Part shown: piece after piece, positions 1 to 44,151 of the stretch | Layout: each line of letters opens with the position of its first letter | How positions within the stretch are numbered: the first letter of the stretch is position 1 | Source: Parcubacteria group bacterium | GTDB taxonomy: Bacteria > Patescibacteriota > Microgenomatia > UBA1400 > PJMF01 | DNA: 44,151 nucleotides | Direction: 5' to 3' | Assembly (NCBI GenBank): GCA_943350175.1 | Contig: CALQZX010000007.1 | Location: forward strand, 1 to 44,151 | Program-made: the position numbers and the translations under genes | Notes under the pieces: generated by a model | Database searches by the model: none | Seen by the model: only the letters and a program-made list of their open reading frames with translations | Told to the model about the DNA's origin: nothing

Positions 1-2
1 AG

Positions 3-3000
3 GTAGCCGCTTTCGATCAATTGCGCGACAATGCTGAAAAAGCAGTTTTAGTTATCAAAGAAACTTTAGATAAAGACAAGGTTTCTCTAAGTGAAAAAGT
101 GAAGAGTAAAGAAGCCATGCAACTCAAAATTGCTGAGCTCGAACTCAAGGCTAAGAATAAAATTGTTGCCACAAAACAACAGTTGGAAGTTCAATTAGAA
201 CAAACTGAAGAGATTTACAAAACCATTAAACAAATGGTGAAAAAAATCAAAGTCAAAACCGTTCTAACTGAAGATGAATACCTCAAGCTCGATGAATACG
301 ATGCTGCTTCTCATTTGCAGGTCGGCATGGGTGCTGAGAGTATTTTAACTTTGGCCAAAAAAGTTGATCTTGATGGTGAAGTTAAAATTTTAAGAGATGA
401 ATTAGTTGAAAGCAAAGGCGCTAAAAAAGCTAAGGTTACCAAGAGACTTCGCGTTGTCGAAGGTTTCAAGAAATCTGGTATTGATCCAGCTTGGTTATTC
501 TTAACTGTTTTGCCAGTGCTACCTCCAGACTTACGTCCAATGGTGCAATTGTCTGGTGGTCGTTTTGCTGCTTCAGATTTGAATGATCTCTATCGTCGTG
601 TTATTAATCGTAACAATCGTTTGGCTCACTTAATCAACTTAGGTGCTCCAGAAATCATTTTACGTAACGAGAAAAGAATGCTCCAGGAAGCTGTTGATGC
701 TTTAATCGATAGTTCTCAAACCAAACAAACTCGTCGTCGTAGCAACCGTCGCCCACTTCGCTCTCTTTCTGAGATGCTACGTGGTAAGACTGGTCGCTTC
801 CGTCAAAACTTGCTCGGTAAACGTGTCGACTATTCAGGTCGCAGCGTTATCGTTGTCGGTCCAGAATTGAAGCTTAACCAATGTGGTTTGCCAAAAGATA
901 TGGCTCTAGAAATGTTCAAGCCATATGTTCTCAGAGAATTAATCGTTAAAGGAATCGCTCCAAACGTTAAGAGTGCTCGTCACCTTATCGATCGTCGCGA
1001 ACCTCAAGTTTATGCCATTTTGGAACAAGTCATTGAGAACCATCCAGTTCTTTTGAACCGTGCTCCTACCTTGCATAAATTAGGTATTCAAGCTTTCTTC
1101 CCAGTCTTGATCGAGGGTAGTGCTATTTCACTTCACCCTTGTGTTTGTTCTGGTTATAATGCTGACTTCGATGGTGATCAAATGGCCGTTCATGTACCTT
1201 TGACCAAGCAAGCCCAGCAAGAAGCTATTGACCTGATGATGGCCAATCACAACTTGCTTAAACCAGCTAATGGTGAGCCTATCACTGTGCCTAACAAAGA
1301 AATGGCTCTTGGTGCTTATTACTACACCAGTTTTGATGAGAGAATCGCAATGTTCCCAACCATTTTGGGTAGCAAAAACGAAGCTTACCATTTATACCAA
1401 ATTGGTAAACTTGATCTTCGTCAAAAAGTTAAAGTTTTCATGGCTGTTAAAGGCAAGAAACAAATTGTTGAAACCAACATTGGTCGCTTGCTTTTCAATA
1501 GTGTTTTGCCAGAAAGCTTACGCTTTATTAACGAACCAGTTAATGCCAAGATGATTAAGCAAATTGTCACTAAAGCTATTGAAACTGAAGATAATGAAAT
1601 CGTGGCTACCATGATTGACGCTATCAAAGATTTAGGTTTTGAAGCTGCTACCAAATCAGGTTTATCTGTTTCGGTGAGTGACTGTGAAATGCTTGCAGAA
1701 AAAGATCAAATCGTTGCTGCCGCTAACCAAAAAGCTGAGCTGATTCGTGATAATTATCTCCAAGGTTTAATTACCGATGAAGAACGTCGCCGTCAAACAC
1801 TTGATGTTTGGATTAAAACCACTGATGATTTGGCTGAAAAAACTTGGAAGACTTATAGTGATGACAACTCAGTTAAAGTGATCATTGATTCTGGTGGTAC
1901 TCGTGCCTCCAAGGATCAGGTCAAACAGCTGGCTGCTATGCGTGGTTTGGTTGTTGATCCACTGGGTAATATCGTCGAGATGCCTACCAAGTCTAACTTT
2001 AGACAAGGTTTATCTATCTTCGAATACGTGACTTCAGCTCGTGGTTCCCGTAAAGGTTTGACTGACTCAGCCATCAAAACTGCTGATGCTGGTTATCTGA
2101 CTCGTCGTTTAGTTGACGTTTCTCATGACGCCATCATCCGTCAAGATGATTGTGGTGCCACCGATGGAGTGGAATTAGTCAGAGAACCAAGAAGCGATGC
2201 TTTCTATTACAGAATTTTGGGTCGTTACGCAAGTAAAGACATTAAGATTGGTAAGAATATCGTAATCACTGCTGGTGAATTGATTCATGACGACGCTGCT
2301 AAAGAAATTGCTGCTACTGTCGAAGTCGAATCAGTTTGGGTTCGTTCTCCTTTGACTTGTAAATGTAACAAAGGTCTCTGTATCAAATGTTATGGTTGGG
2401 ATTTTGCCACCAGAACAGACGTCGAGATCGGTGTTCCAGTTGGTGTCATTGCTGCTCAATCTATTGGTGAGCCAGGTACTCAGCTGACTATGCGTGTTAA
2501 GCACTCTGGTGGTATCGTCGGTTTGGACGTTACTCAAGGTTTGCCACGTGTCGAAGAGTTACTTGAAGCACGTAATCCAAAGTTGCAAGCTTTGATCGCT
2601 CATATTGCTGGTAAAGTCAAAATTGAAGAGAAAGATGGCGAAAATACTATCACCATCAAAAACAAAGAAGGTGAAGAAGAAGTTTTCACTCTAGGAGCTT
2701 CAGTGGCTTTATTGGTCAAAGACAAAGACTTGGTTTTTGCTGGTCAAAAATTAACTGCTGGTGGTGTAAACATTCAAGAATTACTTCAACTTAAGGGTTT
2801 GGTGTTTACTCAACAACACTTAATTGATCAAGTTCAAGAGGTTTATGAGTCTCAGGGCATTACCATCAACGACAAACACTTTGAAGTTATTACTCGTAAA
2901 ATGGGTGACAAACTTCAAATTGAGCTTTCTGGAGATACAGATCTCTTAGTTGGCGAAGTTGTTGAGCGTGCTCGCTTCGTTGGAGTTAATGATAACGTAA

Positions 3001-3230
3001 TGGCAGCCGGTGGTGATCCAGCTACCGCAAGAGTTTTATTGCTGGGTATTACCAGATCATCTCTCTTTACCAGCTCTTGGTTATCTGCTGCTTCTTTCCA
3101 ACACACTAAGCATGTTTTGACTGATGCTGCTTCTGAGGGTGCCATCGATTATCTAGAAGGTTTGAAAGAAAACGTCATTATTGGACGTTTGATTCCAACC
3201 AGTGAAGAAAGGGCTAGAGCCACAGTTTAA
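3..3230 (+). CDS. rpoC: DNA-directed RNA polymerase beta' subunit (5'-truncated by window edge)
   Basis: Catalytic NADFDGD motif, [54 protein letters not shown]; frame open from base 3. Confidence 0.99.
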
Positions 3231-3259
3231 GAAGTAATAATGAAAAACTAAGGTGTATG

Positions 3260-3268
3260 TGTTAAAAT
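3260..3268 (+). promoter_or_regulatory. Putative extended -10 promoter (TGtTAAAAT) for rpsL/str operon
   Basis: TGTTAAAAT about 32 nt upstream of the rpsL ATG, flanked by inverted repeat CTAAGGT (3248-3254)/ACCTTAG (3273-3279). Confidence 0.45.
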
Positions 3269-3300
3269 TGCTACCTTAGCGAAATAGAAAACAAAAAATT

Positions 3301-3711
3301 ATGCCTACAATTAATCAATTGATTAGAAAAGGTGGTCGGGTTAGTAGAATTAAGCGTATCAAAGCTACCGCTTTGCGTCGTAGTTTCAACTCTAACGAAA
3401 ATCGCCCAGTTGCCACTAATAGTCCTCAAAAAAGAGGTGTTTGTACCGTGGTTAAAACCATGACTCCAAAAAAACCAAACTCAGCTCTTCGTAAAGTTGC
3501 TAGAGTGCGTTTGTCCAACAAAATGGAAGTCACTGCTTACATCCAAGGTGAAGGTCACAATCTCGCTGAACATAGCATTGTTATGATCAGAGGTGGTCGT
3601 GTCAAAGATTTGCCAGGTGTGAAGTATCACATTATTCGTGGTAAATATGACTGTGCTGGCGTAGATAAGAGAAAAACCAGTCGTAGCAAATATGGAGTCA
3701 AGAAAAGTTAA
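3301..3711 (+). CDS. rpsL: 30S ribosomal protein S12
   Basis: [27 protein letters not shown] motifs. Confidence 0.99.
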
Positions 3712-3723
3712 AGGAAAAATTGT

Positions 3724-4200
3724 ATGAGAACCAAAAAGGCTCAAGTCCGTGAAATAGAAAAAGATGCTAAATATAGCTCTGTTTTAGTGCAGAATATCAT
3801 CAATCGCAGTATGAAAGATGGTAAGAAATCTGTCGCTCAAAAACAAGTTTATGATGCTTTAGCTATTGTTGAAAAAGAAACCAAGCGTAAAGCTTTGGAA
3901 GTTTTAGAAGAATCTATTGCTAGAATTCAACCTCAAATGGAAGTTCGCTCTCGTCGTGTCGGTGGCGCTTCTTATCAAGTTCCTATGGCTGTTCGCGGTC
4001 GTAGAGCTAATTCTTTGAGTGTTAGATGGTTAGTAACCGAAGCCAACAAGAGACCAAACAAACAATATCATAGCTATGCTGAAAAGTTAGCTGCTGAATT
4101 GCTTGATGCTCTAACCGAGCAAGGTGGTGCAATTGAAAAGCGAAACGGTTCACATCGTATGGCTGAAGCCAACAAGGCTTTCTCCCATTTCAAGTGGTAA
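3724..4200 (+). CDS. rpsG: 30S ribosomal protein S7
   Basis: EVRSRRVGGASYQVP, HRMAEANKAF; follows rpsL. Confidence 0.99.
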   Translation: MRTKKAQVREIEKDAKYSSVLVQNIINRSMKDGKKSVAQKQVYDALAIVEKETKRKALEVLEESIARIQPQMEVRSRRVGGASYQVPMAVRGRRANSLSVRWLVTEANKRPNKQYHSYAEKLAAELLDALTEQGGAIEKRNGSHRMAEANKAFSHFKW

Positions 4201-4256
4201 ACTTTCAAGCTTTTCTCATTTATTATTAGGTAGATAAATTATAGAATAATAGGTCT

Positions 4257-6392
4257 ATGTCAGATATTTCAAAAACAAGACAAGTTCCATTGGAACGCAT
4301 TAGAAACATTGGTATTATCGCTCATATTGATGCTGGTAAAACCACCACTACTGAGCGCATCCTTTTTTATACTGGTCGTAACTATAAAATTGGTGAAGTT
4401 CACGCTGGTGCCGCTACCATGGACTGGATGGCTCAAGAGCAAGAACGTGGCATCACCATCGTTTCTGCTGCTACCACTTGTTTTTGGGAGCCTTACTTCG
4501 AAACCGCTTTGCCAAAAGCTAGATATCGTTTCAACATTATTGATACTCCAGGGCACGTTGACTTTACCGCTGAAGTTGAGCGTTCACTGCGTGTTTTAGA
4601 CGGTGGCATCACTGTTTTAGACGCTTCTGAAGGTGTTCAATCTCAGTCTGAAACTGTCTGGCGACAAGCAGATAAATATAATGTCCCTCGTATCTGTTTT
4701 GTGAACAAAATGGATAAATTAGGTGCTGACTTCAACGCTACTGTTGAAGATATTCGTGTCAAATTTGGTGTTACTCCAGCCGTCATGGTTTTGCCAATGG
4801 GAGCTGAGAACTTTTTTGATGGCGTTATTGACCTGATTTCTCGTAAAGCTTACTTCTGGGAAGACCATGAAGCTGCTACCGAGCCAGAAATCAAAGATAT
4901 TCCAGAGGAATATAAAGAAAAAGCCGAAGTTGAAAGACTAAAATTAGTTGAGGCTATTGCTGAAACTGATGATGTTTTAATGGAAAAGTTCTTCGCTGAA
5001 GAAGAAATTGCTATTAATGACCTCAAAGCTGCTTTGCGTAAAGCTGTTATTGATTACAAATTAGTCCCAATTTTTGCTGGTTCTTCACTCAAGAACACCG
5101 GCATTCAGCCTTTGTTAGATGCTGTTGTTGAGTACTTGCCTTCCCCAACCGACATCGATCACATCGAAGGTCATATTAAGGGTAAAGAAGAAGTAGTGCA
5201 ACGTCGTTTGGTTCCAGAAGAAAAATTCTGTGGTTTGGCTTTTAAAATTCAAACTGATCCTCACGTTGGTAAATTAACTTACTTCCGCGTTTACTCAGGA
5301 TCGATCAAAGCTGGTTCTTACGTTTACAACTCTAGTAAAGATGTTAAAGAAAGAGTTGGTCGTTTGCTTCTAATGCATGCTAATGATAGAGAAGATGTTA
5401 CTGAAGCTTTTGCTGGAGAGATCATTGCTGTAGTCGGTCTTAGAGACACCAAGACTGGTGACACTCTTTCCGACGAGAGCGAGCCAATTATTTTGGAAGG
5501 TATCACTTTTGCTGATCCAGTTATCTCTTTAGCTATTGAACCAAAAACCAAATCTGATCAAGAAAAAATGGGTATGGCACTCGCCAAACTTTCTGAAGAA
5601 GATCCAACCTTCAATATTAAAGTCGATCATGAAACTGGACAAACCATCATCGGTGGTATGGGTGAATTGCACCTCGAAATCATCGTTGATCGTATGAAGA
5701 GAGAATTCAAGGTCGAAGCCGATGTAGGTAAGCCTCAAGTTGCTTATCGTGAAACCATTACTAAGCTTGCTGAGGGTGAAGGTAAATACATCAAACAGTC
5801 TGGTGGTCGTGGTCAGTATGGTCATGTTTTCCTCAAGATTGAACCAAAAGATCGTGGCACTGGTTATGAATTCGTCAACGCTATTACTGGCGGATCTGTT
5901 CCTCGTGAATACATCGAGCCAGTTAATAAAGGTGTTAAAGAGTCAGTTGATAGAGGTTTCTTAGCTGGTTACCCAATGGTAGACATCAAAGTTACTCTTT
6001 ACGACGGTTCTTATCATGATGTTGACTCTAGTGAATTATCTTTTAAGATGGCTGGTTCTCTTGGTATGAGAGAAGCTGTAGCTTTGGCTGGTATGGTTCT
6101 TATCGAACCTATCATGAAGGTTGAAGTTAGCACCCCAGAAGAATTCATGGGTGACATCATTGGTGATCTTGGTTCACGCCGCGCTCAAATTCAAGGCACC
6201 AATACTAGAGGTACCGTGGTAATCATTACAGCTTTAGCTCCTTTATCTGAAATGCAGGGATACGTTACCAACTTACGTGGTATGACTCAAGGTCGTGCTA
6301 GTAGTGTAATGTTGCCAAGTCATTATGAAGAGGTGCCAAAGAATATCACCGAAAAGATCGTTGAAGATCGTAAGGGTATTAAGAGAAGATAA
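4257..6392 (+). CDS. fusA: Elongation factor G
   Basis: [49 protein letters not shown]. Confidence 0.99.
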
Positions 6393-6401
6393 TTTGTATC
6401 T

Positions 6402-6429
6402 TTGATTGCTCGGATCTTTAAGGTAGAAT
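6402..6429 (+). promoter_or_regulatory. Putative sigma70 promoter for tuf
   Basis: TTGATT (6402-6407), 16 nt, TAGAAT (6424-6429) in the fusA-tuf spacer. Confidence 0.5.
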
Positions 6430-6490
6430 ACAAGTTCGATAGTCTTGAGTTATTTTAAGTCTATAAATTTATAAATTAGTAAATTAAAGA

Positions 6491-6586
6491 AAGGAGTAAA
6501 GCTAATTTTCTGATGCATTGCATCGCCAGAGTAAGCGTCCTTACTCTAGAGATGCTGAGGAAGAAAATAAACTTTACGACAAAATT
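6491..6586 (+). promoter_or_regulatory. Structured 5' leader of tuf (SD-like AAGGAG followed by an 82-nt multi-stem hairpin)
   Basis: Nested complementary pairs GTAAAG/CTTTAC (6496-6501/6572-6577), ATTTTCT/AGAAAAT (6505-6511/6562-6568), GCATC/GATGC (6520-6524/6551-6555), AGAGTAAG/CTTACTCT (6528-6535/6540-6547). Confidence 0.6.
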
Positions 6587-7780
6587 ATGGCAGATAATAA
6601 ATTTGTCAGAAGCAAGCCACATGTCAACATTGGTACCATTGGTCACGTCGATCACGGTAAAACCACTTTGACTGCCGCTATCACTCAAACTTTGGCTAAG
6701 GTTGTTCCATGCGAAACCAACAAAGCTATGGTTTATGCTGATGTCGAAAATAGTAAAGAAGAAGTTGCTCGTGGTATCACCATCAACATCAAACATATTG
6801 AGTACGAGACCTCAAAACGTCACTACGCTCACATCGATGCTCCAGGTCATGCTGATTACATCAAAAATATGATCACTGGTGCCGCTCAAATGGATGGTGC
6901 CATCTTGGTGGTTGCCGCTACTGACGGTCCAATGCCTCAGACTCGCGAGCATATTCTACTTGCCAAACAAGTTAACGTTCCTCAAATCGTAGTCGCTTTG
7001 AACAAATGCGATATGGTTGATGACGCTGAATTGCTAGACTTAGTTGAATTTGAAGTTCGTGATCTCTTAACCAAATATGGTTATGATGGCGACAACACTC
7101 CAGTCATTCGTGTTAGTGCTGCCAAGGCTCTAGCCGGTGATGCTGATGCTCAAGCTAAAGTCATGGAACTCATGGATGCTGTGGATGCATATATCCCAGA
7201 GCCAGTTCGTGCTGTTGAGAAGCCTTTCAGTATGTACATTGAAGATGTCTTCTCGATCAAGGGTCGTGGCACAGTTGTCACTGGTCGTATCGAGAGTGGT
7301 ATCATCAAAGTCGGTGAAAACGTTGATATCGTCGGTATTCGCGACAAAGTTTCTTCTACCGTCACTGGTGTTGAAATGTTTAGAAAAATGCTCGACCAAG
7401 GTCAAGCAGGCGATAACGTCGGTATTTTGCTTCGTGGTATTGAAAAAGATGGCGTCGAAAGAGGTCAGCTTTTGGCCAAACCAGGTAGCGCTAAAGCTCA
7501 CAAGAAATTTGAAGCTGAAGTTTATATCTTAAAGAAAGAAGAAGGTGGTCGTCACAAACCTTTCTTCTCAGGTTACAAACCTCAATTCTACATCAGAACC
7601 ACAGACGTAACTGGTGAGATCAAGCTTCCAGATGGAGTCGAAATGGTTATGCCTGGCGATAATGCCAAGATGACTGTCGAGCTCTTAGTGCCAGTAGCTG
7701 TTACTGAAGGTTTCCGCTTCGCTATTCGTGAAGGTGGATTGACCGTCGGTGCCGGTGCTGTTACCAAAATTTTAGACTAG
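6587..7780 (+). CDS. tuf: Elongation factor Tu
   Basis: [44 protein letters not shown]; start moved to ATG 6587 ([12 protein letters not shown]) to match the family N-terminus. Confidence 0.99.
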
Positions 7781-7802
7781 TTCTAAAATTAAGAAAGTAA
7801 AT

Positions 7803-7832
7803 AAAAACCCCGCTTTTAAAGGCGGGGTTTTT
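7803..7832 (+). terminator. Intrinsic (bidirectional-type) terminator after tuf
   Basis: AAAAACCCCGC...GCGGGGTTTTT GC-rich stem flanked by A and T tracts. Confidence 0.9.
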
Positions 7833-7846
7833 GGTATAATTAAATA

Positions 7847-8344
7847 ATGATTTTAGAATATTTTGATCGTAGATAGGATAAAGCTTGTGAAAAAGCAATT
7901 GCTGAGGAAGAAAATCTGAGGCGAGAGAATGCAGTCAAAATTGCCAACGATATCTTAAAAATTTTTCCTGATTTATATTCGTCAACAACTTATAGAATTA
8001 TCCAAAAATATGGAGGTGGAGATGATCAAGAAGCAAGAAGAAGGTTGTCTGAGTTAGCATCCAAACTTGAGGGCGGTGATGATTTGGAGAAGATAGTTTT
8101 TATGATTTTTGATGTAATATCAAGCTCCAAAAACAAAGTCATCGTTGATTATAAATTTGGTCCTAGCGTTGCCTTTGATAAAAAAACAATGGATTCTCAT
8201 CAAACGATTAAAGATGGAGAGCCATGTAGGGTTATTTGTCCGCCAGTTTTTGCAGAATATGAAATTCCTTATTCTCCAACTATGGAAAGAAAACGCATTT
8301 TAATTAAAACAGCAACCGTTGAGCCGGTTGAGACGCCAAAATAA
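7847..8344 (+). pseudogene. Hypothetical protein gene with in-frame TAG at codon 10; weakly GrpE-like C-terminus
   Basis: TGGTATAAT (7832-7840) + 6 nt + ATG 7847; TAG at 7874-7876; the same frame then stays open through the listed 8045..8344 ORF. Confidence 0.55.
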
Positions 8345-8380
8345 ATTTGATTGATTGCTTACTATCTATTATCTGCACTC

Positions 8381-8409
8381 TTGCTCTCTGCCTTTCCTTC
8401 TGGTACAAT
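8381..8409 (+). promoter_or_regulatory. Sigma70 promoter of the S10 operon
   Basis: TTGCTC (8381-8386), 17 nt, TACAAT (8404-8409) with extended -10 TG. Confidence 0.7.
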
Positions 8410-8414
8410 ACAAT

Positions 8415-8579
8415 CCTCTCGAGAAATATGGAGAGAAATTTGTTTTTTAAGATTTTTGCTAAGCTCAAATCACTAAAAAATACAAATTTCCTCTGTACAA
8501 GCGAGGCTACATTAGTTATAATCGCGTTTTGTGATTCAAGAGGATCGCAAACAAATTAAGGTAATAAATTAAAAATAGT
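8415..8579 (+). promoter_or_regulatory. Structured ~165-nt 5' leader of rpsJ
   Basis: GAAATTTGT/ACAAATTTC (8435-8443/8482-8490) plus inner T/A stems; TTTGTGATTC-AAGA-GGATCGCAAA hairpin (8528-8551). Confidence 0.55.
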
Positions 8580-8900
8580 ATGACCAAAAATCAGAACTCA
8601 TACAAGATCAGAGTGAGACTCAAATCCTACGATCACCGCGTCATTGACGAGGCTTCCCGTAAGATCTTGCAGACCGCACTGTCTACTGGCGCCAAAGTTA
8701 TCGGCCCAGTACCTTTGCCAACTCACAAAAAGTCTTTTACTGTTTTGACTTCACCTCATACTGATAAAAATGCTCAAGAACATTACGAGATTCGTACTCA
8801 TAAGCGTTTGATCGACATCGTCGATCCAACCAATAAGACCATCGATTCTCTAATGCACTTGGAACTACCTGCTGGTGTTGATATTCAAATCAAAATGTAG
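8580..8900 (+). CDS. rpsJ: 30S ribosomal protein S10
   Basis: [37 protein letters not shown]. Confidence 0.99.
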
Positions 8901-8903
8901 TTT

Positions 8904-8955
8904 GAGGCGGTAAGATAGTCGGGCTAGAAATCCGACACTATTTTGTTGACAGACA
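8904..8955 (+). promoter_or_regulatory. rpsJ-rplC intergenic hairpin preceded by GAGG
   Basis: Outer stem 8908-8918 with 8938-8948 (several GU pairs) and inner GTCGGG/TCCGAC stem; GAGG at 8904-8907; 7 nt from stem base to rplC ATG. Confidence 0.5.
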
Positions 8956-9696
8956 ATGCTAAATACAATATTTGCTACCAAAGTGGAAATGTCTCAAGCC
9001 TGGTCAGAGGACGGCAAGCGTTTACCAATCACCAAGCTAAAAGTTAGTGATAATCTTGTTTTATCTAAAAAAGAAACTCAAGATAAACAAATCACTGTCG
9101 AAATTGGTTATGGTGACAAAAAATTGAAAAATGTTCCTAAACCACTTAGATCAAAGATGGCTAAGAGCGGTTTTACCTCCGGAGTCAAACAAGTTGAAGG
9201 TGTTAAGTTTGTAGGTGAAGAAAATCCAGAGTCTCCATTGGAAGCTGGTCAAACTTTATCTATAACTGATGTCCTTTCTTTGGGCGACATTGTTGAAATT
9301 CAGGGTTCTACTAAAGGTCGTGGTTTTGCTGGTGCTATGAAACGTCATGGTTTCCATGGTGGCCCAAAGACTCACGGTCAATCAGATCGTGCTAGAGCTG
9401 TCGGTTCCATCGGTGCCGGTACTACTCCAGGTCGTGTCTACAAGGGCAAGAGAATGCCGGGAAGATACGGTCAAGAAACCAAAACTGTTTCTGGTTTAAC
9501 TATCGTTTACATCGATCAAAAGAACAATGAACTTTGGGTTAATGGCCCAATTCCAGGATCCAGAAATTCCACCATCAGAATCAGTAAAACTGGTGTTAAC
9601 AAAGAAATCAAATTAAACTTAAACTTACTTGGTTTGGCTAAAACCGAACCAGAAGTAGCTGAAGTCGTAGAAGTATCAGAAGAAAGTAAATCATAA
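8956..9696 (+). CDS. rplC: 50S ribosomal protein L3
   Basis: KGRGFAGAMKRHGF, THGQSDR, GSIGAGTTPGRVYKGKRMPG. Confidence 0.98.
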   Translation: MLNTIFATKVEMSQAWSEDGKRLPITKLKVSDNLVLSKKETQDKQITVEIGYGDKKLKNVPKPLRSKMAKSGFTSGVKQVEGVKFVGEENPESPLEAGQTLSITDVLSLGDIVEIQGSTKGRGFAGAMKRHGFHGGPKTHGQSDRARAVGSIGAGTTPGRVYKGKRMPGRYGQETKTVSGLTIVYIDQKNNELWVNGPIPGSRNSTIRISKTGVNKEIKLNLNLLGLAKTEPEVAEVVEVSEESKS

Positions 9697-10340
9697 TGCA
9701 ATTGACAGTCATCGATTCTGCCAGCAAAAATGAGAAAGTTAGAGTTAGTGACACTTTGTTTGCTAATTCTGCTTCTGAATTTCTTTTGGCTCAAGCTATT
9801 AGAGTTTATCTCAGTAACCTAAGACAAGGTACTGCTCACACCAAAACCAGATCAGAAGTCAATAGAACCAAGAAGAAATGGTACAAGCAAAAAGGTACCG
9901 GTAACGCTCGTCATGGTGCCCGTACTCCAAGTATTTTTGTTGGTGGTGGAGTCGCTTTTGGTCCAAGAGGTATTGAAAACTGGACCAAGACTTTAAATGC
10001 CAAAAACAAACTTTTGGCTCTTAAAGTTGCTTTGAGTGCTCAAAAAGCTAACTTATTCTTAAGTAAAGATATTTCCTCCTTAAAAGGTAAAACTAGTGAA
10101 GCTATTGCTCTTTTAGCTCCAGTTAGCACTGGCAGCGAAAAGGTTTTGGTAATTTTGACCAAAAGCTCAAGTTTAGCTCTTCGTTCACTTCGTAATGTAG
10201 AAAATGTTATCGTCATGACTGCAGATCGTATTAACGCTCTTCACATTGCTATGGCTGATAAAATTGTTATCGAATTCACTGCTTTAAAAGTTTTAGAAGA
10301 TAGATTGTTAAAAGTTAAAAAGACAACTATTAAGAAATAA
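9696..10340 (+). CDS. rplD: 50S ribosomal protein L4
   Basis: RQGTAHTKTRSEV, KQKGTGNARHG, GGGVAFGP. Confidence 0.98.
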   Translation: MQLTVIDSASKNEKVRVSDTLFANSASEFLLAQAIRVYLSNLRQGTAHTKTRSEVNRTKKKWYKQKGTGNARHGARTPSIFVGGGVAFGPRGIENWTKTLNAKNKLLALKVALSAQKANLFLSKDISSLKGKTSEAIALLAPVSTGSEKVLVILTKSSSLALRSLRNVENVIVMTADRINALHIAMADKIVIEFTALKVLEDRLLKVKKTTIKK

Positions 10341-10342
10341 TC

Positions 10343-10642
10343 ATGAACGCTTATTTAATTAAAAAACCAGTCGTCACAGAAAGATCTCTAAGCTTAGCCA
10401 AAGTAGAGCACGTCTATACTTTTGAAGTAGAGATGAGCGCTCACAAAGGTCAAATCAAAGAGGCCATTGCAACTATTTTTGGAGTTAAAGTTCTTTCAGT
10501 TAACACTGTCGTCAGACATAGAGTTAAGAAAAAAACTGGTAAGAAAAGAATGAACACTGTCAGTGCAAAAACCAAAAAGGCTTATGTCACTTTGGCTGCT
10601 GATAATCATATCGATCTTTTTGATGTAGGAGGAGAAAACTAA
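10343..10642 (+). CDS. rplW: 50S ribosomal protein L23
   Basis: IKKPVVTERS, YTFEV, KKAYVTL; operon position. Confidence 0.97.
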   Translation: MNAYLIKKPVVTERSLSLAKVEHVYTFEVEMSAHKGQIKEAIATIFGVKVLSVNTVVRHRVKKKTGKKRMNTVSAKTKKAYVTLAADNHIDLFDVGGEN

Positions 10643-11478
10643 TGCTAAAGAAAGTCAGAGGTGAAAGCGCAGGAGTCAGACATCGTTTAGATGTTGATCG
10701 TGGCGACCTACACAAGGGCAAGCCAGAGAAATCTCTTTTGGTCAAAGGCCATAAGAAAAGACAAGGCAAAGACTCTTCTGGTCATATTTCTGTTAGACAT
10801 AGAGGTGGTGGTGTTAAGAAAAGAATGAGAGTTATTGATTTTCGTCGCGAGAAGTTTGGTATTCCAGCCATCGTCAAGAGAATTGAATACGATCCAATGC
10901 GTACAGCTAATGTCGCCCTACTTTTCTATAAAGATGGTGAAAAGAGGTATATCATTGCTCCAGAGGGTTTAGAGATTGGTGCCGAGATCATTTCAGAAGA
11001 AAAAACTGAAGTTAAAGTCGGTAACTGCATGAAATTGAAAAATGTGCCAATTGGTGTCGATATTCATAATATCGAATTACGTCAAGGCAAAGGAGCTCAA
11101 ATTGTCAGAGGAGCTGGTCTTGGAGCCATGGTACAATCCAAAGAAGGTAAATATGCTATTATTGCTCTGCCTTCTAAAGAACAACGCTTAGTGAGTTTAG
11201 AATGTTCAGTCACTATTGGTCGCGTAGGCAATCAAGAGTGGAAGGGTACTAAGCTTGGTAAAGCTGGTCGTAAGAGAATGATGGGTATCAGACCAACTGT
11301 TAGAGGTACTGCTCAACATCCAGACAGTCATCCACACGGTGGTGGTGAAGGTCGTAGCGGTGTCGGTATGAAACACGCTAAGTCTCCATGGGGCAAGAAC
11401 GTCGCTCCAGGTAAGAAGACCAGAAGTGTTAGAAAACCAAGTCGTCATTTAATAAGAGATCGTAGAGCTAAAAATTAA
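10642..11478 (+). CDS. rplB: 50S ribosomal protein L2
   Basis: ISVRHRGGG, IEYDPMR, RPTVRG, HPHGGGEG. Confidence 0.99.
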   Translation: MLKKVRGESAGVRHRLDVDRGDLHKGKPEKSLLVKGHKKRQGKDSSGHISVRHRGGGVKKRMRVIDFRREKFGIPAIVKRIEYDPMRTANVALLFYKDGEKRYIIAPEGLEIGAEIISEEKTEVKVGNCMKLKNVPIGVDIHNIELRQGKGAQIVRGAGLGAMVQSKEGKYAIIALPSKEQRLVSLECSVTIGRVGNQEWKGTKLGKAGRKRMMGIRPTVRGTAQHPDSHPHGGGEGRSGVGMKHAKSPWGKNVAPGKKTRSVRKPSRHLIRDRRAKN

Positions 11479-11504
11479 TTTAAAGTAAAGATAAAGTATA
11501 AAAT

Positions 11505-11789
11505 ATGTCTAGATCAAGTAAAAAAGGACCATTCATCGACCCAAAACTTCTAAAAAAAGTTTTAGCTCAAAAAGCTTCAGGGGAGAATAAATCAATTAAA
11601 ACATGGAGTCGCTCTTGTGTTGTTGCTCCTGAATTCGTTGGTCATACTTTCATGGTTCATCAGGGTAAGAACTTCATTGAAGTTTTTGTATCTGAATTAA
11701 TGGTCGGTCATAAATTGGGTGAATTCGCTCCTACCAGAACCTTCAGAGGTCACGGTAAGATTGTGAAGAGATTGCTAACTAAAACTTAA
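11505..11789 (+). CDS. rpsS: 30S ribosomal protein S19
   Basis: [30 protein letters not shown]. Confidence 0.99.
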
Positions 11790-11810
11790 ACTTTTTTGGA
11801 AAAAACTAAA

Positions 11811-12362
11811 ATGATAATTAAAGCAGAACAAAAAAACACCAGACAGACATCACGCAAAGTGCGTTTAGTTGCTGATGTGGTCAAAAAGATGAGTATCGCT
11901 GATGCCATCAAACAATTGGCTGTTATCAACAGAAAATCCAGTCTTTTGGTGCTCAAGGTTTTGGGTCAAGCAGTTGCTAACGCTACCAATAATTTTGGTT
12001 TGGCTGTTGCTGATTTAGAAATTGATAACATTGTTATTAATGATGGCCCAGCTCTTAAGAGATGGAGAGCAGTTAGTCGTGGTCGCGCTCACACCATTTT
12101 AAAGAGAACCTGTCACGTTAGAGTTGACCTTAGAACTAAAAAAGAAGCTGTGCCTGTTGCTAAAACCGAAGCTCCAAAAGCCGAAGTTGCAGTAGAAGAA
12201 GCTCCAAAAGCCGAAGTCACAGAAGTCAAGAAAAAAACCGTCAAAAAAGCTCAAGATGCTATTAAGTTGGACCGTAGCAAGAATCAAGCAGCTAAACTGC
12301 AGGGTTCTGGTAAAGGTCAGGCTAACAAACTAATACAAAGTCAGAAAAAGGGGTCTAAGTAA
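11811..12362 (+). CDS. rplV: 50S ribosomal protein L22 with long C-terminal extension
   Basis: SRKVRLVAD, AVANATNN, GPALKRWRAVSRGRA, KRTCH; ATG 11811 preferred over TTG 11796. Confidence 0.97.
   Translation: MIIKAEQKNTRQTSRKVRLVADVVKKMSIADAIKQLAVINRKSSLLVLKVLGQAVANATNNFGLAVADLEIDNIVINDGPALKRWRAVSRGRAHTILKRTCHVRVDLRTKKEAVPVAKTEAPKAEVAVEEAPKAEVTEVKKKTVKKAQDAIKLDRSKNQAAKLQGSGKGQANKLIQSQKKGSK
12168..12217 (+). repeat. 20-bp direct repeat (period 30) in the rplV tail
   Basis: GAAGCTCCAAAAGCCGAAGT at 12168-12187 and 12198-12217, encoding EAPKAEV twice. Confidence 0.9.
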
Positions 12363-12366
12363 AGAT

Positions 12367-13017
12367 ATGGGACAAAAAGTTAATCCAATCAAATTTAGAA
12401 TGGGCGGGATTTTCACTTGGAAATCTCTCTGGTTTGCAACTAAAGCAGATTACTCTAACAAAGTTTTAGAAGATTATCGTCTTCGTGAATATTTGGAAGA
12501 GAGTCTTAATAATGCAGGATTAGTTGATATTGAAATCAAACGCTCTATCAATAAACTTTTGATTGTTTTGTCAGTAGCTAGACCAGGTGTTGTCATTGGC
12601 AAGGGTGGTTCAAACCTAGAAAAAGTTAAAGAAGGTGTTGAACGCTTGATTAATGTTTCTAAAGATAAAAAAGACAAAGCCAGAATTGAATTAAAAGTAG
12701 AAGAAGTTAAAAAACCAGATCTAAGTGCCAAATTAGTGCTTGAGAGAATCATTTCTCAATTACTTGCTAGATATCCTCACCGTCGCGCTGTTATGCAGGC
12801 TATGGAAAAGGTGATGGCAGCCGGTGCAAAAGGTGTTAAAATTCAACTCTCTGGTAGAGTCGGTGGCGCTGAAATTGGTCGTAGAGAAAAATACTTCCAA
12901 GGTAGTGTCCCAACTCAAACACTTAGAGCTAATATTGATTATTCTGAAGCCCCAGCCAAGACTCGCTCTGGTTATGTGGGTATTAAAGTATGGATTTATA
13001 AAGGGGAAGTAATCTAG
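12367..13017 (+). CDS. rpsC: 30S ribosomal protein S3
   Basis: MGQKVNP, ARPGVVIGKGG, SGRVGGAEIGR, PTQTLRANIDY. Confidence 0.99.
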   Translation: MGQKVNPIKFRMGGIFTWKSLWFATKADYSNKVLEDYRLREYLEESLNNAGLVDIEIKRSINKLLIVLSVARPGVVIGKGGSNLEKVKEGVERLINVSKDKKDKARIELKVEEVKKPDLSAKLVLERIISQLLARYPHRRAVMQAMEKVMAAGAKGVKIQLSGRVGGAEIGRREKYFQGSVPTQTLRANIDYSEAPAKTRSGYVGIKVWIYKGEVI

Positions 13018-13019
13018 CA

Positions 13020-13430
13020 ATGTTACAGCCAAAAAAAGTAAAATACCGCAAGACCTTTAGAGGTAAAAACAGAGGCAAAGCCTTTCGAGGTTGTGAAATT
13101 GTTTTTGGTGAATATGGCTTAAGAGCCCTAAGTCTTGGTGAGATTTCTGCTCGCCAGATTGAAGCTGCTCGTAAAAAGATCACTTTCGCTACCAAAAGAG
13201 AAGGAAAGTATTGGATTAAGATTTTTCCTCACAAACCTTTAACTCAAAAACCACTTGGTATCAAAATGGGTTCAGGTAAAGGTGCTATTCAAGAATACGT
13301 CGCAGTTATTAAGCCAGGTTTTATTTTGTTTGAAATTGGTGGTGTTAGCGAAGAAATGGCCAAAGCTGCAATGCAAAAAGCCGCTGCTAAGTTATCAGTT
13401 AGAACAGAATTTGTGAAAAAAAGTAAATAA
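13020..13430 (+). CDS. rplP: 50S ribosomal protein L16
   Basis: MLQPKKVKYRK, RQIEAAR, IFPHKP, MGSGKG. Confidence 0.99.
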   Translation: MLQPKKVKYRKTFRGKNRGKAFRGCEIVFGEYGLRALSLGEISARQIEAARKKITFATKREGKYWIKIFPHKPLTQKPLGIKMGSGKGAIQEYVAVIKPGFILFEIGGVSEEMAKAAMQKAAAKLSVRTEFVKKSK

Positions 13431-13639
13431 TGAAAAGAAACGAAATCAAAGCACTGAGTCAAAAGACAGTGGCCGAGCTCAATCAAGAACTGCTTAAGCT
13501 AAGTCATGATCTTGCTAACATGCGTTTGCAGAAAAAAGTTGGCAAACTAAGTAGTGTCTCAAAGCTTAGAAATCTTAGTGATGATATTGCCAGAATAAAA
13601 ACCGTTCTTACACAAAAAGAGACGCTCGGAAACAAATAA
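13430..13639 (+). CDS. rpmC: 50S ribosomal protein L29
   Basis: Short helical protein with DIARIKTVL; operon position. Confidence 0.95.
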   Translation: MKRNEIKALSQKTVAELNQELLKLSHDLANMRLQKKVGKLSSVSKLRNLSDDIARIKTVLTQKETLGNK

Positions 13640-13640
13640 T

Positions 13641-13880
13641 ATGAAAAAGTTACAAGGTAAAGTCACATCTTTAAAGACCACAAATACAGCCATCGTTGAG
13701 GTTGGTCGTGTTCTAGCTCATCCTTTATACCAGAAATTAATTAGAACAAGTAAAAAATATGCTTGTGATTTCGATGCCAAGACTATGGAATTGGTTTTAA
13801 ATGATGTCGTTGAAATAGTCGAAACCCGTCCTCTTAGTAAAACTAAGAGATTTAAAGTAATCAAGAAAATTGGAAAATAG
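13641..13880 (+). CDS. rpsQ: 30S ribosomal protein S17
   Basis: [24 protein letters not shown]. Confidence 0.97.
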
Positions 13881-13882
13881 CC

Positions 13883-14257
13883 ATGATACAACTAAGAACA
13901 GTCCTAGCAATAGCTGACAATAGCGGTGCCAAAAAAATTAGAGTCATCCAAGTTTATGGTGGTTCTAGAAGAAGATTTGGCGGCGTTGGTGATATGGTTA
14001 TCGGTTCAGTAATTGACGCCGATGCTAATGGCACCATAAAAAAAGGTGAAAAAGTTAGAGCTGTCATCGTTAGAACTGCCAAAGAGCAAAGAAGAGATAG
14101 CGGTGAGTATATTCGTTTCGATGAAAATGCCGCAGTTATCATTCAAGCTCGTAACAACAAAGAACCAGTTGGTACTCGTGTTTTCGGACCAATTGCTCGT
14201 GAAGTCAAAGATCAAGGATATAATAAAGTTGCTAGTTTAGCTCCGGAGGTATTATGA
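13883..14257 (+). CDS. rplN: 50S ribosomal protein L14
   Basis: [34 protein letters not shown]. Confidence 0.99.
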
Positions 14258-14595
14258 AATTAAAAATTGGAGATAAAGTTCTAGTCACTTCTGGAAAAGA
14301 CAAAGGCAAAAAGAGCGAAATCATTGCTGTTTTTCCTACCAAAGATAAAGTTTTGGTTAAAGATGTTAACATGTACGTTAAACACGTCAAACCTTTGATG
14401 GATAGACCAGGAGAAAAAGTAAGAAAAGAACGCTCAATGTCTGTAGCTAAAGTAGCCATCTTGAATGACAAAGATCAAGCAGACAGAATAGCTTATCAGC
14501 TTACTGCTGATGGTAAAAAAGAGAGAATTTTTAAGAAAACTGGTCAGATCATTAAAGACCAAAAAGTAGCTGTCGCTAAGAAAAAAATAATATGA
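14254..14595 (+). CDS. rplX: 50S ribosomal protein L24
   Basis: KOW motif [14 protein letters not shown]; KHVKP. Confidence 0.98.
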
Positions 14596-15155
14596 ACCGT
14601 TTGAAGCAAAAATACCAAGAAGAAGTGGTCAAAACCTTGATGAAAGAGTTTTCTTACGAGAATCCTTTCCAAGTAACTAAAGTTGAGAAAATAGTTCTTA
14701 ATATTGGTGTTACCCAACCTCAAGATCCTCACGCTAGAGAAAAAGTTATGCCTTTGATTGTTAAGCAATTCGAAGACATCACTGGTCAACATCCTCAAAT
14801 CACCAAGGCTCGCAAAGCTGTCTCTAATTTTAAATTAAGAGAAGGAGATCCAATGGGTGTGATGGTTACTCTTCGTGGCAACCTAATGTGGGAATTTTTT
14901 GACAGATTAGTTTCAGTCGTTTTGCCACGTGTCAAAGATTTTCGTGGAATTAGTAGAACCGCCTTCGATGGTCAGGGTAATTATAGTCTTGGAATTGAAG
15001 AGCAAATTTCTTTTCCAGAGGTTGAATTCGATCAAATTGATCGCATCAGACCACTACAAGTTAACTTTGTGACTAGTAACAAAAATGATAAAGAAGCATT
15101 TCGTTTATTAGAGCTTCTCGGTATGCCTTTCAAAAAGGAAGAAGACAAGAATTAA
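14592..15155 (+). CDS. rplE: 50S ribosomal protein L5
   Basis: KIVLNIG, ITGQHP, FKLREG, LPRVKDFRG, FDGQGNYSLG. Confidence 0.99.
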   Translation: MNRLKQKYQEEVVKTLMKEFSYENPFQVTKVEKIVLNIGVTQPQDPHAREKVMPLIVKQFEDITGQHPQITKARKAVSNFKLREGDPMGVMVTLRGNLMWEFFDRLVSVVLPRVKDFRGISRTAFDGQGNYSLGIEEQISFPEVEFDQIDRIRPLQVNFVTSNKNDKEAFRLLELLGMPFKKEEDKN

Positions 15156-15158
15156 AGT

Positions 15159-15389
15159 ATGGCTAAAAAATCAAAGATTGCTCAATCAAAGAAAATGGCA
15201 GCTAAACGCGAGACTTTATTGAAGTCTGGTGTGAAAAAAGTAAATAAGGTCTCGACTAGAGTGATAAACCGTTGTAAAATCACTGGTCGCCCAAGAGGTT
15301 ACATGCGTTTCTTTGGTTTAAGTCGTCTTACTTTCAGAGAATTAGCAGCTAAAGGTGAATTGCCAGGTGTAGTAAAAACCAGTAAATAA
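15159..15389 (+). CDS. rpsN: 30S ribosomal protein S14 (lacks zinc-ribbon Cys set)
   Basis: [34 protein letters not shown]. Confidence 0.97.
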
Positions 15390-15399
15390 GACAAAAAAT

Positions 15400-15795
15400 A
15401 TGACCGATCCTATTGCAGACATGATTATCAGAATAAAGAACGCCGTGGCAGCAGGTCACAAAGATCTTTTAGTGCCTCATTCCAAAATGAAAGAGTCATT
15501 GGCTAGAATCTTAAAAGAATTCAATTACATCGAAAGTTACAAAGTTATCGCCCCAACTGATGATGCTTTTACTCAAATTAAGATTGTTCTTAAGTATGCA
15601 GGCAAAGCTTCAGTCATTAGTGGAGTGAAAAGAGTTTCTAAACCAGGATGTCGCATTTATAAAAGCTCTGGCACAATCCCAAGAACCCTCAATGGTTATG
15701 GCTTGACTATCTTGTCAACCAACAAGGGTATTATGGATGGTAAGAGCGCACACAAGAGTAATCTTGGTGGAGAGGTACTTTTCCAGATTTGGTAA
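15400..15795 (+). CDS. rpsH: 30S ribosomal protein S8
   Basis: MTDPIADMIIRIKNA, RVSKPGCRIY, ILSTNKG, GGEVL. Confidence 0.99.
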   Translation: MTDPIADMIIRIKNAVAAGHKDLLVPHSKMKESLARILKEFNYIESYKVIAPTDDAFTQIKIVLKYAGKASVISGVKRVSKPGCRIYKSSGTIPRTLNGYGLTILSTNKGIMDGKSAHKSNLGGEVLFQIW

Positions 15796-15810
15796 AGAAT
15801 TCTAAAAGAT

Positions 15811-16350
15811 ATGTCAAAAATTGGTAAAAAAATCATCACTATTCCAAGTCAAGTTACTGTCTCTATCCTTAATAAAGAGGTAACTGCAAGAGGTCCTAAA
15901 GGTGAATTAAAACTAACTCTTCTACCTAATATTGAGGTAAAAATTGAAGGTGATAAATTGTCTTTATCTCGCAGTAACAACGAAAAACAAACCAAGGCTA
16001 ATCATGGTTTGCTCAGAAGTTTAATTGCCAACAACATTGAAGGTGTCGCAAGTTCTTACAAAAAAACCTTGAAATTAATCGGTACTGGTTATAGAGTCAC
16101 TGCTAAGGGAGCTGGTTTATCCATGACTCTTGGTTATTCTCACGTGACTGAAGTCGAAGCAATTGCTGGAATTTCTTTCAAAGTTGAAGGTAATGACGTC
16201 ATTCATGTTGAAGGTATTGATAAGCAATTAGTCGGTCAAGTAGCTGCCGATATTAGAAGTCTTAGACCACCAGAGCCTTATTTGGGCAAAGGTATTCGTT
16301 ACATTGATGAAGTAGTCAAAAAGAAAGCAGGTAAAGCTGCTGCTAAATAA
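15811..16350 (+). CDS. rplF: 50S ribosomal protein L6
   Basis: MSKIGK, GPKGEL, LGYSH, RPPEPYLGKGIRY. Confidence 0.99.
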   Translation: MSKIGKKIITIPSQVTVSILNKEVTARGPKGELKLTLLPNIEVKIEGDKLSLSRSNNEKQTKANHGLLRSLIANNIEGVASSYKKTLKLIGTGYRVTAKGAGLSMTLGYSHVTEVEAIAGISFKVEGNDVIHVEGIDKQLVGQVAADIRSLRPPEPYLGKGIRYIDEVVKKKAGKAAAK

Positions 16351-16361
16351 TTAGGAATAAA

Positions 16362-16721
16362 ATGTCAGATATTAAAACATTAAATAAAAATAGATTGAAA
16401 AGACAACAGCGTATCAGAGCTAAGATTACTGGTACTCCTGTTCGTCCTCGTCTGACCATTTTACGTTCCAATGAACACATCTCCTTACAAGTGGTAGATG
16501 ACTCTATTGGTCAAACTTTGGCTTCTGCCAGCGATTTGGCTAAAGATAAGAAAATTGAAGGTACTAAAACTCAAAGAGCTATTGCTGTTAGTCAAGTTTT
16601 GTTGGCAGCCCTAAAGAAGAAAAAAGTTACCAGTTTAGTTTTTGATCGTTCTTATTATAAGTATCACGGCAGAATCAAAGCAGTAGCAGAAGTTCTACGT
16701 GAAGGTGGAATCCAACTATAA
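16362..16721 (+). CDS. rplR: 50S ribosomal protein L18
   Basis: RPRLTILRSN, TLASAS, VFDRSYYKYHGRIKA. Confidence 0.98.
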   Translation: MSDIKTLNKNRLKRQQRIRAKITGTPVRPRLTILRSNEHISLQVVDDSIGQTLASASDLAKDKKIEGTKTQRAIAVSQVLLAALKKKKVTSLVFDRSYYKYHGRIKAVAEVLREGGIQL

Positions 16722-16723
16722 AT

Positions 16724-17377
16724 ATGGCAAGAGATAATTTTAACAAACCAGAAGTTAAGGAATTTGAAGAGAAAGTCATTCAAATTTCTAGAGTGTCTAA
16801 AAAAACCAAAGGTGGCAACAAAGCTGGTTTTTCAGTTTTGATGGTCGTTGGTGATAAAAAAGGTCGCGTTGGTGTTGGTCTTGGTAAAGCTGGTGATGTT
16901 CTATCTGCCATCAAAAAAAGTGTCAAAAAAGCCAAGAAAAAAATGATCAGTGTTCCTCTTGATGGAACCACTATTCCTTTTGCTATTACTGTTAAAAAAG
17001 GTGCAGGCAAAGTCATGATGAAGCCTTCCACCAAAGGAACTGGTGTTATCGCCGGTGGTCCAGTCAGAGCTGTTGTGGAAGCTGCTGGTGTCAGAGATAT
17101 CACTTGCAAGATTATGGGTAGTGATAATCAATCATCTTCAGTTTACGCTACTTTTGAAGCACTTAAGCAAATTTCTAGATTAGTTGAAATCAAAGACATT
17201 AAATTGCGCTCTATTTCAGACATTGAAGAAGAAGAGAGAAAAAAGATGGATGAATTGCAGAAAAAAGCTAGTGATTCAGCTGCTAGAACCGAAGCTGTGC
17301 ACAAGAGTGAAGTTGCTGCCGTCAAAGAATTAAAGAAAACCGTTAAAAAACCAGTCAATAAGCCAAGCAGTAAATAA
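16724..17377 (+). CDS. rpsE: 30S ribosomal protein S5 with charged C-terminal extension
   Basis: RVSKKTKGG, VVGDKKGRVGVGLGKA, GTGVIAGG. Confidence 0.99.
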   Translation: MARDNFNKPEVKEFEEKVIQISRVSKKTKGGNKAGFSVLMVVGDKKGRVGVGLGKAGDVLSAIKKSVKKAKKKMISVPLDGTTIPFAITVKKGAGKVMMKPSTKGTGVIAGGPVRAVVEAAGVRDITCKIMGSDNQSSSVYATFEALKQISRLVEIKDIKLRSISDIEEEERKKMDELQKKASDSAARTEAVHKSEVAAVKELKKTVKKPVNKPSSK

Positions 17378-17386
17378 GGATCTATA

Positions 17387-17827
17387 ATGTCTATTTTAAG
17401 TTTAATCAAAAAAATCACCGACAAAGGAGCCAAACGCTTAGGCAGGGGCTATGGTTCTGGTAAAGGTGGTCACACTTCTTCTAGAGGTCAAAAAGGTCAA
17501 AAGTCTCGTACTGGTTCCAAAGTTCCTCTTTGGTTTGAAGGTGGTTCACTTCCTCTTTCCAAAAGAATCCCAATGTGGAGAGGTAAAGGTCGTTTCAAAA
17601 GCTTACATCCAACCGCTGAATTAACCTTGAGTGATTTAAACAAAATTGAATTAACCGATATTACCCTAGACTCTCTTAAATTGAATAGAGTAATTGATAG
17701 AAGATTCAAAAAAGCCAAAGTCATCAGTAAAGGTAAATTAAGCAAAAAAGTTAATTTAAAAGGCATTGGTGTTTCTGAGTCTGCCAAAAAAGAGATTGAA
17801 GCTCTTGGCGGAACAATCGAAAACTAA
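17387..17827 (+). CDS. rplO: 50S ribosomal protein L15
   Basis: RLGRGYGSGKG, RGQKGQKSR, FEGG, IEALGG. Confidence 0.98.
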   Translation: MSILSLIKKITDKGAKRLGRGYGSGKGGHTSSRGQKGQKSRTGSKVPLWFEGGSLPLSKRIPMWRGKGRFKSLHPTAELTLSDLNKIELTDITLDSLKLNRVIDRRFKKAKVISKGKLSKKVNLKGIGVSESAKKEIEALGGTIEN

Positions 17828-17835
17828 AAGCGATC

Positions 17836-17864
17836 TTGCTTTGTAGCTTTTATTTAGTTAGAAT
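17836..17864 (+). promoter_or_regulatory. Internal sigma70 promoter upstream of secY
   Basis: TTGCTT (17836-17841), 17 nt, TAGAAT (17859-17864). Confidence 0.65.
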
Positions 17865-17887
17865 GTTGACTTCTCGACCAAACAGAA

Positions 17888-19174
17888 GTGATAGAAAAAT
17901 TTTTAAATAAAATCCGAGCAGTTTTCTCCAACCCCAAGCTTAAAAGCAAGCTCTTATTTACCCTAGCAATTTTTGCTCTCACCAGAATTCTCGCTCACAT
18001 TCCTGTGCCAGTGGTTGATTTAACTCAATTGAAGTTTTTATTTGATTCAAATCAATTTTTAAGTTTCTTAAACATTTTTTCTGGTGGCACTTTAGCCAGG
18101 CTTTCTGTGGTAGCTGTTGGTATTAATCCTTACATTACTGCTTCTATTATCATGCAGCTTCTGGGAATGGTTTTTCCAAAGATCAAAGAAATGCAAAAAG
18201 AAGGCGAGGCTTCCAGAGCCAAGCTCAATCAATACATGCGCTTGATGTCGATGCCAATAGCAATTATTCAAGCTATTTCAGTCATTGCTTTGCTAAATTC
18301 TCAAAATTTATTAGTTGGAGCTGGTTTGTCTAGTATGATTGTAGTGATCTCCACTTTAGTGGCAGGAGCTATGGTGATGATGTGGCTCGGTGAGGTAATT
18401 AATGAAAAAGGTATTGGTAATGGTATTTCGATGATTCTTCTAGCCGGCATTGTTAGTCAAATTCCATCCAGTGTTGCTTCCCTTTTTACTTTAGTAGACA
18501 CCGTTTCTTTTAGTTCTCTTTTGATGATTGTCATCTTGTTGTCTGGTGTAATCTGGACTGTTGTTTTTATGAATGAAGCTTCTCGTAAAATCCCTATTCA
18601 ATACGCCAAAAGAATCAGGGGCGGCCGCCAGTTGGGTGGTCAACAAACTCATCTGCCAATTAAAGTTAATGTGGCTGGAGTAATGCCTATTATTTTTGCA
18701 GTTTCCTTAATGATGTTGCCATCTTTTATTGGTAAATTATTAATGTTGGCCAAAAATGAGGCACTAATTGGAATTGGAGAAAAAATTACTGTCTATTTTT
18801 CACCAACTTCCTATGTCTATTTAATTAGCTATTTTGTGCTGGTTTTTGTTTTTAGTTATTTTTCAGCGATTATTTTCTTTAATGCTGGAGACATTTCTGA
18901 CGAACTTAAAAAGAGTGGCGCTTTCATTCCTGGAATTAGACCAGGTAGCCCAACCAGAAAATTTTTAGAATTCGTAGTGACAAGAATTACTTTTGCTGGA
19001 GCAATTTTTTTGGCTTCCATAGCAGTTTTACCATCCATTGCTCAAATGATGACAGGGATTCAATCCTTGGCAGTGGGAGGAACCAGTATTTTAATTGTGG
19101 TTTCAGTAATTTTGGACACTTCTAAGCAAATCAATTCTCAATTGCTTAGTGAAAACTATGAAAAATATTCCTAA
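17888..19174 (+). CDS. secY: Preprotein translocase subunit SecY
   Basis: Multi-TM protein with GINPYITASII, GIGNGIS, AGVMPIIFA, FIPGIRPG, GGTSILIVV. Confidence 0.99.
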   Translation: MIEKFLNKIRAVFSNPKLKSKLLFTLAIFALTRILAHIPVPVVDLTQLKFLFDSNQFLSFLNIFSGGTLARLSVVAVGINPYITASIIMQLLGMVFPKIKEMQKEGEASRAKLNQYMRLMSMPIAIIQAISVIALLNSQNLLVGAGLSSMIVVISTLVAGAMVMMWLGEVINEKGIGNGISMILLAGIVSQIPSSVASLFTLVDTVSFSSLLMIVILLSGVIWTVVFMNEASRKIPIQYAKRIRGGRQLGGQQTHLPIKVNVAGVMPIIFAVSLMMLPSFIGKLLMLAKNEALIGIGEKITVYFSPTSYVYLISYFVLVFVFSYFSAIIFFNAGDISDELKKSGAFIPGIRPGSPTRKFLEFVVTRITFAGAIFLASIAVLPSIAQMMTGIQSLAVGGTSILIVVSVILDTSKQINSQLLSENYEKYS

Positions 19175-19202
19175 TATTACATCTAATCAGCAGAAAGGCA
19201 GT

Positions 19203-19766
19203 ATGCAATTAGTCTTAGTAGGTATCCAAGGAGCTGGTAAATCCACCCAAGGAAACCTCTTGTCTGAGAAATATAATATTCCTTACTTGTCTTCTGGACA
19301 CGTTTTTCGTGAAATGTCTAAGGAAAAAACTCCACTTGGCCGTTTTCTCAAAGAAACTTTAAACGCTGGTTATTTAATTCCTGATGATAAGACTGTTGAC
19401 ATTGTCATGGAGTATTTGCATAAACCTGAGTATCAGAATGGTTTTATTTTGGATGGTTTTCCACGTACTGTTCCACAAGCTGAGGCTTTTCAACAATTTA
19501 CCAAGGGTGAAGAAGTTACTATTCTGATTGATGTATCAGACAAAGAAGCTCTTTGGAGAATTTCTGGTAGAGTCAGCGATCGCGGTGATGAAACTTTGCA
19601 AGCCATTCGTAAGAGAATTGATCTTTTTCATGAGAAAACTTCCAAAGTTTTGGATTACTACGCTGCGCGTAAACACCTAGCAGCGGTTGATGGTGAGAAA
19701 AGCGTTGAAGAAGTTTTTGCACAAATTGTTGAAAAAGTGGAGAGCATTCTTTCAAAAAACGATTAA
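19203..19766 (+). CDS. adk: Adenylate kinase, short form without LID domain
   Basis: P-loop GIQGAGKSTQ, GFILDGFPRT, RGDE; start at ATG 19203 after AAAGG. Confidence 0.93.
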   Translation: MQLVLVGIQGAGKSTQGNLLSEKYNIPYLSSGHVFREMSKEKTPLGRFLKETLNAGYLIPDDKTVDIVMEYLHKPEYQNGFILDGFPRTVPQAEAFQQFTKGEEVTILIDVSDKEALWRISGRVSDRGDETLQAIRKRIDLFHEKTSKVLDYYAARKHLAAVDGEKSVEEVFAQIVEKVESILSKND

Positions 19767-19768
19767 TC

Positions 19769-19777
19769 TGGTATAAT
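19769..19777 (+). promoter_or_regulatory. Putative extended -10 promoter for infA
   Basis: TGGTATAAT 28 nt upstream of the infA ATG. Confidence 0.55.
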
Positions 19778-19805
19778 ATCCAGGTTACTTTGAAAAAAGA
19801 ATCAT

Positions 19806-20129
19806 ATGGGTAAAGTACAAGATCATAGAAGAAGCTCGAAGGTCAAACGACAGGTTGACTTCACACTGCAAAGTGCTGATAGTCAAACAGATCGTTTTGA
19901 AATTGTTGGTGAAGTGACAGATTGTCTGCCAAACACCATGTTCAGAATCAAGGTCACTGATGCGACAGCTAAGCAAATGATCGGTAAGGTTTTACTAGGC
20001 ACTCTAGCTGGTAAAATGCGTCTTTATCGTATTAGAGTGATGCCTGGTGACTTTGTCAAAGGCTACGTCTCTAAGTATGATTTGGGTAAGTGTAAGGTCA
20101 CTTACAGAAGTAGTAAAGAAAAAGTATAA
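19806..20129 (+). CDS. infA: Translation initiation factor IF-1 (extended)
   Basis: GEVTDCLPNTMFRI, AGKMRLYRIRVMPGD, SKYDL, VTYR; position after adk. Confidence 0.93.
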   Translation: MGKVQDHRRSSKVKRQVDFTLQSADSQTDRFEIVGEVTDCLPNTMFRIKVTDATAKQMIGKVLLGTLAGKMRLYRIRVMPGDFVKGYVSKYDLGKCKVTYRSSKEKV

Positions 20130-20222
20130 AAAATAAATCCGCGAAAGTAGGGTTTAATAAGCGCAATTGCCTCTTTAAAAAGTTGCTTTTATGAGGTATA
20201 TTGCGAGACTATTGTTATTATT

Positions 20223-20336
20223 ATGAAAGTCAAAGCATCATTAAAGAAAATGTGCATTAGTTGCAAGTTTGTTAAACGTAAGGGAAATTTATACGTTATT
20301 TGTAGTAATCCCAAACATAAACAACGTCAAGGATAA
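20223..20336 (+). CDS. rpmJ: 50S ribosomal protein L36 (37 aa, zinc-ribbon type; absent from ORF track)
   Basis: Translates to [37 protein letters not shown]. Confidence 0.98.
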
Positions 20337-20339
20337 TTT

Positions 20340-20747
20340 ATGCCACGTATTGCAGGTCAAGACCTACCAGATCACAAAAAAGTTCCTTATGCACTTCGCT
20401 ACATTTTTGGCGTCGGTCCAAAAATAGCTAATGACGTCATTAAGAAAACCAAGATCAACCCAGATAAAAGAGCTAATGAGCTTAATTCTGAAGAAATTAA
20501 CAGAATCCAAGCTGCTTTAGATCAGGTGATGATCGAAGGTGATCTTAGAAGAGAAATCAGTGATAACATTTCTCGTTTAAAAAGAATTCATGCTTACAGA
20601 GGTCTTCGTCATATTGCTGGCTTGCCAGTTAGAGGACAAAGAACCAAATCTAACGCTCGTACCAAGAGAGGTGCAAAGAAAACCATTGGTGCTTTAAGTA
20701 AAGAAGCAGCAACAGCAAAGGCAGAACCAGCAAAAAGTACTAAGTAA
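20340..20747 (+). CDS. rpsM: 30S ribosomal protein S13
   Basis: MPRIAG, YIFGVG, EGDLRRE, YRGLRH, LPVRGQRTKSNARTK. Confidence 0.99.
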   Translation: MPRIAGQDLPDHKKVPYALRYIFGVGPKIANDVIKKTKINPDKRANELNSEEINRIQAALDQVMIEGDLRREISDNISRLKRIHAYRGLRHIAGLPVRGQRTKSNARTKRGAKKTIGALSKEAATAKAEPAKSTK

Positions 20748-20764
20748 TCTAAGTTAATGATTTT

Positions 20765-21154
20765 ATGGCTAAACAAATTAAGAAAAATCAAAGCAAAAAA
20801 GTCAGTCGCGTCGTTCCTTCCGGACGATTATACGTTAGCGCAACTTTCAATAACACTTTAGTGAGTATCACTGATGAACAGGGTGCAGTTTTATGCTGGT
20901 CTAGTACCGGTGAAGCTGGCTTTTCTGGTTCACGTAAGTCTACTCCTTATGCAGCTACTGTCGCTCTAGAAAATGCAATCAACAAAGCTAAAAATTACGG
21001 TATGAGTAAGATGGATGTTTATATCAAGGGCCCAGGTCCTGGTAGAGACGTCGCCCTCAGAGTGTTGCGTGCTCAAGGAATTAAGGTTTCCATGATAGCC
21101 GACCTCACTCCGGTGCCCCATAACGGCACTAGACCAAGAAAGGCTAGACACTAA
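20765..21154 (+). CDS. rpsK: 30S ribosomal protein S11
   Basis: ATFNNT, GFSGSRKSTPYAA, KGPGPGR, TPVPHNG. Confidence 0.99.
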   Translation: MAKQIKKNQSKKVSRVVPSGRLYVSATFNNTLVSITDEQGAVLCWSSTGEAGFSGSRKSTPYAATVALENAINKAKNYGMSKMDVYIKGPGPGRDVALRVLRAQGIKVSMIADLTPVPHNGTRPRKARH

Positions 21155-21155
21155 T

Positions 21156-21761
21156 ATGGCAAGATATGTTGGACCAAAACAGAGATTACAAAGACAGATT
21201 GGTGAAGATTTAGGTCTTAAAACCAATGCTCTTAAAACTGCTCGTAGATTAGCAAATAGACCAGGCCAACACGGTGCCAAAGGTCGTCGTAAAATTTCTA
21301 ACTACGGTGTGCAGCTCAAAGAAAAGCAAAAATTAAAATACATTTATGGTCTCTTAGAGAAGCAACTCAGAGCTGTCTACGAAGAGGCTAGTAAAAATCC
21401 AGCCGCTACCGGTACTGCTATGTTGAGTTTCTTAGAGAGAAGATTAGACAACGTTGTTTATCGTTTGGGTTGGGCTCCTACTAGAGCTTCCGCTAGACAA
21501 TTGGTTAATCATGATCATTTCACTGTCAACGGTAAAAGAATGAACATTCCTTCTTACAAAGTTAATGTTGGTGATATTTTGACCATGAAGGCCAAAACAG
21601 CCAAGATTCCAGTTGTAGCTGAAATGATGAAGCAAGAGGCTATTCTGCCAGTCTGGCTAGAAGCCAAAAATGGTGCAGCTCATGTTACTAAGTTGCCAGT
21701 GAGAGAAGATGTCACTGAAAAAGTCGAAGAACAATTAATAGTCGAGTATTACAATAGATAA
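21156..21761 (+). CDS. rpsD: 30S ribosomal protein S4
   Basis: MARYVGP, PGQHG, QLKEKQK, LERRLDNVVYRLG, QLIVEYY. Confidence 0.99.
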   Translation: MARYVGPKQRLQRQIGEDLGLKTNALKTARRLANRPGQHGAKGRRKISNYGVQLKEKQKLKYIYGLLEKQLRAVYEEASKNPAATGTAMLSFLERRLDNVVYRLGWAPTRASARQLVNHDHFTVNGKRMNIPSYKVNVGDILTMKAKTAKIPVVAEMMKQEAILPVWLEAKNGAAHVTKLPVREDVTEKVEEQLIVEYYNR

Positions 21762-21848
21762 TTAGAAATTACGGAAACGGATTCCTCTGTAATGGAGGGA
21801 GATGAAACAAAGGAAAATATGTCAAACACAATTAAAGATTACGCAGTC

Positions 21849-22763
21849 ATGACCCCAAATTTTAGTGTCATTGAATTAGAAGCCAGTAGCACTCGCTCTA
21901 CTGTTGTTTTGGAAGCTTTAGAGAGTGGCTATGGCCACACTCTTGGCAACGCTTTACGTCGCGTCCTTTTGACTTCTCTTTCAGGTGCCGCTATTACTAA
22001 AGTCACCATTGATGGCGTCACTCATCAGTTCACCTCTTTTGAAGGTATGACTGAAGATGTGGTCGAATTAATTTTAAATATCAAACAAATCCGTGTTAAA
22101 GCAGAAGGTGTCGAGCCAGGAACTTTGCGCTTAAACGTCAAAGGTGCCAAAGAAGTCACCGCAGCTGACATCGAATGTGAAGCTGGTTTTGAAGTCATCA
22201 ACAAAGATCTTTATCTCGCTACTTTAGCTAAAGGTAAAAATCTTAGTATCGAAATGGTGGTTGAATCTGGAGTTGGTTACAAACTAGCTTCTGAAACCGA
22301 AAGTGAAGCAGTTGGTCAAATTTCCATCGATGCTTTATTCTCACCAGTCATCAAAGTTTCTTACAAAGTCGAGGCTACTCGTGTTGGTCGTCGTACTGAC
22401 TTCGATAAAATCGTTTTCGATATCGAAACTGATGGCACAATCTCTCCTTTAAATGCTATCAAACAAGCTGCTGAGATTTTGATCAAACAATTTAGTCAAA
22501 TCGTTAACCCAGTTATTAAAGAAGTTAAAGAAGAGTTGGTCAGCATGAGTCCAGAAGAAGTTGAGACTATGAAATTGACCGTTGAAGAACTTGATCTGCC
22601 AACCAGAATCGCTAATGCTCTTCGTAAAGGTGGTTTCGAAACTGTTGCTGATCTAACCAGATCACCAAAAGATGAAATCTCCAGAGTCAAGAATTTAGGT
22701 GGCAAAAGCATCGACCTCATCGAAGAAGCTCTTGGTAAAAAAGGAGTTGTCTTAACTGACTAA
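21849..22763 (+). CDS. rpoA: DNA-directed RNA polymerase alpha subunit (start uncertain: 21792, 21819 or 21849)
   Basis: GYGHTLGNALRRVLL, IDALFSPV, VEATRVG, EELDLPTRIANAL, VKNLGGKS. Confidence 0.98.
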   Translation: MTPNFSVIELEASSTRSTVVLEALESGYGHTLGNALRRVLLTSLSGAAITKVTIDGVTHQFTSFEGMTEDVVELILNIKQIRVKAEGVEPGTLRLNVKGAKEVTAADIECEAGFEVINKDLYLATLAKGKNLSIEMVVESGVGYKLASETESEAVGQISIDALFSPVIKVSYKVEATRVGRRTDFDKIVFDIETDGTISPLNAIKQAAEILIKQFSQIVNPVIKEVKEELVSMSPEEVETMKLTVEELDLPTRIANALRKGGFETVADLTRSPKDEISRVKNLGGKSIDLIEEALGKKGVVLTD

Positions 22764-22782
22764 AATTTCTTGAAAGTTTAAT

Positions 22783-23334
22783 ATGAAACACAGAATAAAA
22801 GCTAAACACTTCAATAGAGACAACTCAAGTCGTAAATCCTTATTAAAGAATTTACTACGCAGTCTTTTTGAACATGGTGAAATTAAAACTAGCGAAGCTA
22901 GAACCAAAGAAATCAAGAGATTAGCCGACAAAATGATCTCCAAAGCTTCTGAGGGCACTTTAACTGCTCGTAGAGAATTGCACAAATTCTTCGGCAGAAG
23001 AGATGTGGTCAATGCTTTGGTAGACAAAATTGCTCCAATGTTTGCAGGCAAAAAATCAGGCTTTACTACTTTGGAAAAATTAGCTCCTAGACGCGGTGAC
23101 AACACCATGGTTTTCAAATTGTCTCTTTTAATCGGAGATAATAAACTCACTTCTTTGAAAAAAGAAAAAGTTGAAGGCGAAGTCGTAGCTAAAGAAGTTA
23201 AGGCAGAAGCTAAAGTCAAAAAAGTAGCTACCAAAAAAATCGAAGTCAAAGAAGTTGCTAAGCCAGCTGCTAAAAAAGCAGTTGCTAAGAAACCAGCAGC
23301 AGCAAAAGCTAAGAAATCAGAGGAGAAAAAATAA
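22783..23334 (+). CDS. rplQ: 50S ribosomal protein L17 with Lys/Ala-rich C-terminal tail
   Basis: MKHR, HGEIKTSEAR, SGFT, RRGDN; follows rpoA. Confidence 0.97.
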   Translation: MKHRIKAKHFNRDNSSRKSLLKNLLRSLFEHGEIKTSEARTKEIKRLADKMISKASEGTLTARRELHKFFGRRDVVNALVDKIAPMFAGKKSGFTTLEKLAPRRGDNTMVFKLSLLIGDNKLTSLKKEKVEGEVVAKEVKAEAKVKKVATKKIEVKEVAKPAAKKAVAKKPAAAKAKKSEEKK

Positions 23335-23768
23335 TGTTTCAAAAATTTAAGACCTTTAGCCAAAAAAAGGAAGCAGTTCAGAGAGATTGGCTTTTGTACG
23401 ATGCTTCTGGCAAAGTTTTAGGCAGATTAGCTACTGAAATTGCTGAGAAATTAATCGGTAAAGACAAAGTTACCTACACTCCAAATGTTGATGGTGGTGA
23501 TTATGTTGTTTTAATTAACACTGAAAAAATCGAAGTCACCAGAAATAAAGCTGAGAAAAAAGTTTATTCCTGGAACACTGGTTTCCCAGGTGGACTTAGA
23601 CAGCGCACTTTTAGTGAAATGTTGGCTAAGAACCCAGAGAAATTGATCAAAAGAGCTGTTAAGAACATGTTACCAAAAAACAGATTGCGTGATATCAGAT
23701 TAGACAGATTGAAAGTCATTGTTGGCAGTGAGAATCCATACCAAGGAATGATAAAAAAGGCTAAATAA
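23334..23768 (+). CDS. rplM: 50S ribosomal protein L13
   Basis: DASGKVLGRLATEIA, YTPNVDGGDYV, TGFPGGL, MLPKNRL. Confidence 0.99.
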   Translation: MFQKFKTFSQKKEAVQRDWLLYDASGKVLGRLATEIAEKLIGKDKVTYTPNVDGGDYVVLINTEKIEVTRNKAEKKVYSWNTGFPGGLRQRTFSEMLAKNPEKLIKRAVKNMLPKNRLRDIRLDRLKVIVGSENPYQGMIKKAK

Positions 23769-23769
23769 T

Positions 23770-24285
23770 ATGGCAATAAGAATGAACAAGAAAAATACTA
23801 AGGCTCAAAAAGTGATTAAAAAAATAATCACTCCAGTAGCTACTAGTAAGAAAAAAGCAGTTGAAGTCGAGAAAAATTTCAAAATTCCTAAGAGTAAATA
23901 CTTCGAAGCCATGGGTCGCCGTAAGGTTGCCAGTGCCAGAGTTCGTATTTACGAAGGTCAAGGTGATTTAGTCGTTAATAATTTGTTAATCGCTGAATAT
24001 TTTAGCGGAGTCAGAAATGCTCCAGCTATCTATATGAAGCCTTTCGAATTGACCGGCACTAAAGGTAAATTCTCCATTACTGCTAAGATTTCTGGATCAG
24101 GCATTGATGCCCAGCTAGAAGCCTTGGTTAATGGTATTGCCAAAGCTTTAGTCGCTTTCAACCCAGAACTTCGTACTTTCCTCAAGCCAGCTGGTTTATT
24201 AACCAGAGATGACAGAATGAAAGAAACCAGAAAAATGGGTATGGGTGGTAAAGCTCGCCGTAAGAGACAGTCTCCAAAACGTTAA
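23770..24285 (+). CDS. rpsI: 30S ribosomal protein S9 with N-terminal extension
   Basis: GRRKVASARV, GLLTRDDRMKE, KARRKRQSPKR. Confidence 0.98.
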   Translation: MAIRMNKKNTKAQKVIKKIITPVATSKKKAVEVEKNFKIPKSKYFEAMGRRKVASARVRIYEGQGDLVVNNLLIAEYFSGVRNAPAIYMKPFELTGTKGKFSITAKISGSGIDAQLEALVNGIAKALVAFNPELRTFLKPAGLLTRDDRMKETRKMGMGGKARRKRQSPKR

Positions 24286-24314
24286 AGATTATCTTTTATT
24301 TTTTTTATAGAATT

Positions 24315-24342
24315 AAAAACCCGCTCGAAAGAGCGGGTTTTT
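24315..24342 (+). terminator. Intrinsic terminator ending the r-protein supercluster
   Basis: AAAAACCCGCTC-GAAA-GAGCGGGTTTTT perfect stem with T tract. Confidence 0.92.
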
Positions 24343-24447
24343 GGTTGTTGATGGGGTTTGGTGCTCGAATTCTCTAATATCGGACAAATTAACTCCTTAG
24401 AACGAGATGATTTTTTTGAAGAGCTGGGTAAAATTAAAATAATAATT

Positions 24448-24489
24448 AAAAAAAGCACTGCAGGTGATTTTATTCACCCCTCAGTGCTT
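24448..24489 (-). terminator. Putative minus-strand terminator downstream of the small ORF/HU gene
   Basis: AAGCACTG/CAGTGCTT (24453-24460/24482-24489) with inner GGTGA/TCACC stem; ends in a T tract on the minus strand. Confidence 0.55.
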
Positions 24490-24525
24490 AATTTGTTTAA
24501 TTGAAAATCAAATTTTTGGTTTCAA

Positions 24526-24753
24526 TTACGATTTTGTATTTTCTTTTAAGAGTCTGCTTTTCAGAATACTCAAGTGAACTATCAATGCAGAGTAGCTTTG
24601 AAATGCCTCGTATTCTTCGAGTTGGAGTCCTCCGTCATTTTTAAGAAACTTTACATTTGGAAAATTTTTTAAGATTTCTCCAATCACTGCTTCAGTTCCT
24701 TCTATGCTGGGTGGTAAGCTGCTTCCACCTTCAACTCGTTCTCTAACAAGCAT
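24526..24753 (-). CDS. Hypothetical protein (75 aa)
   Basis: ATG preceded by AGAAAGGA at 6 nt; no family recognised. Confidence 0.55.
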   Translation of the reverse strand: MLVRERVEGGSSLPPSIEGTEAVIGEILKNFPNVKFLKNDGGLQLEEYEAFQSYSALIVHLSILKSRLLKENTKS

Positions 24754-24810
24754 GAGTATTCCTTTCTTTAAAACATGTTCTTAATTGACTGTTTTAAAGC
24801 TAATTACGAG

Positions 24811-25086
24811 TTACCAAACTTCTTTTTTCAAAGGTTTGCCGACGCGGAAGTTAATGACTTTATGGCCCTTAACGACTTGTCTCTTGGCTTTGTCGCCAAA
24901 TGGTTCGACGTGTTTATCTTTGACTTTACTAACGTAAAAAGTACCAAAGCCTGAAAGGACGACTTTGTCACCTTTTTTCAAACTACGAATAATTTCTTCA
25001 AACATTGACTCAACTGCTTCGAGGGAAGCTTTTTTGGTCAAATGAGCTTTTTTGGCAACGACATTAATCAAATCTGATTTGGTCAT
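24811..25086 (-). CDS. HU/IHF-family DNA-binding protein with atypical arm
   Basis: MTKSDLINVVA, GDKVVLSGFGTF, FRVGKPLK; SD AGAAAGGTG. Confidence 0.93.
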   Translation of the reverse strand: MTKSDLINVVAKKAHLTKKASLEAVESMFEEIIRSLKKGDKVVLSGFGTFYVSKVKDKHVEPFGDKAKRQVVKGHKVINFRVGKPLKKEVW

Positions 25087-25126
25087 GATGCACCTTTCTC
25101 TTGTATAACTGTTAAATGTTATCCCA

Positions 25127-25154
25127 AGTGTACTATTTTGATTGAGTAAGTCAA
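25127..25154 (-). promoter_or_regulatory. Sigma70 promoter of the HU-family gene
   Basis: Minus strand TTGACT, 16 nt, TACACT. Confidence 0.6.
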
Positions 25155-25161
25155 GAAGTAG

Positions 25162-25551
25162 TTAGATTAATTTTAGTTGATATAACAATGCAGTTGCCAC
25201 TCCAATCGCATCGAAGCCTATATCTTTCAAAGTTGGGTGTCTGCCTGGAACAGTTCCTTGATGTAGTTCATCAGTTATAGCATATAGAAGACTAATGAGT
25301 AGTGGAAATAAATAGCTTTTTTTATCAATCTTTTTGCCATTTGTTTGCTGGTAAGCTTGGAATAGCAAAAGATACAGAACAGCATAGACAAACATGTGAG
25401 CGAGTTTTTTAAAGACAAAATCGTAGAAGGAGATAGAGAATCCTGGGAGTACTTCCTGTGATGATAGCAGAAAGATGAAAACAGCCCAAACTGCGGGTTT
25501 TAGATAGGCTAAAAAGTAAGTTTTAACTGCGTTTGGCTTTGATTTTGACAT
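25162..25551 (-). CDS. VanZ-family membrane protein
   Basis: WAVFIFLLSSQ, KKLAHMFVYAVL, YAITDELHQGTVPGR, DIGFDAIG. Confidence 0.9.
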   Translation of the reverse strand: MSKSKPNAVKTYFLAYLKPAVWAVFIFLLSSQEVLPGFSISFYDFVFKKLAHMFVYAVLYLLLFQAYQQTNGKKIDKKSYLFPLLISLLYAITDELHQGTVPGRHPTLKDIGFDAIGVATALLYQLKLI

Positions 25552-26206
25552 AAATGAGAAACAAAGAACTTAAAATGATTAGCGAACTTCCAATTATAGC
25601 ATTTAGGATTTCTGTTTTCCCTTCTGTTTTACCTAAAAAAACTAAGCGAGTTTTTCTATTAGAAAATGGCTTTTCTTCAATTTGAAGTTTTATGTTGTTT
25701 AGGTCGTATTTATAAGATTTTTTTGTTTGCTGATAAACAGTAGGCGATGGTGTTGTGGCTGGATTTTCAGTAGTCGTTTCAGTGGGAGTTGAGGTCGGAG
25801 TCGGAGTTGTAGTGGGAGTTGGAGAAGTTGTTGGCGTGGGAGTTATTTCTGGATTGATTAGGTTTTTACTTGTCTCGCTTAAAATAAAATTTTCAGTTTC
25901 TGGTTCTCTAGACCAGCTCAAGCCTTTTTGAGTTTCGCTGTAGCTAAATGAATCTAGAACGGCACCGCTTGAATCTTTGAGGATGACGCTGTCTTGGTCA
26001 TTATTTAAACCACTGACTTCTATTACTAGGATTTGGTCTGTAAATTTTTCATCGCTAAATTTATAAATTTGATGATAACTATCAAAAATAGTGTAATTAC
26101 TCAAGCTTAAATTTTCGTCAATTTGTCCAATTGCTAAAAATTCAATCCATTCGCTGCCCGATTCTGGATTTGGATAGATTTCATTAATTAAAATTTCTAA
26201 GGACAC
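25523..26206 (-). CDS. Lamin-tail-domain (LTD)-like protein with Pro/Thr linker and C-terminal TM helix
   Basis: INEIYPNP, EWIE, LNNDQDSVILKD, DSFSY, SWSR; TPTP repeats; hydrophobic C-terminal segment followed by basic residues. Confidence 0.75.
   Translation of the reverse strand: MSLEILINEIYPNPESGSEWIEFLAIGQIDENLSLSNYTIFDSYHQIYKFSDEKFTDQILVIEVSGLNNDQDSVILKDSSGAVLDSFSYSETQKGLSWSREPETENFILSETSKNLINPEITPTPTTSPTPTTTPTPTSTPTETTTENPATTPSPTVYQQTKKSYKYDLNNIKLQIEEKPFSNRKTRLVFLGKTEGKTEILNAIIGSSLIILSSLFLIYVKIKAKRS
25740..25845 (-). repeat. Low-complexity Pro/Thr-encoding repeat
   Basis: GTGGGAGTT recurs three times on the + strand; encodes TPTPTTSPTPTTTPTPTSTPT. Confidence 0.8.
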
Positions 26207-26317
26207 TTACTCTATTTTCTTACCTCTAGTTTGCAGTAATTGTGCCAAAACTGCGTTTGCATTGTTCTTCTTTTTTTGTTAAAAATCTAACTAATTATAA
26301 ATTACAAAAAGTAACCT

Positions 26318-26704
26318 ATGAAAAAAATTATCGTATTGATTCTACTTGTGGCTTTAGTTCCTGCATATCTTTTTTATCAAAAAAATAATGCAAAAGTAGA
26401 AGAACCAGCTAAAGAAATGGTCCAAGAAACCACACCATCTCCAGTAGCGACAATGTACTCAATTGCTGACGTTGAGAAACACAGCACTAAGGAAGATTGC
26501 TGGCTAGCTATCGAAGGTAAAGTTTATGATGTTACCAAAGTTACAACGAGTGGCAAACATCCAGGCGGAGAAGCTATCCTAGAAGGTTGCGGCAAAGACG
26601 CTACCGTTCTATTTAACACTCGTCCAATGGGTTCTGGAACTTCACATTCTGATAAGGCTCGCAGCAGTCTAGCTAACTTCATAATTGGCGATTTATCAAA
26701 GTAA
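26318..26704 (+). CDS. Membrane-anchored cytochrome b5-like heme/steroid-binding domain protein
   Basis: N-terminal hydrophobic anchor; KHSTKEDCWLAIEGKVYDVT, HPGG, GKDAT, HS...A, IGDL. Confidence 0.92.
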   Translation: MKKIIVLILLVALVPAYLFYQKNNAKVEEPAKEMVQETTPSPVATMYSIADVEKHSTKEDCWLAIEGKVYDVTKVTTSGKHPGGEAILEGCGKDATVLFNTRPMGSGTSHSDKARSSLANFIIGDLSK

Positions 26705-26722
26705 ATTTAATCACATCTCATC

Positions 26723-26766
26723 TTGAAATTTCATGACATATAGACTATCATCTATATGTCATGAAA
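26723..26766 (+). promoter_or_regulatory. Promoter plus perfect 16-6-16 inverted-repeat operator of the ArsR-suf-mnmA operon
   Basis: TTGAAA (26723-26728), 17 nt, TATCAT (26746-26751); TTTCATGACATATAGA (26729-26744) is the exact reverse complement of TCTATATGTCATGAAA (26751-26766). Confidence 0.85.
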
Positions 26767-27042
26767 GCCTCTAATTGCAGTCATTGTTTTAGTAACTTAG
26801 CCGTCGATTCACGCATGAAAATATTCCTTTTCTTAAAAGAAAATGGATCTAAAATTGTTTCAGAAGTTGTTAAAGAGACTTCTCTAAGCCAGCCAACTAT
26901 TTCCTATCATTTAAAGAATATGGAAAAGTCTGGTCTTCTATCAAAAAAACGAATTGGTAAAGAAATTTACTATGAAGTAAACAACAGTTGTCCGGAAAGT
27001 CACGAAATTTGTGTTTTTAAACAAATGAATTTCACTAATTAA
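26761..27042 (+). CDS. ArsR/SmtB-family winged-HTH transcriptional regulator with 4 Cys
   Basis: FSNLAVDSRMKI, LSQPTISYHLKNM, GLL, RIGKEIYY; Cys6, Cys9, Cys77, Cys84. Confidence 0.9.
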   Translation: MKASNCSHCFSNLAVDSRMKIFLFLKENGSKIVSEVVKETSLSQPTISYHLKNMEKSGLLSKKRIGKEIYYEVNNSCPESHEICVFKQMNFTN

Positions 27043-27056
27043 TTTTTCAATAAGGA

Positions 27057-27794
27057 ATGTCTGTGCTTAAAATAAAAAATCTTCAAGTTTCATTAAATAA
27101 AAAAAATATTTTAGATAAAATTGATTTATCGATTAAAAACGGTGAGACACATATCTTGATGGGTCAGAATGGTGCTGGCAAAAGTACTTTGGCACAAAGC
27201 ATCATGGGCAATCCAAATTACTCAGTTAAAGGTGAAATTTCTTTTGACACTCACAGCTTATTGGAGCTGGATCCACAGCAAAGAGCCGCTCTTGGAATAT
27301 TTTTATCTTTCCAACAAATCTTAGAAATTCCTGGAGTAAAAATTTATGACTATTTGAAATTACTGCATAAGAAAAGTCATGAAAAAAAACTAACTCCAAT
27401 GAAGTTTAAAGCATTTTTGAAAGAAAGAATGGAAATATTAAGTTTTAATGAGGAGTTTCTGAAACGCTCTCTAAATCATGGTTTTTCTGGTGGTGAAAAG
27501 AAGAAAATGGAAGTTTTGCAAATGTTGGTTTTAGAGCCAAAGCTAATCATTTTAGATGAGATAGATAGTGGTTTGGACATTGATGCGATTGAAGCAGTGG
27601 CTAAGGCAGTCAATTTTCTTAAAAAAGAGAAAAAGAGCTCAGTTTTATTGATTACTCATTATTCAAGAATTTTAAATTTCCTGAGCGTAGATCATGTTCA
27701 CTTGTTGAGTAAAGGAAAAATTGTTAAAGATGGTGATGGATTATTAGTTAAGCAAATTGAAGCAAAAGGTTTTGCTGCTTTCCTCAAAGAATAA
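27057..27794 (+). CDS. sufC: Fe-S cluster assembly ATPase SufC
   Basis: MGQNGAGKSTL, GIFLSFQ, GFSGGEKKK, LDEIDSGLDIDA, ITHY. Confidence 0.97.
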   Translation: MSVLKIKNLQVSLNKKNILDKIDLSIKNGETHILMGQNGAGKSTLAQSIMGNPNYSVKGEISFDTHSLLELDPQQRAALGIFLSFQQILEIPGVKIYDYLKLLHKKSHEKKLTPMKFKAFLKERMEILSFNEEFLKRSLNHGFSGGEKKKMEVLQMLVLEPKLIILDEIDSGLDIDAIEAVAKAVNFLKKEKKSSVLLITHYSRILNFLSVDHVHLLSKGKIVKDGDGLLVKQIEAKGFAAFLKE

Positions 27795-27796
27795 AT

Positions 27797-29206
27797 ATGC
27801 GCCAACCAAGCTTAAAAAAACTCAATGATGCTTATGCTGAAAAATTTGGTTTTTCTATGCCAGAGAAGTCAGTTTTGAGTTTTGATTTTGGCCTTTCAGA
27901 AAAAGTAATTGAAGATATTTCCAACTCCAAGAAAGAACCTAAATGGATGAAGGATTTCCGTTTAGAATCACTACAAATTTTTCGTCAAAAACCAATGCCA
28001 ACATGGGGGCCAAGTTTGGAGGAAATTGATTTTGAACAAATTCGTTATTTTATTAAAGATACTGATGTAGAAAAGAAAACCTGGGATGAAGTGCCAAAAG
28101 AAATCAAAGATACTTTTGATCGCTTGGGAGTTCTTCAGGCAGAAAGAGAATTTTTGGCTGGAGTGAAGGCTCAATATAACAGTGAAGTGGCTTATTCTTC
28201 TTTGCAAGCAGAGTTAGACGAACAAGGAGTGATTTTTTGTTCTATGGAAGAGGCTTTGCAAAAGCACTCAGATCTTTTTAAAGAATATTTCGCGAAATTA
28301 ATTCCAGCTGCTGATAATAAATTTGCAGCTCTCAATAGTGCTGCTTGGTCAGGAGGTTCTTTCGTCTATATTCCGCCAAATACTCACGTCAAAAGACCTC
28401 TGCAAAGCTATTTTCGTATTAATGCCGCACGCATGGGCCAGTTTGAAAGAACTCTGATTATTGCTGATGAAGGCTCTAGCGCTCACTACGTCGAAGGATG
28501 TACGGCGCCTGTTTATAGTGAATATTCTCTGCATTCAGCAGTGGTAGAAGTTTTTGTCAAAAAAGACGCTCGTTTCCGTTACACCACAATCCAAAATTGG
28601 TCAGGCAATATTTACAATTTGGTGACTAAGCGCGCTAAGGTTTTCCAAAATGGCGTGATGGAGTGGGTCGATGGAAATCTTGGTGCCAAAATGACCATGA
28701 AATACCCAAGTTGTTATTTGGTTGAAGAAGGTGCTTACGGAGAAATGCTGTCCATTGCTTACGCCAAGAATCATCAGATTCAAGATACTGGTGCAAAAAT
28801 GTTGCATCTCGCCAAAAATACTTCATCAAAAATTATTGCCAAATCTGTGAGCATAGCCGGCGGTCAAAGTAATTATCGTGGTTTGGTATTTATTTCCAAA
28901 GCGGCTAAAAATAGTAAAAGCAAAGTTGAGTGTGACGCTCTTATTTTGGATGATCAATCAGCTACTTGTACTTATCCTGATATGAAAATTTCTGGTGAAA
29001 ACGCGGTGGTTGAGCATGAGGCAAGTGTCAGTGAAATTGAAGAAGAAAAACTTTATTATTTAATGAGTCGCGGCTTGGATAAAACTGAAGCGATGACTTT
29101 ACTCGTTGCTGGTTTCATTGAGCCAATTGTCAAGGAATTACCTTTGGAATATGCAGTTGAACTAAATCGTTTGATTGAGCTGGAAATGGAAGGGAGCGTG
29201 GGCTAA
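27797..29206 (+). CDS. sufB: Fe-S cluster assembly protein SufB
   Basis: DNKFAALNSA, GQFERTLII, YVEGCTAP, LHSAVVE, YTTIQNW, TMKYPS, ECDAL, EHEAS, LPLEYAVE. Confidence 0.98.
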   Translation: MRQPSLKKLNDAYAEKFGFSMPEKSVLSFDFGLSEKVIEDISNSKKEPKWMKDFRLESLQIFRQKPMPTWGPSLEEIDFEQIRYFIKDTDVEKKTWDEVPKEIKDTFDRLGVLQAEREFLAGVKAQYNSEVAYSSLQAELDEQGVIFCSMEEALQKHSDLFKEYFAKLIPAADNKFAALNSAAWSGGSFVYIPPNTHVKRPLQSYFRINAARMGQFERTLIIADEGSSAHYVEGCTAPVYSEYSLHSAVVEVFVKKDARFRYTTIQNWSGNIYNLVTKRAKVFQNGVMEWVDGNLGAKMTMKYPSCYLVEEGAYGEMLSIAYAKNHQIQDTGAKMLHLAKNTSSKIIAKSVSIAGGQSNYRGLVFISKAAKNSKSKVECDALILDDQSATCTYPDMKISGENAVVEHEASVSEIEEEKLYYLMSRGLDKTEAMTLLVAGFIEPIVKELPLEYAVELNRLIELEMEGSVG

Positions 29207-29793
29207 TGCAAACAGTTTTGCTTGAAAACCAAGAAAGTTTTATTTTAGAACCAGAGCAAGACACTTTGTATTTGGTTTTGCTAGATAAAGAAGCTGACCT
29301 TGGCAAAATAAAAGTTGATTTATCTTTCAATAAAAGTGAGGTTAATTGTAGATTGTTGTTTTTGGGCAGATTGAAAAGTAAAAGTAATTGGCAGATCGAA
29401 AGTAATTCGAGACATTTCGTACCAAAAACCAGTTGTCTAACTGAGTTCTATTTAAGCCAAGCTGATGAGTCGAGAGTTGATTACTTTGGCCAAATTTACA
29501 TTGGTCAAAAAGCCTCCCAAACTAAATCCTTTCTTAAGGAGCAGAGCTTGGTGCTAGGTAAAGCAGTTTTTAATAGATCTAGACCAATATTGGAAATCTT
29601 TAATAATAAAGTCAAAGCTTCTCATAGTGCCAGCAGTAGCAGAATTAGCGAGACCGATCTTTTTTACCTAATGAGTCGCGGATTTGAAAAAAATGAAGCT
29701 GAAAAAATCTTAGAAGAGGCTTTTTTTAATAAAGTTTTTGATTCTGTTAAAGTAGAGGAAGCACGCGAGTTAATTAAAGGTTATCTATGTTAG
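29206..29793 (+). CDS. sufD: Short SufD-family protein (C-terminal SufBD domain)
   Basis: PILEI...VKASHSA, LFYLMSRG; between sufB and sufS. Confidence 0.88.
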   Translation: MQTVLLENQESFILEPEQDTLYLVLLDKEADLGKIKVDLSFNKSEVNCRLLFLGRLKSKSNWQIESNSRHFVPKTSCLTEFYLSQADESRVDYFGQIYIGQKASQTKSFLKEQSLVLGKAVFNRSRPILEIFNNKVKASHSASSSRISETDLFYLMSRGFEKNEAEKILEEAFFNKVFDSVKVEEARELIKGYLC

Positions 29794-31001
29794 ATACTCT
29801 GAAAATAAAAGCTGATTTTCCTATATTTAAAAATCATTCTGATTTAATTTATTTGGATAACGCAGCCACTAGTCAAAAACCACAATCAGTAATCGATAGA
29901 ATTACGAAATTTTATAGTAGTGAAAACGCCAATGTTCACCGTGGCGTTTATCCTCTTAGTGAACAAGCCAGTGAAGCTTATGATTTGGCAAGAAAAAAAG
30001 TTGCTGATTTCATTAATGCCAAAAGTGCCAAAGAAATAATTTTTACCAAAGGAACTACTGACTCTCTTAATTTAGCAGCAGCTAGTTATGGCTTGGATAA
30101 TTTAAAGCCAGATGATGAAGTTTTAATGAGCGATTTTGAACATCATAGTAATTTCTTGCCATGGAAGAATGTTTGTGAAAAAACTGGAGCCACTTTAAAA
30201 ATTTTAAACAGTGATGACGACGGCTCAATTAATCAAAAAGAATGGCAAAGCAAACTTAATAAAAAAACCAAAATAGTAGCCATCGCTCACGCTTCAAACG
30301 TTTTGGGTACTATAAATGATATTAAAGAAATTTCTGCAATAGTTCACGAAGTTGGAGCTGTTTTAGTGGTTGATGGTGCACAAGCCATTCCACATTTACA
30401 AATTAATGTGCAAGATTTAGATTGTGATTTCTACGCTTTTTCCGGACATAAAATGTTAGCCCCAATGGGAATTGGTGTTCTCTATGTTAAAGAAGAAATT
30501 TTATCAAAAATGTTTCCATATCAATTGGGCGGCGGGATGATCGAATCAGTTTCTTTGGATGAAGTCGTTTATGCAGAATATCCAGAAAAGTTTGAAGCAG
30601 GTACGCCAAATGTGGCAGGAGCAATTGCTCTAGTCAGTGCCATAGACTACTTATCAAAAATTGGCTTATCAGAAATTAGAAGCCATGAAATTGAATTAAG
30701 TGAATACCTATTGGATGGTCTTGCCAAAATTAAAAAAGTTAAGCTTTTAGGTTCGGCAGCGCCGTCACAAAGAACAGGACTAGTTTCATTTTCTGTAGAA
30801 GGAATTCATGCTCACGACCTAAGTGATTATTTGGCAAAACAAGGCTTAGCACTTAGAGCTGGTTTTCACTGTGCTCAGCCACTTCATCAAAGTCGTAACT
30901 GTGGAGCGACTTTAAGAGCTTCTTATTATTTGTATAATAGTGAAAAAGATTTGGAAGTATTGCTTAACAATTTAGAAAAAGCGATTAGTTACTATGGATG
31001 A
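29787..31001 (+). CDS. sufS: Cysteine desulfurase, SufS type (group II)
   Basis: YLDNAATSQKP, NVHRG, EHHSN, DGAQ, FSGHKM, FEAGTPN, RAGFHCAQP. Confidence 0.97.
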   Translation: MLDTLKIKADFPIFKNHSDLIYLDNAATSQKPQSVIDRITKFYSSENANVHRGVYPLSEQASEAYDLARKKVADFINAKSAKEIIFTKGTTDSLNLAAASYGLDNLKPDDEVLMSDFEHHSNFLPWKNVCEKTGATLKILNSDDDGSINQKEWQSKLNKKTKIVAIAHASNVLGTINDIKEISAIVHEVGAVLVVDGAQAIPHLQINVQDLDCDFYAFSGHKMLAPMGIGVLYVKEEILSKMFPYQLGGGMIESVSLDEVVYAEYPEKFEAGTPNVAGAIALVSAIDYLSKIGLSEIRSHEIELSEYLLDGLAKIKKVKLLGSAAPSQRTGLVSFSVEGIHAHDLSDYLAKQGLALRAGFHCAQPLHQSRNCGATLRASYYLYNSEKDLEVLLNNLEKAISYYG

Positions 31002-31365
31002 TCTTTACCGCAGCGAACTAATGGAAATTTATAAAGACCCTACTCACAAGGGCGATCTTGCTAGTCCATCTATATCACTTGAAAAGCAAAATGCTTTTTG
31101 TGGCGATCGTCTTCATTTAACTTTAAAAATAAAAAATAATATTATTGAAGATGCCAAATTTAACGGAGAAATGTGTTTCGTCAGTATTATTGGTGCAGAT
31201 TTTTTGCTGGAAGAAATTATTGGTAAAACCATTGAACAAGCCAAAAAAATTGATCAAGCTAAATTATTGGAATTAATCGATCTGAATCTTAGTACAAGTC
31301 GCATTGCTTGCGCGACTTTGACTCTCAAAGCTTTGCAAGAAGCACTGGCTAAATATGCAAAATAA
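30994..31365 (+). CDS. sufU: SufU/NifU-N-family scaffold or sulfur-transfer protein
   Basis: NAFCGD, second Cys in GEMCF, SRIACA; overlaps sufS. Confidence 0.88.
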   Translation: MDDLYRSELMEIYKDPTHKGDLASPSISLEKQNAFCGDRLHLTLKIKNNIIEDAKFNGEMCFVSIIGADFLLEEIIGKTIEQAKKIDQAKLLELIDLNLSTSRIACATLTLKALQEALAKYAK

Positions 31366-31597
31366 TCAAATTGGTAAAGAAACCAGCATTGAAGAGTTGG
31401 TCGAATTGGATCCAGAAATGAATGATGTTCTTTATGAATATGGATTGCACTGTGGCAATTGCTTTGCTGCTGGATTTGATACCTTAGAAGAAGGAGCGAA
31501 GATGCATGGTTTGGAAGACGATGAGATTGAAGAATTGATTCAAGAATTAAACAAAAAAGCAGAGTCTAAAAAAGTTGCAGATCCTTCTATCAAATAA
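31355..31597 (+). CDS. DUF1858-like small CxxC protein
   Basis: SIEELV...P...VL..YGLHCGNCFAAGFDTLEEGAKMHG pattern. Confidence 0.82.
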   Translation: MQNNQIGKETSIEELVELDPEMNDVLYEYGLHCGNCFAAGFDTLEEGAKMHGLEDDEIEELIQELNKKAESKKVADPSIK

Positions 31598-31602
31598 TTT
31601 TT

Positions 31603-32736
31603 ATGAAAAAAGTTTATTTGGATCACGCTGCGACCACTTTTGTTAAACCAGAGGTTTTAGAGGAAATGCTGCCTTATTTTTCTCAATTTTATGGCAACGC
31701 ATCTTCTGTTTATGATTTGGGAAGAACTAGTAAAAAAGCTATTGAATCAGCAAGAGAAAAAATTGCTGAAATTTTTGGCGCCCAACCGAAAGAAATATTT
31801 TTTACTGGCTCTGGAACAGAAGCAGATAATTGGGCGATTAAAGGTTTGGCTTTGGCCAACCAAGATAAAGGCAAACACATTATTACTTCCAGCATAGAAC
31901 ACCACGCCGTACTTCACAGTTGTCAGTTTTTGGAAAGAAATGGTTTTGAAGTGACTTATTTGCCAGTTAATAATGGTGGCTTAGTGAGCGTGGAAGATTT
32001 GGAGAAATCAATTAGAAAAGATACTATTTTGATTTCCATAATGTTTGCCAACAATGAAATAGGCACTATTCAACCAATCGCAAAATTAGCTCAAATAGCC
32101 AAAAAAAATAATATTATTTTTCATACAGACAGCGTGCAAGCAGTAGCTAATTTGAAAATTAACGTTGAAGAGCTCGGCATCGATGCGATGTCTTTTTCTT
32201 CTCATAAATTTTACGGGCCAAAAGGTGTTGGTGGCTTGTATTTAAAAAATGGAATACAAATAGAAAACTTGTTACACGGTGGCAGTCAGGAACGTGAGAT
32301 GCGTTCTGGAACTGAGAATGTTGCCGGGATTGTGGGAATGACTAAAGCTTTAGAGTTGGCGATGCAAAATTTTGAAAGTCGTCAAGAAAAAATGACTAGT
32401 TTGCGTGATCAAGCTATTTCAGAAATTTCAAAAATAACCAAAACAGCAAAACTAAACGGTCATAGAGAAAAAAGATTGCCTGGAAATGTTAATTTTTCTT
32501 TTCAAGAAATTGAAGGGGATTCGCTGCTAATGAATTTAGATATGAAAGGCATTGCAGCTTCTAGTGGTTCAGCTTGTAGCTCTTTGTCAATTGAGCCGTC
32601 ACATGTTTTATTGGCGATTGGACTAGATAAAAAATCAGCTAAAGGTTCGCTGCGTATAACTTTTGGTGATGAAAATACGCAGGAAGATTTGGACTATTTA
32701 ATAGTCACTTTGAGAGAAATTTTTAAGAATCTATGA
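31603..32736 (+). CDS. iscS: Cysteine desulfurase, NifS/IscS type (group I)
   Basis: [50 protein letters not shown]. Confidence 0.93.
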
Positions 32737-33794
32737 AGAAAAAAGTAATGATTGGCATGAGCGGTGGTGTTGATAGCTCTGTGGCAGCGGCTTTGCTAAA
32801 AGAGCAAGGCTACGATGTTTATGGTGTCACCATGCAAATTTGGCAGGATGATAAAAAAGACGAAAATGGCTCCTGTTGTTCGTTGTCAGCCGTTGATGAT
32901 GCTCGTCGCGTAGCTAATAAACTAGATATTCCTTATTACGTTTTAAACTTCAAAGAAATTTTTGATGAAAAAGTAATTCAATATTTTACTGATGAATACT
33001 TGCGAGGCAAAACACCAAACCCATGTATTGCTTGTAATCGTTATATTAAATTTGATGAGTTTTTGAAAAAGGCATTATCAATGGGCATGGATTATATTTC
33101 TACCGGCCACTATGCCAAAGTAGAAAAAGTTGATGATCGTTACTTACTAAAAAGATCAATGAGTTTAGCCAAAGATCAAACCTATCCTCTTTATAATTTA
33201 ACTCAAGACCAACTCTCTCATGTTTTGTTTCCATTATGGAGCTACGAAAAAACTGAAATTAGAAAAATTGCCGCTGACTTGGGACTTGGAGTAGCTAGCA
33301 AGCCTGATAGCCAAGATATTTGCTTTGTCTCAAATCATGATTATTCTGCCTTTATTGAAGAAAAAACTGGCATAAAAATGGAGCCTGGAAATTTCGTTGA
33401 TAAATCAGGCAATATCCTTGGAAAACATCGCGGTCTTTACCATTATACAATCGGTCAGCGCAAGGGACTTGGTGTGGCTTTTGGCAAGCCAGTTTTTGTG
33501 GCCCGCATAGATGTGGAGAAAAACGAAATAGTTATTGGTGATGAGGCAGATATTTTATCTGATAGTCTCATTGCTACGGACTTAAATTTTATTGCCATAG
33601 ATAAATTAAAAGAGCCAATGCAGGTTAGTGTGAAAATTAGATACGGTACAAAAGAAGTGTCAGCAGAAATTTTTCCAACAGGAGAAGACGAGGTAAAAGT
33701 AGTTTTTGAGGAACCACAAAGAGCTGTTACATCAGGACAATCTGTGGTTTTTTACAAAGATGATTTGATTTTAGGTGGTGGCGTTATAGCATAA
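32733..33794 (+). CDS. mnmA: tRNA 2-thiouridine(34) synthase MnmA, CxxC+C type
   Basis: PP-loop [48 protein letters not shown]. Confidence 0.98.
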
Positions 33795-33816
33795 TTACTT
33801 TATAATGCGGTAATGG

Positions 33817-35187
33817 ATGCTGATAGACGATGTATTGGCTATATCGCCAATTGACGGTCGCTACAAAAAAAAGACAAGCTCACTTCGCACCCATTTTTCC
33901 GAAGCCGCTTTAATTTCTTATAGAATCAAAATTGAACTTTTATATTTAAGAACTTTGTCTAAATATAAAATTGTTCGTCCATTTGCCAAAAAAGAGCTGA
34001 ACATTTTTTCCAAACTAGAAGAATTTGATGAGGCTGCTGTTGGTAGAGTCAAAGAAATAGAAAAGATTACTCATCATGATGTGAAGGCAGTTGAGTATTA
34101 TTTACGAGAACAGTTTATCGCAAATAAAATGGACGATTTGTCTCCTTTTATTCATTTTGCCATCACTTCTGAGGATATTAATAATTTAGCTTACAGATCG
34201 ATGCTATCGACAGGACTCACGGCTGAAATTGTGCCGAGCACAATGGAAGTTTTACGAGAACTGGCAGTTTTAACTGATAAATACAGTGCTTTACCAATTT
34301 TAGCTAGAACTCATGGTCAGGCAGCAATTCCCACTACTTTTGGTAAGGAATTTGCAGTTTTTGCAGAGCGTATTTTGTTTATTTTAGAAGAACTAGAAGA
34401 TTTTAAGTTGCATGGCAAATTTAATGGGGCGGTTGGTGGTTATCAGGCAATGCAATCGGCTTATCCGAGCCTTAATTGGCCGAAATTCAGTCAAGAATTA
34501 GTAGAAAGCTTGGGTTTTAGTTTTGTTGCTGTGTCCACCCAAATTTGTCCAGCTGACGACCTGGTGAAATTATTTTCTATTTTTTATCGTCTAAACGGTG
34601 TTTTACTAGATTTGAATCAGGATTTATGGCGCTACATAAGTGATGGCTGGTTATCGCAAAAAGGCAAAGAAAAATTTGTTGGTTCTTCTACGATGCCACA
34701 AAAAATTAATCCGATCGAATTTGAGAATTCAGAAGGTAATCTAATTATGGCTAACGCCTTATTTGAAGGCATGATGCGCAAGTTGCCAATTAGTCGTTTG
34801 CAAAGAGATCTTTCAGAAAGCACGGTACTGCGCAATATTGGTAGTGTTTTTGCTTACTGCTTTATAGCTTATGAAAGTTTGAGTGGCGGCTTGTCGAAGT
34901 TAGTGGCCAATGAAAAAGCAATTAATCAAGATTTACATGCTAACTACAATATTTTGGCTGAAGGCTGGCAAACTCTAGCCAGAAAAAGTGGCGACCAAGA
35001 GGCTTACGAGAAAGTTGCTAAACTTCTCAAAAATAAAATTGTTAGTAAGCAAGATTGGCAAGTTTTGACCAAAAAAGAAGATCAGCAAATTCAAAATTTG
35101 AGTCCAGAAAATTATTTAGGTTTATCGATCCAATTAAGCAAGGACACCGTCAAAAAAGTTAATAATTTTTTAAAGAAAGGGCTTTAG
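33817..35187 (+). CDS. purB: Adenylosuccinate lyase
   Basis: AISPIDGRY, HDVKAVEY, TSEDIN, RTHGQ, GSSTMPQKINPIEFENSEGN, SRLQRDL. Confidence 0.97.
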   Translation: MLIDDVLAISPIDGRYKKKTSSLRTHFSEAALISYRIKIELLYLRTLSKYKIVRPFAKKELNIFSKLEEFDEAAVGRVKEIEKITHHDVKAVEYYLREQFIANKMDDLSPFIHFAITSEDINNLAYRSMLSTGLTAEIVPSTMEVLRELAVLTDKYSALPILARTHGQAAIPTTFGKEFAVFAERILFILEELEDFKLHGKFNGAVGGYQAMQSAYPSLNWPKFSQELVESLGFSFVAVSTQICPADDLVKLFSIFYRLNGVLLDLNQDLWRYISDGWLSQKGKEKFVGSSTMPQKINPIEFENSEGNLIMANALFEGMMRKLPISRLQRDLSESTVLRNIGSVFAYCFIAYESLSGGLSKLVANEKAINQDLHANYNILAEGWQTLARKSGDQEAYEKVAKLLKNKIVSKQDWQVLTKKEDQQIQNLSPENYLGLSIQLSKDTVKKVNNFLKKGL

Positions 35188-35189
35188 CC

Positions 35190-36641
35190 GTGAATAATTT
35201 CTTAAAAATAAAAAAAGCTGTTTATGAAGACGGCAAACTTTTTGGAGTTGATCAAAAATTAACTGAAAATCCTTTTTTGCGAAGTGATCGTCGTGCCAAT
35301 TCTATTGCCGTACTTGGTGGTGCTTTAGGAGACGAGGGTAAAGGTCGTATTACTGATGAATTGACTTCACTTTTTCTTAAAGAACAGAAAGAAGTCTTGC
35401 ACTACAGAGATAATGGCGGGGCCAATGCCGGTCACACCATCGCTTTTGGTAACAAAAAAATAGCTTTACATCAGCTTGGTTCTGGAATTTTACAAAAAGG
35501 TTGCACGGTTGTGCTTGGTAAAGAAATGGTTTTACATCCACAAGATTTAGTTTTGGAAATCAAAGAAGTAGAAAAAGTGCTTGATGGTCAGCCAATGCCA
35601 TCTAAGCTATTGATTGATGAGATGGCTCTGCTTTGCTTGGACACTCATCGCGCTTTTGAAGCAGTGCTGAAAATGAAAGCAGACGGCAGTAAAGCTGCGA
35701 CAGGTAGAGGCATTTCTCCAGCTTATGCGGATGTGCTTTATCGCAATCCACTGCGTATGCGCGATTTGATGGCCAAAGATTGGCAAAAACGTGCGCAAGT
35801 TCACTATGAGTATTACAAAATGTTATGTTCTGGTTTTGGCTTTGAAATCGCTGAAGTAAAAGTCCCAAGATTGGATGGCTCAGCTGTTGCAACTGGTTCT
35901 TTCGCGGATTTTGTAGCCAACCTAAAAGAAGCCAAAGCAATCCTAAAACCATTCATCAAAGATGTGACTAAAGTAATTTCCAAAACCTGGGCCTCTTCTG
36001 TGCCAATGGTTTTTGAAAAAGCTCAAGCTTTGGGATTGGACATTCGCTATGGAGTTTATCCTGACATCACAGCTTCTAATTGTGCTTTTGATGGAATTTT
36101 TTCTTCTACAGAGGGTATTGTTGACGATCGCTTGCTAGCTGTTAAAGCAGCTACCATTAAAGCGACTTACACCTCTAGTGTTGGCACCAGAAATTTACCA
36201 ACCATGATGGAGAAAAAACTGGCAGAACGCATTCGTGAAGACGCCAATGAATATGGAGCTACCACCAAGAGACCACGCGATCTGGCTTACATTGATTTGC
36301 CAATGCTAACTTATTTATTTAAAGTTGGCAGAGTGGAATATTTAACTTTAACTCATTTGGATATTTCTTATCCAAAGGTGCCCATTAAAGTTTGTGTGGC
36401 CTATGAAATTGATGGTAAAGAAGTCGGCTATAGACCAGATCAAGAATATTTAAATAAAGTGACTGCCAAGTATGTTGAACTACCAACTTTTGACGGCATT
36501 GCTTTGGCAAAAGCAAAAAAGATGAGTGATCTGCCAAAAGAAGCTTTGCAATATTTAGCTTTCCTGAGTCAAAGCTTACAAGTGAAATTATTAATGGTGA
36601 GCGTAGGTCCAAAGAGAGATCAGACCATCAAATATTATTAA
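35190..36641 (+). CDS. purA: Adenylosuccinate synthetase (divergent)
   Basis: GDEGKG, GGANAGHT, TGRGISPAY, EYGATTKRPR, VSVGPKR. Confidence 0.93.
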   Translation: MNNFLKIKKAVYEDGKLFGVDQKLTENPFLRSDRRANSIAVLGGALGDEGKGRITDELTSLFLKEQKEVLHYRDNGGANAGHTIAFGNKKIALHQLGSGILQKGCTVVLGKEMVLHPQDLVLEIKEVEKVLDGQPMPSKLLIDEMALLCLDTHRAFEAVLKMKADGSKAATGRGISPAYADVLYRNPLRMRDLMAKDWQKRAQVHYEYYKMLCSGFGFEIAEVKVPRLDGSAVATGSFADFVANLKEAKAILKPFIKDVTKVISKTWASSVPMVFEKAQALGLDIRYGVYPDITASNCAFDGIFSSTEGIVDDRLLAVKAATIKATYTSSVGTRNLPTMMEKKLAERIREDANEYGATTKRPRDLAYIDLPMLTYLFKVGRVEYLTLTHLDISYPKVPIKVCVAYEIDGKEVGYRPDQEYLNKVTAKYVELPTFDGIALAKAKKMSDLPKEALQYLAFLSQSLQVKLLMVSVGPKRDQTIKYY

Positions 36642-36673
36642 AAATTAAATCAAAAAAATAAAGAAAGCGAACA

Positions 36674-37726
36674 ATGTCTACCACTTTTTATAAATCCCTC
36701 GGTAAAACAGAAAATTGGCCAAACCTAAGCAGCATTCACCCAGCAAGTTTAACTTATGATGATGTGTTGCTGGTTCCTCAAGCTAGAACTGAAATTAGTT
36801 CCAGAAAAGAGACTGACATCTCGGTAAAATTTGGTCCTTTTACGCTACAAAAACCAATTGTGACTGCTCCAATGGACACAGTCAGTGGAGAAGAAATGGC
36901 CAGATTAATGCATCGCTTGGGTGGTTTGACTTTTATGCCTAGAGTTTTCATCGATGAAGCTTTGGCAGCTTGCGAACGTTTGCAAAAAGATAAAATTAAT
37001 GCTGTCTACTCAATTGGCCTTAAAAATGCTTTGGCTGATGCAGAGGCCTTTAAGAAATTAGGAGCTCAAGTTTTACTTCTGGATGTTGCTCATGGCGGCA
37101 TGCAAAGTATTATCGAAGCAGCAGAAGAAATTCAGAAGAAATTAAAAATGACGGTAATCGCTGGCAACATTGTAAGTTATGATCAGGCAGAAACTTACAA
37201 AGAAGCTGGACTTAAAATTGCCAGAGTAGGCGTCGGTGGTGGTGGCATGTGCATTACTCGTTTGGTAGCTGGCGCTGGTTTCCCACAGTTATCTGCAGTT
37301 TTTGAAACAGTTGCTTCTGGATTAGAGATCATCGCTGATGGTGGTATTCGTAAGCCAGCAGATTTTGCCAAAGCCATGGCGGCTGGAGCAAGAGTAATTA
37401 TGGTTGGTTCAATGTTGGCTGGTACAGAAGAAGCTCCTGGTGAGGTAGTCGGCGGAGTCAAAAAAGCCCGTGGACAAGCCAGCGAGGATTACATGAAAGA
37501 CAACGGTTCTAAACTTGGAGAATTCCGCAGTGCTGAGGGAATTATGACGATGGTGCCATATAAAGGATCAGCAGAACACATTATCAATGACTTAGTGGGT
37601 GGACTTCGTAGTGCCATGTCCTATGTTGGTGCAAAAAATATACAAGATTTCCAAAAGAACGCTCAGTTTGTCTTAGCTTCTCCAGCAGCTCAGGGTGAAG
37701 GAGTGGCACATATTGTTGGAAGATAG
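36674..37726 (+). CDS. IMPDH/GMPR-family oxidoreductase without CBS domains, probably GMP reductase
   Basis: [50 protein letters not shown]; no RY dyad in the flap. Confidence 0.85.
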
Positions 37727-37734
37727 CTCTTGAG

Positions 37735-38400
37735 TTATTTAGATTTCTTTAAACTCAAAAACTTCTCAAACAGATAATCTTTAAGTTTGAAAAGTAGATA
37801 TAGCAAACCAAGTAAACCAACCCCCATTAGGCCGAGGAAAATTGGATTGCTTTTATTTTGCGTCCAGAAATTTTCTAAAGCGGTCATGCCGTAATAACCA
37901 ACCCAGAGGTAAAAAGCGTTGCGAATCATTACACCTAAGAAAGTGGTAACGATGAAGGAACGCTTGTTATATTTGATTACTCCAGCTCCAGCTGAGACTA
38001 AGCTGGTAGGGATGAAAGGCAAGGCACGGGCAATAATCATCAACAAATCGTCAATCCAAGTTCCAGTCAGAAATGAGCCAATCTGCTCAATGAGTTTGTG
38101 ACTGAGACCAATGTATTTGCCTAGTTTACCTACCACTAAATCCTCAAGTTTGTCAGCTGCGAAGTAAATAATGTAACTAGAAACAGTTTTAGCAATAGAA
38201 GCAACCGCCACTAAGAGGAAGAGTTGCAAGAAAATATAACCTTGAGCTTGAGCTAGGGCAGCCGCTGTGGTCATTACGAAAGGTGAAGGAATAGGAGCAA
38301 TTATTTCTTCCAAGAAAGAACCAATCACAACAAAGAGTTCTAAATTTATGGTTTTGGATAAAGTTTCTAACCAGGCAACGATTTGATCAATAATTGACAT
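37735..38400 (-). CDS. DedA/VTT (SNARE-associated)-family membrane protein
   Basis: SFLEEIIAPIPS, ARALPFIP, SAGAG; several TM segments; ATG at 38400 preferred. Confidence 0.85.
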   Translation of the reverse strand: MSIIDQIVAWLETLSKTINLELFVVIGSFLEEIIAPIPSPFVMTTAAALAQAQGYIFLQLFLLVAVASIAKTVSSYIIYFAADKLEDLVVGKLGKYIGLSHKLIEQIGSFLTGTWIDDLLMIIARALPFIPTSLVSAGAGVIKYNKRSFIVTTFLGVMIRNAFYLWVGYYGMTALENFWTQNKSNPIFLGLMGVGLLGLLYLLFKLKDYLFEKFLSLKKSK

Positions 38401-38468
38401 AGGATTTGATGTTAGCACAAAAAATAGCTATTTTCTTACCCTAAATATTGTCCAATCTTGATTGACGA

Positions 38469-40100
38469 TTATGTTTTTAATTTGAACCCTAGTTTTTTAA
38501 GAACATCAGAGCTTTTTGCAAAAACCCTATCGCTGTCCTTTAGCTTGTTATAGCTTTGACATTCAGAAAGCAATTCTTCTATGATTGGACTAATGCTGGT
38601 TAGATAAACATTTTTGCCCTGATTTTCTATCAGTTTAATAATTTCATCTAAAGCTTCAGCACCATCTAAATCCATATAATAAACGCTTCTAAATCTTAAA
38701 ATAACATTTTTATAACCATTCAAGCTTTTGTGAAAACGTTCAACATGAGCTTCACTATTTATATAACAGAGAAGACCTTTGAAAGAATAAAGAATTGTGT
38801 CTGAATCTTTAACTATTTCCTCAATTGTATCTCCGCTTATTCTACCTGTCATTTTATTGTTGGTATTTAATACCAAATCAAATTGTCCTCTAGAGAGCTT
38901 TTCTAGTAAAAGGAGTGAAGCGACTGCTACTCCAAAAAGGATTCCAACAATAGGATCTTCTACAATAGTTATGGTGGCAACAAGAAGAGAAACTATCAGG
39001 TTTTTTTTATCATACTTAAACATGCGAGAAAAATGTTCGGTTTCAACCATTTGAATTGCTACATAAACAAGAATAGCTGCGATTACTGCCAGAGGAATAA
39101 ATTTAAAATATCCAAGTAAAAATATTGAAATGATCGCTACGCTAACACTACTAATTGTTGATGAGACTTTATCAGTTGCCCCAGTTTTGATATTAAGCGA
39201 GGTTCTTGCTAAGGCAGCAGTGGCCGGCAATCCTCCCATAATTCCAGAAGCAATATTGGCTAAAGCCAAGCCTCTCATTTCGTTTTGTTTGTGATGCTTC
39301 GTTTTAGTCATACCATCGGCTACTTTGGCGGACAGCATTGTTTCTAGTATTGCCACCAGAGCTACAGCTAATGATGGCCCGATTAAATTGTGGCTAAGTG
39401 AAAATGGATGAGCTAAAAATGGAGAGAAGCTCATCGTTGGATGCAGAATTCCCAAAGTCTTAATTGTTAGCGGAATTAAATGGTTGGCTGAGAGTATGCC
39501 AATCACGATGCCTAGTGGAGCCACAAAAATTGCTCCTGGTAATTTTGGCAAGAATTTTTTAAAGGCAAACAAGGCGATAAGGGCCAAGCCAAATAAAGAG
39601 ACATTGGTTGGAGAGGCAGCACCTATGTGTTTCAGTGATTCAATGACATTTTCAATAAATTTTTCATGAGAAGTTAATCCAGATAAACCAAGTGCAAAGT
39701 TTAGTTGATTGAGTCCAATGATAAAAGCAACTCCCAGTGTAAATCCATGAATAGCTCCTCCTGGTACAAAAACCAAGTAACGCTCTAATTGTAAGAAGTA
39801 AGCTGCCAGGATGATCAATCCAGAAGTAATGGCTAGCATTGGTAAAGCATCTGCCCCATTGGCTATGGCGAAAGTGGCTAGTATTCCAGATAAAGCTCCA
39901 GTTGGTCCAACTACATTAAAGTTGCTTCCACCAAATAAAGCTGCTACTAAGCCTGCATACACTGCCGTAACGATTCCCATCACAGGAGAAGCATGCGAAG
40001 CCACTGCTAAAGAGACTGATAAAGGAATAGATACTAGAGAAACTGTTAGACCAGATTTCCAATTTTGACTTAAATTAGTTAAGAGTTTTTTCATTTTCAT
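38469..40100 (-). CDS. SulP/SLC26-family anion transporter with C-terminal STAS domain
   Basis: GLTVSLVSIPLS, VGPTGA, PATAALART, IPLAVIAAIL, YYMDLDG. Confidence 0.95.
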   Translation of the reverse strand: MKMKKLLTNLSQNWKSGLTVSLVSIPLSVSLAVASHASPVMGIVTAVYAGLVAALFGGSNFNVVGPTGALSGILATFAIANGADALPMLAITSGLIILAAYFLQLERYLVFVPGGAIHGFTLGVAFIIGLNQLNFALGLSGLTSHEKFIENVIESLKHIGAASPTNVSLFGLALIALFAFKKFLPKLPGAIFVAPLGIVIGILSANHLIPLTIKTLGILHPTMSFSPFLAHPFSLSHNLIGPSLAVALVAILETMLSAKVADGMTKTKHHKQNEMRGLALANIASGIMGGLPATAALARTSLNIKTGATDKVSSTISSVSVAIISIFLLGYFKFIPLAVIAAILVYVAIQMVETEHFSRMFKYDKKNLIVSLLVATITIVEDPIVGILFGVAVASLLLLEKLSRGQFDLVLNTNNKMTGRISGDTIEEIVKDSDTILYSFKGLLCYINSEAHVERFHKSLNGYKNVILRFRSVYYMDLDGAEALDEIIKLIENQGKNVYLTSISPIIEELLSECQSYNKLKDSDRVFAKSSDVLKKLGFKLKT

Positions 40101-40251
40101 AATTGTAAAAAAATGTATTGTAACCCCGATGTTTTTTTAGAACAAGACTGCAATGAAATATGAAAAAGGTATTTATAAAATGCTTAGCAAACATTGGGAT
40201 GAGATACGGAGCACCTAGGTCTGAAACCTGTGCTTTCTTATAATAATGATT

Positions 40252-40677
40252 TTAAGTTAGAGATCTCTCTCCTAAGTTTTCAGCCAATCGTAATAAGTAA
40301 CCATCTGGGTCTTGTATTAAGAATTGTCTGTTACCAACTTCCTTGTTTCCTTTTCGATACCATTTCTCTTCTGTCACTAAAAAAAGACTTAATCCTTCTT
40401 TTCTAATATTTCCCAAAAGAGTATCTAGGTTTTCTACTTTAATTTGAAAATTAATCCCTCTTCCTAAAGGATATTTAAGCTCACTTGTCTTCCAATCACG
40501 TCCTATCCCAATTTGGTCTATCATCATCTGAGCTTCACCTAAAACTAAGAAAGCGAAGCCTTCTTCTTCTCGTTGATAAGAAATATCAAAACCTAACACT
40601 TTTGTATAAAAATGAAGACTTCTTTTAAAATTGGTAACGCTTAATTCTGGAATAAGTTGGTTAGAAATAATGCTCAT
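40252..40677 (-). CDS. VOC/glyoxalase/bleomycin-resistance-family protein
   Basis: LIPELSV, SLHFYTKVLGF, YPLGRGINFQI, EKWYR, QFLIQDPDGYLLR; start set at ATG 40677, 6 nt after TATAAT. Confidence 0.92.
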   Translation of the reverse strand: MSIISNQLIPELSVTNFKRSLHFYTKVLGFDISYQREEEGFAFLVLGEAQMMIDQIGIGRDWKTSELKYPLGRGINFQIKVENLDTLLGNIRKEGLSLFLVTEEKWYRKGNKEVGNRQFLIQDPDGYLLRLAENLGERSLT

Positions 40678-40791
40678 ATCTTTATTATACAGGCTTTTAA
40701 ATTGAAAAATGTTCAACTCAGGCAAATTTAGCAAACCTCATTAACCAATTAAGGAGTATTAGGCAAGTTTATCAGAACTTTTCAACAAATG

Positions 40792-40874
40792 CGGAGGTGA
40801 CAGGATTCGAACCCGTGGAGCCGTGAGGCTCACGCTTTCCAAGCGTGTGCAATTGACCACTATGCGACACCTCC
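40792..40874 (-). tRNA. tRNA-Ser (anticodon GGA)
   Basis: Acceptor stem GGAGGTG/CACCTCC, discriminator G, anticodon arm CACGC-TTGGAAA-GCGTG, variable arm GAGCC-TCAC-GGCTC, T-loop TTCGAAT; CCA not encoded. Confidence 0.97.
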
Positions 40875-40894
40875 ATTTTTCAAAGAACTGTCAA

Positions 40895-40903
40895 ATTATA
40901 TCA
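40895..40903 (-). promoter_or_regulatory. Extended -10 promoter of tRNA-Ser
   Basis: Minus strand TGATATAAT 20 nt upstream of the tRNA 5' end. Confidence 0.55.
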
Positions 40904-40910
40904 GAAAAAA

Positions 40911-41324
40911 TTACAAATGAGCTTCAATTAATTTGGAAAAAGAGTTATTTGCCATTGTTTGCACGAGTTTTTCTTTATCAAGGAATTCAAAAGAAACAAT
41001 TTGTTCTTTTAGATCCGGATTGTTTTTCGTTTCAAGGTTCGATTCCTTGTTCTTTAGAGTGCAAAGAAATGTTAAACACGTGGCATGGGTGCTTTTATCT
41101 TCAGTAAAGAATTGATAGTAACCCAAAAATCTTTCGATATTTATTTCGGCGTTCAACTCTTCCTTTGCTTCTCTTAGCAAAGCCATTTCTGGAGTTTCGC
41201 CAAATTCAATTTTTCCTCCTGGAAGATCATAATATAAATTGCCGCTAAGGAGCAAACGACCGGCAATAATCAGATATTTACCATCTTTTTCAATTAAAGC
41301 TTTGGCGGCGAGGCGAGTTTTCAT
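40911..41324 (-). CDS. Nudix hydrolase
   Basis: Nudix box PGGKIEFGETPEMALLREAKEELN. Confidence 0.93.
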   Translation of the reverse strand: MKTRLAAKALIEKDGKYLIIAGRLLLSGNLYYDLPGGKIEFGETPEMALLREAKEELNAEINIERFLGYYQFFTEDKSTHATCLTFLCTLKNKESNLETKNNPDLKEQIVSFEFLDKEKLVQTMANNSFSKLIEAHL

Positions 41325-42032
41325 TATCTAGTTTTTCCCGTGAGTATTTTTCTAATTAGTTTCAATTTTCTTTTAAATCCTTCAAGTCCCACGTTTTTTC
41401 TTTCTTTATTCTTATACATGGCCCGATCAGCTCTATTGCGTAATTCCTCTAGGTCATTGTCTATATTTTTGTCGTAAACGGCAATGCCAAAAGAAAATTT
41501 AGCGGGAAGATTTTTCATTTTCTGCAGCAATCTCATTTTTTCATTGAGTTCTTCCTCAAATTTTGGATTGTTGTTATTATTGTGACAAATAATAAGAAAC
41601 TCATCACCGCCGATTCTTACAACTTCATTTAATTGTATAATCTCATCACCTTTTCTAAAAACTAAACTAAAAAAAGTTGCAGCTTCTCTGAGTACTTTAT
41701 CTCCTGCTGCATGTCCTCCTCTTTCTTCATCATTAACTTCTTTAAAATCATCAAGATCGATAACAATAATAGCTATTTCCTTATTATCTTTCTCTTTATC
41801 AAATTTATTTGATTTATATTCTTCGTAATATCTCCTGTTTTTTTACTCTTGTTAGAGGATCATGATGTTCCTCATTCTTAGCAGCTCGACCAGTTTCTAA
41901 TTCTTCACGAATTCCATTCGCAGCTTTTAATGCGGGAAGTTGTAAACTATCATTTTTCTCTGGTTGAGGAAAAAGCTTTCGCCAGTTGGGGTTGATGCCA
42001 TTTCCATTATCCATACTTTTACCATAAATCAT
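41324..42032 (-). pseudogene. GGDEF-domain (diguanylate cyclase) gene interrupted by a 1-nt frameshift in an A7 run
   Basis: Removing one T from the T7 run at 41838-41844 joins ORFs 41814..42032 and 41324..41536 into 235 aa with DPLTRVKNRR, DLDDFKEVND, GHAAGDKVL, RIGGDEF (GGDEF at 41597-41611), SFGIA, ADRAMY. Confidence 0.92.
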
Positions 42033-42062
42033 GTTTTTTATTCTATCATTTATTTAGACAAC

Positions 42063-42091
42063 AAAAAACGCCGGGCTTTCGCTCGGCGTTT
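42063..42091 (-). terminator. Intrinsic terminator of the RRM gene
   Basis: Minus strand AAACGCCGAGC-GAAA-GCCCGGCGTTTTTT. Confidence 0.85.
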
Positions 42092-42110
42092 CCAATTTTG
42101 ATCTTAAAGA

Positions 42111-42473
42111 TTAATATCTACGATCTCTGTTTTGTTGTGGTCTGCCACCACCGAAGGAACGACCGCTGTCTCTACGAGGGAAGCTATCGTTTCTTGGCTC
42201 ACGAGGACGAGCGATGTTAACAACCATCTCTCTGTCTTCTAACACGTAGCCAGCCATCTTATCGATAGCAGCTTGTGCAGCAGATTCGTCGGCAAATTCT
42301 ACGAAAGCGAAACCCTTTGAACGGCCGGTCATTCTATCAGTGATTAAACTGATTTGGGTAATTTCACCAAATTCAGAGAACAAACTCTGTAAACCATCTT
42401 GGGTCATGCTGAAAGGCAAATTACCCACGAAGATTTTTTTCTTGTTCTCTTTGTTGTCAAATTGATCTGACAT
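42111..42473 (-). CDS. RRM (RNP-1) RNA-binding protein with Arg/Gly-rich tail
   Basis: RNP2 IFVGNL, RNP1 KGFAFVEF, DRMTGRS, VNIARPRE; ATG 42473. Confidence 0.96.
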   Translation of the reverse strand: MSDQFDNKENKKKIFVGNLPFSMTQDGLQSLFSEFGEITQISLITDRMTGRSKGFAFVEFADESAAQAAIDKMAGYVLEDREMVVNIARPREPRNDSFPRRDSGRSFGGGRPQQNRDRRY

Positions 42474-42558
42474 AAATACTTCTTCTTTCTTGAGACTACA
42501 TCTCAAGACAATTAATACTGAGGTGTATTATAAGCCTAGATGGGCTAATTAGATAGTC

Positions 42559-42813
42559 CTAATCCATATCTTGATCTAAAACCTGATATCCAACTTTTTG
42601 GATGGCTTTTTTCAAACTTTTCAGATCTGTTTTCTCTTTGTCAAAGTAAACAACTGACTCTGCCTTGGCATAGCTAGTTGTAGATTCAATTACACCGTCA
42701 ACTTCCTCGAGAGCGTTGTCGATTGAGAGTCCACAGCTGCTGCAATGTAAACCAGAGAGTTTGAAAGTAACTTTTGTACCTTGAGGCTGTTTTTTCTTGA
42801 ATAAATTGAACAT
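42559..42813 (-). CDS. Heavy-metal-associated (HMA, CopZ-like) chaperone
   Basis: GLHCSSC metal-binding loop, VDGV, AIQKVGY; ATG 42813. Confidence 0.9.
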   Translation of the reverse strand: MFNLFKKKQPQGTKVTFKLSGLHCSSCGLSIDNALEEVDGVIESTTSYAKAESVVYFDKEKTDLKSLKKAIQKVGYQVLDQDMD

Positions 42814-42833
42814 ATTTCCTTTAATTAAATTAA

Positions 42834-43901
42834 TTAAATAACTTCCATAACTCCAGTATACATACCCATCGAGCAAGAAAAGGTAAATTTGCCTTTTTCT
42901 TCTGGTGTAAAAGTAAAAACTTGATTGGAATTTGATTTGACGACTGTGCTGATGTCAAATTCTCTGAATACAAAAGCCTGAGCACAAGAGTAAACGTCGC
43001 CGCTTTCCAGAGTTAATTCTACTGGAATACCTTTCTTAACTTTAAAATATTTTGGCACATAGCCATTGTTTTTGATATTAATGGTGACTTTTTGTAAGTC
43101 ACCAACTTGTTTAACTGCTTGGTTTTCTGTTTTCTTTTGCGTAAAACGCTCGTCAGAGAAGAACCAGCCGATTTTTTCCGTAATTTTATAAATAGTAATT
43201 GGCGAATCAACGACAATGAGCGCAGCATTGAAGCTATAAATTGCTAAAGCAATAAGAATGGCAGCAGCTGTTTTGTTGAAAATTTCTCTCCAGGATTCTG
43301 TAAGCTTGGCTGTAGCAATTCCAAGTAAAGCAAAAAGAGGAGATGTTCCCAAAACAAAAGCACCCATAATCAAAGCTCCCTGCATTGGGCTACCACTAGC
43401 GATGGCTAGGATTTCCATGCTTTGAGTGACGCCACAAGGGATAAAGACACTGAATAAACCTAAAGTTGCTGGAGCAAATAAAGCCTCGTTTTTACTAGAG
43501 TTTCTAATTAGTCTTCTCAAAAAATTGGGTGGTTGGAATGCCAGGTGACGAAAGATCGGATGCACATCTAAAAAGTTCATTGCAGTAGCGAACATGAAAA
43601 GAGCAGTGAAAATTTGTAAAGTTAATTGCAAGTTTTGACTAATAGCAAAAACTGAGCCAAGTCCACCAAGTAAAAAGCCAAGAATAATGTGAGCGATTAG
43701 TTTGGTGCTAAGAAACATTGTTACTGGCAGCCAATCCATTTGATCGATTTTGTTCAGAGAGTTTGCTTTGGAATTTTTATCTCCATCTAATTCTCGTTTT
43801 TTCTGATTAGCGATAATGCTAGTCAGTAGACCGCCTTGCACTGCGGCACAAGAAACGCCTCCAGTAGTTAGTCCAGTTAAAAAGATTGCCCAGAGATTCA
43901 T
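42834..43901 (-). CDS. DsbD_2/TauE-like membrane protein fused to a C-terminal cupredoxin-like domain
   Basis: [16 protein letters not shown], multiple TM; C-terminal [24 protein letters not shown]. Confidence 0.85.
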
Positions 43902-44151
43902 AATTTTTGCCCTTTCAAACGTAGTGCGTTGCCAACCACAGTGACGCTAGAAAAGGCCATAGCCAATCCAGCCAGCATTGGATTTAATAATAAGTTGAAA
44001 TTAGTATACAAAGCACCCATAGCTACTGGAATGAGGATAATGTTGTAGGCAAAAGCCCAGAACAAATTCTCTCTAATGTTGTTAAAAGTTAATTGCGAGA
44101 GACGAATGGCTTTGGGTATCAAGGAAATATCGCTGTGGAGCAGAGTAATGC
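43898..44151 (-). CDS. Heavy-metal (Cu+-type) P1B ATPase, C-terminal fragment
   Basis: [36 protein letters not shown] (YN and MxxSS motifs of Cu+ ATPases); truncated by window end. Confidence 0.92.

Follow-up and report, generated by a model that had tools for sequence, protein, structure and literature searches.

In Bacillus subtilis, the modules for Fe-S clusters and for s2U34 are separate loci. This bacterium reportedly uses SufS/SufU and SufBCD to make the clusters and the YrvO-MnmA pair to make s2U34 (Black and Dos Santos 2015, as cited in PMC7025502 and PMC11784392). Suf operons are known under regulators of the SufR, IscR and OxyR/Fur types. In Clostridium perfringens, the genes cpe1786-cpe1783 encode an Rrf2 (IscR/CymR-like) regulator, IscS (NifS), IscU (NifU) and TrmU (MnmA) and are co-induced, according to the available excerpt of PMC2940859. 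In the accessible part of Shigi et al. (2020, PMC7025502), the C-type MnmA of Thermus thermophilus is [4Fe-4S]-dependent and accepts IscS as well as SufS as sulfur donor in vitro, and the Bacillus MnmA is listed as D-type, which is cluster-free.

The window, a stretch of 44,151 nt from an ultra-small uncultured bacterium (host genome 1.01 Mb, 96% complete), carries the following features:

26723..26766, plus strand: promoter-like site with an inverted repeat, candidate operator
26761..27042, plus strand: ArsR/SmtB-family regulator, 93 aa (NF033788, 60.2 against a cut-off of 55)
27057..27794, plus strand: SufC ATPase (TIGR01978, 288.8 against 212.8)
27797..29206, plus strand: SufB scaffold (TIGR01980, 668.8 against 346.4)
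29206..29793, plus strand: short SufD-like protein, 195 aa (PF01458, 102 bits, profile positions 96-232 of 232)
29787..31001, plus strand: SufS, group II cysteine desulfurase with motif RAGFHCAQP (TIGR01979, 549.8 against 475.1)
30994..31365, plus strand: SufU-type sulfur acceptor/scaffold, 123 aa (PF01592, 80 bits)
31355..31597, plus strand: DUF1858 protein, 80 aa (PF08984, 47.8 against 32.2; TIGR03980, 58.1 against 44.95)
31603..32736, plus strand: NifS/IscS-type group I cysteine desulfurase, 377 aa, with SSGSACSS (TIGR03402, 538.5 against 530.75)
32733..33794, plus strand: C-type MnmA, tRNA 2-thiouridine(34) synthase (NF001138, 459.6 against 284)
33817..37726, plus strand: purB, purA and an IMPDH/GMP-reductase-like gene, co-directional

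The ORF listing of the window confirmed the nine co-oriented, tightly spaced genes that a first, sequence-only reading had described at these coordinates, with gaps of 14, 2 and 5 nt and overlaps of 1, 7, 8, 11 and 4 nt, the last between nifS and mnmA. All nine gene identities given by that reading hold when judged by profile scores and curated cut-offs, and its CxxC + C assignment of MnmA is borne out by a full CC-CxxC-C motif set (C48-C49, C98-I-A-C101 and DSQDIC197). The short SufD, which contains only the C-terminal part of the SufBD core, passes Pfam SUFBD_core and scores 112 against the TIGR01981 cut-off of 222; short SufD-like ORFs follow sufB throughout the family. SufU passes Pfam NifU_N, scores 85.2 against the TIGR01994 cut-off of 92.5, and has C36, D38, C61 and C106 invariant in 15 sequences. 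Each of the nine genes was found in a single copy in the genome. A predicted promoter-like site (-35 TTGAAA at 26723-26728, 17-nt spacer, -10 TATCAT at 26746-26751) has its -35 at the position, 26723, from which the sequence-only reading had drawn the operon, and co-transcription of the genes from this single, repressor-controlled promoter is probable. We consider it likely that the locus is one tightly packed operon whose modules were joined within one genus-level clade of Microgenomatia (Patescibacteria), combining a general SUF system, a DUF1858 helper, a clostridia-type nifS-mnmA pair and a stress repressor. It looks like a mosaic of sufCBD, a sufS-sufU-DUF1858 module, the nifS-mnmA pair and a four-cysteine ArsR gene.

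Whether the operon is self-contained, as first proposed, is unproven, since purB (22-nt gap), purA (2 nt) and the IMPDH/GMP-reductase-like gene (32 nt) follow mnmA in the same direction, with no terminator-like site found between genes. The three genes may lie on the same transcript, and they are outside the Fe-S/thiolation function. purB-purA is also downstream of mnmA in loci L021-L024 and L026; in L025, purB is matched 4 kb further along, where the contig ends, and no purA was seen. Given that unrelated purine genes belong to the same tight string, tight packing alone does not prove a functional tie.

The sequence-only reading had suggested a search for this neighbourhood across Patescibacteria; the arrangement does exist beyond this genome, but it is no Patescibacteria-wide trait. 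The full order is present in L021, L022, L024 and L025 as far as the contigs reach, L023 is compatible with it (the locus is truncated and the sufS and nifS matches are split), and L026 and the sister species G310 hold the order without nifS. It was found in none of 75 other Patescibacteria loci, comprising the closer relatives G083, G245 and G260 and 72 other families sampled from the top-scoring 150 of 263 MnmA matches, nor in any of 18 sampled SUF loci from its own family, all 18 of which show the same SUF gene order with no mnmA adjoining. The arrangement is thus confined to one genus-level clade. Within these related genomes the order has been kept though the proteins diverged to 59-93% identity, which argues for more than chance packing.

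In the MnmA tree, the window clade (support 100, starred) lies inside a group (100, starred) with 14 Clostridia, G191 and G348, whereas its kin G083, G148, G245 and G260 fall in a D-type clade (99, starred). Forcing the window clade together with these four, a group defined by kinship labels though named after the first tree had been seen, costs 226.5 lnL (AU test, p-AU 0.0001). The NifS tree is congruent, with a group (99, starred) that includes five clostridial NifS and G191. The window NifS and MnmA share 54-60% identity with clostridial proteins and nest among them in both trees; because the non-CPR members of the trees are only the most similar sequences from a search for related loci, and the direction of transfer is unrooted, 'clostridia-like' holds relative to the sampled sequences. 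Among the 56 matching genomes of the family, only G310 (69%) and G348 (53%) have a similar MnmA. Judged by sequence, nifS-mnmA looks like a clostridia-like pair standing in place of the D-type MnmA of the relatives.

Like B. subtilis, the window pairs a group II desulfurase and SufU for clusters with a short group I enzyme beside mnmA, presumed to be the direct sulfur donor; it differs in that both modules lie in one operon rather than at separate loci and in that its MnmA is C-type, not D-type as in Bacillus. Like the window, the clostridial cluster places a desulfurase for Fe-S assembly before a C-type mnmA, with one regulator for both genes. However, the window has no IscU/NifU gene between nifS and mnmA, its regulator is of the ArsR and not the Rrf2 type, it carries a DUF1858 gene, and its nifS-mnmA pair has been added behind a complete SUF operon; C. 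perfringens lacks SUF according to the excerpt of PMC2940859.

A clostridia-type nifS-mnmA pair could also have landed behind suf by historical accident, its position meaning nothing beyond read-through transcription in a compact genome. The restriction to one genus-level clade, the purine genes that follow at equally small gaps, and the loss of NifS from L026 and G310, which left the rest undisturbed, are in keeping with this idea. Yet the incoming MnmA is of the predicted cluster-dependent type and sits where its cofactor machinery is made, and the order outlived divergence down to 59-67% protein identity. Moreover, the linkage recurs independently: MnmA is C-type in 27 and D-type in 45 of the 72 families (the window clade being CxxC-C), and a co-oriented nifS with a U-type scaffold gene lies upstream of mnmA in 6 of the 27 C-type loci versus none of the 45 D-type loci (Fisher p=0.0019), in addition to clostridial loci with nifS-nifU-mnmA. 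We therefore regard accident as unlikely, while giving it some weight.

The window MnmA has the CC-CxxC-C motif set and PP-loop in common with the Thermus enzyme, although its nearest relatives among the sampled sequences are clostridial rather than from Thermus; its C98 aligns with Cys in 9hln and with Asp in 9hlv, both solved MnmA chains. The Thermus enzyme is the model for the prediction that this C-type MnmA depends on a [4Fe-4S] cluster supplied by SUF, although for E. coli it is still disputed whether MnmA enzymes in general require a cluster (PMC11784392, in the part available). Its persulfide sulfur would probably come from the translationally coupled NifS, and the division of labour first suggested, with SufS/SufU serving clusters and the NifS-type enzyme serving s2U, is plausible. 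Nevertheless, the complete genome of G310 has SufS as its sole desulfurase and no NifS, so that the NifS-type gene is dispensable, which implies that SufS might replace NifS as donor to MnmA. The choice of donors open to the Thermus enzyme in vitro, as given in the excerpt of PMC7025502, fits this sister species.

The sequence-only reading went further, proposing that in a genome with few Fe-S enzymes SUF may exist mainly to mature MnmA, the nine genes forming a dedicated, self-contained supply chain for tRNA thiolation. The C-type of MnmA, the retention of mnmA at the end of the suf operon in L021-L026 and G310, and the preference of nifS-nifU for C-type over D-type neighbours speak for such a chain. 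The inventory of Fe-S proteins that the same reading called for contradicts its premise, however, since the genome encodes six or more further Fe-S enzymes. Five Radical_SAM matches exceed the cut-off, of which four were assigned to named families, namely HemW (296.9 against 205.4), Elp3 (478.4 against 350), a MiaB/RimO-family enzyme (331.7 against 251) and PflA (268.5 against 231.75), and the fifth matches none; a multi-cluster [FeFe] hydrogenase of group A scores 438.8 against 405.95, and a NuoF-like subunit stays below its cut-off. SufB is present in 49 of 60 other genomes of the family, and G083, the only SUF relative without adjacent mnmA whose motif was read, pairs SUF with a D-type, cluster-free MnmA. 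With the 18 family loci that keep the SUF order without an adjacent mnmA, the absence of the arrangement from all 75 other Patescibacteria loci and an operator common to a superoxide dismutase (SOD) gene, which points to stress control, a SUF system devoted to MnmA appears extremely improbable. Instead, sufC-sufB-short sufD and sufS-sufU would provide general Fe-S assembly, serving MnmA as well as the radical-SAM enzymes and the [FeFe] hydrogenase.

The candidate operator consists of a perfect 16-nt inverted repeat (26729-26744 / 26751-26766) that overlaps the promoter-like site and reaches into the arsR start codon. Its core, ATATAGA-N6-TCTATAT, is exact upstream of arsR in L024 and L136 and has one mismatch in L022 and L025. 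At no more than one mismatch, the palindrome has two copies in the genome versus 0.025 in shuffles; the second abuts the start of an Fe/Mn SOD gene, and the same two targets are found in G310. The predicted regulon is thus suf plus Fe/Mn SOD, and the shared palindrome suggests control by oxidative or Fe-S stress and not by tRNA needs. The regulator, a four-cysteine ArsR-family repressor, would bind the palindrome across the -10 box; its C6, C9, C77 and C84 are all invariant in five orthologues. With a repressor gene at its head that is predicted to regulate itself through an operator overlapping the promoter, and with a predicted tie to oxidative stress, the operon recalls other regulator-controlled suf operons. 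Unlike SufR, IscR and OxyR/Fur types, however, its regulator is an ArsR/SmtB protein of 93 aa with four Cys, and the 15 NCBIfam matches listed for it include no SufR model.

The DUF1858 protein has C33-x-x-C36, D42 and H51 invariant in the alignment, and its predicted model has five helices, with structural matches only to 2K5E and 2K53. Of 30 DUF1858 loci in Patescibacteria, 13 have the gene directly after sufS-sufU, sufS or nifS; three loci encode a fusion with NifU_N and one a fusion with HesB/IscA, an A-type carrier. These neighbourhoods and fusions indicate that it belongs with Fe-S assembly, not with MnmA. SufT (DUF59)-DUF1858 fusions ('S6 architecture, n = 4') in the available part of Mashruwala et al. 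(2016, PMC4982691) constitute an independent physical link to an Fe-S maturation factor, although the window gene is free-standing after sufU and the fusions found here involve NifU_N and HesB/IscA, not SufT. A ferredoxin gene follows DUF1858 in three loci and an FNR-like flavoprotein gene adjoins it in two. We predict that DUF1858 is an accessory of the desulfurase/scaffold module, perhaps assisting SufS/SufU-type assembly through redox chemistry or metal handling, for example in a reductant relay, in agreement with the redox-type partner first envisaged in an Fe-S context. It is no obligate assembly factor, since no desulfurase lies within 1.5 kb in the other 17 Patescibacteria loci or in any of 36 Bacillota loci.

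A TusA-like role, in which DUF1858 would relay sulfur or carry persulfide for s2U34 alongside NifS and MnmA instead of SufS/SufU, might be read from the position of the gene between sufU and nifS (5 nt before the latter), from its place directly before mnmA in L026 and G310, and from the invariant CxxC. This is very unlikely, because DUF1858 occurs near mnmA in none of the 75 other Patescibacteria and none of 16 non-CPR mnmA loci, whereas elsewhere it follows sufS-sufU or nifS-scaffold genes or is fused to NifU_N or HesB/IscA; the adjoining SufS, too, groups in its tree with DUF1858-linked SufS from other families and not with its own family (SH-aLRT 91-93, under the starred level).

It is also unlikely that DUF1858 acts in stress defence or in the repair of damaged iron centres (RIC/ScdA-like or linked to hybrid cluster protein), having joined the operon through a shared oxidative-stress regulon and taking no part in assembly. 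TIGR03980 takes its name from an association with hybrid cluster protein, one locus encodes a ScdA_N + DUF1858 protein, Ni-SOD follows DUF1858 in L167, and the operator is common to SOD. Hybrid cluster protein was not found in this genome, however, and four of the five fusions seen join assembly scaffolds or carriers rather than repair di-iron domains, as do the SufT fusions in the excerpt of PMC4982691. An assembly accessory is thus the reading that we prefer. DUF1858 proteins also exist as CxxU selenoprotein forms (PMC9312934, in the part available), for which an in-frame TGA was observed.

Profile searches bore out nine co-oriented genes on the forward strand at 26761-33794, with 14, 2 and 5 nt between the genes at three junctions and overlaps of 1, 7, 8, 11 and 4 nt at the others, and the Pfam and NCBIfam matches uphold the identities that the sequence-only reading had claimed for all nine ORFs.

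Genes of the operon in order (26761-33794, + strand), with profile scores against cut-offs
arsR: ArsR/SmtB regulator; NF033788 60.2 against 55 (subfamily HMM passed)
sufC: SufC; TIGR01978 288.8 against 212.8, above the equivalog cut-off
sufB: SufB; TIGR01980 668.8 against 346.4, above the equivalog cut-off
short sufD: short SufD-like protein of 195 aa; TIGR01981 112 against 222; PF01458 profile positions 96-232 only (C-terminal part of the SufBD core)
sufS: SufS, group II desulfurase; TIGR01979 549.8 against 475.1
sufU: SufU-type protein; NifU_N 80 bits; TIGR01994 85.2, below the cut-off of 92.5
DUF1858: PF08984 47.8 against 32.2; TIGR03980 58.1 against 44.95
nifS: NifS/IscS-type desulfurase, group I; TIGR03402 538.5 against 530.75
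mnmA: MnmA; NF001138 459.6 against 284; TIGR00420 387.5 against 236.95

A full-length SufD was absent from the operon by Pfam and NCBIfam, which found the 195-aa form only, and such short SufD-like ORFs are usual across the window's family. The SufS translation contains RAGFHCAQP, which we take to be the group II (SufS) motif. In the SufU-type protein, C36, D38, C61 and C106 are invariant across 15 aligned sequences and are presumably Zn ligands, as in Bacillus subtilis SufU. The operon had been called self-contained, which is unproven at the 3′ boundary, where co-directional purine genes follow and our scan of the window showed no terminator-like site between genes. An adenylosuccinate lyase gene (NF006764, 524.6 against a cut-off of 446) comes 22 nt after mnmA on the same strand, followed by an adenylosuccinate-synthase-like gene (gap of 2 nt) and an IMPDH/GMP-reductase-like gene (gap of 32 nt). 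On the 5′ side, 56 nt before arsR, the window encodes a cytochrome b5-like heme-binding protein with a hydrophobic N-terminus (26318-26704, + strand; PF00173, 67.7 bits). Such a gene also precedes arsR in the sister species G310 (62% identity), and a weak paralogue is present on contig C1 of the window's own genome.

The window MnmA has the adenylation PP-loop (SGGxDS) as GMSGGVDSS at residues 8-16, which aligns with its counterpart in solved MnmA chains, and its cysteines (C48-C49, C98-x-x-C101 and C197) make up a CC-CxxC-C set and not the C-DxxC-C form; C98 aligns with the Asp of 9hlv and the Cys of 9hln, two of the solved chains. The claim of a CxxC+C-type enzyme was borne out, as this set is that of the "C-type" in the excerpted text of Shigi et al. 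(2020; PMC7025502), and the window MnmA presumably needs an oxygen-sensitive [4Fe-4S] cluster for its activity. For a sample of the phylum, we extracted mnmA with 9.3-kb flanks from one genome per family, covering 72 of about 125 families and drawn from the best 150 of 286 MnmA matches. The CxxC form (C-type) was found in 27 of these 72 families and the DxxC form (D-type, predicted to be cluster-free) in 45. The kin of the window at the family, order and class level (G083, G148, G245 and G260) have D-type MnmA; therefore, in the window clade, the genus-level clade holding the operon, an MnmA that presumably depends on a cluster takes the place of the presumably cluster-free MnmA of its kin. 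In this clade the C-type mnmA is the last gene of a cluster-assembly operon. The lineage presents a natural switch from a presumably cluster-free to a presumably cluster-dependent MnmA, coupled to relocation into an Fe-S assembly operon.

In the MnmA tree, the eight rows of the window clade (SH-aLRT 100, starred level) were placed inside a group of equal support with 14 Clostridia and two further Patescibacteria, G191 and G348, and the four D-type kin were in a clade (99, starred) with all 48 D-type sequences. Forcing the window clade together with these four kin, a group set by kinship labels after sight of a first tree, cost 226.5 log-likelihood units in the AU test (p-AU 0.0001). The NifS tree agrees, with the window clade in a group (99, starred) with five clostridial NifS sequences and G191. 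These trees, which have no independent outgroup root, support a clostridia-like origin of nifS-mnmA but no direction of transfer, relative to a non-CPR sample made up of the sequences most similar to the query.

The linkage of C-type mnmA to Fe-S assembly genes is already known from clostridia. Clostridial loci carry nifS-nifU-mnmA (L027, L029 and L030) or nifS-mnmA (L028), and the first of these orders matches that of the co-induced Rrf2-iscS-iscU-trmU genes of Clostridium perfringens, as given in an excerpt of PMC2940859. As in the clostridial iscR-iscS-iscU-mnmA cluster, the window nifS lies directly upstream of mnmA and has clostridial affinity (starred supports of 100 and 99); unlike in that cluster, no gene stands between nifS and mnmA, the sole U-type protein is SufU, encoded upstream of DUF1858, and the regulator is of the ArsR and not the Rrf2 type. 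Among the typed Patescibacteria families, a nifS in the orientation of mnmA and no more than 9.5 kb upstream was found at 11 of 27 C-type versus 7 of 45 D-type loci (Fisher p=0.025), and such a nifS plus a U-type scaffold match at 6 of 27 versus 0 of 45 (Fisher p=0.0019), both comparisons being descriptive as the families are partly non-independent. In this sample, only C-type mnmA genes had a desulfurase plus scaffold beside them. The proposed tie between mnmA and Fe-S assembly holds in the sense that C-type mnmA tends to adjoin Fe-S assembly genes, but not in the sense that the SUF system works mainly for MnmA.

Because nifS overlaps mnmA by 4 nt, so that a group I desulfurase adjoins mnmA, and because the two genes share a clostridial affinity, a predicted role of NifS as dedicated sulfur donor to MnmA fits the data. 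YrvO supplies sulfur to MnmA in B. subtilis (excerpt of PMC11784392), and the adjoining group I desulfurase gene of the window resembles this pair; unlike the abbreviated YrvO-MnmA pathway, which has a D-type, cluster-independent MnmA, the window has a C-type enzyme. NifS would pass its persulfide directly to MnmA, as in that pathway. G310, a single contig rated 100% complete, has one desulfurase match, a SufS with 31% identity to the window NifS, and in vitro both IscS and SufS could serve Thermus MnmA as sulfur donor (excerpt of PMC7025502); NifS would therefore be helpful but not required. The division of labour put forward earlier, with SufS/SufU building clusters and the IscS-type enzyme giving the s2U sulfur, is plausible. 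All the enzymes encoded are of known kinds, and the linkage of a desulfurase and scaffold to mnmA has a precedent in clostridia; the operon itself therefore amounts to a lineage-specific variant of two known schemes, the clostridial iscS-iscU-mnmA cluster and the combination of SufSU with YrvO-MnmA in Bacillus.

The arrangement was narrowly distributed. A search gave 22 related loci, the six closest being L021-L026. In L021, L022, L024 and L025, sufC-B-D-S-U, DUF1858, nifS and mnmA are in order within the reach of the contigs; L023, a short contig starting in sufD with split sufS and nifS matches, can be called compatible with this order only; and L026 is without nifS, as is G310 of the same genus (arsR-sufCBDSU-DUF1858-mnmA). 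After mnmA there are purB and purA in L021, L022, L023 and L026 and purB in L024. The purB match of L025 is 4 kb away, where the contig ends. The contig of L021 (CAZIBP010000020.1) is titled 'uncultured Pseudomonadales bacterium', a bin label that is probably wrong because the contig carries the window's operon at 86-96% protein identity.

MnmA was found in 263 of 301 Patescibacteria genomes (a tally including G154). G154, like G346 in the family tallies below, is an unpublished genome that entered the counts only and contributed no sequence. When G083, G245 and G260 were added to the 72 families, giving 75 loci with 9.3-kb flanks, none had DUF1858 near mnmA, none had the full suf-DUF1858-nifS-mnmA arrangement, and one had sufB near mnmA, on the opposite strand. 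Within the window's family, 56 of 60 other genomes had MnmA (including G346), a window-like one being present only in G310 (69% identity) and G348 (53%); the MnmA type was read for G083, G310 and G348 among these 56. SufB was found in 49 of the 60 (including G346), at no more than 59% identity except in G310, and 18 SUF loci of the family had the order sufC-sufB-short sufD-sufS-sufU, with no DUF1858, nifS or mnmA at any of them. The neighbourhood check across Patescibacteria suggested by the sequence-only reading therefore shows an adjacency that is real but restricted to one genus-level clade. Two other observations were made in these genomes. SufB matches fell in two or more pieces inside single frames of 855-1415 aa in G301, G309, G313, G315, G331, G333, G340, G347, G352, G354 and others, a pattern resembling intein-type insertions that extends over many of the family's genera. 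Among genomes of the same class outside the window's order, 12 of 13 sampled gave no MnmA match (E <= 1e-20), though 99-100% complete.

The genome to which the window belongs, as contig C7, has 1,014,413 bases in 28 contigs and is rated 96.09% complete. Its closest relatives with a name are MAGs that bear the labels Candidatus Pacebacteria and Candidatus Microgenomatus. Five Radical_SAM (PF04055) matches were above the cut-off in this genome, all five ORFs having CxxxCxxC, and a hydrogenase was also found.

Fe-S enzymes of the genome, with profile scores against cut-offs
Radical-SAM protein: HemW; NCBIfam 296.9 against 205.4
Radical-SAM protein, contig C1, 78166-79980: Elp3-type radical-SAM/GNAT enzyme; TIGR01211 478.4 against 350
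Radical-SAM protein: MiaB/RimO-family methylthiotransferase; 331.7 against 251
Radical-SAM protein: PflA; 268.5 against 231.75; adjoins pyruvate formate-lyase
Radical-SAM protein, fifth ORF: no NCBIfam family above the cut-off
Short contig C24 (1413-4164 together with its NuoF-like partner): group A [FeFe] hydrogenase; 438.8 against 405.95; two ferredoxin-type motifs
Neighbour of the hydrogenase: NuoF-like, below its cut-off

Of the H-cluster maturases, neither HydE nor HydG was named by NCBIfam among the five radical-SAM matches. Ten further ORFs with Cys motifs were rejected as Fe-S clients: aminoacyl-tRNA synthetases, Mur ligase, UvrA, topoisomerase I, RadA-like, Fpg and HNH proteins, whose families have Zn ribbons or are otherwise non-Fe-S, and one ORF without assignment. 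RecQ and a Cys-rich GroES-like ORF were left out of the count; the latter (contig C10, 807-1376) encodes 189 aa with 23 cysteines and has GroES-like ends (residues 8-52 and about 150-187) with an insert between them. The genome has no second copy of a desulfurase, scaffold or SufB, so that at least six Fe-S enzymes besides MnmA must depend on this one SUF system. The premise of a genome with few Fe-S enzymes is contradicted by this inventory, and with it falls the proposal that SUF mainly matures MnmA, against which, by the proposal's own account, many other Fe-S clients would speak. MnmG had no match in the genome and MnmE only weak GTPase-domain matches below the cut-off; as Elp3 is present, the C5 modification of U34 may follow an Elp3 route in the archaeal/eukaryote style, with the C-type MnmA acting at C2. 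If both enzymes act on U34, both modification routes would be Fe-S-cluster dependent.

DUF1858 had been read as a carrier or redox partner. Of the 301 Patescibacteria genomes, 63 encode it, and none of the 16 other genomes sampled from the window's class does. In 13 of the 30 best-scoring loci, viewed with 1.5-kb flanks and coming from six families, DUF1858 directly followed desulfurase genes on the same strand: sufS-sufU in seven, sufS in one, and nifS, alone or together with a scaffold, in five. In three of these 13 loci (L141, L146 and L148) NifU_N and then DUF1858 form one protein, and other fusions are DUF1858-HesB/IscA (L163) and ScdA_N with DUF1858 (L154). A single-cluster ferredoxin comes after DUF1858 in L159, L164 and L166. 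In L157 and L145 its neighbour is an FNR-like FAD/NAD oxidoreductase. In the control, 79 of 121 Bacillota genomes sampled had DUF1858, and the 1.5-kb flanks of 36 Bacillota loci contained neither desulfurase nor scaffold genes. These contexts and fusions indicate that DUF1858 belongs to the desulfurase/scaffold module and not to MnmA; the redox-partner reading holds in this Fe-S assembly context. Window-clade SufS groups with SufS of other families that have DUF1858 after sufS-sufU (support 91), apart from a clade of SufS from the window's own family (support 93), which suggests, below the starred support level, that sufS-sufU-DUF1858 moved as a module.

In 16 SufSU-linked DUF1858 sequences, the CxxC residues C33 and C36 as well as D42 and H51 are among 12 invariant columns. 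The protein probably assists the module in redox chemistry or in the handling of metal. AF2 models it as a bundle of five helices (pLDDT 78.7), for which Foldseek against the PDB gave only the uncharacterised NMR entries 2K5E and 2K53 (probability 1.00) and nothing at E <= 0.001, and the ESM Atlas gave DUF1858 clusters only, all below 0.9. A predicted complex of SufU with DUF1858 (score 0.02, mark 0.32) bears neither way. The hybrid-cluster-protein link in the name of TIGR03980 was rejected for this genome, PF03063 being absent from the genome and the control positive in 5 of 14 genomes. A single in-frame TGA was seen in Bacillota DUF1858 matches (e.g., G434, G427, G401, G469, G399 and G443), consistent with selenocysteine (CxxU) forms; CxxU selenoprotein forms of DUF1858 are listed in an excerpt of PMC9312934, and four SufT-DUF1858 fusions are reported in one of PMC4982691. 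The literature searched on DUF1858, PF08984 and TIGR03980 gave no description of an association with SufS/SufU or NifS/NifU, and a search on SufB or iron-sulfur in Patescibacteria gave nothing relevant. A tentative and rather doubtful proposal is that DUF1858 is an undescribed redox-active part (CxxC; CxxU in other phyla) of U-type scaffold/desulfurase modules that could join the electron or reductant relay of SufSU-type assembly, and that a cluster-dependent MnmA was later recruited to the same stress-regulated operon, enzyme and cofactor supply being made together. The adjacency and the fusions make DUF1858 a candidate for how SUF-type assembly gets reducing equivalents.

Promoter and terminator scans of the window showed no excess over shuffled sequence (40 against 38.6 and 9 against 9.4, respectively), and we used only the promoter-like site at 26723-26751, which is backed by a conserved palindrome. 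A perfect 16-nt inverted repeat (26729-26744 / 26751-26766) overlaps its -10 box and extends into the arsR ATG. The palindrome core, ATATAGA-N6-TCTATAT, is exact in L024 and L136 and has one mismatch in L022 and L025, and the four Cys of the regulator are kept in these four loci. With at most one mismatch allowed, the 22-nt core has two copies in the genome, compared with 0.025 on average over 40 shuffles. The second, at C14:4178-4199, lies immediately before the start codon of a gene for Fe/Mn superoxide dismutase (site and gene, C14:4178-4830). In G310 the palindrome is also present twice, both times without mismatch: ahead of arsR-suf, and 15 nt upstream of the SOD gene (L206:1501-2162). 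This pattern predicts that the ArsR protein controls a two-operon regulon of suf and sod. Together with the association of DUF1858 with SufSU/NifSU, this putative regulon is the most useful outcome of the analysis, both being predictions from sequence. A palindrome shared by the suf operon and sod speaks for oxidative or Fe-S stress, and not tRNA demand, as the controlling signal. The ArsR protein is small, has four Cys and keeps its predicted suf and sod targets in two species, making it a simple candidate sensor of Fe-S or oxidative stress in CPR bacteria.
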